64,000 nt of DNA, taken from NCBI RefSeq assembly GCF_006345805.1, contig NC_043001.1, positions 24,986,001-25,050,000 of the forward strand, read 5' to 3'. Position numbers and translations under genes: made by a program. This document shows positions 1 through 64,000 of this stretch, piece by piece. This DNA is from Octopus sinensis (Eukaryota). Within the stretch, counting starts at the first letter, position 1. Each line of letters opens with the position of its first letter. The notes beneath the pieces were generated by a model. It was given only the letters and a program-made list of their open reading frames with translations, had not been told where the DNA came from and did not search any database.

Positions 1-369
1 ATAATCAGATGGGGCAATGTCAAGCAAATATGGTGAGTGGAGTATCGTTTCCCATTCAAACTGCTCCAACCTTAGGAATGTCATCCTAGCTGTATGTGGT
101 CAAGCATTATCCTGTTGGAAGAACACCTTTCATCTTGAAACCAAAGATGGTTGTTTTTCTTCCAGGGCAAACTTAAGCTGCTCAAGCTGTTCACAGTAGA
201 TCTCCTTTGTTATCATTTGGTTTGGGTTTAAAAGTTCAAAGTAGACTAAACCTTTCATATCCCACCAAACAGATAACAACACCTTACGTGGGTGAAGACC
301 TTCTTTACCCTGGGGTGGGTGCCGGTGTTTTTTCTTTCCTTACCCACTGCTTTCAGCACTTGACATTTT
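1..369 (-). mobile_element. Mariner transposase fragment (catalytic region), same family as 1000-2222, runs off the window start
   Basis: The reverse strand reads WWDMKGLVYFELLNPNQ...QDNA...DIAPSDY and is close in nucleotide sequence to 1630-1970. Confidence 0.88.
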
Positions 370-564
370 AAAACCTGCCTAGAAAATATCTTCAATGTAT
401 GAAACTATTAGTAGCTAATAACTACATGCTGTATACATTAAACAAAAGATAATGCATGAAACTTTCAAACCTTGAGTCACTCTGATACTTTGGTTAGATA
501 GTAATAAAGATATATATATATACACACACATATATGTGCATGTGTGTGTGTGTATTTATGTGTG

Positions 565-767
565 TGTATCTATCTGTCCCCCATCATCTCTTGACAACAA
601 AATTTGGTGTGTTTGCATCCCCATAACTTAGCGGTTTGGCAAAAGAGACCAATAGAATAAGTACTAGGCTTACAAAGAATAAGTCCTGGGGTTGATTTGT
701 TCAATTAAAACCCTTTAAGGCAGTGCTACAGCTTGGCCACAGTCAAATGACTGAAACAAATAAAAGA
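565..767 (+). mobile_element. tRNA-SINE family A, 3' half
   Basis: Matches the right half of the full copies (cccataacttagcgg...aaatgactgaaacaa). Confidence 0.85.
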
Positions 768-999
768 ATATACTCATATTTTGAGTTCAATTTTTCATGT
801 TTGCACCAGCCTAAACACACACACACACATGTGTGTGTGTGTGTGTGATATTTTTTGCAGTGACATTTCAATTTCTGTCCATGAGAAATGGCAATTTATT
901 GCAGTTTAGAACTAATTTTGTTAAAAGGTATGAAACAAACTTATAATATTTACAGATATTACATTTCAAAGTAAAATTTGTACAGCATTACAACAAATG

Positions 1000-2222
1000 T
1001 TGTTAGACATTAGAAGTAAATAATGCAGTATTTTTTGAATTGCATGAACTAAAAGTCGGAGGGTGATGGGATAAACTACCTGCATCAACTTTCTATAAAA
1101 GCTGGTAGTAATTTTACCTTGTTCTTATTCTTAGTGCAAGTTTTGAAGAGTGCAGTCCGATTTTAACAGTTATTTTTTCAAAGCTATAATGGAAGTGACA
1201 AAGGAGCATATTTGGTATATTTTGCTTTATGAGTTCAATAAAGGGCAATAAGCACAACGGAAAGTGCAAGGAATATCAATGCAGTACATGGGGATTGGAC
1301 AATAAGCGTAAGCTGGAGTTGGAAACTACAGCCTAAAAGACAAGCTTTGTCCTGGAAGATCTGTAGAGCTCAGTAAGGGTGTCTTGCAAACCCTGGTGGA
1401 AAAATATCCCTTTGTGACTGTTGAGGAACTAGCAGAGAAGCTTGGATTTGGTCATTCAACCTGCATGCCATTGGAAGGGTCAGCAAATTGGGTCAATGGG
1501 TTACTCACAGACCTTCTGAATTTATCACCCACAGAGAGTGAATGTGTGCTCTTCTTTGCTGTCACATCTCATGAATGAACCTTTTTTTTGGACCGAAAAG
1601 TGACAGGTGATGAGAAATGGGTTCTCTATAAAAATGTGAAGCACTGAAATCACTGGGTAAGGAAAGGAGGAACACCAGCACCCCAGGCTAAATTAGGTCT
1701 TCACCCATGTAAAGTGTTGTTATCTGTTTGGTGGGATATGAAAGGTTTAGTCTACTTTGAACTTTTAAACCCAAACCAAATGATAACAAAGGAGATCTAC
1801 TGCAAATAACTTGAGTAGCTTAAATCAGCACTTGAAGAAAAATTACCATCTTTGATTTCAAGACAAAAGGTGTTCTTCCATCAGGATAATGCTCGGCCAC
1901 ATACGGCAAGGATGATATTCCTGAGGCTGGAGCAGTTTGAATGAGAAATGATGCCCTATCTAATTATCATTTATTCTGCAGTCTTCAAAACCATTTGGTC
2001 AGAAAAAATATAAATTATGTAAACAAGGTCAGAACGTACTGGAGTAGTTTTTTTTATCACACACAAGTGAATTTTGGAAGAGGGGCCTTGCAAGTCTACC
2101 AGATAGACAGAAGAGTATTGTAGAAGATGAAAGAGAGTATATTTTAGATTAAAAAAGAACTTTATCTTAATTTTGAAAAATAAATGTATAAAATACCACA
2201 TTATATATAGGATGATCGAATA
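1000..2222 (+). mobile_element. Near full-length decayed mariner (Tc1/mariner) element with a pseudogenised transposase from ATG 1189
   Basis: Motifs MEVTKEHIWYILLYEFNKG, VTGDEKWVLY, WWDMKGL and HQDNARPH are present, with frameshifts and stops. Degenerate TIRs lie near 1000-1037 and 2190-2222. Confidence 0.9.
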
Positions 2223-2284
2223 TTAGTTTGAGGTACACAAATAAATGATGACCATTGTGGCTTATTTCTATTACAGAATTACCA

Positions 2285-2427
2285 CACAGTGTGGGTGTTT
2301 GATAAAAAGCTTACTTCTCAACCACATGGTTCCTGGTTCAATTCCACTGCATGGCACCTTGGGCAAATGTCTTCTACTATAGCCTTGGGCCAACCAAAGC
2401 CTTGTGAGTGGATTTGGTAGGCAGAAG

Positions 2428-2506
<79 letters not shown>

Positions 2507-2990
2507 TATATATCGTTGCTATTATGCAAAAGTGTCATAAGTCCAAGATGTTTCTTTTTCAGAAAATGAAAAAAATAGTTTCAGCATTCCATAGCAAAAC
2601 CATTGTACAACATTTGGACAATTTTGATATTTTGACATCTGAAGCAGCTGGAGATACAATAGTTTGACCAAAAGAACCGACTATTGCAAGCAAAAATAAA
2701 TATTGTAAAAAACGCATTTGCCCAAATTTGGACATATGACAGTTTAACATAATAGCAACGATTTTTATATGTATGTGTCTTTTGCATGTGTTTGTCCCCC
2801 ACCACCACCATTGCTGAACAATCAGTGTTGGTGTTTACATCCCCATAACTTAGTGGTTCAGCAAAAGAAACTGATAAAATAAGTACCAGGCTTAAAAAAA
2901 AATCCTGCAATCTTTTCATTTGACAAAAAAATTCTTCATGGTGGTACCCCAGCATGGCCACAATCTAACATCTGAAACAAGTTAAAAAGA
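2285..2990 (+). mobile_element. tRNA-SINE family A, interrupted by a MITE in its (TA)n tract
   Basis: Head at 2285-2430, then (TA)n, an insert at 2512-2762 and the right half at 2770-2990. Confidence 0.85.
2512..2762. mobile_element. MITE with about 35-bp TIRs
   Basis: The left end atcgttgctattatgcaaaagtgtcataagtccaa matches the reverse complement of the right end, atcgttgctattatgttaaactgtcatatgtccaa. Confidence 0.8.
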
Positions 2991-4462
2991 AATAAACTAA
3001 CGCCTTTCTTTTCCATGTTGAAAATCTTTGCAGGTAATTCATTTATATTTTAATAAAAATGCAAATATTTGGTAATTCATTTATATTTAAATAAAAATCA
3101 CAAATATTTGGATTGCATCATAGAAAAATAATTGCTAAGATTAATTTCAGTCACAGATTTTTATTTGTTTACATTATAGGAGCTCAGTTTATTTGCTCTT
3201 GAATTATATAAATATCTGAAGTTACAACATAAAAATTTAAAAGGCACTTCCTTTTCTTTGATTTTCTTTTTTCTAAACTGGATACTATGCAAAATCCAGT
3301 GAATTATTTTCTCCTTTTATTTAACATGCTGTTATTTTAGAATTAAAAATTTGTTTATATAACTAAATGACATAAAATTGTATTTTGCTTAGAAAATTAG
3401 TATGAATGAATATATTTTAGCTATGTGGAATTTGTACATTTAATTATGTACTATATTTAGATGGATTGTCATCTTTTTCCCAAGAAAGTTGACCGAAAAA
3501 TAGCCCAATTTGAAACATAAACTGAAAGATTCTCTAGGGTAACACGTCAGAATGATATGTTGTTTATTAACATAATTTAAAGATAATATTTCAGAAACAA
3601 CTTCATTGTTGAAATCTGAAATATTAAATTTCTATTCTAACAAATGGTTTTATCTTCTGCAGTTGTATCTCCTTACCAAAATTACACATCTTACAAGAAA
3701 TCAATGATTTGCTCATAAATTAATATTATATATGCAAAAAGCAGCTTTAACACTTTTCCTATATATAAAAAATTAATGCTTATTACTATAATTTTTCACT
3801 TGATATATCTTTTCTATCTAAAATGTTCTATTTTGGCTTTCTATTGTGAGCTAGAAATGCATTTTGCTTTACTTAATAACAGGAACTTAATTTTAGCTTC
3901 AATAATTCAATTTAGTATTTTTAGTCTTTGGAATAGCTCAAAAGGCTTTTGGCTTTATTATATGCTTCACTAACTTGCATTTGTTGTTCAGCTTTAATTT
4001 GTTTTGATAAATATTTCTTTAAACATGGTCATATATATAGCCACACATAAATTGACTCTTTGAGTGTCCCTATCATCTAATAGAAATATCGTATTCATTT
4101 TCGAGTCTAGAACATATTGAATAGTAACATTTCCTGTCTTTCAAATATTATTATTTCATCCCATTACTTCCCATTATAATCAGGTCAATGGCTAAATTAG
4201 TTGAAGAAAGTGCCCCAGCATAGCTACATTCTAATGACTGAGACCAATAAATGAATAAAAGATGGTTTTAGTATCTCATATTTTTTTATTATTTTCACAA
4301 ATAATCCTTATATTACTGCATACATATATATATTTATATATATATATATATATACAATTATATACTAATACAATTGTTTGTTTGTATTCCACCTGCCTTC
4401 GTCTTTTGTTTATTTCCGTAAACCTGCCTTCGTCTTTTGTCTATTTTCATAAAGCTTACCGT

Positions 4463-4524
<62 letters not shown>

Positions 4525-4593
4525 TAGATTTGGCAAAACAAACAAGAAAATAAAACTCAAAATACATGTGTGTGTGTGTGTGTATATATATAT

Positions 4594-4790
4594 GTAGCGG
4601 GTATGATTCTTGGCCACTACTTCTGGTCTGATCTGAGGGTAGCCCTTAAAAGGACGGTTATCGCAATTAGATCCAATCCAAGAATAGTCCTAAAAAGGAC
4701 TGTTATCGCAATTAGATCAGACTTGAATTAGCCCTGAAAAGTACTGTGGTCGTGTAGCGAGTATGATTCTTGGCCAACGCTGTGAGGACA
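4594..4790. repeat. Minisatellite-like unit: 23-bp direct repeats about 160 bp apart enclosing about 43-bp subrepeats
   Basis: gtagcgRgtatgattcttggcca occurs twice, and aaaaggacKgttatcgcaattagatc occurs twice plus a degenerate third copy. Confidence 0.7.
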
Positions 4791-5238
4791 TGGTACATGC
4801 AAAGTATTAATGCTCAGGGAAGGAAAGAAAGGGTGTTTTACATTTCAAGCAATGCTCTCCTTCAGAAACAGGAGACATAAGAAAGTCCAATGTGTACCAT
4901 ACTGAAATTTACATGCCCCACAGAATTTATAAGTGAGCCACAACAAAATTTTTTAAATTAAAAAAAAAACAATTTAAGGAAGAAAGTAAGTTTAGAGATC
5001 CAATGAGCATTTTAGCATAAGGTGACATCCAGAATATGTATAAGAAACAAGTATCTTACATTTTACCTCTTCCACTCCCTCAATTTGGAATTTTATTCAT
5101 ATTTTTAGCAGCATTAGTTGCTTACAGTGATTCTAGCTGTACAGAATCTATCAGCTTATTGAATCTCTTTGCAACTTCGATAGTGGAAAAAGTGTATAAC
5201 TCTCAATGCCAATAAATTTTATTTTATCTTATCATATA

Positions 5239-5275
<37 letters not shown>

Positions 5276-5630
5276 GGCGCAGGAGTGGCTGTGTGGTAAG
5301 TAGCTTGCTTACCAACCACATGGTTCCGGGTTCATTCCCACTGTGTGGCACTTTGGGCAAGTGTCTTCTACTATAGCCTCGGGCCGACCAAAGCCTTGTC
5401 AGTGGATTTGGTAGACGGAAACTGAAAGAAGCCTGTCATATATATGTATATATATGTGTTTGTGTGTATGTTTGTATGTCAGTGTTTGTCCCTGCAACTT
5501 AGCAGTTCGGCAAAAGAGACCGATAGAATAAGTAGTAGGCTTACAAAGAATAAGTCCTGGGGTCGATTTGCTCAACTAAAGGTGGTGCTCCAGCATGGCC
5601 GCAGTCAAATGACTGAAACAAGTAAAAGAG
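5276..5630 (+). mobile_element. tRNA-SINE family A (small internal deletion)
   Basis: A-box tggctgtgtggt, B-box ggttcattccc, ccttgggcaag-type core, TA/TG microsatellite and the family 3' end. Confidence 0.9.
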
Positions 5631-6344
5631 AAATATACTGTCCACTTTTTGTTCTCTATACTGGTCACCTACTGCTTGAAGCTTACAGACTTCCTGCATT
5701 CGGACCCTTGGATCATATTTATATATCACTGATAAAGAAATTGCTGTTAGTATTTATTTATACATACACCATGCATATAAATAGAGTCAATTGTTTCGTC
5801 TTTCTGTGATTAGAGATATCCAATAGCTAGTGATCAGCTCTATTGATTACTTTAGGGTAGGGAAGAGGAAATTCAATTGTATTAATCCTAGTGTTCAACT
5901 GGTATTTGTTTTATTGACCCTCAGGAAAATAAATGGAACAATTAATTTCAGTAGAAAATTTAGAGGGGAAAAAAGATTCTAAGTAGATACAGCAAGTCAT
6001 TTTGCATGATACTATATCTACTCTGCTTACTCCGTGTCTACTAAATATATTAATAAAACATAAGTACTTTATGATTGTCTACAGGAAAAAGTGAGTCGTC
6101 TTTCAAGAAAGCTTTAAAAAAAAAATACTTTGTATCATTTCAGTACTTCAACAGAGTTAATCTGTTCCTTAGCTTAACATCATCGCCTAACTTTTGGAGA
6201 CATTTAATGGACTTCATTCTGTTACAACCCACTATCTTCCATACTACTTACACAGGCTTTCCTACACCAACCAATCCATATTACTCCTTCACCTCCTACT
6301 TTTCTCATTTGCCTTTCTGCATTCATGGTATTAACCTTTATGTT

Positions 6345-6583
6345 AATACGATGAATGAGAGACAGCGAGCTGGCAGAATCGTTAGCATGCTGGGCGAAAT
6401 GCTTAGCGGTATTTCATATACCGCTATGTTCTGAGTTCAAATTCCACCAAGATCGATTTTGCCTGTCATCTTTTCGGGGTCGATAAATTAAGTACCAGTT
6501 ACGCACTGGGGTCAATGTAATAGACTTTGTCTGTCCTTGTTTGTTCTCTCTGTGTTTAGCCCCTTGTGGGTAGTAAAGAAATA
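6345..6583 (+). mobile_element. SINE family B (Meta/Sauria-like core) with an 18-bp TSD
   Basis: Core gcctgtcatcttttcggggtcgataaattaagtacc. TSD ggtattaacctttatgtt at 6327-6344 and 6584-6601. Confidence 0.9.
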
Positions 6584-7367
6584 GGTATTAACCTTTATGT
6601 TCTTTCTCTCTCCAAAAAAGGACAAACATCCAAAATATTTTTTTTTCTCACTCCTTGTGGCAAAACAATTCACTGTAATTTTTTTTTTTATGGGCTTTAA
6701 GACAATCCTTCTGGTTTGTACAGTTCAATGCTTCTTGCCAAACTATTTCAGTTTTACAGCTGAACACTTTTGTTTTTATTTCTCAAAGAAATATTTCTTC
6801 TGGATAAAAGTTACCTTTTGTAAACAAGCCTTTAAGCACCAATTTTCTTAATGGAAAATAGAATCAAGTTTTATGCCATTCAGGATTTCTTTTTTCACTT
6901 ATTATCTAATAATACAGATTACGTTTCAAAATCTCCCTTCTACAACTTCATCAGATTTTCATTATTAGAGCATTGAACTGAAGTGCAAATATTATATAGA
7001 TTTTCCAAAAAAAGAAAGTATACATATGCATGTTACTGTTATCATCAGCAGGAGAATATACAATATTTCATCACTTTCCAATGTGCATATGACATTTTGC
7101 TGAGCTTTTTCAGAAATGTTTTTATTTCAGACTCTATTCAGTTGATTATGTTGATATTTGAACCATTTTTAAATCCCCTGACATTTAAAAGTATAAATTG
7201 TTGCATTATTTGATTTATCAATGTACTTGTTATTAAAAAAAAACTGTTTCTGAAAACAATCACTTTTTTTATTTACATTCAAAGTCTTATTAAATGATAC
7301 TCAGATATTTCAAGCAAAATTTTCTTTCATATATATATATATATGTATATGTGTGTGTGTATATATA

Positions 7368-7422
<55 letters not shown>

Positions 7423-7894
7423 TACACACACTCCTCTCTCTTTCACCCACACATGCACACACAAGCAAGATATTTAGAATATAAGAAAATGATTTCTAAG
7501 TGTCAAAGCATGGAGATAACCAAAATATAAGTTGATTAATGTCAAACAGAAATGATATAGTCTTTAGTGACAGCATTTTATAAAATGATTTGGGAAAGCA
7601 GTTTCTATTATAGATCATCTCCTTATTTTTTCAGTTGTTTCCTTCCAGCTTAAAAAAGAAAAATACATGCAGTTTATGTGGTTCTTGCAAAACAGATGCA
7701 GAAAGTAATGCAGCACTGCTTTTTCGATATATTTGAAAGCTTTGGTGTATTGTACTTCTGTTTGTTTTGTTTTTTTCTTTTTGTTGTTGTTTTTTTATTG
7801 GAGAACCTAACTTCTACAAATGAGGAAATCAACATATTTTATGGAGAAACAGTCATTTATAAAAGTGCTGATTCCTGCAATATTTCTTCTTCTT

Positions 7895-8500
7895 TTTTAT
7901 TTGTTTCAGTTATTGGATCACAATAATGCTGGAGCAGTGTTTCAAAGGGTTTAGTCAAACAAAGTGACTTTAATTTATTAAAGTCTGGTACTTATTCTAT
8001 CAATCTCTTTTGGAGAGACAGGCACAAAAACAAAGACACACACACACATATATATATATATCATATTACGTGCTGGTGGCACGTCAAAAGCAACTACTGC
8101 ACTCTGGATGCCCTTCCTAATGCCAACCACTCCATGAGTGTGGTGGGTGCTTTTTACATGCCACCGGCACAGGTGCCAGGGGAGGCTGGAAACAGCCATG
8201 ATCGGTTGGTGCTTTTTACATGCCACTGACACGATCGATATATATATATATATATATATATCCACTCAACTGACATTTGAGTGCATCTTTTCCCTGACTT
8301 ATATATATATACACATACACACACAATGGGCTTCCACATATTTTCCATCTATCAAATTCATTTACAAAGCATTAGTTGGCTTGGAACTATATTAGAAGGC
8401 AATTACCCAAGATGTCACACAGTGGAACTGAACCCAAAACCATGTGGTTATAAAACGAACTTTTTCAACTACAATGTCATGCTTGTACAGCAATTAAGAC
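7895..8500 (-). mobile_element. Old SINE family A copy with an RTE 3'UTR fragment (8068-8235) in its microsatellite
   Basis: Reverse-complement similarity to family A. The internal ctggatgcccttcctaatgccaaccactcc is shared with 21805-22500. Confidence 0.75.
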
Positions 8501-8509
8501 AATCTGTCT

Positions 8510-8960
8510 ATTGATCCACTGAAGTTCCTAATTAGCTGTAACTTTGGTGGACCCTCTCCTTGTTGATTAGACTTTGAAAAAGTAGCGTGTTGTAATGCCA
8601 TTGAGAAATTCAAATAAGGCTAATGGACCATTATGCAATGGAATAAAAATTCCCATAATACATGAATGCATTATAGAAAACAACATTGTCACAAGTGGTG
8701 AACATTATGGAAAATATGTCATTAAACTGAGACCTTCTGACACCACTCTGCCATTCATCTGCCTTGTACGATTACAGCTTTAGCAATAATAGTCTTAAAT
8801 TCAGTCATTGAGCAAAATATGTCTTTCCTCCATGATTGATCTATTTTAATTGACAGGAAATATTGTATGTTGCTCTGTCAAAAGTTACAGTGAGCGCTGC
8901 TTGTAGAGTGACAATGTCAAAACCATCATTGAAGTTGTGTGCACTGACATTTTACTCATA
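8510..8960 (+). mobile_element. Helitron PIF1-like helicase C-terminal remnant
   Basis: MPLRN...GPLCNG...IIENNIVTSGEHYGKYV..RPSDTTLPF...LYVALSKV is a decayed form of the Helitron helicase motifs LLRN..GLCNGTRL and GQLYVALSRV. Confidence 0.8.
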
Positions 8961-8975
8961 TTAAAACTTTCTAAA

Positions 8976-9213
8976 TTCTGTTGTGTCTGGGGAGAGTCAT
9001 TTTCTTTTTGTGCCTTATTACGTAACACACTCACCAGTAAAATTTCCACTTTTTTCTTATTTCTAAAAATAATAAAAATAAAAAAAAGAAATTTTACCGG
9101 TGTGTGTGTTACATAATAAGGCACAGAAAGAAAATGACTCTCCCCAGACACAACAGAATATGCTTCAACACACGAACTCATATAAAGAATCTTGCAAACC
9201 AAATCCAAAAACG
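8976..9213. mobile_element. Fold-back insertion (about 70-bp inverted arms plus about 55-bp tail) with a 13-bp TSD, Penelope-like architecture
   Basis: Arms at about 8975-9045 and 9089-9159. TSD aaaactttctaaa at 8963-8975 and 9214-9226. A second copy lies at 36830-37150. Confidence 0.85.
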
Positions 9214-9376
9214 AAAACTTTCTAAAGTTATATAGCATCTAGTTAATTGAGATACATTTTTATACACATAGGTATTTTAGTACATACTAGATGGATCCAT
9301 GAAAAATTCACAGAAAATATAAAAATGTATGCATCTGTAAATTGTGTAGAAATGTTTCTATATTGTGACAGCTAAA

Positions 9377-9592
9377 GGTGGCAAGCTGGCAGGATCGTTC
9401 GCTCGCTGGGAGAAATGCTTAGTGGTATTTAATCTGCCTTTACATTGGGCGTTCAAATTCTGCCAAGGTCATCTTTGCCTTTCATCTTTTTAGGTTCGAT
9501 ACATCAAGTACCAGTTACATACTGGGGACGATCTAATTGAATGCCCCCCCCTCTCCCAAAAAATTTCGGGACTTGTGCCTATAGTAGAAATG
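9377..9592 (+). mobile_element. SINE family B inserted in the Helitron
   Basis: Family B head and core. Approximate TSD tatattgYgacag at 9359-9371 and 9593-9605. Confidence 0.85.
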
Positions 9593-9777
9593 TATATTGC
9601 GACAGGGCCATGACCAGGGTGGAGTGTAACATTGGTTCCAAATGAAGCAAATGAATACATTGAGTTATAGTTTCTGATGTTCCATCTAAAGTTCATTCTT
9701 TCAATGTCAGTAGTCTCCAAAAGTTGTTTTAATTCAGCAGGATATTCTTGTAGATTAGGCAAGGAAACCTCACCATG

Positions 9778-10168
9778 GAAGGAAATTCAACGATGTTTCA
9801 TGGTCTGCTACCACAACAGCTCCTTTATAGAATCCAGTTAGTTCAAGACATCATCAGGAGGAACCACGTCCGGTTTCGGACCCTACTCCTCTACCGTTTT
9901 GACGTGGCGGCCCCACCCCTTTCGGAGGTGTCTTCAGCTCTGGTGTTGGGTGCATGTCTTCTTTCTTCTGTTCCCTGGCCACTTCGATGTAGCATCAATG
10001 AGCGTCAGCGGGCGACTGACTGTCTTGTCAAATTTCCCTTTAAATACCTGCTGCTAGGCTCCAGCAGGCAGCCCCAGCAAGTTGTCACATGACACTGTCT
10101 CAACTTTAACTAACCAATGAAGGCATGTAGTCTTAGCCCACACATTCTCTAAACGAGACCGTCAACTA
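9778..10168 (-). mobile_element. GC-richer insertion splitting the Helitron CC|HG codons, possibly a Penelope-like pseudo-LTR
   Basis: Removing it restores CCHGEVSLP. There is no clear TSD. The minus strand has CTGAAGA, CTGATGA and GAAAC motifs. Confidence 0.6.
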
Positions 10169-10879
10169 GCAGCAATTAAATGCTTCCTGCAGAAATCTAC
10201 ATTCATGACAGTATAAGCATACTACATTCATCTCACAAGTCATAAATTGAGAATTTTGTTGTTCTTTTTAATATTCCATCTTATTTGAACTCTGAAATAA
10301 GCTAATTCTGTTTCATCTTCCATATTTTTCTTTCTTTCTTGAATTCTGTAATTCTGCCTTTCAACTTCATCCATATGTTCCCTTCTTTCTTGAACTCAGC
10401 TGCCTTTGCTCTTGATTCATGTGTTCTCAATTCTGTTGATCTCCATCTCTCTTATTTTGAAAATACACTTCTCTTTAGTCGTGGCTCATTTGTTTTATCC
10501 TTTGCTGATATTTTTCCCACCTATGTTGTACGATACACTCCCTCTCCTCTTGGCTTATTTCTTTTCTTCTCTGTCTCATGCTCATGCGATTTTGATTCCT
10601 TATTTCCTCCCGCTGTTCCTCACACAACCGTTGTCTCCTTCTACACTGACGCACTCATGCTGTGTCCCTCATGCAACTATCCATATTTTAAAACTTGTTA
10701 TTAAAACAATAAATCTCCAAAATGAATCAGTGTGCTTCAATTGAAAAACATATACGAATGTATAAGACAGTTTTTGTTTAAAAGGTGAAAATATTTCTAA
10801 AATACTTACCTAATATGCAAGGAGACAGTATATAGAATATGGTAATTAATTATATTGTAGGAAAGTAAAAAGTAATGGG

Positions 10880-11395
10880 AAAAAAATAGAATTTATATTT
10901 TTGATTTTGTTCGGCTCTATGAGTTTAATTTTTTTTTTTATGTTTTCGTCAATTGCTTGATACAAGAAAAATGAAATTGGAAAAATTCTGATCAAAACAG
11001 AAATTCTAACTAAATAAAAAATATAGGAAGAGAAAATTGCGTTTATTTTCACCATACAACACTTATTATTGCACACATACACACACACATACATTCATAT
11101 ATGTGTGTGTGTGTCTTAGTTTTTGTTTATTTATAAACATCAAGAAATGCACCAATTGAACAACTCTGTATTATTGTTTAATTTGCCAAAAATAACCACT
11201 AATTCTATCTCATACTATGCTCCTGTTAGTATTAAGGAAAGAATAGAATTAATATTTTTGATTTTGTTTAGCTCAATGAATCTAATTTTTTTAAATGCTT
11301 TCATCCATTACTTGATACCAGGAAAAAGAAATTTCTAAAAATCCTGACCAAAACAGAGAAATTGTAACTTAACAAAAAATATATAGAAAGAGAAA
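10880..11395. repeat. Diverged direct repeat of about 160 bp (10880-11035 and 11236-11395)
   Basis: aatagaatt.atatttttgattttgtt..gctc.atga...cttgatac..gaaaa...ctga.caaaacaga occurs twice. Confidence 0.75.
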
Positions 11396-13203
11396 GAAAA
11401 GGTTGTATTTGAAAGCCAAAAGATGTTTTTTTTTTAGCTGAAGTGTAATTTTTTTAATTAAAACAAATTCAAATTTTAAATTTCAGAACATAAGACTTAC
11501 CATATTATCTGGTGTATGACCGAATTCAAATGGGTTGAAGACCTAAAACAAATGTGTGTGTGTGTATGGTTGGACCTTTAATGGTCAGGAGTCAATTTCA
11601 GTTCAATCATAGAGAGGAATTCAAAATAATCAGCCACTCCAAAAAGACAGTTTCAAGCTGTCGTCTCTCATTCTCTCTCACTTCCTCTTTCCCTTGCTCA
11701 ACATTTAAGTATCTTAATTTTCTCATTAAGATTGTCGTTGCTTTGGTGGCCCAGTAGGCATGGGTGTTGAGAAGTAGTGATACCACACATAGGTGGTGGT
11801 TTCAGATCCTTTCCAGAAATTACAAGAGATCTAGTTAAAAATTTTTATTTAAGGAACAAAATTTCTTTCAACAATTTCTTTCTCTTCAATGTAACACACG
11901 TGTCAGGTACGTACAAAAATCAAATTGGCATATTAATATTACTGATGTTTTATTCTATGTCATCATCATCATCAAAGCTAAGCAATAGTGGACAAATTAA
12001 TTCTAAGTCAAAAGAGGAGACAAACTAATTCCTTCAAAAGAGGAGAGAAACTAACGAAAAGCGAATCCTTCCTCAAATTTCACCCAAACATTTTAACCAA
12101 AAAAAAAAAGATAAATTGGACAGTGTAACTTTTGATATATAAAAAGACAGGATAGCCATGCAAGAACAACTGTGACATAGGATTATTCTGGGGCTAAACA
12201 ACAACAAGCTGTTAAGCATAGCATATGTAGTAGTAGTAGTAACAGTATGCCAATAACATTACAGCAGCTGAAGCAGGTGGCTTTGTACTCAGAAGCTAAG
12301 TGACAATTTCAACCCTGAAATTGATTGATAAAGCATGTGAACACTTTCAATTTTCCATCAGTTGTCAGTTAGCATGAAACTCGGAGTAGTGATCGAGTGA
12401 AACTGTAGCTTTTAGTAAATAATTTTATTTTTAGACATGAATTGCTTATTCACTTCTGTTTCCAGTTACACATTGTGTGTGTGCACGCACGTGCGTGTGC
12501 ATGTGTGTATGTGTGTCTGTGCCTGTGTGTGTGTGTGAAGAGGAGAGGTAATAGATATCATTTATGTGAAAGAGTATTATCTGTGCCAGTATGCTGGTAA
12601 TGAATGAACGGCCATCAGAGAAGGAATTTCATTGGTGAATAGCTACATGATCTAGATTATATTTCATAGTAGTGGCAGAAGTGATAACTATGTTAAATGG
12701 GTGTTTGAATTTAGAACACTGATTGGATGTGATGTCAGTATGAGAGTATATTTTAGTTGATAGTGACTCAACATCAAAACACATTGGAGCAACTGCTTGT
12801 GATTTGTGATTTCAAATCTTCTACAGGTATTTGGTTTCATTGCAAGATAGGAACTAATATTGCATACCTCACTTCATATATCGCTGGAAATAAGTATCAA
12901 ATCTTCAGAAAATGTTGGCTACATTCCATTTGTATCTATTTATGAGCCCTATTATTCATGTATGCGTGTCAACATGGTCAGAACAATGGCAGTTCAAAAT
13001 CATTTTTACATAAATTCTTTTTTCAGGCTGACATAAATGAAGTACATCTGTAAATTATCCCTGAGGGTTTCAATAAATTTCCAGACACAGCTGTTGTGTG
13101 TATGACTTAGAATATTGGATCTTTAAGCTATGGTTAACAAGGACTTCATATAAGACTGGATATAAAAGAGTACCACCCTTTACACTGAATTACCTAAATG
13201 ATA

Positions 13204-13597
13204 TCTTTATATATAAAAGTCAAGTTGTGTGTCTGTCTCCTACGATTTAGATTCCTAACTACTCCCACATTTTGCAGTGCAGTTTAACTAAAACCGGGTA
13301 TCTTATAGTCGTGATTCATATCGAGCCCTTCTGGGTATTAGCACGCGTCTACGATGAGTCTACGATTTAAAAAAAATTTACCATCATTTTTTTCCATTTT
13401 TAATGCATTTTTGGCATATATAAGGGAAGTAACTCTCTAAAAATTTATTATTAAATCTCAGAACGTAAAAAGCTACAGTAACACCCCCCCTCTTTGTGGT
13501 TAGCCATATTGAGATGGCTATTATACTTTACATCTCTAAAAATGCTTATATAGTTATTTCCCTTACAAACCCGAGCAACGCCGGGCAATACTGCTAG
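13204..13597 (+). mobile_element. Complete non-autonomous Helitron
   Basis: 5' TC after host A, 3' hairpin cccgagcaacgccggg, and CTAG end followed by host T. No TSD. Confidence 0.93.
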
Positions 13598-15053
13598 TTT
13601 TCTTTAAAAATAAAATGCATAGATGACACTATCTGATAAACACATGATAGAAACTCAGCCTTTTAGCATCCACTTTTACCATGCTTGCATAGAAACAGAA
13701 TCTACAGAAGCAGGTTTTCTACTGCCAGGTTCCATTTCCAAGCAAGGTAAATATATGCTCATAGCCAGACGTGTTTTTCATGAAAGACTGGAAACAAACA
13801 ATATCCTTATATGATGGTGTCAATCATTTAAAATTATCACAAAGAATGGACTTCATTCAGTTTCCATCTACTAAGTCCACTCAAGTAAAATGATGTAAAG
13901 TATGCCAGATCTATCAAAGGCTGTAGCAGCCCTGCTTGGAACTCCAGTCTATAAATCACTGTTTTATAAATTCTATAAAAGAATACTTTATACATACTAT
14001 ATCCATATGCCCCAGCATGGCCACAGCTCATGAGCTGGAACTAGATAAAATTTAAAAAATAAAAAATTACTGACTCAATAAATTAAAGTAATGAAAGTGA
14101 AAAATAATTTAGATACTTGTGTAGCATGGTTCATGACTAAAATCTTCTTCAACCATTTCCTTCTTTCGCAATTGCACACTGAGCCATACACAACTGCCAA
14201 ATTCATCACTAATGCTCCAGAACACTACAACAACATCTTAGAATTACTGTCTCTATCTGATCTCAAACATAAGCCAAAAACTCCACATACACACACTAAA
14301 ATAAGTGTATAGAAATTATGCCTGAAAACCTATAGATGCTGTCCCTCCTCCAAACAAAAAAAACATGGTTTCTGTTCCATTGATGTAAATGTTGCACATC
14401 CAATGGATTGTTCTCAAGTCATTTCTTGGCAGCTGCTTCTCTCACAACAAATTATTTGGTTCAGAGGAAAACGTGAATATTGAAAGTGTTCTTTGATTCA
14501 TTCATTCATTCCATCTTTTTTCTTTATTTTTTTTCTTGAGTTAATTTTCATCACATTCACAGAAGATTTCTGTTAGTGAACAATCACTGAAGGAAAATAA
14601 GATTGCTGTCTATCAAATTAAAATTATTTGTATGAATTATTCTGATTCAATAAAATATCTGACTCCTAGGTGAAAATTATGTAATCTAAATTACTGTGAT
14701 GTTGATTCGAACAGCACAACATTTTCTTGCATAAGGATTATTTCACACCTTTCTAATTCTTATTCATTGATTTCTTTAGGTTACTTAAAGAATTTATTCT
14801 AGTCACATCAGATATTTGGTAACACAAAATTTATCCTGGTTAACAATGCAACTCTCAGCATAGGTTAATAGTTTATGTTATAATAAAACAGGCTTAGAAG
14901 TACGACACAAAGGAGAACTAAGATGGATGTAAGTTAAAAGATATTTCTGTTAGGTGAAACTTCCAAACATCACTAGGTGGTGTTTCTTATAATAGGAGAC
15001 AGAAGAAAAAGAACTGTTTTATAGAGGACAGCTGGGTATTTTTAATAAACATA

Positions 15054-16343
15054 GGTGCAGGAGTGGCTGTGTAGTAAGTAGCTTGTTTACCAACCACATG
15101 GCTCCGGGTTCAGTCCCACTGTGTGGCACCTTGGGCAAGTGTCTTCTACTATAGCCTCGGGCCGACCAAAGCCTTGTGAGTGGATTTGGTAGACAGAAAC
15201 TGAAAGAAGCCCGTCATATATATGTATATATGTATATATATATATATATATATATGTATATACCGATGCTGGTGTGTTTATGTCCCCATCACTTAGCGGT
15301 TCGGCAAATAGAATAAGTACTGGGCTTACAATGAATAAGTCCCGGGGTCGAGTTGCTCGATTAAAGGTGGTGCTCCAGCATGGCCACAGTCAAATGACTG
15401 AAACAAGTAAAAGAGTGTATTGCACACTGCTAACAACTATTGTAGATGGAGCAAAAATCCAGCTCGGCAGGATTCTAAGTGCAGGATAGGATTATAGGTG
15501 CAGATGTGGTAAGAATTTTACTCTTTAACCACATGGTTCTGGGTTCAGTCTCACTGTGTGGCACCTTGGACAAGTGTCTTCTACTCACAGCCTTGTGAGT
15601 GGATATGATAGACATGAACTGAAAGCCCATCTTGTGAGTGTGTTTGTGTCTCTGTTTGTTCCCCACCAATGATTGACAACCATTGTTGGTGTGTTTATGT
15701 CCTCACAACTTAGTTGTTCAGCAAAAGAGACTGATAGAATAAGTACCAGACTTTAAAAGAAACAAGTACTGGGGTTGATTCATTCAACTAAAAATTCTTC
15801 AAAGTGATGCCCCAGCATGGCCGTAGTCTATTGACTGGAGCAAATAAGAAAATATATCTGGGAGAAGTGTTAGGAAGGAGCAGCAAGGAATGATATCAAA
15901 AAGCTACTGAGATAGCAAAATATTAGATATATAGGCACAGGTGTGGCTGTGTGGTAAAAAGCTTGCTTCCCCACCACAGGGTTCTGGGTTCAGTCCCACT
16001 ATGTGACACCTTGAGCAAGTGTCTTCTTCTATTAGCCTTGGGCTATCCAAGTGGATTTGGAAACTGGAAGAAGCCTGTCATATATATATATATATGTGTG
16101 TGTGTGTGTATATGTGTGTATGTATGTATTTGTTTGTGCACATCTATGTTTGCTCCCTCCTTACCCCTGCCATCGCTTGGCAACTGATAATGGTGTGTTC
16201 ATGTCACCATAACTTAGTAGTTCAGCAAAAAAGACCAATAGAATAAGTACTAGGCTTACAAAGAATAAGTCCTGGGGTCAATTTCTTCATCTAAGGTGGT
16301 GCTCCAGCATGGCCACAGTCAAATGACTGAAATAAGTAAAAAG
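15054..16343 (+). mobile_element. Three head-to-tail SINE family A copies (15054-15415, 15497-15850, 15934-16343)
   Basis: Each has the tRNA head, the core and the 3' end. They differ in degree of decay. Confidence 0.9.
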
Positions 16344-16851
16344 GAAAAAAAAGGGGAATCTAATGATGAGAAAAACTAAGAGCAGAGGATTTGCTAACAC
16401 TCTGCAGCATGAGGATGAATGTCATTAAGTATTCTTGGAACAGAAGAATATTTACCAAAACAAGCGTTCTTCTTTTCAGTGGTAGTGAAAAGAAAGAGGT
16501 ATGGAAAGGTTACTATGAGTTGTATGAATAAGATTGTGAAAAACTACTCCAAGAGGTTTCGTTTTTGTAATTGGTTTGCAAGATCCTTGATGTGATCTCA
16601 TGTGTTGAAACATATTTTCTTCTATCTTGTGTGTTTGTTTCTGGTATAATGACCCTCCTGAGATACAACAAAATACTCCAAGTGGAATTGACCAAATATT
16701 ACTAGTTCGTTGGGATAAAAACAAGATATACAACAATGAATGCATCAGGGTTAGTTGCTAAGATGTTGAAGGGGTCAGGCTGCATACATCATATGCTATT
16801 AACTCAAATAATTGAGTAATGCAGGAAGATATTATTCCCAATAACAATATA

Positions 16852-17253
16852 GGTGTGGGAGTGGCTGTGTGGTAAGTAGCTTGCTTACCAACCACATGGT
16901 TCCAGGTTCAGTCCCACTGCATGGCACATAGGGCAAGTGTCTTCTACTATAGCCTCGGGCCGACCAAAGCCTTGTGAGTGGATTTGGTAGACAAAAACTG
17001 TAAGAAGCCCATTGTGTATATATGTATATGTGTGTGTGTGTGTGAATGTATATGTTTCTGTGTCTGTGTTTGTCCCCCCAACATTGCTTGGCAATTGATG
17101 CTGGTGTGTTTATGTCCCCATCACTTAGTGGTTCAGCAAGAGAGACTAATAGAATAAGTACTAGGTTTACAAAGAATAAGTCTTGGGGGTTGATGTGCTC
17201 GACTAAAGGCGGTGCTCCAGCATGGCCACAGTCAAATGACTGAAACAAATAAA
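16852..17253 (+). mobile_element. SINE family A, full length
   Basis: Complete head, microsatellite and tail. Confidence 0.92.
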
Positions 17254-17439
17254 AAAGAAAAGAAAAGAAAAAAGTACATCATCATTAACCCTTTTAAGGT
17301 CAGGTGTGGCTTATTGACACACTGCTAAATTCTGAAGAAGACAGATATGGTATATAAGCCAAGTTTGCATTATAAGCTATTTGAATTATTATCATCTTGT
17401 GGGGTTTTCTTTTTCCTTTTTTTTTTTGGCATCCTACAT

Positions 17440-18030
17440 GAAAAGACTTTCTATTTATACCTGCCCTTAAAAGATTAATTGCTTCAGAGCAAAGGTAGCA
17501 TACTGGAAAGGAACAATTAAAGAACCCTCAAACTGATGCACTAAGTCTTGAAAATAGCTGAAAGACTTTTAAACAAAGTTAATCCAGTTTAGCTTTGATA
17601 AGATGCAATTTTGGTGTGTACAAGATCGCAGAATCTCAGATGCTATATCTCTAATGACAGAAAAACGACTGTTTACATTTAGTGTTCAGGAAATATGCTG
17701 TAGTCTGGTTTGTGAAGGAAACCATGTATGAAATTTTGTGTATTCACAGGTATTCAACAAGGCTGTTGATGAACTTGTTCTCATAGCAGAATCTGTCAAA
17801 GAATTTACTAACAAAGTTCCAAGCCTGTTTTACAGTCCAATAATCTGAAGGTAAAGAGAGCAAAAGACAAATTGATGAGTTTATAAAAGGTAAAATGGTA
17901 TCTCTGGTACCCTAACTGAGAAGGAAAACTTCAAATGTACCAGCTTTACAGGAATAATTATTGCTATGGATTCTCATAAATCAAAATTCCTAGATTGTTC
18001 AGATAACTCTCTAGAAAGAGTAAATAGTTT
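17440..18030 (+). mobile_element. Highly decayed RTE-like reverse transcriptase remnant
   Basis: Traces such as AVDELVLIAESVKEF (compare YADDLVLIAES). Confidence 0.45.
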
Positions 18031-18171
18031 TGACTTTAGCCTTAAAGTCAAAAACCTGATAAAACAACAGGCTTCTTTTCTTTTTGTCTTTCTTTTTTGT
18101 TCACTCTAAAATCCAAATACACAATAAAAGGCATGACATTATCTAAATGATTTTTAATAAGAAAAAACATA

Positions 18172-18342
18172 GGCGTAGGAGTGGCTGTGTGGTAAGTAGC
18201 TTGCTTACGAACCACATGGTTCTAGTTTCATTCCCACTGCATGGCACCTTGGGCAAGTGTCTTCTACTATAGCCTTGGGCCGACCAAAGCCTTGTGAGTG
18301 AATTTGGTAGACGGAAACTGAAAGAAGCCTGTTGTATATATA

Positions 18343-18403
<61 letters not shown>

Positions 18404-18610
18404 ATACGTTTGTGTGTCTGTGTTTGCCCCCCAACATTGCTTGACAACAGATGCTGGTGTGTTTACATCCCCGTAACATAGTGGTTCGGCAAAAGAGACC
18501 AATAGAATGAGTACTAGGCTTACAAAGAATAAGTCCTGGGGTTGATTTGCTCGACTAAAGGTGGTGCTCCAGCGTGGCCACAGTCAAATGACTGAAACAA
18601 GTAAAAGAGT
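18172..18610 (+). mobile_element. SINE family A, full length
   Basis: Complete structure. Confidence 0.92.
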
Positions 18611-18875
18611 AAAGAATATAAAAGAAACGACTGAGTTTAATGCATAAATTTGAAATATTGGTTGTCAGATTGTCAACTGAATAATATTATCCTCAAAATT
18701 TAACATCTGTTTTTCATGCTGGCATGGGTTGCATGGTTTGATAGGACCCATCATGTTCCATTTGAATAAAGTATCAAACAAGAGTGAGAGACTCGGAATA
18801 AAATAGTTATATTATTAATTGCATGACCATGAGAGCTTTGTTGCATTATGACTATCAAATACGTCATACTTATCT

Positions 18876-19075
18876 TTTATCTTATACTTGTTTCAGTCAT
18901 TATATTGCAGCCATGCTGGGGCACCACCTTGAAAGTTTTTATTCAAATGAATCAACCCCAGCATGTATTTATTTTTTAAGCTTAGTACTTATTCTATCAG
19001 TCTCTTTTGCCAAACCACTAAGTCACAGCAATATAAGCACACCAACACCAGTTGTCAAGTAGTGGTGGAGAACAA

Positions 19076-19123
<48 letters not shown>

Positions 19124-19275
19124 GGTTTCTTTCAGTTTCCATCAACTAAATTCACTCACAAAGCTTTGGTCAACCTGTGGATATAGTAGAAGACACTTGC
19201 CAAAGGTGCCACACAGTGGGACTGAACCTAGAACCATGTGGTTCGGAAGGAAGCATTTCACCACACAGCTTCACC
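18876..19275 (-). mobile_element. SINE family A, inverted relative to 18172-18610
   Basis: Reverse complement of the family A sequence. Confidence 0.88.
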
Positions 19276-20327
19276 TTACACATTTTCCGTAAATAATTTA
19301 TGGTGTTATTTTGTCAAAAGAGAATTTGAAAGCCTAAAATTTACACTCACGAAACAGGTTAGCAAAGAAAATGCCAATTATCAGGGATTTTTTTTCTTTT
19401 TAGTAGGTTTTAGAAATGAAAATAGAATTAGTGTTGTAGTTTTCATTCAGTGAGTTTGAAGGAAAGAAGAGAAAACAATAAAGTTGGATTACCTGCCTCA
19501 CTGACTTCTAAATATAATTACTATAGTCAATAATAATAATAGTTTGCATCAGCAAATATAGAAGTGGACTTTTTCAGTAAAAGTTATTATCTAAAATGTT
19601 TCTCCTCCAACAAGGTTTTTGTATTTTGTACAATTGGAAAATAAGAATTTGCTGCTGAAAGAACATCTTTCATTGACTGCTTAAGCTACTTACACAAAAA
19701 CATGCCTTGATTTTGTTCTTTTAAACTATAATTATATTTATAATGAATTAGTGATCTGGAAGATTATTCAAATATTTTTTACTTGATTATTTTGTATTAC
19801 TCTGAAAATACACAACAAATACTGTTTTAAATAAAACAAAAAACATTATCCTTTTTTTGTTTTGCATTTCTATTAAGCAGATTATTCAACTATATATGTA
19901 TGTATATATATATATGTAATAAAAATCAATCACATTTTCTTTATTGTATCCAGATTGTTTTGGGAAAACTACATCTAAAAATGTAAATTATGGAAGTAAT
20001 AATTTTTTCACAAATCACAAAACATTTATTTGCTTTTTGGAAGGGAAGACATGGCACTTATTTGCTGAAATATATAATTTATTATCAACATCAATACTGG
20101 AAATCCTGTTACTTGAAATGTGGGACATTTAAAATCTACTGAAAATATATTTCTGTATAAATTGACATTCTAAAAACGTTTTACTGTTTGTTGTCATGTA
20201 TTACTTTTGAACATGTATTATGATTTTTTTTTTTATCTAATTATTTCCATTAATTTCCTTTCTTTTATGCATGTCCTTCAATCATCACTAATATATTCAG
20301 TCTTCTTCCATCTAGATTTTATTTAAA

Positions 20328-20700
20328 TAATAATAATAATAATGAAATTATTGTATACAGTGCTCCGGTGCACCACAACTTGTCAAAAGTGCGTATAAAG
20401 CATATGCAGTAATGTACAAATGTCTGGAAAGCAAACAATGTGTGAGTCAGATACATGCTTGCGTGTGTATGGAGGGGAGAAAATCAGGTGTAGTGTTGGC
20501 GAATCTCAGGAAGCATGGAAGTTTTGAAGGATGCAGTGCTCTGACAACTAACAACTGATGCCGGCAGTTTGTTCCATGCTTCAGCAACTCTCAGTGTGAA
20601 AAAAATGTTTCCTAAAGCCATGGGAGCTGTGCTGTTTTCTGACTTTGTAAATATGTCCACGGGTGTTAGACGGGTGAAGTTTGAAAAGGTGCTCAGAGTT
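20328..20700 (-). mobile_element. CR1/L2-group LINE 3' end with (ATT)n tail
   Basis: FFTLRVAEAWNKLPASVV...SFK is the typical ORF2 C-terminus. The 3'UTR is shared with the short fragment at 27500-27562. Confidence 0.88.
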
Positions 20701-20768
20701 ATTGTTTGTAAGTTATTCATTGTATATTTTCTCAACTTAAATATCTCTGTATGCCATGCACATTTCAG

Positions 20769-20918
20769 TTGTTCATAGCCCAAAGAGCCGAAGAAAGAAG
20801 TTGAACTCCCGGATGAAAAGCTTTTCATTGGATACACCAGACCCACCTAAGCAACTTCTAGCTATTGATGAAACCACCAAGAAGAAAAGTAGTTCATTTT
20901 CAAACACTTATCTTGGAG
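20769..20918 (+). CDS. STAC: STAC-like adaptor, internal exon (VVHSPKSRRKKLNSRMKSFSLDTPDPP...TYLG), phase 1-1
   Basis: Acceptor tttcag (20763-20768) and donor GAG|gtagta. The frame is open, and the HSP..RxKLNxRMKSxSLDxP motif resembles the invertebrate Stac-like linker. The phase joins the 37604 exon. Confidence 0.8.
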
Positions 20919-21804
20919 GTAGTAATTCATTATTTTCATCCATAAAATGTTGTCTGTTTATGTTCCTCGCCTATTCACTCGATTGCACACTGTTTCTCTC
21001 ATGCTCACACAGTCTGTATGAGTATGCATTAATGTACAGGTCTTATTGCAGATAATTTCAGCAATTCATATTATTGTAGTATTAGTAGTATTGGTGGGAA
21101 GTCATTATTTCAACAGCTGTACCACATAAAAGGGGATAACCAATAACAAATTAACATATTTCTTCAGTGAGATAATTTACAAATTCATTTCACATGAAAC
21201 CAGTTTTACATATATATTTATCAGTAAATTAACATTTATGATATATACCTAAGTATTTCAGCATGCTATGGAGTAGGCAGTAAATATTAATAACATGAAT
21301 TATCAACAAAAGGCCTTATCATTATGAGACAATGTATAAAAATATTTTCACAGCAAAAACTATTTACTTACACATATATTTTTTTTGTAATTACTACTAT
21401 TTTATACACCTACATGAACAAAACATGCATCTAAAAATTATTTCAATCATTTGAGACAATGTAACACTCTATAATAGCACTGAACAAAAATGGCAAATCT
21501 TCCTTTTGTTTTGATCCTATATTTAATGAATTCTGGAACTTTACTTAAAACCTTAAAGCTTTTCATAGTTTAATATTGTCGTTAGTTGGAAGGTATGGAG
21601 GAAATCTATCTGTCTAGCAACAAAATATTAACCATTCTATATAGTGGAATCCATACATCAAATTAAATTTTGACAATGGACTGAAAATCATTTATTTTTG
21701 TATCTGATCATTAATATTCTAGTTTTAGTCCAAAGTAGGCACCACCTTCCTTGCTGAGATGGGAAGCATGTTATACATATCTTTATACATGTATGGTTAT
21801 ACAT

Positions 21805-22500
21805 CATCATCATCATCATCGTTTAGCGTCCGCTTTCCATGCTAGCATGGGTTGGACGGTTCAACTGGGGTTTGGGAAGCCAGAAGGCTGCACCAGGCCC
21901 AGTCTGATTTGGCAATGTTTCTACGGCTGGATGCCCTTCTTAACGCCAACCACTCCAAGAGTGTAGTGGGTGCTTTTTATGTGCCAGACGAGGCTGGCAA
22001 ACGGCCACGATCAGATGGTGCTTTTTACGTGCCACCAGCACAGAGGCCAGGTAAGGCTGGCAACGACCATGATCGGATGGTGCTATTTACGTGCCACCGG
22101 CACAGAGGCCAGTTGGGGCGGCGCTGGCACCGGCCACGTTCAGATGGTTCTCTTACATGCCACCGGCACTGGTATCACAGCTACAATTTCCATTGATGTT
22201 AATCGATTTTGATTTTCATTTGCCTCAACAGGTCTTCACAAGTAGAGTTTTGTGTCCCAAGAAGGAAAGGTATGCATAAGTGGACTGGCCACATCCCAGG
22301 TAGAGGCCACGGGTTATGGTCTCACTTGTCCTGCCGGGTCTTCTCACAGCATACTTCCAAAGGTCTCAGTCTCTAGTCATTTCCTCGGTGAGACCTAAAG
22401 TTCGAAGGTCGTGCTTCACCACCTCGTCCCAGGTTTTCCTGGGTCTACCTCTTCCACAGGTTCCCTCAACCACTAGGGTGTGGCACTTTTTCACACAACT
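21805..22500 (-). mobile_element. 5'-truncated RTE-clade LINE: ORF C-terminus, 3'UTR with about 50-bp tandem repeats, (GAT)n tail
   Basis: The reverse strand reads VEGTCGRGRPRKTWDEVVKHDLRTLGL. Approximate 16-bp TSD atgtatgKttatRcat at 21789-21804 and 22501-22516. Confidence 0.9.
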
Positions 22501-23249
22501 ATGTATGTTTATGCATACACTGATTAGGAAATTATTTTTCTACATACAAGCAATTGTGAATTTGTGTAAAAATCTAACTTGCAGAAGATTGGTGTGTATC
22601 CTTACCTTTCCTTGGCATTTTATTAAACCTACTATATCTTCTATGTTCTATTGAGATAGATAACATCACACATATAAATTTACAATACTGTGACATATTA
22701 ATACTGACATTCCAACTGCTTGAGAGAGAAAATGCAACTGAATTCATTCTTTGTTATACAGCGGCAATATATTTTATGATAGCCCAAACTCTACTAAACT
22801 ATAGTAACTCCTGCAATACTTGTAACTAGCACACTTCTTTACAAATTTTCTCAAAATCTATACTGTTATCTTTATATAATCATCATTTAGATAGCTGGAA
22901 CTCTCGAGGAAATATAAATTTGATAAACAGTTATTTTTATTATAATGCAGCATTTCCATTATTTCTTGATCTTTCCTAATAAAACATTACAAGCTTTTTA
23001 TGAGAAGTAGTTCTAGGTTCAGATAATCAAAACTATTATTCAAAATAGAAACAAAAATAGTTTACCCAACATAAAAGCTAACAAGGATAAAATAAATGTA
23101 TTATATCATTATATAATTATTCAAAACTTGACATTGAAAACTTTCTAAGATAACTCGAAGAATAGGGTTGATGTCAAAGTGACTTGTTACTAAAGGAGAG
23201 ATTTATTATTATCAATTATTGATTGAATTATTGATTATTATCAATTATT

Positions 23250-23350
23250 GATCGAAAACCTACCCCACTTTTTTTTCTCCCCAAAAAGAAAAGCTCTAAT
23301 TTGTAATTTGTCCTGTTTGAGTTCAGCCCTGTGTGGCTAATAAAGAAACA
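23250..23350 (+). mobile_element. Short retroposon 3' end with a 14-bp TSD
   Basis: TSD tattatcaattatt at 23236-23249 and 23351-23364. The tail resembles 6530-6583. Confidence 0.65.
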
Positions 23351-24313
23351 TATTATCAATTATTATCATTGTTTTCAAGTTTAACTGAGATTATAAGGTT
23401 ACAATCATGTATTTTAAATCCATGAGTGAAATCTGAAGCCTAATAACCATCAAAACTGGAATCAGAAATTTTCACTTCTGACTCTAGATTGATGATTACC
23501 TTAAAATTTAAATTTTGTTTTCTTTCTGCCTTATTATTCTACAATTTGTATTGCTCCAAGCAAAACCTGCCAAAACAGACAAATGCCTTCAGCACTGTAT
23601 TGCTTTTCAAAAAGCCACAACTTTACTCAATACATAAAAAAAAGCAGTAGAAATGTCATGGTACAGCAACTTTATCACCAATTAATTATTATTTATCTAA
23701 TCTATAGGAAACCTTCACAATTAGAATTAAGCAGTAATATTTTTATCAACCCCCTCTACTTTTTCCAAACCTCACATTTTTTGAGAGACTTCATAAGAAC
23801 AATGCAAAATTCCTTTTGCGAATAAGTGTTCTTTTGAGAGTTTAAACCAGCACCTTACCTTCTGACTTCAAGTCCAGCCAAGGTCAATTTTACCTTTAAT
23901 TCATTAGGATTGTGGACTGGTAGACGAGTTAGCATCAGCTTTGTGGTATTTGTTCTGGCTTTTTACGTTCCGGGTTCAAATACTGTCATCACCAACATGG
24001 GTAGTTGACTTAATCCTCTGCTATATATACACATTAACCCAGCATTTTTAGGAGCCTTAAGAAGAGTCCACTCTATTGTGAGCATTCAGTCCAGGTTTAA
24101 AATTACAGGATACCATCCCCTCTTTCTCCCACTAGTTTTGAAAGTTTTGGGCATTTCTCTTCATTTAAGGATAACAAAAAAAAAAAAGAAAACTTAATTT
24201 CTGTATTATATGATATTAAAGAATCCTAAAATGTAAAATGTGTCCTCATTTGCACACCAAAGCCACTTAAAATGCTGGTCATGGAAGTGTATAATAATCA
24301 GCTTGTGTAAAGC

Positions 24314-24510
24314 AGCAAGCTGGCAGAAATGTTAGCATACCGGGCAAAATGCTTAGTGGTATTTCATGTCTTTACATTCTGAGTTCAAATTCCATCGAGA
24401 TCGACTTTATCTTTCATCTTTTTGGAGTCGATAAATTAAGTACCAGTTGATCAAATCAACTGGTCCCCTCCCCCAAAATTTCAGGCTTTGTGCCTAGAGT
24501 AGAAAAGAAT
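24314..24510 (+). mobile_element. SINE family B
   Basis: gcaagctggcagaaatgttagc...gtcgataaattaagtaccag. Confidence 0.88.
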
Positions 24511-25499
24511 AAGTATACAGAAGCCTATATTCTACAAACAACATTCATATATTGAACTTAATTTTTGTTAATTTGCACTAATAACAGAGAAAGGATGTAC
24601 AAGTTGCCATTTGTTTTTTCATTCATATAGAAATAATTATTTTATAAAAACTTTATTTGTTTTAATTATTTGTTCTCTTCTTTCAAACACTATTAATATT
24701 AAGAGAACATCTTGAAAATATATCCTAATATAATAATACCATGCCCATCATTAACACAGGGTAATTATGCAATTTAATATAATATACAATAAAAGAAAGC
24801 TGTTGAGAAGACCCCACAATACCTTACTTTTATCAGGTGATATTTGAATCATAATTTCATCCAAAATATTTGAGAAAGTTAATACAAGGTAACAAAATGT
24901 CTTGGCTTGATGCATACTCTTCAGATGGTGTTAGTAATTTTGCTTTTCAACTCATGATTCAGTTTCCATTTCTTTCAATCAAATATGCAAATTTTTATCT
25001 TTACACTAATTCACGCAACCTGCTAATGCTGTCAATCACTTTACACCTTCTTTCCTTTTTAAAACTTCTTATTCAAATCATTTCTTACAGTCATTTCTCT
25101 TTTATCACTAAATGAATCCTAATACATTTGACTCCGGCTATTTTAATATCATTAATACTACTTTTTTATCAATTTGATTTATTTTGTCTATTTCTTTTCT
25201 ATGTCTGTCTGCTTCTTAATCATGTTTATTTTTTTTCTAGCACTGCTTATATCACCAAAGTCCTTAATGTTTGCTTTCTCCTCCACAATGATCTTCACTA
25301 GCAACACTGCTATCACTACCACTAACACTTCCTGCTCTTCAATTTTATTGCTATTATCACCAACAATCTTGCTTCCATTGTGCAATCAAAATGTAATTTA
25401 TTTTCTTATGTTGGTTTATGTTGAACAGTTGAAAGAAATATTCTCAATTCATGATGCAGGAGATATGTTTTTCTTTTTTATTGAAACTAGAACTTACAG

Positions 25500-26110
25500 T
25501 TTCACATTACTGTGATCATCAAGTGAGTTCTCACCTTAAGATCACAATGGCATGAAACTTAAGTCATGAAACAGATTCCCAGTTTCAGAAGATTGAATTG
25601 GATGTGAGAATTGCAGTATTCAATCTTCAGAAGAGGAAAGATTGATAAAAAAAAAGCCAAACTTGCCATCTCCAATTCAGTTTTCATGTCTATCATTACC
25701 AATGGTCATGAATTTTAGATAATAGCTGAAAACATATGATTGTGAATACAAGTGACCAAAATGGAGTAATATTATTGAACAGGATGCACACTTCAGTGAG
25801 ATTCTTCCAGTTGAGTTGCTACTTCTTCAGACTGAGAAGTCACAGCTCTGATGCTACAAATGTGTGATTAGAATGTTGCAGGAAAGTATCACATGACAGA
25901 TTTTTCAAGCTGAGCCAACTAGCAGGAGACCTAGAGGTAGACCACAAACAAGATCATTGGCTAATATCCATAGCCTCAGTCGGTTATTCCTGAGAATCCT
26001 ACTTTAAAGTAATGACAGTTGCTTCTGATAGGACCCTATGGAGGAGGTGGCTGAGAACTCTGCTCTCATGACCCACCCAGGAATAGTGAACTGAGAAGAT
26101 AGATGGCTGG
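25500..26110 (+). mobile_element. Old RTE-type LINE 3' coding remnant
   Basis: QIFQAEPTSRRPRGRPQTR motif. Confidence 0.65.
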
Positions 26111-27568
26111 ATTTTTTTAATTATATATGTAAAACCATTTCTCATTTAGCTGACAGACTGATAACTCTGAACACTTGGTACGTGTTGCAGAGCTAAGATG
26201 TCACATATATTCTTGTCTTCTTCTTGCTATCTTTCTGTCCATTCTTCTTGTTATCTTAAATAACTATGTTTCTAAGAAGGACAATCTAATCATAAATATG
26301 AGCCATTTAGTTATAAATTATGTAAAATTACTATAAATATTGCACATGTAGATGTAGGTGTATGCTTCACTGGTGTGTGTCAGCAAAGAATGTATGCATC
26401 ACAGAGAAAAACTGAAAAACTGGTGCCCTGTAAACAAAGTTCTCTATGACTGTTTGCACTAAACTGAATTACACACACTCCTCTGTCACTCCATTTGCAA
26501 TGCTGAGAACCAAGAGCCAGCCCTTTGAAATTTGTAATCAATTACTGTTTCTCACAAGTTGCAATATAAAAAGAAATTAAATGTAATAAACTTCCTCTAT
26601 AAATCAGGCTGCTACTAAAGAATATAAAAATATTGACATAAAATTAGTTAATAGATTTTGTTCAACCTAAAAGCAAATAAATGAAATGTTATAGTTCTAT
26701 GCATGCATATGTAAGTGTGACATATCTGATATTAAATTCTGTCATTGCACTGTCCAGCCATAACCAGCTCTACTAACTGCTGGTAATGATTCATTTAAGT
26801 TTATCAATACAAGAATTTATATCGATCTAAGTAATTCTTTTATATATGTTACATTATTTTAAATTGATAGATAGACAAACAGACATACAAGCAGGCAGAC
26901 AGATATATATATATATATACTTTGGGTATGGTATATATATATACTTTGGGTTCAGCAAAAATTTAGATTCAGATGAATCAACTTAAGTTGAGGCACTAGA
27001 ATTTAGTACGGTATTATCCATACAATTTCAAAGTAAGGTGATTAAAATCAAAATAAGCAACAAGGATATCTAGAGGTAATGCAGTACGATCGTATCATTC
27101 AAAAATTAGTAGTACCTATATTTCAAAGAGCCAGTCTTGTCACACTCTGTGTCATGCTGAATCTCCCCGAGAACAACATTAAGGATACTCGTGTCTGTGG
27201 AGTGCTCAGCCACTTGCTTGCATGTTAATTTCACAAGCAAGCTGTTCCATTGTCTGTATCAGCCGGGAACCTCATTGTTGTAATTAACAGAGTGCTCCTC
27301 CTTTAATATACTGATAGACAGACAGACAGACAGATAGATAAATCATCCGTGAACATAAATCCGAAAAGGGAAGCACATTCTAAGTTATAGAGCATTATAT
27401 ATTAAAGTTAGATAAGATGCCATAAAACTAATCCCTTTATGGATGTGAAACCTTAGGTAATCCCATAAACTGGCCTTATTTAACTTTAATATATATATAT
27501 AATATAATAATGAAATTATTGTATACAGTGCTCAGGTGCACCACAACTTGTCAAAAGGTGCGCCACAA

Positions 27569-27627
<59 letters not shown>

Positions 27628-27730
27628 ATTAAAATCAACTAATAAGTTAAAGGAACTTTTTTTTCTAATTTACATATATATGGAACAATAACTTGACAAA
27701 ATGGTCAAGTAGAACACTTTATGCCTTATA

Positions 27731-27854
27731 TTTAAGAGATGAGGAATTATTTACATTATTTACATTTGATGGATATTTGTCCTCATCTTGTTTGTTGTTA
27801 ACACAACATTTCAGCTGATATACCCTCCAGCCTTCATCAGGTGTCTTGGGGAAA
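27731..27854 (-). mobile_element. Penelope-like terminal fragment with a degenerate hammerhead motif
   Basis: The minus strand reads CTGATGA-A-GGCTG-gagggtatat-CAGCT-GAAAT-GTTG. Confidence 0.65.
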
Positions 27855-29232
27855 GAGTCTGCCGTTATTCCCAGTGTAACAGATTATGTCTACTGCATAA
27901 TTGTCCATTTACCTGTCTCCTGGGAACTCGTCACAAATATAAATATAAACAGGATCCCTAACCAATACAGAACCCACAACCACAAACATTTCCATTTCTC
28001 CAAACAGAATATTCTTTTTTAGCCATAATGAATCTTGCAAAAGAGCTACAAAAGAACATTCTAGCCATCACACAATACCCCTCTTTGCCGCTACCCTATT
28101 GCACAAACTCCCATTGCTGTCATTAACAAGCAAATCACCAAAACAGTCAAAATCAGTCACCACTATCGCCTCAACATTTTTGCTCAATGCACAAAGCATC
28201 AGCCCTTCCACCAATGCCCAAAAATGGAAGATCCAATTTATTGAGGACTGCGTTAATGACTATCCACACCATATCCCTTTTTACGTCCTCACAGAGACCC
28301 ATCTCAATAACCTCCACTTGGAAGCTGATGCAAGAGTGAAGAATTTTACAGCCATCTGTGCAGATCATGTCAGCAGAAGAAAGGGTGGGACCGCCATTTT
28401 CATGCACGATTCTTTTTCAGCTGAAGCAATGGACGTTTCTACCAATGGCCACTGTGAAGTAGCTTCTGTGTATAGTAAAACCAACAATTTAATAGTAGTT
28501 GGGCTCTATTGGCCACCTCTAACTCCTTTTCTACACTTCAAGGAATGCCTCAACAGTATTAAGCATTTCATCCATCAGTGTCATGCTGACAACATATTAA
28601 GGATAGGGGACTTCAACTTTCCCAGTGTTGATTGGTCCACAAACAGCTTGAAACCAGGTTTTTCCACCTCAACCCCTGATAAGGAAGCAATCGAATTGCT
28701 TTTTGATTTCATAGATGAGTTTTTCTTGACCCAACTTGTTCGCGAACCAACAAGGTGTCACAAAAACATCTTGGATCTAGTATTCAGTAACCATACTGAC
28801 ACTATCCTCAATATTGCAATGGAAAAAACACCACTACTCTCAGACCATGACATGGTTCTCTGCGATCTGAGATTCTACCACCCAAAGATCAAATCCAGTG
28901 ACATCTCTCCAGTCCATCCATTTGACACTATGGATCTTCATAACTCAGAATGGGATGCGATCAATCATGATCTTTCACAAGTTGACTGGGCCTTCACGCA
29001 TGCACACACACCCTCCAACATAAACACATTATGACAGACATTTGTAGATTCTGTTACAAATATATGCGCAAAACATACTCCATTAAGATCAGTATACAAA
29101 TCTAAGTGCAGAATCCCTAGAGATAGAAGAGCAATTATCAGAAAAATAAAAAGAATTAACAAGAAAATCAACCAATTTAAATACTGCCAGCAGCAATGCA
29201 CCCATTCGACTGCCATTGCATCGCTTGAATCA
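27855..29232 (+). mobile_element. CR1/Jockey-group LINE fragment: APE endonuclease domain of ORF2 (ORF 28099-29034), no RT
   Basis: APE motifs LTETHL, KGGTAIF, GDFNFP, EPTR..NILDLVFS and SDHDMV. The frame continues past the TGA at 29032-29034. Confidence 0.92.
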
Positions 29233-29352
29233 AAATATAGTTTTTCTAGTATTTCATTGCCCTTAATTATAAGCATTTTACATGAGTGCATACAAATGAA
29301 CATGATAAGACAAATGGATGATAATATTTCTAATATAATAATTTCAAAGGAA

Positions 29353-29796
29353 TAATAAATCTCTGAACGAGATGTAAACAGTAACTGCTCGACAACGTAA
29401 AGTATACTAGCCATCTCACCCTTAGTGGTTAGCCATATTGAGATGGCTAGTATACTTTACGTTGTCGAGCAGTTACTGTTTACATCTTGTTCAGAGATTT
29501 GTTATTGCTTGCAGACAGTTTTTCGAAATCAGTGATGGAAGTTACTAGAAAAACAATAAATAAGTATTTGCAAATGGTCTCCCTTCATCGAAAACTGGTG
29601 ATTGCCATACGCCGAAGACAGGCAAATACCTAGAAACTGCAGTCCGTGCGTATCACTTAGGTTGATGAGAGAGGGATGACCTCCCTTTGCAAATACCACA
29701 AGGGCACAGAAAGTGTGCCTAAAGCCAGCTGAAGACAATAATCTCCTGGGCTAAAAGCTACAGTAACACCCACCCTTAGTAGCTAGTATACTTTAC
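29353..29796. mobile_element. Penelope/retrozyme-like fold-back insertion with a hammerhead motif and a 13-bp TSD
   Basis: 62-bp inverted arms at 29357-29418 and 29439-29500, a terminal direct repeat cccttagt...gctagtatactttac, and TSD aatttcaaaggaa at 29340-29352 and 29797-29809. Confidence 0.85.
29598..29656 (+). ncRNA. Minimal type I hammerhead ribozyme-like motif (variant core CCGAAGA)
   Basis: gtgat..tacg-CCGAAGA-c-AGG-caaata-CCT-a-GAAAC-TGCA-GTC-cgtg..atcac. The palindromic stem III loop is typical of PLE hammerheads. Confidence 0.65.
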
Positions 29797-30147
29797 AATT
29801 TCAAAGGAAAAGAAAACAAATGACTTATAAGCTAATCATTCTGTTTTATATCAATGTTTAAGAATACATGTAAGTGATCAGTGTAATGAGCTTTTTAGTT
29901 CTATAAATTTCTTTATGAAAGAAATCGAATGAGTGATTTAATATTTTTCAAAAACAACAAAAATCAAAGTTTTAATATTCGACCATAGTACTGTCAATAC
30001 ATTCAAGTATTTCTAAAATAAATTCCAAGTTCAAAAGGAATTAAAGATATATTTCTACCAATATTGAGAGTATATATAGAGAATCTCCTGACAATTTTGA
30101 GACTCAATTTGGAATTAGCTATATCTTTGTAGCAAAATGCTCTCATA

Positions 30148-30307
30148 GGCAGAGGAGTGGCTGTGTGGTAAGTAGCTTGCTTACCAACCACATGGTTTCA
30201 GGTTCAGTCCCACTGCGTGGCGCCTTGGGCAAGTGTCTTCTACTGTAGCCTCGGGCCGACCAAAGCCTTGTGAGTGGATTTGGTAGACAGAAACTGAAAG
30301 AAGCCCG

Positions 30308-30355
<48 letters not shown>

Positions 30356-30561
30356 ATATGTTTGTGTGTCTGTGTTTGTCCCTGCAACATCGCTTGACAA
30401 CAGATGGTGGTGTGTTTACGTCCCCGTAACTTAGTGGTTCGGCAAAAAGATACCGATAGAATAAGTACTAGGCTTACAAAGAATAAGTCCTGGGGCCGAT
30501 TTGTTCGACTAAAGGTGGTGCTCCAGCATGGCCACAGTCAAATGACTGAAACAAGTAAAAG
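30148..30561 (+). mobile_element. SINE family A, full length, little decayed
   Basis: Complete structure with many CpGs retained. Confidence 0.92.
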
Positions 30562-31349
30562 TGTAACTCCCCAAGTTATATGAATCAAACCACAGTCAAG
30601 CAGTATTTGCATTCTTCAACTGCTGAATGTTCTGAATTACTTTTACCTTCTGTTTTTACCAAAGTTCTTTTTTAATTTTAGTCATTGTTCATACATTGTA
30701 CCTAGTCCTTTTAGTCCATAGCTAAAAGGATCATCAAAAATCATTTTAAACATCAATGTATATCACAGGCTGCCTCGTAGCCATACCTGCTTGAAAATCA
30801 AAGAGAAAGCTACTACATAGTTACTTTATCTGCTAGAACTAGCAGTCGATCCCTCCCACATTACACTGAACTTCCTTAAAAATGAAAGCACGTTGAGTAA
30901 TGTATATCTGGATAAAAGATATACGGCCCAGATGGAGCATCTCTTATTAAATGTCTACTGAACCAAGGCTGAACCTAGAGGAAAATACAAGCAACCACAT
31001 CGTTGTATATCAAAAGAAAATTGACAACAAAAGCCTTTCAAATATTTATTTTCATGGATTAATTGGAATTTATTTTTTGATATAAAAACAATATGACTTC
31101 AGGAAATAAAAAATATTTTTTTCTTTTTCCCAAAACATTGAATGAAAAATTTGTGGTCAATGCTTCATTAATAACTCATCAATAATTAAGACATTACATA
31201 TTGAATCTTAATTATTCAGTCAGTCAGTAATATATATTTATATATAGATATTTGTAATATACAGGAATATGTTCAGTTTTCTGATCATCATCAGTCTGCT
31301 CAAGCAAGAAGACCAGCAACCCAATTTAACATTTAACTTTATCATTATA

Positions 31350-31742
31350 CTAGCAGTATCACCTGACGTTGCTCGGGTTTGTTTCGACCCTTTAGAATTG
31401 GAATTTTTGAAAAGTAAAAGTTTTGTAATATGTAGCTTGTTATTCTCTTTAAGTGAACATTTTTCTGGTTGAAATACACCGATAAATGGTGACACAGCAG
31501 TCAAAAAATCGTAAAAAAAAAAGGGATTTTCATAGAAAAAAAGCACCTTTTTGATGTAAATAATTTTTGGATGTTAACATGATCTGATTTGAATTTTTTC
31601 TTCTATGGAAGGAAGAGCAAGCCTTCTTCTATCATCCTCTTAATTTTGGTCAACTTGCTCCTCAGGATCTTGGAGGAGATAGTGTTAGTTGAAGGCTACC
31701 AAACCTGCCATACACAGACAACTTCAGCTTTATATATAGAGA
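31350..31742 (-). mobile_element. Complete non-autonomous Helitron; termini related to 13204-13597, different interior
   Basis: The minus strand reads A|TCTCTATATATAAAGCTGAAGTTGT...AAACCCGAGCAACGTCAGGTGATACTGCTAG|T. Confidence 0.92.
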
Positions 31743-33093
31743 TTTATCTTCAAGTATAGTTTGTCTTCCTAAAATATTATTCTGGTTAGAGTCCTCTTCC
31801 TACTTTTTTTCAGTACAAGAAGCCTCTCTTCATCAAATTAATTGTCAACCAACTCCTCTAAAAGTCTTGACAAACTTTCTACGCTTTTTCAAATTTTTCT
31901 TTTATTTTTACAAACTAATATTTTACTGCTTTCTTCACTTTCTAAAATTATTGCATTCTCACCATTGGATAAACATTACAGTTCATCATGCTGGATTTCG
32001 ATGTAAGTAACAAATTATTTAATTCAAAACTCCTTTTCTATAATACAATTGTTTATATACACTATACAATTCAATAGCAGAGCAGCTGTTGTAGTGCCTT
32101 GAAAATTGTGTAGTGTGTGTTAGCCAAATTTTATGAAGTGCTTCAAACTATTTCCCAGCAGCACTCAATAGTAATTCCTATGAATGATCTGAAAAGTATC
32201 TCTTAGGAATTCAAAATGAGAATTAGTATTCAAAAGATTGTGGAGACAAAAGAGGTATTAATAAATCCCACATTGCAACAAATTCCTCATCAAGCAATAG
32301 ATTTAAAGTGCAGTCTTAGATTTATTTCCTGCATTGCAATCAGATAATGATTACCAACAGTCAGAAGGTACATTTATTTCTCTACCTCTCTATCACAAGG
32401 CAGATATTATTTCCCCTTCAACAATATTAGTTTTTATTCTATTATACTTTCATTATATAATGTCACCAGGTAATGTGGAAACAAACAATTGATTCTATCA
32501 AACATGAACTTTGGAATGCAAAATCAATTGCCTACTTTCTAATACCTCCCTAGGCTGTAAATTAATAGAGACAATATTAACAGACTACATAAGATGAAAC
32601 TCATGTAGCATTTAAATGGAATGAGAATTCATGGCACGATGTATTTAACGAAGTGTTAGTAAACAGATAGGAGGGAATCTAAGAAAGAGATGGTACTTGG
32701 TGTTTAGGACTAAGGGAAGTTTATTAGTTCCATAAAGAAATCAATGTTTGAAAAATTAGATCAAATCAACCTTCTCTCTGGGTGTCAAGTGTTTCATGTA
32801 TTTAACTATCCTGAAATTACATGTGTATCAAATACTCACAGGTGAAAATATAAATAAAAACATACGGAAAAAACAAGCTTCAAATTGAAGGTGGTAGCAA
32901 CAGCAACAGTGGTGATTATTTGAAATGCTATGCTTCAGATTGTATTTTAGTTGTGTAGTTTAAAATACTTAACTGTTGACAACTAACTTCCCACATATTT
33001 GTTACCAATTAAATTGCAGTTAGAATTGCTAGATGAAATCGTTATTTATAGCATACAATATAAACTGACAAGCATTCACAGCAAACAGTAAGA

Positions 33094-33133
<40 letters not shown>

Positions 33134-33789
33134 CAAAAATCAAATAGATTTCATGTTGATCATTAGTTTTAGATGATTGATCTGCTAGTTACAGTTTTTA
33201 ATATCTACTGAAATTTTTTAAAATTATTTGAAATGTCAAAACACATGAATTTAATATATCAATACTAAAAAAAACTGAGACTTTTGATATATTGATTCTT
33301 ACTAAAAATATTGCTACCAAGTAAACATACAATTTCATATTCATGTGTATAATATTAGAATATAGATAGCAAATAGCATCTTCAGAATAAGTTAAACTGA
33401 TAGCATCATTTCACTCATTGAGATAATGATTGCTCAATCATTTCATATGTATATATATCACATTTAATGAATACAAGAATTATACATAAGCTATTTCAAA
33501 TTTCATGCTTGAATAGTGAAGTACTTTTTCAAACTTATATAACATACTGTGCATCTAATCTGGTGAAGGTCAAAACATTTTTCAGTTTGATGACATATTT
33601 ACGTATACAATCACCCCTAAACAAACAGACATTTCAACAACACCTGAGAACTTACTCAGATAGTAACCTTAAAATACTTTCTTTCCTAATCAGTTCAGTA
33701 AAAAATTAAATAATGTGTACATACAAAAACTACTAATAGCTTCCAATGCTATACTGTGATGTATACTACCAATGATAAGGAGTGAGGAA

Positions 33790-34240
33790 CAGCAACTGTC
33801 ATGCTCTGGCTGGTCTACAATACCTGCTGCCATATGGTCATCAACAGTATACTCAACCTGCTAAAAATAGCAGCTAGATTTCCTTCAATCACACTCTGCT
33901 AACTTACACAAGTACAAGACATACTAAATATTGTATTCTTACATACCTCTGAAAGAGAGAAGTTGGTCACATCTGGAATTCCATTTATCATAGTTCTGTT
34001 CAATCTGTGTTGGTGTACAGGAATAACCTGAATAATAAAGAGAATATAATATATCATGGTTGTCACACTGCACCCTATGGAAATAGCTTTTGCAAGTCAT
34101 GTGTGCAGTGTAGTTCTCAGTTAGGCAGAGTGTGATATATCTAGAGCAGATCATGGCTCAAATCTGGTCATTTAGCCAACTAGTTGTGTGCCATAGGTCT
34201 GATTGTTCAGAGCTTACTTGGGGCTGTATAACACATTAAA
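33790..34240 (+). mobile_element. Old SINE family C (acctgcta.aaatagcagc motif); related copies at about 12040-12210, 30770-31000, 39360-39440 and 50985-51190
   Basis: Shared degenerate motifs ending in ctggggctaaacaacaac. This copy is split by an insert of about 200 bp. Confidence 0.55.
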
Positions 34241-35051
34241 ACTTTAGCTGTATTAGGGGCTTTTTCCTGTCTTGCAAGTTACTTGACAACCTCACTAGTG
34301 ATAGTCGCATGAAAAAATGCATGCAACACACACTGTAATTTTGTTGGCATTAGGAAGGACATCAAGCCTTAGAAACTATACTAAAGTTGATATTGAGTCT
34401 TGGAGCAGCCCTATGGCTCACCTGATCTTGTCAAGCCATCCAACCCATGACAGCATAGAAAACAGATATTCAGTGATGATGATGATGATGATTATTGTAT
34501 TTGCATATGCACAATTCTTTCTCCTAAATTTTCACCAATATATTTAGACCTATCCAATCTAATTGGTGAGATAATTATTGCAGTAATACACAAGCAACAC
34601 GATTCCAAGACATTATAAAGCAATATATCGATATGTGGTTTACAGAAATGTTCTTTTAAATAATGTGTAAAAAAGTAGGTGATGTAGACTATAAATGGTA
34701 GTTTGTGTAAATTTAAATTTGCCATAAACAAGTTATGGTAAAAGTCAACACAACTATACTTGAAATGGACTAACAAACTCATTCAACTTAACACACATCT
34801 TGGTGGGACTTGGTAAGAAGTAAGATGATTAGGTAAGAGGTAAAAGGATTAGGTAAGAGGAAAAGTCCATTCAAAGTTGAATTTATGGTGCTGTAATAAA
34901 TGAAGAAAAAATAACTTAGAATGCATAACTGGTATAAGTTAGAAGAGTGAAGCAACTGCAAGACAGATAAGGCAAAAGAGAAAAATTACTTCCTTTTGTA
35001 ATATCCATCAGAACAGTCTACTTTCTGGCTGGTCCATCCTGTTCGTCAGTA

Positions 35052-35467
35052 CTCTTTTAGTTGTTTCAGTCATTTGACTGTGTCCATGCCAGAGCACCAC
35101 CTTTAGTCGAGCAAATCAACCCCAGGACTTATTCTTTGGCAGCCTAGTACTTATTCTATCGGTCTCTTTTGCCGAACCGCTAAGTTACAGGGATGTAAAC
35201 ACACCACCATCGGTTGTCAAACAATATTGGGGGAGTCAAACACAGATGCTGGGAGGACAAACACAGACATAAAAACATACACACACATATATATATATAT
35301 ATACGACGGGCTTCTTTCAGTTTCTGTCTACCAAATCCACTCACAAGGCTTTGGTCGGCCCAAGGCTATAGTAGAAGACACTTGCCCAAGGTGCCACGCA
35401 GTGGGACTGAACCCTGAACCATGTGGTTGGTAAGCAAGCTACTTACCACACAGCCACTCCTGCACCT
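35052..35467 (-). mobile_element. SINE family A
   Basis: Reverse complement of a full copy with a small internal duplication. Confidence 0.9.
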
Positions 35468-35656
35468 ATAATTTAATTTAATTTCTTCTCTTCTGATATA
35501 TATATATATATATATAATTCATAAATAGAGCATCCCTTCTCCAACAGAAGTAATTTGCTATTTCTTTTTTATTCATATCCTCAGCTTATGGAGTATATTA
35601 ATCTTCTTTTCAGAACTAAAATATTTTAATTTCTTAATATTAACAGACAGTTAGAT

Positions 35657-35850
35657 AGTGAGCTGGCAGAATTGTTAGCATGCCAGGCAAAATGCTTGAC
35701 AACATTTTGTCTATCTTAATGTTCTGAGTTCAAATTCTGCTGAGGTTGGTTTTATCTTTCATCCTTTCTGGGTCAATATAATAAAGATCAGCTGAGCCCT
35801 TATCCCTCCCCCAAAATTGCTGGCCTTGCACCAAAACATGAAACCAATAT
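35657..35850 (+). mobile_element. SINE family B
   Basis: gtgagctggcagaattgttagcatgccaggc head and core. Confidence 0.85.
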
Positions 35851-36040
35851 TAATAGTCACTCAATAAGAAGGGTTCTTATCAGGAGCCCTCTATATCCCT
35901 TGTGGATTTGGAAACCAAAGTCTGAGATATGGCATGTGAATCCTATTATTGTTTCCTATGATGCCCTCTACATGATAAAATCCTTATGATTTGGAATCAT
36001 ATGGGCACTTAACAGGACTGATGATAATGATGATTGTTAA

Positions 36041-36263
36041 CCCTTTCGTTAACCAACCTGGCTGAAACTGGCTCTGGCTCTGTAGTACAAATGTCTTGTT
36101 TTCATAAGTTTTTGAATTAAAATCTTCTACTAAAGCTTAGTCACAATTTATGTTCTTAATACTAGCTGAATGATGACTAAGTTATTTTATTAAATTCTTT
36201 GTTTTGTTTAAAGTAATCAAAAGAAACACAGAGCATCTCAAAATAAATAAGGTAACAAAAGGG
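36041..36263. mobile_element. piggyBac-type MITE
   Basis: TTAA|CCCTTTCGTTA...TAACAAAAGGG|TTAA. Confidence 0.88.
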
Positions 36264-36829
36264 TTAATAGTCTCATAACAGGAAGTATGAGGACATGTTG
36301 GGCAATTCGTTTGGTGTAGGGGTGGAATCATAATAAACATTCAGATCCCCACCCTGCAGTGATTTATAAACCACTGTAAAGGCCTATTCTTATATTTGAA
36401 AATATATGTTAGTATCTGCTTCTGTTGCCAAAATGTTAGATTATACTCAAGAAACTTGATTAGTAAGCTCTTTTTCACAAACAATGAACTGGAGGAGTAG
36501 AATGTTTATATAATATTTTTTGTGATGAATGTTTAGTTTGGACATGTGTAAGTTAATATTGTTTTTAGAAAAACATGAGTTGGATAGATGTTTGCAGAGT
36601 TCTGACGAGAATGGATACCACATTGTCAGTAATGAGAAGAGACAGTTGCGTTGAAATGACAGTTTTATAGTAGATGCTCAAAACAAAAACTACTACTTTA
36701 GTTTATAAGAAATTAGAAGAGATAACAAGCCAGGAAGTGGAAATGGTCTATGATATATAAATTACAACAAACCTGATTTTTTTTTTTCTCTATGGGCAGG
36801 GGTTATTTTTACAAAATACAAAATATTTT

Positions 36830-37150
36830 GTTGTGTCTGGTGAGAGATATTTTCTTTTTGTGCCTTATAATTTAACACACTCACCAGTAAAATTGCCACT
36901 TCTTCCTTATTATTATTTTCCTAAAATTTTCGTTACAACCTTTTCAATAGTCTTGAGTCAAGAGTATTGACAAGGTTGCAAGACACAACGAAAATTTTAG
37001 GAAAATAATAAGAAATAAGTGGAAATTTTACCGGTGAGTGTGTTTACATTATAAGGCACAAAAAGAAAATGACTCTCCCCAGACACAACAGAATATGCTT
37101 CAACACACAAACTCATATAAAGAATCTTGCAAACCAAATCCAAAAACGAA
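36830..37150. mobile_element. Fold-back insertion, same family as 8976-9213, with longer arms and a 12-bp TSD
   Basis: TSD acaaaatatttt at 36818-36829 and 37151-37162. It has the same tail, ...cttgcaaaccaaatccaaaaacgaa. Confidence 0.87.
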
Positions 37151-37603
37151 ACAAAATATTTTCATTTCTGAAATGCATGCAATAGTTAATGGTTACATTG
37201 GATAACACTTACCTGTCATTTATTTAACCAAAAATATATTCAATGATTACAACTAAAGTATATTTGAGCACATGATGAAAAAAAAAAGAACATGAGCTAG
37301 TTAATATTATTTTCATTTTATAAAAGACAACTTCAGATACATTTCTGCCTTAGGGGGACAGTTTTCTATAACTTATCAAGGTACAATGTTTCTCCTGCTT
37401 TATATCAACAAATTAACAATTTTCTGTATCACTACCATTCCAACTAGTTACAAAAAGGTTGCACTTCATTGACAAACTTCAACTAAAGCAAAACGCATCA
37501 AGATTGGACTTCTGTAATACCTTCTGAAAATCCATATTTAGTCATAGCATTTCGTACAAATTAGATAAGTTACGCACTAATTTTAAGCATTTTTTTTTTC
37601 TAG

Positions 37604-37764
37604 TACAACCGTTAGATCCTGCTCAAAGAAGTTCTGCATTCATTCGTCATAAGCTAGGAGGCCGATCAAGTTCCTTGGAAATTGATGAGTCAAAATCCGG
37701 GGCATCAAGTTTTTCCCTCTACTCGAATCCATCACCAGTTAGTTCAAACCCAAACTTGTCACAA
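37604..37764 (+). CDS. STAC: STAC-like adaptor, Ser-rich linker exon (QPLDPAQRSSAFIRHKLGGRSSSLEIDESK...NLSQ), phase 1-0
   Basis: Branch-like gcactaa, poly-T tract, ctag acceptor and CAA|gtaagt donor. The 161 nt are open and in phase with both neighbouring exons. Confidence 0.85.
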
Positions 37765-38049
37765 GTAAGTGAAATTCTCTGAATCAGATTTTTATTTCTA
37801 TCATTTGCTTTGTCATTTATAAATATGGTGTCAAAAAAAATACGTGTGTGTACACATATTTATATATTTAATTAATTATCATCGTTGGCAATCCCTCAGA
37901 GTCAAGTATGATTGTCCACCAGATTTAACAATTGTTTCATGCACCATAATAATGAACAACATAGCCACATCACTTGATATTGAAGAAACTAAAAGAATAA
38001 TTCATTCTCTAAAAATAAAAAAAAAAACACTCTGATCCAACAGGATATA

Positions 38050-38245
38050 CTTGTTTCAGTCATTTGATTGCGGCCATACTGGAGCACAGCCTTTTAGTCG
38101 AGTAAATCAACCCCAGGACTTATTCTATCGGTCTCTTTTGCCAAACCTCTAAGTTACGGGGACGTAAACATACCACCATCAGTTGTCAAGCGATGTTGGG
38201 GGGACAAAAACAGATACAAAAACATATACACACACACACACACAC

Positions 38246-38292
<47 letters not shown>

Positions 38293-38460
38293 CATATATA
38301 CGATGGGCTTCTTTCAGTTTCCGTCTAAATCCACTCACACGGCTTTGGTCGGCCCGAGGCTATAGTAGAAGACACTTGCCCAAGGTGCCATGCAGTAGGA
38401 ATGAACCCGGAACCATGTGGTCGGTAAGCAAGCTACTTACCGCACAGCCACTCCTGCACC
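38050..38460 (-). mobile_element. SINE family A
   Basis: Reverse complement copy. Confidence 0.9.
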
Positions 38461-39509
38461 TATAAACTTAAAAAACACACACAAACAACAAAGCCTTGTG
38501 AACTGTTTCTGCTGATCTGGATGCAGGAAGAGAGACTAGCTGGTCACAGAGATACAATCAACATTATCACAACAAAAGAAGAAAACCAATCTGTTTAAGG
38601 AGAAATCTTATTTTAGTCACTTGCTGAGAAAATTCTAGCTACAATCCTGCTCAGCTGATTCAAGTTAGCAATCTAGTAAAATACATGGAAGGTGCTATAA
38701 AAATTGAACTGAAGACAGCTTTAAATAGTTATTTAATCATGTCAAACCCATCTCAATGATGAATGGCAAAAATGTTAACAACTTCAGAATTAATAAAGCT
38801 ATAAATATAGCCGTGAGAGCTCTTCAGTTTATAAGAACGGTCAAGTTTGATGTACTTTTCTTTAAGGTTATTGATAGCAATATAACAGCTCTTGTGAATT
38901 ATCAGAACAATTGTGGAAAAAATACCATTTTCTTAAGTTTACTGGCAGCAGAAATTGAACTTTTCTTTCTCTTCTTTGCTCACTTTTTATTTTTCTTCTT
39001 TTATTGACATGTTTAATATCTCATCTACATATCAAGCACAGGCGACAAATAAAAACAAAAGAAAATAAGCAAAACATCAAGGAAAGTATTAATGGAGAAT
39101 ATCAGTCAATGAAATTTACAAAACTTTTCTCCGAAAACAGTAGAATTCATTTGTCATCATGGCACAAGAACTTATTCAACTCACTTAATATTCTTTCTAT
39201 ACAGCCTTGCACAGAGATTATGTATTCCTGTTTCTTGCCATGACCGTTTTTATTTTTAGAAAGATTAAATGAATTAAAAATACACTTCAATAAGATACAT
39301 TATCTACATTGACAATAGTGTTAAATATACATTAAAAAACTCGAAATATTATCTAAGATGTTAGGGTATGATTTGAATAAGATTTAGCTACTATTTTTAG
39401 CAGGTTTAGCAACTGCATAGAAGCTATCACTATGACTCCTCTGTAATAGTTTTGTGGCATAACTTTATAAGATAAACAAACAATTACAGTGTAGGAAGCA
39501 AAACTTAGC

Positions 39510-39671
39510 CATGCAGGAGTGGCTGTGTGGTAAGTAGCTTACTTACAAACCACATGGTTCTAGATTCAGTCCCACTGCGTGGCACCTTGGGCAAGTGTCT
39601 TCTGCTATAGTCACAGGCTGACCAAAGCCTTGTGAGTGGATTTCGTAGACAAAACAGAAAGAAACCTGTCG

Positions 39672-39702
<31 letters not shown>

Positions 39703-39865
39703 GCATGTATATGTTTGTGTGTCTGTATTTGTCACCCCCCATAATCGCTTGATGACTGCTGTCGGTGCGTTTATGTCCCCGTAACTTAGCAGTTCAGCAA
39801 AAGTCACCGATAGAATAAGTACTAGGCTTACAAAGAATAAGTCCTGGGGTCGATTTGTTCGACTT
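39510..39865 (+). mobile_element. SINE family A, 3' end shortened
   Basis: Runs from the head to ggggtcgatttgttcgact. Confidence 0.9.
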
Positions 39866-40146
39866 AAGAGTAAAGCGTATTCAAAAATTATTAATGGCAG
39901 TGATGAGGCTGCAGTTAATGCAGTAAAAAATTTAACACCAAATAATAAATGGTTCAGTGAAGTTAATAGTTTTTGTGTGTTTCTAAATGGTTAATGTGTG
40001 GTCTTCCACACTGTAATTCTTTTAGTTTCAACAGTTTCAGATCAAATCACTTGTCAAACAAGTGCATCTTTGAAACATATCAAGTCTTATTTTGTAGAAG
40101 TGTATTCAAATTTAACAGTTAGCACCAGTTTTGTTTGGCTGATGTA

Positions 40147-40320
40147 TGTAAAAGCACCCACTACACTCTCGGAGTGGTTGGCGTTAGGAAGGGCATCCAG
40201 CTGTAGAAACTCTGCCAGATCAAGATTGGAGTCTGGTGCAGCCATCTGGTTGCCAGCCCTCAGTCAAATCGTCCAACCCATGCTAGCATGGAAAGCGGAC
40301 GTTAAACGATGATGATGATG
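40147..40320 (+). mobile_element. RTE LINE 3'UTR end with (GAT)n tail; further pieces at 34255-34490, 48245-48366 and 49643-49907
   Basis: Reverse complement of 21805-21980. Confidence 0.88.
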
Positions 40321-40439
40321 TGTGTGAGAGAGAGAAAACATTTGTGACTGTTGTACATAGTTGTGTGTGTGTGTGCGTGTGTGAGCACATACCATAAAGG
40401 AAATCTAATACCAGCTTACTAATTACAAAGTGGATCACA

Positions 40440-40950
40440 AACTACTCAAAGGTATGGAATAGATACAGTTAGGTTGATCGGGCTTGCATTATAGAAAGAG
40501 TTCTGTGTATGAGAAGCATTCTTTTCCTCCAGAGTCAAAGGTTTATTTTAAACTGACTTCCAAGACTCTGTTCAAGTGGTTAGAAGTGCTCTTGTTGCAA
40601 GATATTTATGCTGACATCTTTGTATCAAGGAAGAATCTGCACGAAAACTCAAGCAGTATGCAATTAATTATGCACCACGTCTTTGATGTTAATCTTCTAT
40701 TTACTTGATGTTGAAATAAAGTATTTGTAAAATGGATCCCTTATAAAATGACAAATGGAGGCTTTTAAAGTTACAATTACTGACACAGTATCATTAATTA
40801 ATAGTTTTCCAATTAATAAAGAGCAATTTCCTAGCTCACCATTCAGTGTATTGCTCTTCTAAGATCCACTTAACAATCCCATTTCTTCTGAGCTTATCCA
40901 AATACATACTAATGGCTTCCTATGACATGTTAGTAGTACGGTCTCAAGAC
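40440..40950 (-). mobile_element. Very decayed Gypsy-like reverse transcriptase remnant
   Basis: LDKLRRNGIVK...TEW and HLNRVLE...CFSYTELF resemble the RT domain ends. Confidence 0.4.
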
Positions 40951-41792
40951 TACATCTAGATTCCAAAAATTAGTTCCAATTTAAGCTTATTATTATTCTT
41001 AGCCACAAAGGCATGCTTGCATCAGACTAGAGAAATTTGAAAGAGTGAAAGTTAGGCTAATACATTTCACATAAAATTTCTGATAAGAATCATTGACGAG
41101 AATGCTTTGTGTTGTGACTTCCAGCTATTTGATAATCTGACATAGATAATAAAAGTCACTAGTAGCTGTTTAATTAACGTATGAAAATCTCAGACTTGCT
41201 TTATCATCAGTCATGATGAGGAAAATACAATACTGAAGACAGCTATGTAGTAACTGCTTATTTCAAAGTCTTTTGTTCAGGCAAGTATTGAAAAGTCAAT
41301 AAATTCTATTCCACATAAAATTTTTGTTAAATAAAGTTCAGTGTAATTACTTATTTATCTTAAATATAAGGCTAGTGTGGGAAGCTATCATACAAAACCT
41401 TATTTTAACAGACTGAGTAATAAAAGTGTCTTAAGATTGGCACAAGGCCATAAAATTTGGAGAAAATTATAGTCAATTATGTCAGTCCATTTATCTAGTC
41501 ATCTTTTTATCAAACTAAGAAGGATTAAAAAGTTTGGATAAGGATAAAAGAGACGGATAAGTACATAGCACTATGCATTTTGCTCGACTCTGTATCAATT
41601 TTGCTATTGCACAGCTCTTTATAATAGAACCATAATAATTCAAGTTGAGAGGAAAATTGCTGTTTTGTTCAGTTTTCTTCTTCAAAGAAAATTAAAAGTT
41701 TATTTTCATTGGTTGATCCGTTAGTTTATGCTTTCAAGTAATTTTCATTCATTGTGTGAGTAGTATCCAGTGAAATTCTTGAAATTTGGCCA

Positions 41793-42397
41793 GGTGTAGG
41801 AGTGGCTGTGTGGTAAGTAGCTTGCTAACCAACCACATGGTTCTGAGTTCTGAGTTCTGAGTTCAGTCCCACTGTGTGGCACCTTGGGCAAGTGTCTTCT
41901 ACTATAGCCTCGGGCTGACTATAACCTTGTGAGTGGATTTGGTAGACGGAAACTGAAAGAAGCCCGTCATATATATGTATGTATGTGTATATGTTTGTGT
42001 GTCTGTGTTTGTCCCCCCAACATCGCTTGACAACCGATGCTGGTGTGTTTACGTCCCTGTAACTTAGCAGTTTGGCAAAAGAGACCTATAGAATAAGTAC
42101 TAGGCTTACAAAGAATAAACCCTGAGGTCAATTTGCTCAACTAAAAACTGAAAGAAGCCCATCGTATACATATATATTTATGTATATGTATGTGCATATG
42201 TTTGTGTGTCTGTTTGTCCTCCCATCATCACTTGATAACCGATGCTGGTGTGTTTACGTCACTGTAACTTAGCGGTTTGGCAAAAGAGACCGATAGAATA
42301 AGTACTAAGCTTACAAAGAATAAGTCCTAGGGTTGATTTGCTCGACTAAAGGCAGTGCTCCAGCATGGCATCAGTCAAATGATTGAAAAGAGTAAAA
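41793..42397 (+). mobile_element. Mosaic SINE family A with a duplicated right half
   Basis: The right half occurs twice (about 41950-42147 and 42148-42397), and ttctgag occurs three times in the B-box region. Confidence 0.9.
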
Positions 42398-42989
42398 TTG
42401 TAAGTTTTTTACATCCAACCAAATACATCTTTCATTTGCTGGTTATTGCTGCCTTTTACAGTCTAACATATTAGAGTGTAGATGCTACAGTTTGCATTTT
42501 ATCAAACATAAGCATCTTTATGTGTATATGTTTTTAAGTACACATTTACACATACACAAAGATTAAGTAGCAAAAGTTGAAAGGAGACTTTTCGATTCAA
42601 CTGCAAACGGTTGTGTTCTTCTAGTTTTGATTTCATTGCATATCACTTTGGGCAAGAATCATCTAGCATAACTTCAGCTGAGCATTAGATTTCGAGTGAA
42701 ACTTGTAAATGGAGACTATTTGGAAGCTCATCAGATACATGTGAAACATGTGCGTGTATACACATACACACTCACATATATATATATATATATATATAAT
42801 ATATATATATATATATAGCGAGAAGTTGAGGTTATAAGAGATAATGGTGTCATTGAGACCCAAAGGTGTCAGGTAATGCTGAATTAGTGCTATAGACAGA
42901 CCATAGTTAAATTCCAGATTTGGTAATATTACGAATAAAGGGTTCAACGTTGGTTCCATGTCAGCATGTGCATATAATAATTTTTTGCG

Positions 42990-43235
42990 TAATAAGATAA
43001 AAAATCAAGGCTTTATAGATATTAGAGCATTTATAGATAGAAGATCTTACAGCTGTTTCTAGGATATTAATTAATAATATCCCTTCATTGTTAGAGGAAA
43101 TTTAAGTCATAGTTAGTTTAGATGTGATACAAAATAGAGAGTGAGGTGGAATAACATATCTTGCATATGTTTTCTTTCCTCCACCTCACTCTATTTTGTA
43201 TCACATCTAAACTAACTATGACTTAACTTTCCTCT
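42990..43235. mobile_element. Fold-back Penelope-like insertion: arms 43093-43150 and 43180-43235, hammerhead remnant at 43048-43090 (-)
   Basis: Near-perfect 55-bp inverted repeat. The minus strand reads aatga-a-GGGATATT-attaatt-AATATCCT-a-GAAAC-AGCT-GTA. Confidence 0.75.
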
Positions 43236-43434
43236 CCGGCAGAAGGTAATGGCGAACTTCTGCTGACTCTTTCACCACAACTTTCTCTTACTCTTTCCTC
43301 CTGCATCTTGCAGCTCACCTGCGACGGACCGGCGTCCCGTCCAGGCGGGGAACCTATACGCCAAGGAAACCGAGAAACCGGCCCTTATGAGCCAGGCATG
43401 GCTCGAGAAGGAGCAAAAAAAAAACCCCTGCAAA
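43236..43434 (+). mobile_element. GC-rich SINE 3' fragment (V-SINE-like motif) with an A-tail
   Basis: cctgcgacggaccggcgtcccgtccagg...tatgagccaggcatggctcg followed by poly-A. Confidence 0.55.
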
Positions 43435-43535
43435 TGCTGCTTTCTGTGCTCCTCTGTAACCTTCCACATGCACCATATGTACAGAATTGTTTATATTACA
43501 TGGGAAAATGCAAACAAGAGAAATAATATTCTTTT

Positions 43536-43930
43536 ACTCTTTTACTTGTTTCAGTCATTTGACTGTGGCCATGATGGAGCACCGCCTTTTTTTTAGTTGA
43601 GCAAATTGACCTCAGGGCTTATTCTTTGTAAGCCTAGTACTTATTCTATAGGTCTCTTTTGCCGAACTGCTAAGTTACAGGGATGTAAACACACCAGCAT
43701 CGGTTGTCAAGCGATGTTGGGAGGACAAACATAGACACACAAACATATACACATACATACATATATATGACGGGCTTCTTTCAGTTTCCATCTACCAAAT
43801 CCACTCACAAGGTTATAGTCAGCCCGAGGCTATAGTAGAAGACACTTGCCTGAGGTGCCATGCAGTAGGACTGAATCCGGAACCATGTGGTCCGTAAGCA
43901 AGCTACTTACCACACAGTCACTCCTATACC
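43536..43930 (-). mobile_element. SINE family A
   Basis: Reverse complement of a full copy. It shares private variants with 41895-42147. Confidence 0.92.
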
Positions 43931-43939
43931 TATTCTTAA

Positions 43940-44730
43940 GATTATAAATCTGGAAAAGTACAGGGCAAGTTATTACACTTGGAAAAGTTTAGGACAAGTT
44001 GTTACATCTGGTAAAGTACAGAACAAGAAAATGTTTACCTAAAATATTGCAGCTAAGGATAAAATTTCAAATTAAATATTTAGATTTAGAAAATATTAGC
44101 TTTTATTAAAACTAAAAATTTTATTACAAGTTATTACTTCTATTTGTTATAACTTGTTTCTTCTATCAAAAATAAAAAAATAACTCAAAATATTTTTTGC
44201 ACTTTAAAAAAATCATTTTTTTAATTATTAATTAATAATTAGAAATTTGAAAATTGGGTATAAAAAATAATAGTAGTACATAATTAGTCAGTACAATAAA
44301 CAGAATAATACAAAAATTATATATTACAGTAAAATCTACCTATAACAACAAATTCACAGTAAAATTTGCTTGAGTTATTGCCAAGTCTTCACATTTTTAG
44401 TCTTGACCCAATACCTATTTTTTACATAATGAATTTGCCTACCATATATACTATTCCACTTTGCATAAAACTTTAGCTATATTGGTACTTCTGGCTCTCA
44501 TTTTTAAGTATTCTAGTGTGTCAATATTTTAACAAAATGATGGTGCCTTTTTTTAATTATAATGTTACTTTGTAAATTAAAATCAAATGATTTTTAATAT
44601 TCAAATTTTATCCTTAGCTGCAATATTTTAAGTAAAAATTTTCTTTTTCTGTACTTTAGCATATGAAATATCTTGTCCTGAACTTTTCCAAGTGTAATAA
44701 CTTGTCCTGTACTTTTCCAGATTTATAATC
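43940..44730. mobile_element. MITE with about 140-bp TIRs built from about 30-bp subrepeats, TTAA TSD (Kolobok-like)
   Basis: TTAA|GATTATAAATCTGGAAAAGTACAGG...CCTGTACTTTTCCAGATTTATAATC|TTAA. Confidence 0.82.
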
Positions 44731-46360
44731 TTAAGATTATTATTTCTCATGCTTGCATTTTTCTATGTAATCCATGTTTTTTCCAGGCTATGCTATTATG
44801 CTAATTAATGTGTCAGATGTGTCAATTAGCGATGTCATTGATAATTTTTTCCTTATCTCAATGATGTCGCTGATGTGTATTAAAAGTCACCTTATAGAAT
44901 TATATTCATAAAAAAGTATAGAACTATATTATCACCCTCAAATTTGAGAAACAAACACACATAACTATTTTTCTTTTAAAACTTCCTTGCATGAGATTGA
45001 TACCATGAAATTTTTCGAAATGAGCTCTATCCTTTAAGCTTAATTAGAATATGGTTTGATTTTAAAATAAAAAAGTTAATTATACTTAAATCCAATTTTT
45101 TGCCTTATATTTTTTCATGATATTTTACCTCACAACTTTTTTGATACAAATTTTTGTTGCATGAGATCAAAGTATGAAATTCTTCATGCTTTCTTCTATC
45201 ATTGAAGCTAAGATAAATATATTTTGCTTTTAAAATAAGGAAGTTATTTAGATCTAAACTTGATTGGTGGTGTTCCTTACTCTCCGAGAACATTGCTACA
45301 AATTTTGATGTAAACTTTTTTCTACTGGACCAAATCTCAATTTTTTTAATGCCAAAATGTAGTACGGACCACTCCTCTTCAAAAATGTTAACAGTTTTCA
45401 ATTTGGTCAAGAACTGAATTAGCGACATGCTCAGAAAGATGTTGCGAGTAAAGTGTGGCCTTAAAAATATTTTTCAACTATTACCATAGTTGAATGATTT
45501 TTATTCGATTGTCTTTAAATAAACACAAATTTAAAAACACCTATGTCTCATACAGGAAGATCCACATATCTGTCATAATGTTGAATTATGTATATGCTAT
45601 TCATGCCAGAAATTTGGCTGATAAAATGGAGGAGAACTGGAAAGAATATACTGATAAAAAAAAAACAGCCTCACCACTTATAGATCTCTGTACAATAATC
45701 TTGAAGAAGCATCTTGAATATTTCTTACTGTCATACAGTAAAAAAACACTCGGAGCCATTTTTAATAATAACTCAGTTTAACGTGGAAGAGTATGAAGAG
45801 AAAGATCTCCTTTATATCAAACCAACACAAAAGAGAGTATAGACAACCTGAAGCATCCAAGCAATTTGAATCAATTTTGGTATATTCATGAAATATGTTC
45901 CTATTTCCATTGTCAGTTTTGGTTGCATAAAAATCTCTATATATGTTATTTAAATCTTCTTGAATAATAAATAAGACACCAACTTAAGCTTTGAGCATGC
46001 ATAATACCAGTTTCATTGGTTCATTAGCATCAAGGTTTACATTTATTGAAAAATGTATTTGTCTCTAGGTGGATGAAATTATTTCCTATTGAGGATAAAT
46101 TTAATTGCAAATTTTACTCCTGGACAAATGATTAAAGATTTTTAATCGATAAAATTTACATTATTTCCAACTTTATGTAAGATTTAAAAAATTATATATT
46201 CTAGTAAGAAATATTCAGAGCAGTACATTTTAAAACAATGTTGTTCTTCATTATCATTCATAGCCAAATTTATGTTTGTATACTTATTTTTCCCAGAGCA
46301 TCATTGGGTTTTAATCATTATTTTTCTTATAAGTGGTTTACTTTTTTCTTACTGTTTTAG

Positions 46361-46446
46361 CTGAAAAGCTCGAAGAAGAAAAATGATGATGTATATGTTG
46401 TTCTATATAATTTTAAAGCCAAAGAAAAAGATGACTTGGATCTCAG
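46361..46446 (+). CDS. STAC: STAC-like adaptor, start of first SH3 (LKSSKKKNDDVYVVLYNFKAKEKDDLDLR)
   Basis: Acceptor gttttag and donor CAG|gtaatt. It carries the SH3 signature YVVLYNFKA..DDLDL. Confidence 0.93.
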
Positions 46447-46506
46447 GTAATTATAAAATAATTTTTCTCAAACACGAAATCTGGGAAAATTCATAATTAC
46501 TTCAAA

Positions 46507-46677
46507 CCCTTTTAATACTAATCCACCTGAAACTGCCCCTGGTTCTACACCACAAACTCCCAGTTTTAAAGGGATCTAAATTAAAACCTCTCAGCAAAAT
46601 TTCATGTTAATTTGTTTCTTTTTAAAATTAATTGAAAAAAAGATAATGTATTTCAACAGAAATACAGTAACAAAGGG
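46507..46677. mobile_element. piggyBac-type MITE related to 36041-36263
   Basis: CCCTTT...ctgaaactg..ctgg.tct...gtaacAAAGGG|TTAA. The left TTAA is mutated. Confidence 0.7.
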
Positions 46678-47528
46678 TTAAGGAAATATTTTCTTTCCTT
46701 TCACTCATTCATACAGTCACATATATGTATTTACATACAGAAATATGCACACATACAATTCCACTCATACACACAGTCACTCGCTTTCTCCCATATATAC
46801 ACACAAACATAAATGTACATGATGTCTACTGCTTTCTGTTAAGTCTAGTTTTCTTTTATATAAATTTTTTCAATTCCGCTTTCTATTGACCAGTTAGAAA
46901 CTATTCTGAAGTGCTCTGATACAAATCTTTAGAAAGTGGCGGTAGTTATCAATTAGGAATAATAATTTCTCTTTATTCAACAGTCAAACCTCAATACCCT
47001 TCAGCTATGTCATGGAATATAAGACAAATCAAGAATAGTACATTATTTTTTAAAGAAAATTGGATGAAAAATCAAATAGTTTTCTTTAAAAAGGAAGCTA
47101 AATTAATTCAAGTAGAAACATAGACTAACACTATTGAATTCATTAGAATGAAATCAATATTTTCCAAACATTATTCCATTGAGTGTTGAATATATTGTAT
47201 CTGTCTTCACACCTGACTACAACAGCTGTCACAATCCATCTGCTGCCCCCACCCATTTCAGTTCTGCCATTCACCACTTGACACTGTGTAAAACAGAACC
47301 AGCCCCCATCACCATCTGGACAATATTTAGTTGATCAGCAAAGATCAGTACTCATGTTATACCCACCACTATACCCAATCAGCAACTTAGAAGTAGCAGT
47401 AGAAATTGGGTGTGACATGAATTATGAACACCTACTACAAAAAGGCATGGCTACCATTCTACAAAGGTGCTAACACTCCACCAACATCTATAAAACACTG
47501 AGCTCTAAATGGTCTTCAATGTGATATG

Positions 47529-47625
47529 GCTTACGGCCATATTACGTTGATCACTAAAGTTAGCAACGTCGAGCCTAATTAGTACTTAGATGGGTGACCG
47601 CTTGGGAAACCTAGATGCTGTAAGC
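47529..47625 (+). pseudogene. 5S rRNA pseudogene with an internal deletion of about 20 nt
   Basis: GCTTACGGCCAT...GATCAC.AAAGTTAGCAACGTCGAGCC..TTAGTACTTAGATGGGTGACCGCTTGGGAAACCTAG.TGCTGTAAGC. The ends pair (GCTTACGGC/GCTGTAAGC), and T5 lies at 47634-47638. Confidence 0.9.
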
Positions 47626-47639
47626 GTCACACATTTTTA

Positions 47640-47892
47640 GACACAGGAGTGGCTGTGTAGTAAGTAGCTTGCTTACCAACGATATGGTTCTGGGTTCAGT
47701 CCTACTGCATGTCACCTTGGCAAGTGTCTTCTACTATAGCCTCAGGCTGATCAAAGCCTTGTGAGTGGATTTGGTAGACAGAAACTGAAAGCCCGTCGTA
47801 TATGTATGTATGTGTGTGTATATGTATGTGTGTCTGTTTGTCCCCCCAACATCGCTTGACAACCGATGCTGCAGTGTTTATGTCCCTGTCAC
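47640..47892 (+). mobile_element. SINE family A, 3'-truncated
   Basis: Head, core and microsatellite are present. Confidence 0.88.
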
Positions 47893-47899
47893 TTGGAAC

Positions 47900-48230
47900 C
47901 AAGTTGTGATGCACCGTGGTGTCTGGTGCTCATCTTTTGGTTGGAATATCACTAACAGATATGATATTCTAATCAAAGCTAAGTTTTCTGTTCGTGGCTC
48001 AATTACAAAAATAGCAAAGAAGCATTGAATGTTGTGCAAAACTTCTGCTATCTGAGGAGCTTTCTCTCCATCCATGTGAATGATGAATCACAACACAGAC
48101 AGGGAAATATAAGCATTACCTTCAGAAGACTGCATCACAGACTTGAGCTAGACCATGGAATTGGCATTAACACAAAAATGTGTACATGTGAAACAGTTTT
48201 GGTAGCCATATTTTTATACAGAAGTATAAA
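47900..48230 (+). mobile_element. Old RTE/BovB-like RT C-terminal remnant; another RTE piece lies at about 38490-38660
   Basis: LNVVQNFCYLRSFLS...ITFRRL...GINTK...IFLY resembles V..F.YLGS...AFGRL...TK..VY...LLYG. Confidence 0.65.
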
Positions 48231-48643
48231 AATATACTACAAGGGAGTCAGTCCAGCGGCACTGGCAACGACCTCACTCAAATGTTTTGTTCATGTGCCA
48301 CTGGCACAAGTGCCAGTAAGGTGATGCTGGTAACGATCACGCTCAAACGGTGCTTTTTACATGCCATTTGTATATTATTTACTAAAACAACTTCCAGATA
48401 TTCTAAATTTCAGAACTACCACCATCTATCTCCAACTGTTTAGATCCTTGGCCTTTTGTCTTGAAATGGAGTGGGGGGGGATATTGATTAGTTCCTCTAT
48501 TCTACAGTGAATATCTTCCAGATACTCTGTTCATCTATACCCAGCAAGATGCTCTTACACTGCTTTTTTGATCTTACGGTATAGCATACAAACCACCTTT
48601 CTTATTCAATGAACATATGACACACAGATTAGTTTCTTTCACT

Positions 48644-48647
<4 letters not shown>

Positions 48648-48707
<60 letters not shown>
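48648..48707 (+). repeat. (CT)n microsatellite about 40 bp upstream of an SH3 exon acceptor
   Basis: Read directly from the sequence. Confidence 0.95.
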
Positions 48708-48712
<5 letters not shown>

Positions 48713-48748
48713 AAATTTAAATTATTCTTTTATTTTCAACATTTTTAG

Positions 48749-48800
48749 AGCTGGATGGCGTATTTCAGTTCTCGAAAGTTCCAAGAAAGATTGGTGGAAA
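48749..48800 (+). CDS. STAC: STAC-like adaptor, SH3 exon (AGWRISVLESSKKDWWK)
   Basis: Acceptor tttttag and donor AAA|gtaagt. Phase 2-0 completes the Arg codon from the previous exon. It carries the SH3 DWW motif. Confidence 0.93.
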
Positions 48801-49251
48801 GTAAGTAATGAGTCAAAAGAAATATAAATATCATTTTTTAACGACTTTACATCCTGTTGCATGTTAGTGTACGTATGATTTGTTATGTTGACAATTTCAA
48901 AAGAAAAAGGCACAATGCGAGAGAGATAATCCCAGAGAGAAACAATTGAATGTATCAATATTCATTAACAGAGAAGGATAAAGACTTTGATTTAAGAAGT
49001 TAGATAATCCAAAGAAATGTATAGCATTATAGTAAGCTTTACAGCAGATTAATCTTCTTTTTATCTGTTTTTATCAAAAGTTGCCAAAAGTGTTGTCATG
49101 GGTACAATAGATATGCTACTGCTCAAATGCTTACCAAAATGCTTTGGGGAATGTATTTATTTTTATTCAACAGAACTGAAAAGTAAAATTTGAATGTATC
49201 AAAATTACAAATTATAATTACATATTATTCTTATGATTCTGCCATTTTCAG

Positions 49252-49389
49252 GGTAAATGTAATGGTAAAGTCGGACATTTTCCTGCTGCCTATGTAGAAC
49301 GTCTTCAACCAGGTCAGCGAATTTTCCAAGTTACCAGTCCAGTTCATATTACTGAAGGGGCTGTTGATGTACGTTTCCACAAAGATCAG
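49252..49389 (+). CDS. STAC: STAC-like adaptor, end of SH3-1 and start of SH3-2 (GKCNGKVGHFPAAYVERLQPGQRIFQVT...HKDQ)
   Basis: Acceptor ttttcag and donor CAG|gtaaag, with 46 open codons. The GxFPxxYV SH3 motif is followed directly by a second SH3-like unit, as in STAC proteins. Confidence 0.95.
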
Positions 49390-49424
49390 GTAAAGCCAAT
49401 TTTCTTAAATTTCTTCAAAATACT

Positions 49425-50050
49425 TGGCAGAATCATTAGCACCTTGGACAAAAGGTTTAGCAGCATCTCACCTATAACTTTACTTTCTGAGTTCAAATAC
49501 AATCAAAGTTAATTTTGCCTTTCATTCTTTCAAGATTGATAAAATAAAGTACCATCAAGTACTGGGTTGATGTAATCAATTATTCACATCCCCTAAAATT
49601 ACTGGCTTTGTGCCAAAATTTAAAACAATTATTATTATTAATGGTCGTCGCCAGTGCCGCTGGACTGGCTCCTGTGCAGGTGGCACATAAAAAACACCAT
49701 TTGGGCGTGGCCGTTGCCAGTACCACCAAACTGGCCCTCATGCCGGTGGCACATAAAAGCACCCACTACACTCTCAGAGTGGTTGGCGTTAGGAAGGGCA
49801 TCCAGCTGTAGAAACTCTGCCAGACCAGATTGGAGTCTGGTTCGCCAGACCTCAGTCAAATCGTCCAACCCATGCTAGCATGGAAAGCAGACGTTGAATG
49901 ATGATGGTGGTGGGCTGGTAGAATTAAGGTATCAAACAAAATACTTTTGCATTTAAACCTTCTTGAATTGATAAAGCAAAGTACCAATCAAGTCCTGGAG
50001 TTCATGGTATCAACTGTCCCTTACCTATCCCTAATATAATTCAATGACCT
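49425..50050 (+). mobile_element. SINE B, an RTE 3' end (49643-49907) at its (ATT)n tail, and a second SINE B remnant
   Basis: Family motifs occur in series. Confidence 0.8.
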
Positions 50051-50072
50051 TTAGAATATTTACTCACTTCTA

Positions 50073-50249
50073 GGCACAGGAGTTGCTGTGTGGTAAATAG
50101 CTTGCTTATGAACCACATGGTTCCGGGTTCAGTCCCACTGCGTGGCACCTTGGGCAAGTGTCTTCTACTATAGCCTCGGGCTGACCAAAGCCTTGTGAGT
50201 GGATTTGGTAGACGGAAACTGAAAGAAGCCCGTCGTGTATATATATATA

Positions 50250-50301
<52 letters not shown>

Positions 50302-50487
50302 TTGTCTTTCCCAACATCACTTGACAACCGATGCTGGTGTGTTTACGTCCCCATTACTTAGCGGTTTGGCAATAGAGACTGATAGAATAAGTACTAGGCT
50401 TACATAGAATAAGTCCTGGGGTTGATTTGCTCTACTAAAGGCGGTGCTCCAGCATGGCCACAGTCAAATGACTGAAATAAGTAAAAG
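50073..50487 (+). mobile_element. SINE family A, full length
   Basis: Complete structure. Confidence 0.92.
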
Positions 50488-51757
50488 ATTATATGTAGTC
50501 AAGATTTTCCAAATTCTGCTTATAGTTTGTAAGCATAAAGCAAATAACCCTTTTATATTCAATTCAATTGAATATTTAATACATTACTTATTATAGGTGC
50601 AGGTCAACCAATGCCTTATGAGTGAATTTTATAAACAGAAATATTCTGAAGTCCATTGTATGTGAGTGTGTGAATGCTTGCATTCTGCACTCCACATAAA
50701 AAGACACTTAGCTACAAACAGTGAGGTTTTTCTGGCATTCCTTGCCAATAAACTTGAATATCTGACTGTAAGAAACAGTGCTTCAGTAATAAGTATCCAT
50801 CTAATTCATACTGGTATGGAAAAACAGACATAAAAACGTAATAACAAAATAAATTATCAGTTATATTTTTGGCACAGACTGAGCTGAAGTTTACTTGATG
50901 TCAGAGATAATCTGTATAAACATACCAAAGAGCCAAACAGTGGGCAAATTTGAATGACCAGCAAGTTTGATATTCAGTATTTTGTTGTTCACCTCAGGAT
51001 CAGCACTGATCAGACAAACCTATTATCAAAAATATTCCACCCATGACCATTCTGTCTATTTTAGTTTATTTAGGACTACATTGTCCAATATGTTTTTCCA
51101 CTTTCAAAATAAGAGATGACCCAAAGGGGATTTAATTGTTATTCATAACAAAGCAAACAGCTTTGTATACTTTTCTCATTGACTCCAAATATTTAATATG
51201 TTTAAGTGGGATATAGTATTAGTAAAGATTCAAATACTGGAGTTGATGAAGACACTGGTTAAAAAGATGAAGTAGGTCAAATGTACTGGGAATGTCAATA
51301 GAAAAGTCAGATGCTATGGTAGAGAATAGTTGGTTCTTGCTGATAACAGGCAAAGATTTCACCTTCTACATCAATGAGTAGAATGTGAAGGCTAAATGGA
51401 ACTATAAAGACTAAATTCTCTGTATTGGATTAAGTTGTAGATTTTAAATATCTGATTGATGACTTGAAGCACAAAAAGTCAGATCAGAGAATTAAAGAAT
51501 GGTTAGAATAGATAGGTGGGTAGGTAATCTTGGTGTAATTGGATATACAGGCTTTCACTCATTGTAACTTTGGTGAATTTAAATAGATACAGAGATCGTG
51601 ATTTTTTTTTTAAATTGTGTAGACCATAGCTAAACTTGTATTTTACATCATTCAACCTGATCATCAAACAACTTACAAGCAAGTTTACAATACTGTAAAT
51701 GTAGGATTCATTGCTTTATCAGCGAATTTTACACAATTTCTTCTTGTTTTTTTATAG

Positions 51758-51859
51758 ATTGTTCTCCAAGTGGGTGAAGAACTAAACGGAAGTATATTAG
51801 TGAAGTCCATGAACAACCGACAAGCCAACTGTCCACTGAAGTACCTTTTAGAAGTATGA
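51758..51859 (+). CDS. STAC: STAC-like adaptor, last coding exon (IVLQVGEELNGSILVKSMNNRQANCPLKYLLEV*)
   Basis: Long pyrimidine tract and tttatag acceptor. It ends in CPLKYLLEV-TGA, like the C-terminus of invertebrate Stac-like proteins. Confidence 0.93.
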   Translation: MVLQVGEELNGSILVKSMNNRQANCPLKYLLEV

Positions 51860-52399
51860 GAAAGATACCAGATAGATTTTATGAGCATCTTTCTAAAACT
51901 AAGAGTACTCAATCAGCCATTACTTGATACTAAAATAGATTGTTTTTATCAAGGTTTCAATTTGTAACCATTTTCTTACAGGTCTAATATTTTTCTTCCT
52001 CAATTGAAGAGTTTTATGTCAAAGTTTAACACAAAGAGAAGGATTTGCATAACAACTACAATTTTCTTCAATTTTGGCAGTTTATCAGAATGACCATATT
52101 AGAATAAATGTGGTGCACAGGAAATATAATTGAAATTATATTTTTGTAAATATTGTTATAAATTATATTGCTTGTTAAATTACTTTTGATGAGGCTACTT
52201 AAAAATGTACTCCTCGTTATATATACATTGGCTAAAATTTACTTACCAACTGAATAACAAATTGACAAAATATTAGCTATTTTAACTTGCATTGATTGCA
52301 AGATAAATTTGGAATAAAAATGGAAAAACAATCCTATTATAAAATAATTTTCCATTTCAGAATATTAACAAACATATTCAGCTTTAATGAAAAGGGTGG

Positions 52400-52620
52400 G
52401 GGGATTGACAGAATCATTACAAAGTCTGACAAAATGCCTTGTGGAATTTGCTCTAGCTCTTTATGGTCTGAGTTCAAATCATGCTAAAGTCAACTTTGCC
52501 TTTTATCCCTCCTCGGTTGATAAAATAAAGTACCAACTGAGCACTTTACAGGGGTTGATTTAATCAACTAACTACTTCCCCAAATGTGTGGCCTTGGGCC
52601 TACATTAGAAACAATTATTA
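52400..52620 (+). mobile_element. SINE family B downstream of the STAC stop codon
   Basis: tctgagttcaaatc...gttgataaaataaagtacc. Confidence 0.8.
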
Positions 52621-53672
52621 CATTTTCCAACCAACTTGTTATTTTTGCTTTGTTTTTGTGCTTTGTTGTTGGCACATTTTAATGCTTTGACTGAATTGAA
52701 GAAGTTAAATTTAAAATCTGAAACCTTTATCAAATTAGCATAAAGCAAAAGTTTTGCTCACGTTACTTCAATTTTGCCTATTTAGTGCATTTCAAAGTTC
52801 GCTAATATCTGTTTATTAAAAAAATAATTACTTACTGCGATTAAGTATTCCAGCTAATTTTAGATTCAAATTTATGATATATTTAAAAATAATGCTACAA
52901 CCAAATTATAATCTTCATTGGAAATATTTTATATTCTTCCTCAGTAGAATTTAAATGCAGCATTAATAAATAAATATCGTTAAATTATATAGAAAACTTT
53001 AAACAAAAGATAAATTCTTTTTTTAAAAGTTGCTATTTAAAAATAAAAGAGTGGGAAATATCTATTTGTTGTATATCATTAAAATACAGTTATCTACCGA
53101 CAGAAAATGTGTTTAATTTGAATTTTTAAAAAAAATATGATCTTTTCTAAATATCAGTTTAGAACTAAATGTAAAGTGGCAAGCATAATTTTGCTATACT
53201 TTGAACCATTGTTAGATTCTAAAAAAATCTGAGGATTTCCAAAATTAGATGAGAGTCCTTTCAAAATAACTAACACAATAAAAAGAAAACTTGTTTGCTA
53301 ATAAAGAGTCTAAAGTATTTTCAAATACAACAAAAGAGTAAAACAAGGATTGGCATGACCACTATCTTGGCCATATTCTATTTTTATGTTACAATCTTGA
53401 TTTTTTTTGATTGGGTTGTTAAATTTTAAGTGTACAAAAGCAAAGCAAAATTGTTATTTGCTTGAAAGATGTAATAACTAAAGCCATTCTCTAAAATCAA
53501 TTCTACATCCCTAAAATAACTTCATTTTTACAAAAAAAATATTCAACGCTAAACATTCGTAATACTGGGGCCATTCTTTATAAAATCATCAATAGTTAAC
53601 CTCTACTTAATCATGTAAGTAATCATTATAAATTTAATCACTGAATAATTTTTACAGTGTATATGTGTGTGC

Positions 53673-53709
<37 letters not shown>

Positions 53710-53875
53710 AAGAGAGAGAGTCAGCCAGTATAATACAGAGATGCTTAATACAGAAAACATGAAGTGTTCAAATGATTTGAACTTACTCTCTGAAGTCTTT
53801 ATCAATGACTAAGTGAGTCTGTGAGGTAAAGAGTGACTATAAGAGAAATCCAAGTGAGCAGATATGGAGATACTG

Positions 53876-54737
53876 ATATAGATACATGCCATTGAGCTTG
53901 ATATATAAAATATACATACATATATACATATAAATATTTATACAGGGATATATATGCAGAGAGAAACAAAACCTGAAAATATTCAGATGTACACTCATGT
54001 ATAAGCATATAGATATTTATATCACCATGATATATCGTTAGCCACTAGACACATTTTTTTTCTCTCCTTGTTTTTTCTGTGTCCCTTTCTGTAGAAAAGC
54101 ATAGGCTTGAAATGTAAAAGACTTTTTCTATTCCTGAGCATTATGCTAATACATCTGTTTGTTTTGTACACCACCTGTCTTCGTATTTTGTTTTTTTCGT
54201 AAACTCTCCCTAGATATTTATATAGTTATGGAACAAATTTACATGGAGTGCAAAGAATATAGAAAACTAAGGGGAGAAGGCATGGTATTTCAAGTCTTGT
54301 TTTCAGGTGCTCAGGATTACATAGCAGTTGTAATATGCAGATGAAGTGAGTAAAAAGTTAAAGATATACAATCAGTAGTGGATGCATATAAACATTATTG
54401 TAAAACTGGCCTCCATCATTGCTGATCTTTCCACCCTGATAACAGAGACAGGTTTCACGGTAATATTTATATGTATCTACAACTGGTTGCATGTCTTTGA
54501 CTTTTTTGCACACTCCATCTACATATTACAACTATTACATAATTCCGAGCACCCAGAAACAACTAAGTCTTGAAATATCTCCCCTTCTCTGTGTAAAGAC
54601 CTAATTGCTTCATGAGTATTCATATTCTGAATATTTTCAGGTTTTGTTTCTCTCTGTATGTATATCCCTATATATATTTTTACATGTGTATGTATGTATA
54701 TTTTTTATATCAAGCCCAAGCATGTTTATCTACATCT
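53876..54737. repeat. Old inverted repeat (about 130-bp arms, 53876-54007 and 54606-54737) enclosing a Penelope-like fragment (54030-54210)
   Basis: gagagaaacaaaacctgaaaatattcaga pairs with tctgaatattttcaggttttgtttctctc. The internal CTGTAGA-a-aagc-atag-gctt-GAAAT-GTAA is a hammerhead remnant related to 4838-4865. Confidence 0.72.
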
Positions 54738-54769
54738 CTCTCTTTCTCTCTCTCTCATATATATATATA

Positions 54770-55027
54770 GGGTAAAGAATTATTAATCTAATAAATCTTA
54801 CCAAGCAGTTTTCGGTATGGAAAATAACCATATTCGGTAAAAACTTATACAAAAGTTTTTATATATAATTATAACAATAATCAAGGGTTTAGCAACAAGT
54901 TGCTTGACCACATACTGAAAATTTTAGAAATAGCAGCCAAAGAAATAGCAAACTTTTGGCTGCTATTTCTAAAAATTTTCGGTATGTGGTCAAGCAACTT
55001 GTTGCTAAACCCTTGATTATTGTTATA
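54770..55027. mobile_element. Fold-back insertion in (TA)n: 72-bp arms (54869-54941 and 54955-55027) with a left-side tail
   Basis: Near-perfect palindrome with a 13-nt spacer. Confidence 0.78.
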
Positions 55028-58000
55028 AAGATATATATATATCACACACACTGCACATCAGTCATTTTTTGAAGTAAACTCCACAGATTTCTGAGCATTC
55101 TGATAAATAGAACTGAGAATATCTCATTAATTTTGTTAATGATTACCTCAACAATATTTCCATTTTGGGGTTTTTTCCCTGTTTATTTGTATGTAGACCT
55201 TTGTTTTCATTGGTTATCAGTTCAGAATCATTAACATACTGACTGAGTTTTAAAAGAAGAAACATTTCCAAACAAACAACTTTTGTTTTTAAACTATCAA
55301 TCAAAACAATTTAGTAACTGAAACACTTTCTTGAATGATTTGTTTCCCCAGAAAGAAAAACAATTATAATTCTTTTGATTTTATAGAAATAGTTTTTCTC
55401 ATTGATACAAATATCCTTCTTTTGTCCAAAGATTAATCATATGTATATATACACTCACAGACAACAGCCACGAATTTAAATTTGGTTTATTTTAATTAGG
55501 TTAGCTACTTAACATATTTTTTTACAATAATCCATGTAAATTTCAATTCTTAATCAAAACTTTTCTTTTTATTGACAATGATAACTACTCACAAGTTTTT
55601 ATATGTTCTCGACTTGTTTAATATTTTTAACTTATATATGTGTTTTACTTGTCTCTTATTTTTATTTCCATTTTTTCTTTTTTTTTCCACAATGAAAAAT
55701 CATTTTTATATATCCAAGATTCTTTAGCTTGGATTACTGATATTAATTTGTTTTATAGAAATCTATTTAAATATTATTTCAAAACTAAATGCAGTATTTT
55801 TGGCATATATATAATAGCCACTATATCTCTAACTCACACTAAAGTAGTAAGTTGACTGGTATTTCTTAACAGTTTGATTTTGCTGACAAACTGGTTTATA
55901 TAATAATATTTGAAACCAAAGCAAGGAACTGTATATATATATATATATATATATATTGCTATATTTTGGATGTAAGTTTTAAAGCAATACTTATTCATGC
56001 TATTTAACAAACAACCTAAATCTAAATAAATTTCTCTTAATTTTCACTTTATTCAAACCATAAGCATTTGTTCTATAACCTAATCATCTGTTTAATAAAT
56101 TTTTGTATATGATGAACAGCGAGCCAATTCTCAGCAGTTTTCAGCAAGTCAGAGTCTGTTGTTCCCTTTGAAGTAAGTTTCAAACTGCTCAATTTCTAAC
56201 TAAGCTTGGACTGAAACTCTGAGTAAATTTGGACACAGTATAGAGTGAAACAATTCTTGTTTTTTTTTTTTGTATTTCAAACAATAAGTTTAATTCTTAG
56301 ATATGAAACATTTTAAAATTGTCACTCACTTAATTTTAATAATGGAGCCAAAGAAAAATCAGAAAAAATTATTTGTATAAATCTGAGAATTTCTAAAAGA
56401 ACAGAAGAATGGTGCTAACATTTATAAGTTAGACACATTTCTTTGCAACTTATCTTTGTTTCAAACAGAATTTTCTGGCTTTTTATTTACATCTTTTTGG
56501 CAGCTCTTTTCACATTCTCTTTAATTACAATGGTTTTGACAACTAAATTAAGGGTTTTTTTCTTATCTAATTTGGTGATACCAATGACGTTGCTATAGAT
56601 TTTGTACTTCAGCCTTAACTTATATTTTGGCAAAGTGGTCTATTATGAATGTGATCCTTTTTTTATGTGACTTACAGAAAGCACTAACACTTTTCATTGG
56701 CTAAATGGAAGTTCCTTTTGGTGAGGCTTATTACAACTGCTTTCTATTAAAATATTGTTTAGGATTTTCATCAAAAAACTATTTAACCTTAAGCTTAAAG
56801 ACACAAATACCAGAAATTTATTTCATCTTTCAATTAATATCTTAGAGTATTATTCTTTGACTCAGGCTATGCTCCTGATTGTTAATCAGTTTTCCACTGC
56901 TAATTATAAATATTTGTTGATAATTTCCTTTTTTGTGGATACTATTTGAACAAATGTGTCTTTATTTTCCCCTGCAAAATAATATAATGATAAATATGTG
57001 CATATACATGCACACATCTAAATGATAATAATTATATTATCAGATGTCCATAAGTCAGAAAAAAACACACACAATATCTGAAATCGAGCAGTATATTGAT
57101 GATTAGGACATATAATTAGTCAGAGTGTCACTACCAGTTTCGTGCTGACTGTTGCACAAGGCAGTAGTTGACATGAAATATTCTGACCTGTTATGTAATC
57201 AATAATATAGTACACAATGATATATATAATGTTTAACAAATATGCAATGCAATACAGGCCAAAGACAAGCTAACAAAATATAGTAACATACATTTAAGCT
57301 TACACTAGAGATGTGAAAATACATATACAAAGATATTAGCATGAGCAAGAGAGGGATAGAGAAAATCATAAAATCTAGAGCATCGATTTAATTTTCAATT
57401 GAACTGTTTCATTTTACATAAACCTTACACTTTCACTTTCTAGCCACCATAGGTTGTAGAAGCTATCTACTGTATTTAGCAAGCTATCTTTAGTAATCCA
57501 TAGGCTTTATTTTGAGGGACTACACCTAAATACTTTTACATTTTTCATCTTATGATCTGGTCCTTGTCATTCTGCCAAAAAATCACTACACAATACTGAG
57601 TTTCTAATAACTCACTTAACTGCTCACATACTAAGAATTAAACTCTATCCCATAAATACTTATTATTCTAGAGCCCAAACAATTTTCAGTCTTAACAGAA
57701 TATGTTGCAATTCTTGCCTTCATACTTTCAAAATTGTCTTGTAGAATACTAGTACAGTCTCTTAAGAGATGGTTTTCATCATTATAATCATTGACTGATT
57801 TAAGTCTTGTTAAATGACAAATAATTTGTAAATTACCTCCTTTTTTAGCTTACTAAAATGATTTATTTTGGTGCCACATTTTTATAAAACTTTATTGCAT
57901 GTTTCTTCAGTAAGATATTCAAACTGTGAAAAAGCTGATTAGCTGAATTTTCATGATATCCAAAAGCTTTAAGTGTTTCCTTAATCACAATAATATTTCT

Positions 58001-60424
58001 CTGTTTTTAATGTAACAAGGCACGTAACCTACATTAATTTTGTGAAACATTAAAGATTATTTATTTTTCATTAAATATCAGTATTCTATTTGCAGTACAT
58101 TTGTTTGATACAATACCTCCAGTCTGATAGTTTTGGGAGATTTTAAGTTTATTTTTATTTGATTTCAAATATAATATTTGATGCTTGGTAGAAACCACAA
58201 GCTAATATTTCTTTTCTGCCAGCTATTGTAGTTTAAATCCTAATTTAATTCATTAATTTCTTTTAGTTACCCCAACCAGCAAAACAATCACTCTGCCCTC
58301 TCTGAAGTTACTGCCTGTTTGGTTTATGTGAATATAAATTTATATAAAATATTGATATCCATATAAATTCACCTACACAAGTTTGAATATAAGCATACAT
58401 GCACATAAATTTGTTTGTGTGTTATATATTTGCATCCAAATACAAAGATATTCATGTAACTGTAAAACTATGTATACTAATTAAGTCATGCATAACAGTT
58501 TGTGTTTGTAATTTGTATAAATACAGTGAAAACTCTTTCATCCTTACATTCTTAATCATACTCTACAGGAGTATATTGTAAAGAACACTATTAAAGGTTC
58601 TACAGTGATATATCTATGTAAAATTGTAAACTTAGTTGATTTTCACTTATTTCCTTTGCTGAAGATTCTCTAGGTTTCTTATGAATCTAAAAAAAACTAC
58701 TTTTTAATTTATCATATCCTGTTTTAGATTCTCGAGAGAAGAAAACTTGAAATTAGATATTTAAGATGTTAATATATTTAAATGTATTTTAACCTCAAGA
58801 TGTAAGAGTTTCCAAACTGACATCCATGGGGACAATAGAATACAAGTTCTGCAACCATTTATTACTATTTTGACTCTTCTTATGCCTTCATCCACCAAGG
58901 TGTTTTCTTGCCTTTGCAGCAATTAATATGTAAATATTTTGTTAAGAAAATGTGTTATAAAATTAAAAGGAAGTAGTTCAAATAGGTTTACATATTTAAT
59001 TTAATTTAATTTAATTTAATAGTTCATATAAGTGACAGTAAATACATGGAAGTAAATGACAATCAATCTCTTTTGTTAAATAATTGAAAAGATGGTTGCA
59101 TTGTTTCATTACAGTTTGACTCAATATTTTAACAGATTTATAGTTAGATTAAGTCTAAGAATTTTTTTAATGTCCCCAATTTTGGTTCTTATTTAATAAT
59201 ATTATCTCTAAATACATTAAAAGAGAATATTTCATATTATTTTTTTTACTGGTGTTTACTCTAAGCTTCATTTATTTTGGCATATCTATTTACAAAACTA
59301 AAATGTCAATAAGAAAATTATTGAATTTTTTAAATAGAACTTAAGGGGAGTTTGTTTTTTTGTTTTTCTGTTGGTTTTCATTTATTTTTCTATTTGTCCC
59401 AAGCAAAAATATTTAAATACATAAAAAGTGTTGCTTTCCTTCATTATTTCTGATATTAGTTTTTCTTCTTTAGTTGTGAGCTAATCTACTTTGAAAATAC
59501 ACTTCAAAATGTTAAAATTATACAAAAAAAGTTAAAAAATAAAAAAATAAAAAAAAACATATGTTTATATGTCTTAATATGTGAAATTAAAACACAACTG
59601 TGTTTATGTTTTATTCTATTCATATTTCTTGCTTTCTTATAATTTTCTATTTCTTTGTGCAAAATAACTAAATTGATTACAAGAAGTTTTCAAAAATATT
59701 AATAAAATTACATCTAAACACAGCCATACTTTTAATTTCACATATAGGCATAGGAGATGGGGGTGGGTTTAATAAAATATTAACAAAAATTACAAATATA
59801 TATTTTTTATAAATTGTGTAATCCCCCCTTTATATAACAGTCTATTAACCATACAACTCATAACTTACAAAATGTGATTCCAGGAAGAAATAAAACCCAC
59901 TTAAAGTTATTCATAACATTTGCTATAATGGATCCAAAGGAAACCTTTTTGAGCATTTCTTGATAAAATAGTAGAATTCAAATTAGAGTTTTACAAATTT
60001 TATTTTTCCCGCACAACTGTAGTCTCTGTATTTGGTGGAACAGATTATAAACACGAAATTCTAGAACCAATTTGTTTACTAAAATTATAAATTGTTCTTT
60101 CTTCCTGGCCCCTATTTTCCTGCCTTAGTTTCCAATTTCTGCTTGGGTTTGTTACACAATTTTATAGAATAAGCACTTAGGATATTGACTATTTTCACTT
60201 TGATTTTCCCTATCATTTTTTAAAATTCAGCTAGCATTTTCTATCAGAAGTATCATCAGAGTGTTGAACAAACTGCCTCGTGGTATATAATTAGAGCTAT
60301 AGGTTAAATTCCACTGAGGCTGACTCTGCTGTTCATACTTCTAAGATCTGTAAAATAAAGTACCACCTAATTTGAGACCCATCAAACACACCAACAAAGC
60401 TAAAATCTTCTTGCTTAAGTATTT

Positions 60425-60665
60425 GAAACAGTCACTGTTTCAGTGTTTCAACACATGTTTTACACATTATATGAGGTGTCCAAGCCTTGTCTTGATCACC
60501 CAGTTTCATGCCAATGTAAACTTTCTTCACAAAATCTGTGATTTTGTTTCGCTGCCTATGTAAAGTGTAATGTCTACAATTATAGCAGAAGACATCAGGA
60601 CTGCTTTTGTATTTTCTTCTCTCACAACTAGCAAAATGGATTTCATTTTTGAAATCAGCATCCCA
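60425..60665 (-). mobile_element. N-terminal fragment of a DNA-transposon protein (PDVFCY..C...LGDQDK.W.PH..C..C; class recalled as TcMar-ISRm11-like)
   Basis: ORF 60432-60800 contains SPDVFCYNC...ITDFVKKVY.GMKLGDQDKAWTPHIMCKTCVETL. The superfamily assignment is from memory. Confidence 0.7.
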
Positions 60666-60699
60666 AAATTGCTGGGAAACATATCTCCAACACCAAACA

Positions 60700-61635
60700 A
60701 CAAAAACCATGTTCCCTGCACAAAATTTTAGAACCAATTTTACACTGACATTGATATAATCAACTGATTCCCCTCTGAAAAATGTTGGACCTGGTACCAA
60801 TGTGAAAAATTATTACTGGGGCTGTGAACTGGCGGAATCATTAGAAAACTAAACCAAATACCTAATGGCATTTAGTTATAATACTTTAAGTTATAAGTTC
60901 AGATTCCACCAAAGTCAATTTTGTCTTTCATTCCTCTGGGGTTGAAAAAGTAATGTACCGGTCAAGTACTGGAGTTGATGTTACTCAACTAGTCCCTCCC
61001 CTCAAAACTGTTGACTTTGTGTCTAAATTAGAAACAGCTATCATTTTTGAAGGTAATGAACTGACAGAATTGTTAGCACATCAAACGAAATGCTTAACAG
61101 TATTTCTTCAGGCTCTTTACATTCTAAGTTCAAATCTTGCCAAGGTCAACTTTTCCTTTTAGGATTGATAAAATAAAGTACTAGAATCAATGCAATTGAC
61201 TTGCCTCTCCTCCCAAAATTGTTGGTTTTGTGCCAAAATTTGAAGCAATTATTATTATTATAGGTAGTGTTGGAAGAATCATTAGCATGCCAGGCAAAAT
61301 GCTTAGCAGCATTTCATCTGTCTTTTCAACCTGAGTTATAATTCCACCAAGGCCAACTTTGCTTTTTATCCTTTCAAGGTCGATAAAATAGATACCTGTT
61401 AGGTACTTGGCCAAATGTAATCAACTTAATCTCTGCCCATAAATCGCTGGCCATGCAAAAACTCTGAAACTATAATTAGGGGTAGAGAGTAGCAAAAGCA
61501 GTTAAGCTTGGGTTGACTTTGCTTGAAGTGTGCTTTAGGAATTGATAAAATATCAGACAAGTACTGGAATAAATTAAACTGAATATTCCCTTCCCAACAT
61601 TTGTAGCTTCGTACCTATGCTAGAAAAAATTATTA
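60700..61635 (+). mobile_element. Tandem array of about 5 diverged SINE family B units (about 210 bp each)
   Basis: The pattern gaatcattag...ttcaaat...gataaaata.agtac...ccc.aaa...attatt repeats head-to-tail. Confidence 0.8.
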
Positions 61636-64000
61636 TTCTAACTATCTTATAGAAACAAATCTTAATATTGGACCAGAAATTGTTCAGCTACTAACTGAAA
61701 AATTATTTTGTTTGTTATATATTGTAATTTATTATAAACTGATATTTTCATTAACCTTTTTTTATAATTTAGTTAATAATAAATAACTAATACAGAGAAA
61801 GAGTGTTTCCTTTGACAACTTGAGGCTGTGTACCAAAGAGCTTGCAAAATTTTTCATACCTATCAACCATTTGTTTGTTTCTTTTTATGTTTAAAAATAC
61901 AAAATAAAAGATCACAAGAATTTTATTTCTTGCTATAACATTGAACTAAAAGGTTCCAATTAGTTGGTGGCTTTTGTCTCATCTTTGTGAACCTCCAATT
62001 TCCCAAGGGCAGCAAGGACTGGAATATTTTTTAAAGCCTTTTTAATATATAAATTTTCCCTGTTATAATAATGCTGCACTAAAATTATCAGAAATAATTG
62101 GTAATCTCTTCAAAAAAATCCTCCATTCATAAATTTTATAGTCTGCCTGGTAAATGAAATTAAAATACCACTCTTTAGCAACAGTCGTATTCAAACAAAT
62201 TTAAATTAGAAAAATTAAGTTTGGAGAAAATAAAATTCATTTTGATCCCAAAATAGATGTTATTGCAAAAAAATATACAAACCCCTCTTTAGCAACTTAT
62301 TCTTAAAGAGAAAGTGGTTAAGCTGAACTTCAACATGCAATAATACGAATGTTTATAAATATATATATACATACACTATACCCACCAGATATAAGAAAAG
62401 ACACAAAAATACTTTATTATGAATATCTTCTTATTTAATTTTTCTCTTTATATTTTATAAATTTGTTTCTAATTACATTTACAGTAGTCTTTTTAGAAGC
62501 TATTAAATCTGTTGTTGTTAGAATTTTTTCTATTATTTTATATTTACATATAAAAATGTTTATTGACAACAAAGCTTTCTTTTTTCGCATGCTAATACAA
62601 CCATATAAGGAGTTACCAAGATCAATCTTTAAGTTTACCCATAATTTGTATATTTTTTAATGTATGGTTGTAAATCAAAATCTAAGATTGTGTAACTTTT
62701 CAGTGTCTTAAGTTATGATTTAGCTTCAGTAAGATACTTTAAGTGTTGAATACAATTTAACCCTAAAAATTATCTTTTCAACAAAGAAATGCTTATTAAT
62801 ACTGAAAAGAGAAAATATTGAATTCACTAACTGTACCTGTGATTATACTTTAAACACATACAAATATATACATCATAAATACATGTAAGATAGTGTGTAT
62901 GAGTACTGAAGTGTCTGTATGTTTTCTAAATTGAAAAAATTAAGAAAAGTTGTGCAGAAAGAAATCACAAACATATCATTTATAACAAGGGATATCAAAG
63001 AATATCTTTAATGATCTTTCTAAACATTTAGATTATAACTTTCAAATGCACACTATTTTATAAATCCACATGATTTGTGCATGTGTATATGACTGACAGC
63101 ATTTTTTTTTTTTTCTTGGTATATTGAAATATGATCTTTCATTCAATTTGCTTTTTTGCTACAATGTTTTACCAAGCTCAATAACCAATAGTGAAATTCA
63201 GTAAATCTATTTGCTTGTTTGTTTCATATTTTAATGTGACTTTTATATACTTTTTCTACTTCCTTCACTTGCTTTATCAATGAATCTATTCTATCATTTT
63301 CTTTTAATTATTTTTATAGTTTAATTATTCAATGTTAATTTTCAATGAAGAATAAAAGAAAACATCTTCATTGAGTTATCCTAAGTACTGAACACATAGA
63401 TAACACAACTTTAAAGACTATATACAGTGGTCTAAAATACTGGACATATAGATACAGCAGTTACAAAAACAATTTTTAAAATGATTTAAGTACTTAATAA
63501 ATAAGCTTTACTTTCAACCAAATTGATCTAATATTTTTTCCAGAAAAAGTTAATTTTTAGATTCGTATTTGATAAGAAATATCTTACTAAAAATTACTTC
63601 TGCTCTGAAATTTTGTATATTAAAAATATGATATGCTTAATATTTTGGAAAATAATTAATACTTTAGTTTCAAAATTTCCTTAATATCATTTAATTGCAA
63701 ATGACAAGATATTGGGTCAACTCTTTACAACATAATCTGGAATTCTCACCAAAGATTTTTGTATTTGCAGATTATTTATATTGTTATTTTTACAAGAACT
63801 ATTATTTAACTAACCCAAATGAAAATGGTTATACTTTTCTATCATGATAATTGGAAATATATTTTGTTTACAAAAGATTTTAATGAATACATATTGATAT
63901 AGTAGCTTAGAATCGTAGAAAATAAGCTGTGATGTACATGTCCAGTTTCTATAAATTAGTTCTCAGTTGTAATATTATTTTCTAATATAGTTGCATGCCT

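What the first reader, a model, noticed from the sequence alone, without database searches (positions are those of the whole stretch)
29340..29809. Retrozyme/Penelope-like element with a variant hammerhead, fold-back end and 13-bp TSD
Seen: a 444-bp non-coding insert with a 13-bp TSD. It is made of an about 355-bp monomer bounded by a short direct repeat, plus an inverted copy of that end which carries about 45 extra nt. The monomer holds a well-formed minimal type I hammerhead (CCGAAGA core, 3-bp stem II, GAAAC-TGCA-GTC, bulged stem I). Established: Penelope-like elements have tandem or inverted pseudo-LTRs with a one-sided tail and minimal hammerheads with palindromic stem III loops that act as dimers, and non-autonomous retrozymes form circular RNAs. 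Inference: this is a non-autonomous ribozyme-carrying retroelement family sitting sense-strand in a STAC intron. The U4C core change is either decay or a family-level variant that silences cleavage of host pre-mRNA.
Basis: partly seen in the sequence, partly recalled or inferred. Interest (0 to 1): 0.72.

Follow-up and report, generated by a model that had tools for sequence, protein, structure and literature searches.

The report
Penelope-mobilised hammerhead retrozyme family
This 444-base insert is one slightly decayed copy from a group of protein-less repeats of about 355 bases with thousands of copies in the genome, which keep a predicted self-cutting hammerhead RNA fold and land with one long and one short end, so it is likely an animal retrozyme copied by the enzyme of a Penelope-like jumping gene; the kind is known, but this landing signature would help show which enzyme spreads it.

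Summary
In detail: 13-bp target duplication, 444-bp insert, inverted arm, 354-nt unit and hammerhead are at the stated places. The insert belongs to a non-coding 356-nt repeat family with two sister families (353 and 358 nt); together they give about 2,000 exact hammerhead-pattern matches and arrays of up to 7 units. Copies have two fixed 3' ends about 46-49 nt apart. All 61 two-armed insertions with both ends callable pair one long with one short end, mostly inside a 12-13-bp duplication. This is the Penelope (PLE) two-start signature, so a PLE enzyme likely copies it; the partner element was not found. The hammerhead covaries and has a long stem I, so it is not the minimal PLE type. U4C is a subfamily trait (37 of 100 listed copies), not private decay; derived subfamilies regain a canonical core, one by a C3-G8 to U3-A8 swap. 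Host-silencing is unsupported and the STAC intron is not shown. Cleavage and circular RNA are untested. It is a new member of the known non-LTR retrozymes; this scan noted the same kind in another genome.

The parts
29340..29352 (+). Left copy of the 13-bp target-site duplication; its last bases overlap the element's long end
29347..29418 (-). Inverted, 5'-truncated arm (monomer positions 94 to 23) that starts at the family's long 3' end; joins the forward arm with a 2-nt overlap
29417..29770 (+). One full unit of the 356-nt monomer (354 nt here), CCGAAGA subfamily, about 95% identical to the family majority sequence
29430..29449 (+). 7-bp hairpin just 5' of the short end; part of the module shared with the sister families
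29461..29510 (+). 'Tail': the stretch between the short (monomer 44-47) and long (monomer 89-95) 3' ends
29597..29657 (+). Type I hammerhead with extended stem I: core CCGAAGA 29612-29618, stem II 29619-29632 with loop CAAATA, palindrome ACTGCAGT 29636-29643, predicted cut after 29644
29771..29796 (+). Start of the second unit, ending at the short 3' end (monomer 44), with a net 18-nt deletion that removes the hairpin
29797..29809 (+). Right copy of the 13-bp target-site duplication

Best explanation
The insert is one copy of a protein-less 356-nt repeat family with a conserved hammerhead fold (a non-LTR retrozyme), and it was likely copied into place by the reverse transcriptase-endonuclease of a Penelope-like element acting in trans. 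Shown: the unit, its tandem arrays, two fixed 3' ends, long-plus-short pairing, 12-13-bp duplications, AT-rich and (TA)n targets, covariation of the ribozyme. Inferred: the PLE protein binds the conserved end module, nicks both target strands about 12-13 nt apart, and primes one cDNA at each of two internal start sites about 46-49 nt apart; the two 5'-truncated cDNAs are joined head to head, often by a few shared bases. Arms run through the ribozyme cut site and past one unit, so the template had that site intact: most likely a ligated circle (about 55%), otherwise an uncut multimer (about 45%). The window copy comes from a C4, C-A subfamily predicted to cleave weakly and is probably an inert passenger.
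For: Period 356, 353 and 358 nt in three families; 7-unit array of 2,507 nt. 61 of 61 two-armed insertions with both ends callable pair long with short, p=4e-19; 19 more of the 80 two-armed insertions had one non-standard end. Duplication of >=10 bp in 33 of 44 two-armed insertions with unique flanks, 8 of 46 one-armed, 10 of 1,892 mismatched controls; exact lengths 12-13 in 19 of 30, 82% AT. Same two ends in family 3. 54 of 80 inversion joints overlap. 5' ends near the cut site in 2 of 150 arms. Pairing 93.1% against 88.8 +/- 0.3 shuffled; 48 double-change cells against 12.2. Rfam Hammerhead_1 at 32.2 bits, E 6e-5, on the youngest sister subfamily. No long frame. Intact RT plus GIY-YIG frames with 97-99% identical copies exist in the genome. 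A PLE protein nicks and extends both strands from two internal starts that define the tail (PMC11167929).
Against: No autonomous PLE with a homologous end was found in 50 PLE loci; only 150 of 5,029 GIY-YIG candidates were scored. The best-sampled young PLE family has a tail of about 35-38 nt, not 46-49. The Rfam hit is below the gathering score of 34, and the three family-1 core types tried and the window gave none. The number of covarying pairs (8) is not above shuffles (83 of 500), rows are related, and core and stem III columns were fixed by my pattern. In vitro the Anolis protein showed no start-site difference between strands, so strict long-short pairing is not explained by that paper. 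One tandem (L010) joins two core types, which fits a mixed multimer better than a single circle.
Confidence: 0.82

Rival explanations
1. Same element and enzyme, but the template is an uncut linear multimer transcribed from master arrays; no circle is needed and ribozyme cleavage is dispensable for spreading.
For: Weak-core (C4, C-A) subfamilies spread to many sites. L010 has two core types in tandem; L013, L030, L077 and L097 pair TCGAAGA with CCGAAGA arms. In the Anolis PLE, ribozyme mutants still insert (PMC11167929).
Against: Six of 10 majority differences between the CCGAAGA and TTGACAA subfamilies fall in the 33-nt core (p=6.5e-5; five restore or keep core features, one is at the free position 7), which points to selection on cleavage. 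Near-identical 7-unit arrays (0-4 differences per unit pair) fit rolling on a circle. Related retrozymes make circles (PMC7229834).
Confidence: 0.4
2. The copies are stubs of the pseudo-LTR of an ordinary autonomous PLE, not an independent element.
For: The anatomy (inverted arm, tail, duplication) is that of PLE insertions (PMC8557442; PMC3846280). Partner search was shallow.
Against: Head-to-tail arrays of the unit alone, up to 7 units. No shared non-unit sequence upstream of 76 one-armed copies other than a common SINE end and microsatellites. No PLE frame continuous with a unit.
Confidence: 0.06
3. U4C was selected to keep the ribozyme from cutting the host (STAC) pre-mRNA.
For: U4C lowers activity in vitro (PMC3088659). 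Downstream exons are on the same strand as the hammerhead.
Against: C4 is inherited from master lineages: 37 of 100 listed copies, on both strands, also in family 2. Derived subfamilies carry U4. The same paper says a U4C viroid stays infectious. The intron is not shown.
Confidence: 0.05
4. A satellite-like repeat spread at the DNA level (recombination or capture by DNA elements), with the hammerhead as a relic.
For: Tandem arrays exist; one 88-nt piece was amplified inside a Helitron-like repeat.
Against: Fixed 3' ends, variable 5' ends, new inversion joints and a private duplication at each site are marks of target-primed reverse transcription.
Confidence: 0.03

Closest known systems
Metazoan non-LTR retrozymes (Cervera and de la Pena 2020, PMC7229834; passages and part 3 of 6 read), e.g. 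mussel 350-390-nt and axolotl 330/350-nt repeats
   Same: Short, non-coding, low-GC tandem unit with one type I hammerhead; axolotl HHR_Amex2 also has a 2-pair stem III with tetraloop and a mismatch at the base of stem II; PLEs co-occur.
   Different: Circles and cleavage are shown there, not here. The passages I read do not describe two fixed ends, long-short pairing or 12-13-bp duplications. A review (PMC7761336, passages) says animal retrozymes show no conserved motif that points to their partner; here an end module is conserved across three families.
Li, Clavereau and Pollet 2026, bioRxiv 10.64898/2026.07.22.740005 (parts 1-3 of 5 read: abstract to discussion; supplements closed)
   Same: [quoted passage not shown]
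   Different: Its evidence is co-occurrence and pLTR homology in 35 genomes (31 vertebrates, 3 insects, 1 coral); it does not use insertion anatomy. Here anatomy supports PLE mobilisation but no homologous pLTR was found.
Endonuclease-bearing Penelope-like elements: PAc of Anolis (PMC11167929, main text parts 1-2 of 4 read), Adineta Pen2a (PMC3846280, passages), Naiad/Chlamys and non-autonomous MRC1 (PMC8557442, passages)
   Same: Inverted 5'-truncated arm, one-sided tail between two reverse-transcription starts, target duplication, AT-rich or microsatellite targets.
   Different: No reading frame; tail 46-49 nt rather than 30-40; hammerhead is extended rather than minimal; the whole element is one repeated unit.
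Natural hammerhead core variants U4C and U3-A8 (Perreault et al. 2011, PMC3088659, passages)
   Same: Both variants are known in nature; U3-A8 is compensatory, U4C lowers activity in vitro.
   Different: Here both occur as whole subfamilies within one retroelement lineage.

Membership tests
Metazoan non-LTR retrozyme | Type I hammerhead in each unit | tested here: met
   Covariation; Rfam RF00163 E 6e-5 but 32.2 < 34 bits, on the youngest sister subfamily only; window copy has three departures
Metazoan non-LTR retrozyme | Short tandem unit (about 170-400 nt), GC under 45% | tested here: met
   Periods 356, 353, 358; arrays up to 7 units; GC 44% and 42%
Metazoan non-LTR retrozyme | No protein-coding frame | tested here: met
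   Longest stop-free frame 83 aa, longest from ATG 52 aa in families 1 and 2
Metazoan non-LTR retrozyme | Highly self-paired monomer RNA | tested here: met
   Circular folds 61-66% paired, z -5.4 to -8.4 against 60 shuffles each; prediction only
Metazoan non-LTR retrozyme | Self-cleavage of the RNA | not testable with these tools
   Needs in vitro transcription
Metazoan non-LTR retrozyme | Accumulation as circular RNA | not testable with these tools
   Only assembled contigs of runs guessed to be RNA were available; they cannot show circles
Metazoan non-LTR retrozyme | Autonomous PLEs in the same genome | tested here: met
   RT plus GIY-YIG frames of 775-781 aa
PLE-type insertion (endonuclease-bearing clades) | Two fixed 3' ends defining a one-sided tail | tested here: met
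   End histogram and 61 of 61 pairing; tail 46-49 nt, longer than the 30-40 nt in print
PLE-type insertion (endonuclease-bearing clades) | Inverted 5'-truncated arm and target duplication | tested here: met
   80 of 156 insertions two-armed; duplication in 33 of 44 with unique flanks
Autonomous PLE | RT and GIY-YIG reading frame | tested here: not met
   None in or continuous with the units
Non-autonomous derivative of a named PLE | Homology to the pLTR of an autonomous family | tested here: inconclusive
   None in 50 PLE loci, a small part of 5,029 candidates
Minimal PLE hammerhead | Lacks helix III or the loop I-loop II elements (PMC7761336) | tested here: not met
   2-pair stem III, 11-pair stem I with internal loop, conserved 6-nt loop II
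tRNA-derived SINE | tRNA-like head | tested here: not met
   ARAGORN found no tRNA in 4 loci; a decayed head could be missed

The most novel reading that the evidence does not exclude
These families record a catalytic RNA evolving under selection inside a genome: masters with weak cores (C-A at the base of stem II, U4C) were overtaken more than once by masters that rebuilt a canonical core (G-C, U4, and twice a C3-G8 to U3-A8 swap), because a better ribozyme makes more circles, which a dimeric PLE protein then copies from two internal starts into both target strands, at times from two different RNAs.
Probability: 0.3. Interest if true: 0.7.

Novelty: new member of a known kind. Interest (0 to 1): 0.42.

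Why it matters
Which enzyme spreads animal retrozymes is still argued from co-occurrence and end homology. Here the insertions themselves carry the Penelope two-start signature (61 of 61 long-short pairs, 12-13-bp duplications), and the two start sites are mapped on a 356-nt RNA, so the question can be tested in vitro with a PLE protein from the same genome. The series of natural core variants (C4 or U4, C3-G8 or U3-A8, C-A or G-C) in one backbone is a ready test of whether cleavage rate drives spreading. The window copy itself is probably an inert passenger.

Tried and rejected
Partner PLE: BLAST and a family profile against 50 GIY-YIG loci found only separate retrozyme insertions (L153, L144, L134), no homologous pLTR; two hammerheads 3.6 kb apart (L274) proved to be two insertions with no frame; no distant duplication or shared upstream sequence marked a hidden second arm. 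Expression: no RNA holder listed on record; contigs of runs guessed to be RNA cover the unit and bridge the unit-to-unit joint, but that joint also exists in DNA, so it says nothing on circles. CpG decay as the source of the U4/C4 mix: rejected; CpG change is 4.9% (C>T) and 6.0% (G>A), and among 72 arms CTGA was 31 and CCAA 3. A-to-I editing footprint in copies: none (A>G against T>C, p=0.33). Longer arrays with canonical cores: arms with two or more cut sites were 3 of 27 and 4 of 10 (U4 with G-C, families 1 and 2) against 1 of 33 and 1 of 4 (C4) and 2 of 30 and 0 of 5 (U4 without G-C); suggestive only and confounded by age. Primer-template pairing at the ends: mean overlap 1.4 nt against 0.44 shuffled, but the way ends are called roughly doubles the null, so inconclusive. 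STAC C1 exon: not among the 150 scored of 8,655 candidates near the window; no splice joint across the element was listed, tables cut. The MIR447 Rfam hit is only the long hairpin (76 of 200 bits). The bacterial promoter scan is not relevant to this genome. Lunse et al. 2017 was not held.

Full report
Observation. The window holds AATTTCAAAGGAA at 29340-29352 and 29797-29809, with 444 bp between; a 72-nt inverted pair (29347-29418 and 29439-29510, 96%); and a direct repeat at spacing 354. The hammerhead core spans 29612-29644. Rfam gave no hammerhead hit for this copy at E<=10. The genome is 2.72 Gb with about 30 large contigs; that it is an octopus is my inference from size and repeat content (recalled), and no call names it.

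Family. A DNA search gave 3,408 candidates, of which 40 were scored. The majority unit is 356 nt, with the predicted cut after position 229 (position 1 = window 29417). Exact pattern counts, each with 0 in the reversed control: 372 family-1 cores, 1,153 family-2 cores, 453 cores with other loop III sequences, and 2,950 matches to the end module of families 1 and 2. Family 2 has a 353-nt unit 73% identical to family 1; family 3 has a 358-nt unit about 71-75% identical. Units stand head to tail, up to 7 in 2,507 nt. No long frame exists. Predicted circular monomers fold with z of -5.4 to -8.4.

Insertion anatomy. Among 156 distinct insertions (167 loci, duplicates dropped), 3' ends on the hammerhead strand pile at positions 39-50 and 87-97, peaks 47 and 93. 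The peak at 39 is an alignment artefact of a subfamily variant whose end is also near 47. Of 80 two-armed insertions, 61 had both ends in these classes and all 61 paired long with short (p=4e-19); the other 19, the window copy among them, had one non-standard end. Duplications of 10 bp or more flanked 33 of 44 two-armed and 8 of 46 one-armed insertions with unique flanks, against 10 of 1,892 mismatched pairs. Exact lengths were 12 or 13 in 19 of 30, and the sites were 82% AT; 54 of 80 inversion joints overlap by one base or more. Many other copies sit in (TA)n. Family 3 shows the same two ends (176-179 and 226 nt after the cut, against 174 and 220 in family 1). Loci were picked by similarity or by pattern, not at random; 12 family-2 loci were chosen by me for having several hits.

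What this matches. In the Anolis PLE, one protein nicks and extends both strands of AT-rich DNA and starts reverse transcription at two internal sites whose interval is the genomic tail (PMC11167929). Inverted arms, one-sided tails of 30-40 nt and duplications are PLE hallmarks. I infer that each nick primes one cDNA at one of the two starts and that the two are joined head to head. In the window the long-ended arm is 72 nt and the short-ended arm is one unit plus 26 nt.

Template. 5' ends fell within 6 nt of the cut site in 2 of 150 arms (about 5 expected if uniform; most arms were selected for holding the core). In the 24 arms picked by the end module, 8 ran through the site. So cut linear monomers are not the usual template. 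The two arms of one insertion are as alike as units within an arm (medians 4.2% and 4.4%) and closer than arms of different loci (8.0%) in family 1, so both usually come from one RNA kind; L006, L009 and L017 join arms of two core types and L010 has two core types in tandem. Circle or uncut multimer cannot be told apart here.

The ribozyme. It has stem I of 6+5 pairs around a 3x1 loop, loop II CAAATA or TCAATA, and stem III of 2 pairs with a tetraloop inside an 8-nt palindrome. That this layout resembles the Schistosoma extended hammerhead is recalled, not tested. On 63 of 102 distinct rows, 93.1% of cells pair (shuffled 88.8 +/- 0.3) and 48 cells change on both sides (12.2), in both parts of stem I, the 3-8 pair, stem II and the loop palindrome; the count of such pairs, 8, is not above shuffles (83 of 500), and my pattern fixed the core and stem III columns. 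Loop III varies among TGCA, TCGA, CCGG, CTAG and CTGG, which keeps dimer pairing possible. Rfam Hammerhead_1 hits the youngest family-2 copies at 32.2 bits, E 6e-5, below the cut-off of 34, and not the three family-1 types tried.

U4C. In the first 100 of 372 family-1 matches, counted by hand: TTGACAA 33, CCGAAGA 19, CTGAAGA 18, CCGACGA 11, CTGATGA 10, TCGAAGA 5, CTGAGGA 2, CCGACAA 1, TCGACGA 1; so C4 in 37. CpG decay is too slow to explain the mix. Trees with and without the core columns (midpoint root, many weak forks) place CTGATGA and CCGACGA types early and TTGACAA late in family 1, and CCGATGA early and CTGACGA late in family 2. The C-A mismatch at the base of stem II is the early state, as the U-U mismatch in an axolotl retrozyme shows is tolerable. 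Six of 10 majority differences between the CCGAAGA and TTGACAA types lie in the 33-nt core (p=6.5e-5); the same test is not significant for the other four subfamily steps, including old to young family 2 (4 of 32). Median divergence from own majority is 3.4% for both those family-1 types, so TTGACAA is derived but not measurably younger; young family 2 is at 0.6%. U4C and U3-A8 are both known natural variants.

Partner and host. The genome has intact, near-identical PLEs, but none of 50 loci had a homologous end. The element lies about 300 bp after a LINE-type endonuclease frame (27949-29034). Plus-strand exons at 37597-37764 (AG/GT-bounded, present in two contigs) and 46361-46447 (STAC-like SH3) lie downstream; no upstream exon was located, so the intron is plausible but not shown.

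Known or new. It meets the sequence-level features of non-LTR retrozymes; cleavage and circles could not be tested. PLE origin of such elements is already proposed. Searches for a cephalopod retrozyme or for this insertion signature in retrozymes found no such paper; the bioRxiv supplements were closed and could hold related data, and Repbase or Dfam were not available. This scan noted the same kind in another genome. Verdict: real, a new member of a known kind, with useful mechanistic evidence; interest 0.42.

Noticed in passing
window 13204-13597: Helitron-like non-coding repeat (5' TC, 3' hairpin and CTAG) that carries an 88-nt two-armed insertion of this retrozyme (13445-13532: inverted long end plus short end, 11-bp duplication). 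A 30-mer beside it has 3,282 exact matches and all 6 loci checked carry the captured piece.
   Followed up: partly
window 27949-29355: 361-aa frame with a LINE-type apurinic endonuclease domain (PF14529, E 5e-13); the retrozyme sits at the end of the next open frame, so its target may be a decayed LINE.
   Followed up: partly
L149, L148, L150, L151, L154, L156, L157 (e.g. G000:C6:12729800-12735100): Young PLE family, 781-aa RT plus GIY-YIG frame, copies 97-99% identical, with its own short hammerhead that also has U3-A8 and two ends about 35-38 nt apart.
   Followed up: partly
L153 and L158 3' ends; L122, L147, L167: CCGA cores also occur in unrelated hammerhead-like motifs at PLE loci, so C4 may recur across families in this genome.
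   Followed up: no
L279-L285 (e.g. G000:C2:119543700-119545400): More distant relatives of the unit (profile E 1e-6 to 1e-23) with other loop III sequences; possibly a fourth family.
   Followed up: no
L274 (G000:C3:30475800-30482000): Two family-3 insertions 2.8 kb apart share the same inversion joint, so one insertion was likely duplicated later.
   Followed up: no
window 30150-30310: A common SINE-like repeat ending in (TA)n right of the element; ends of similar repeats are the target site of some retrozyme copies. The SINE label is recalled.
   Followed up: no
runs X13, X16, X17, X18: Family words occur under four organism labels; contigs of organisms A and B were laid and hold the unit, so the family is shared among related species.
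   Followed up: partly
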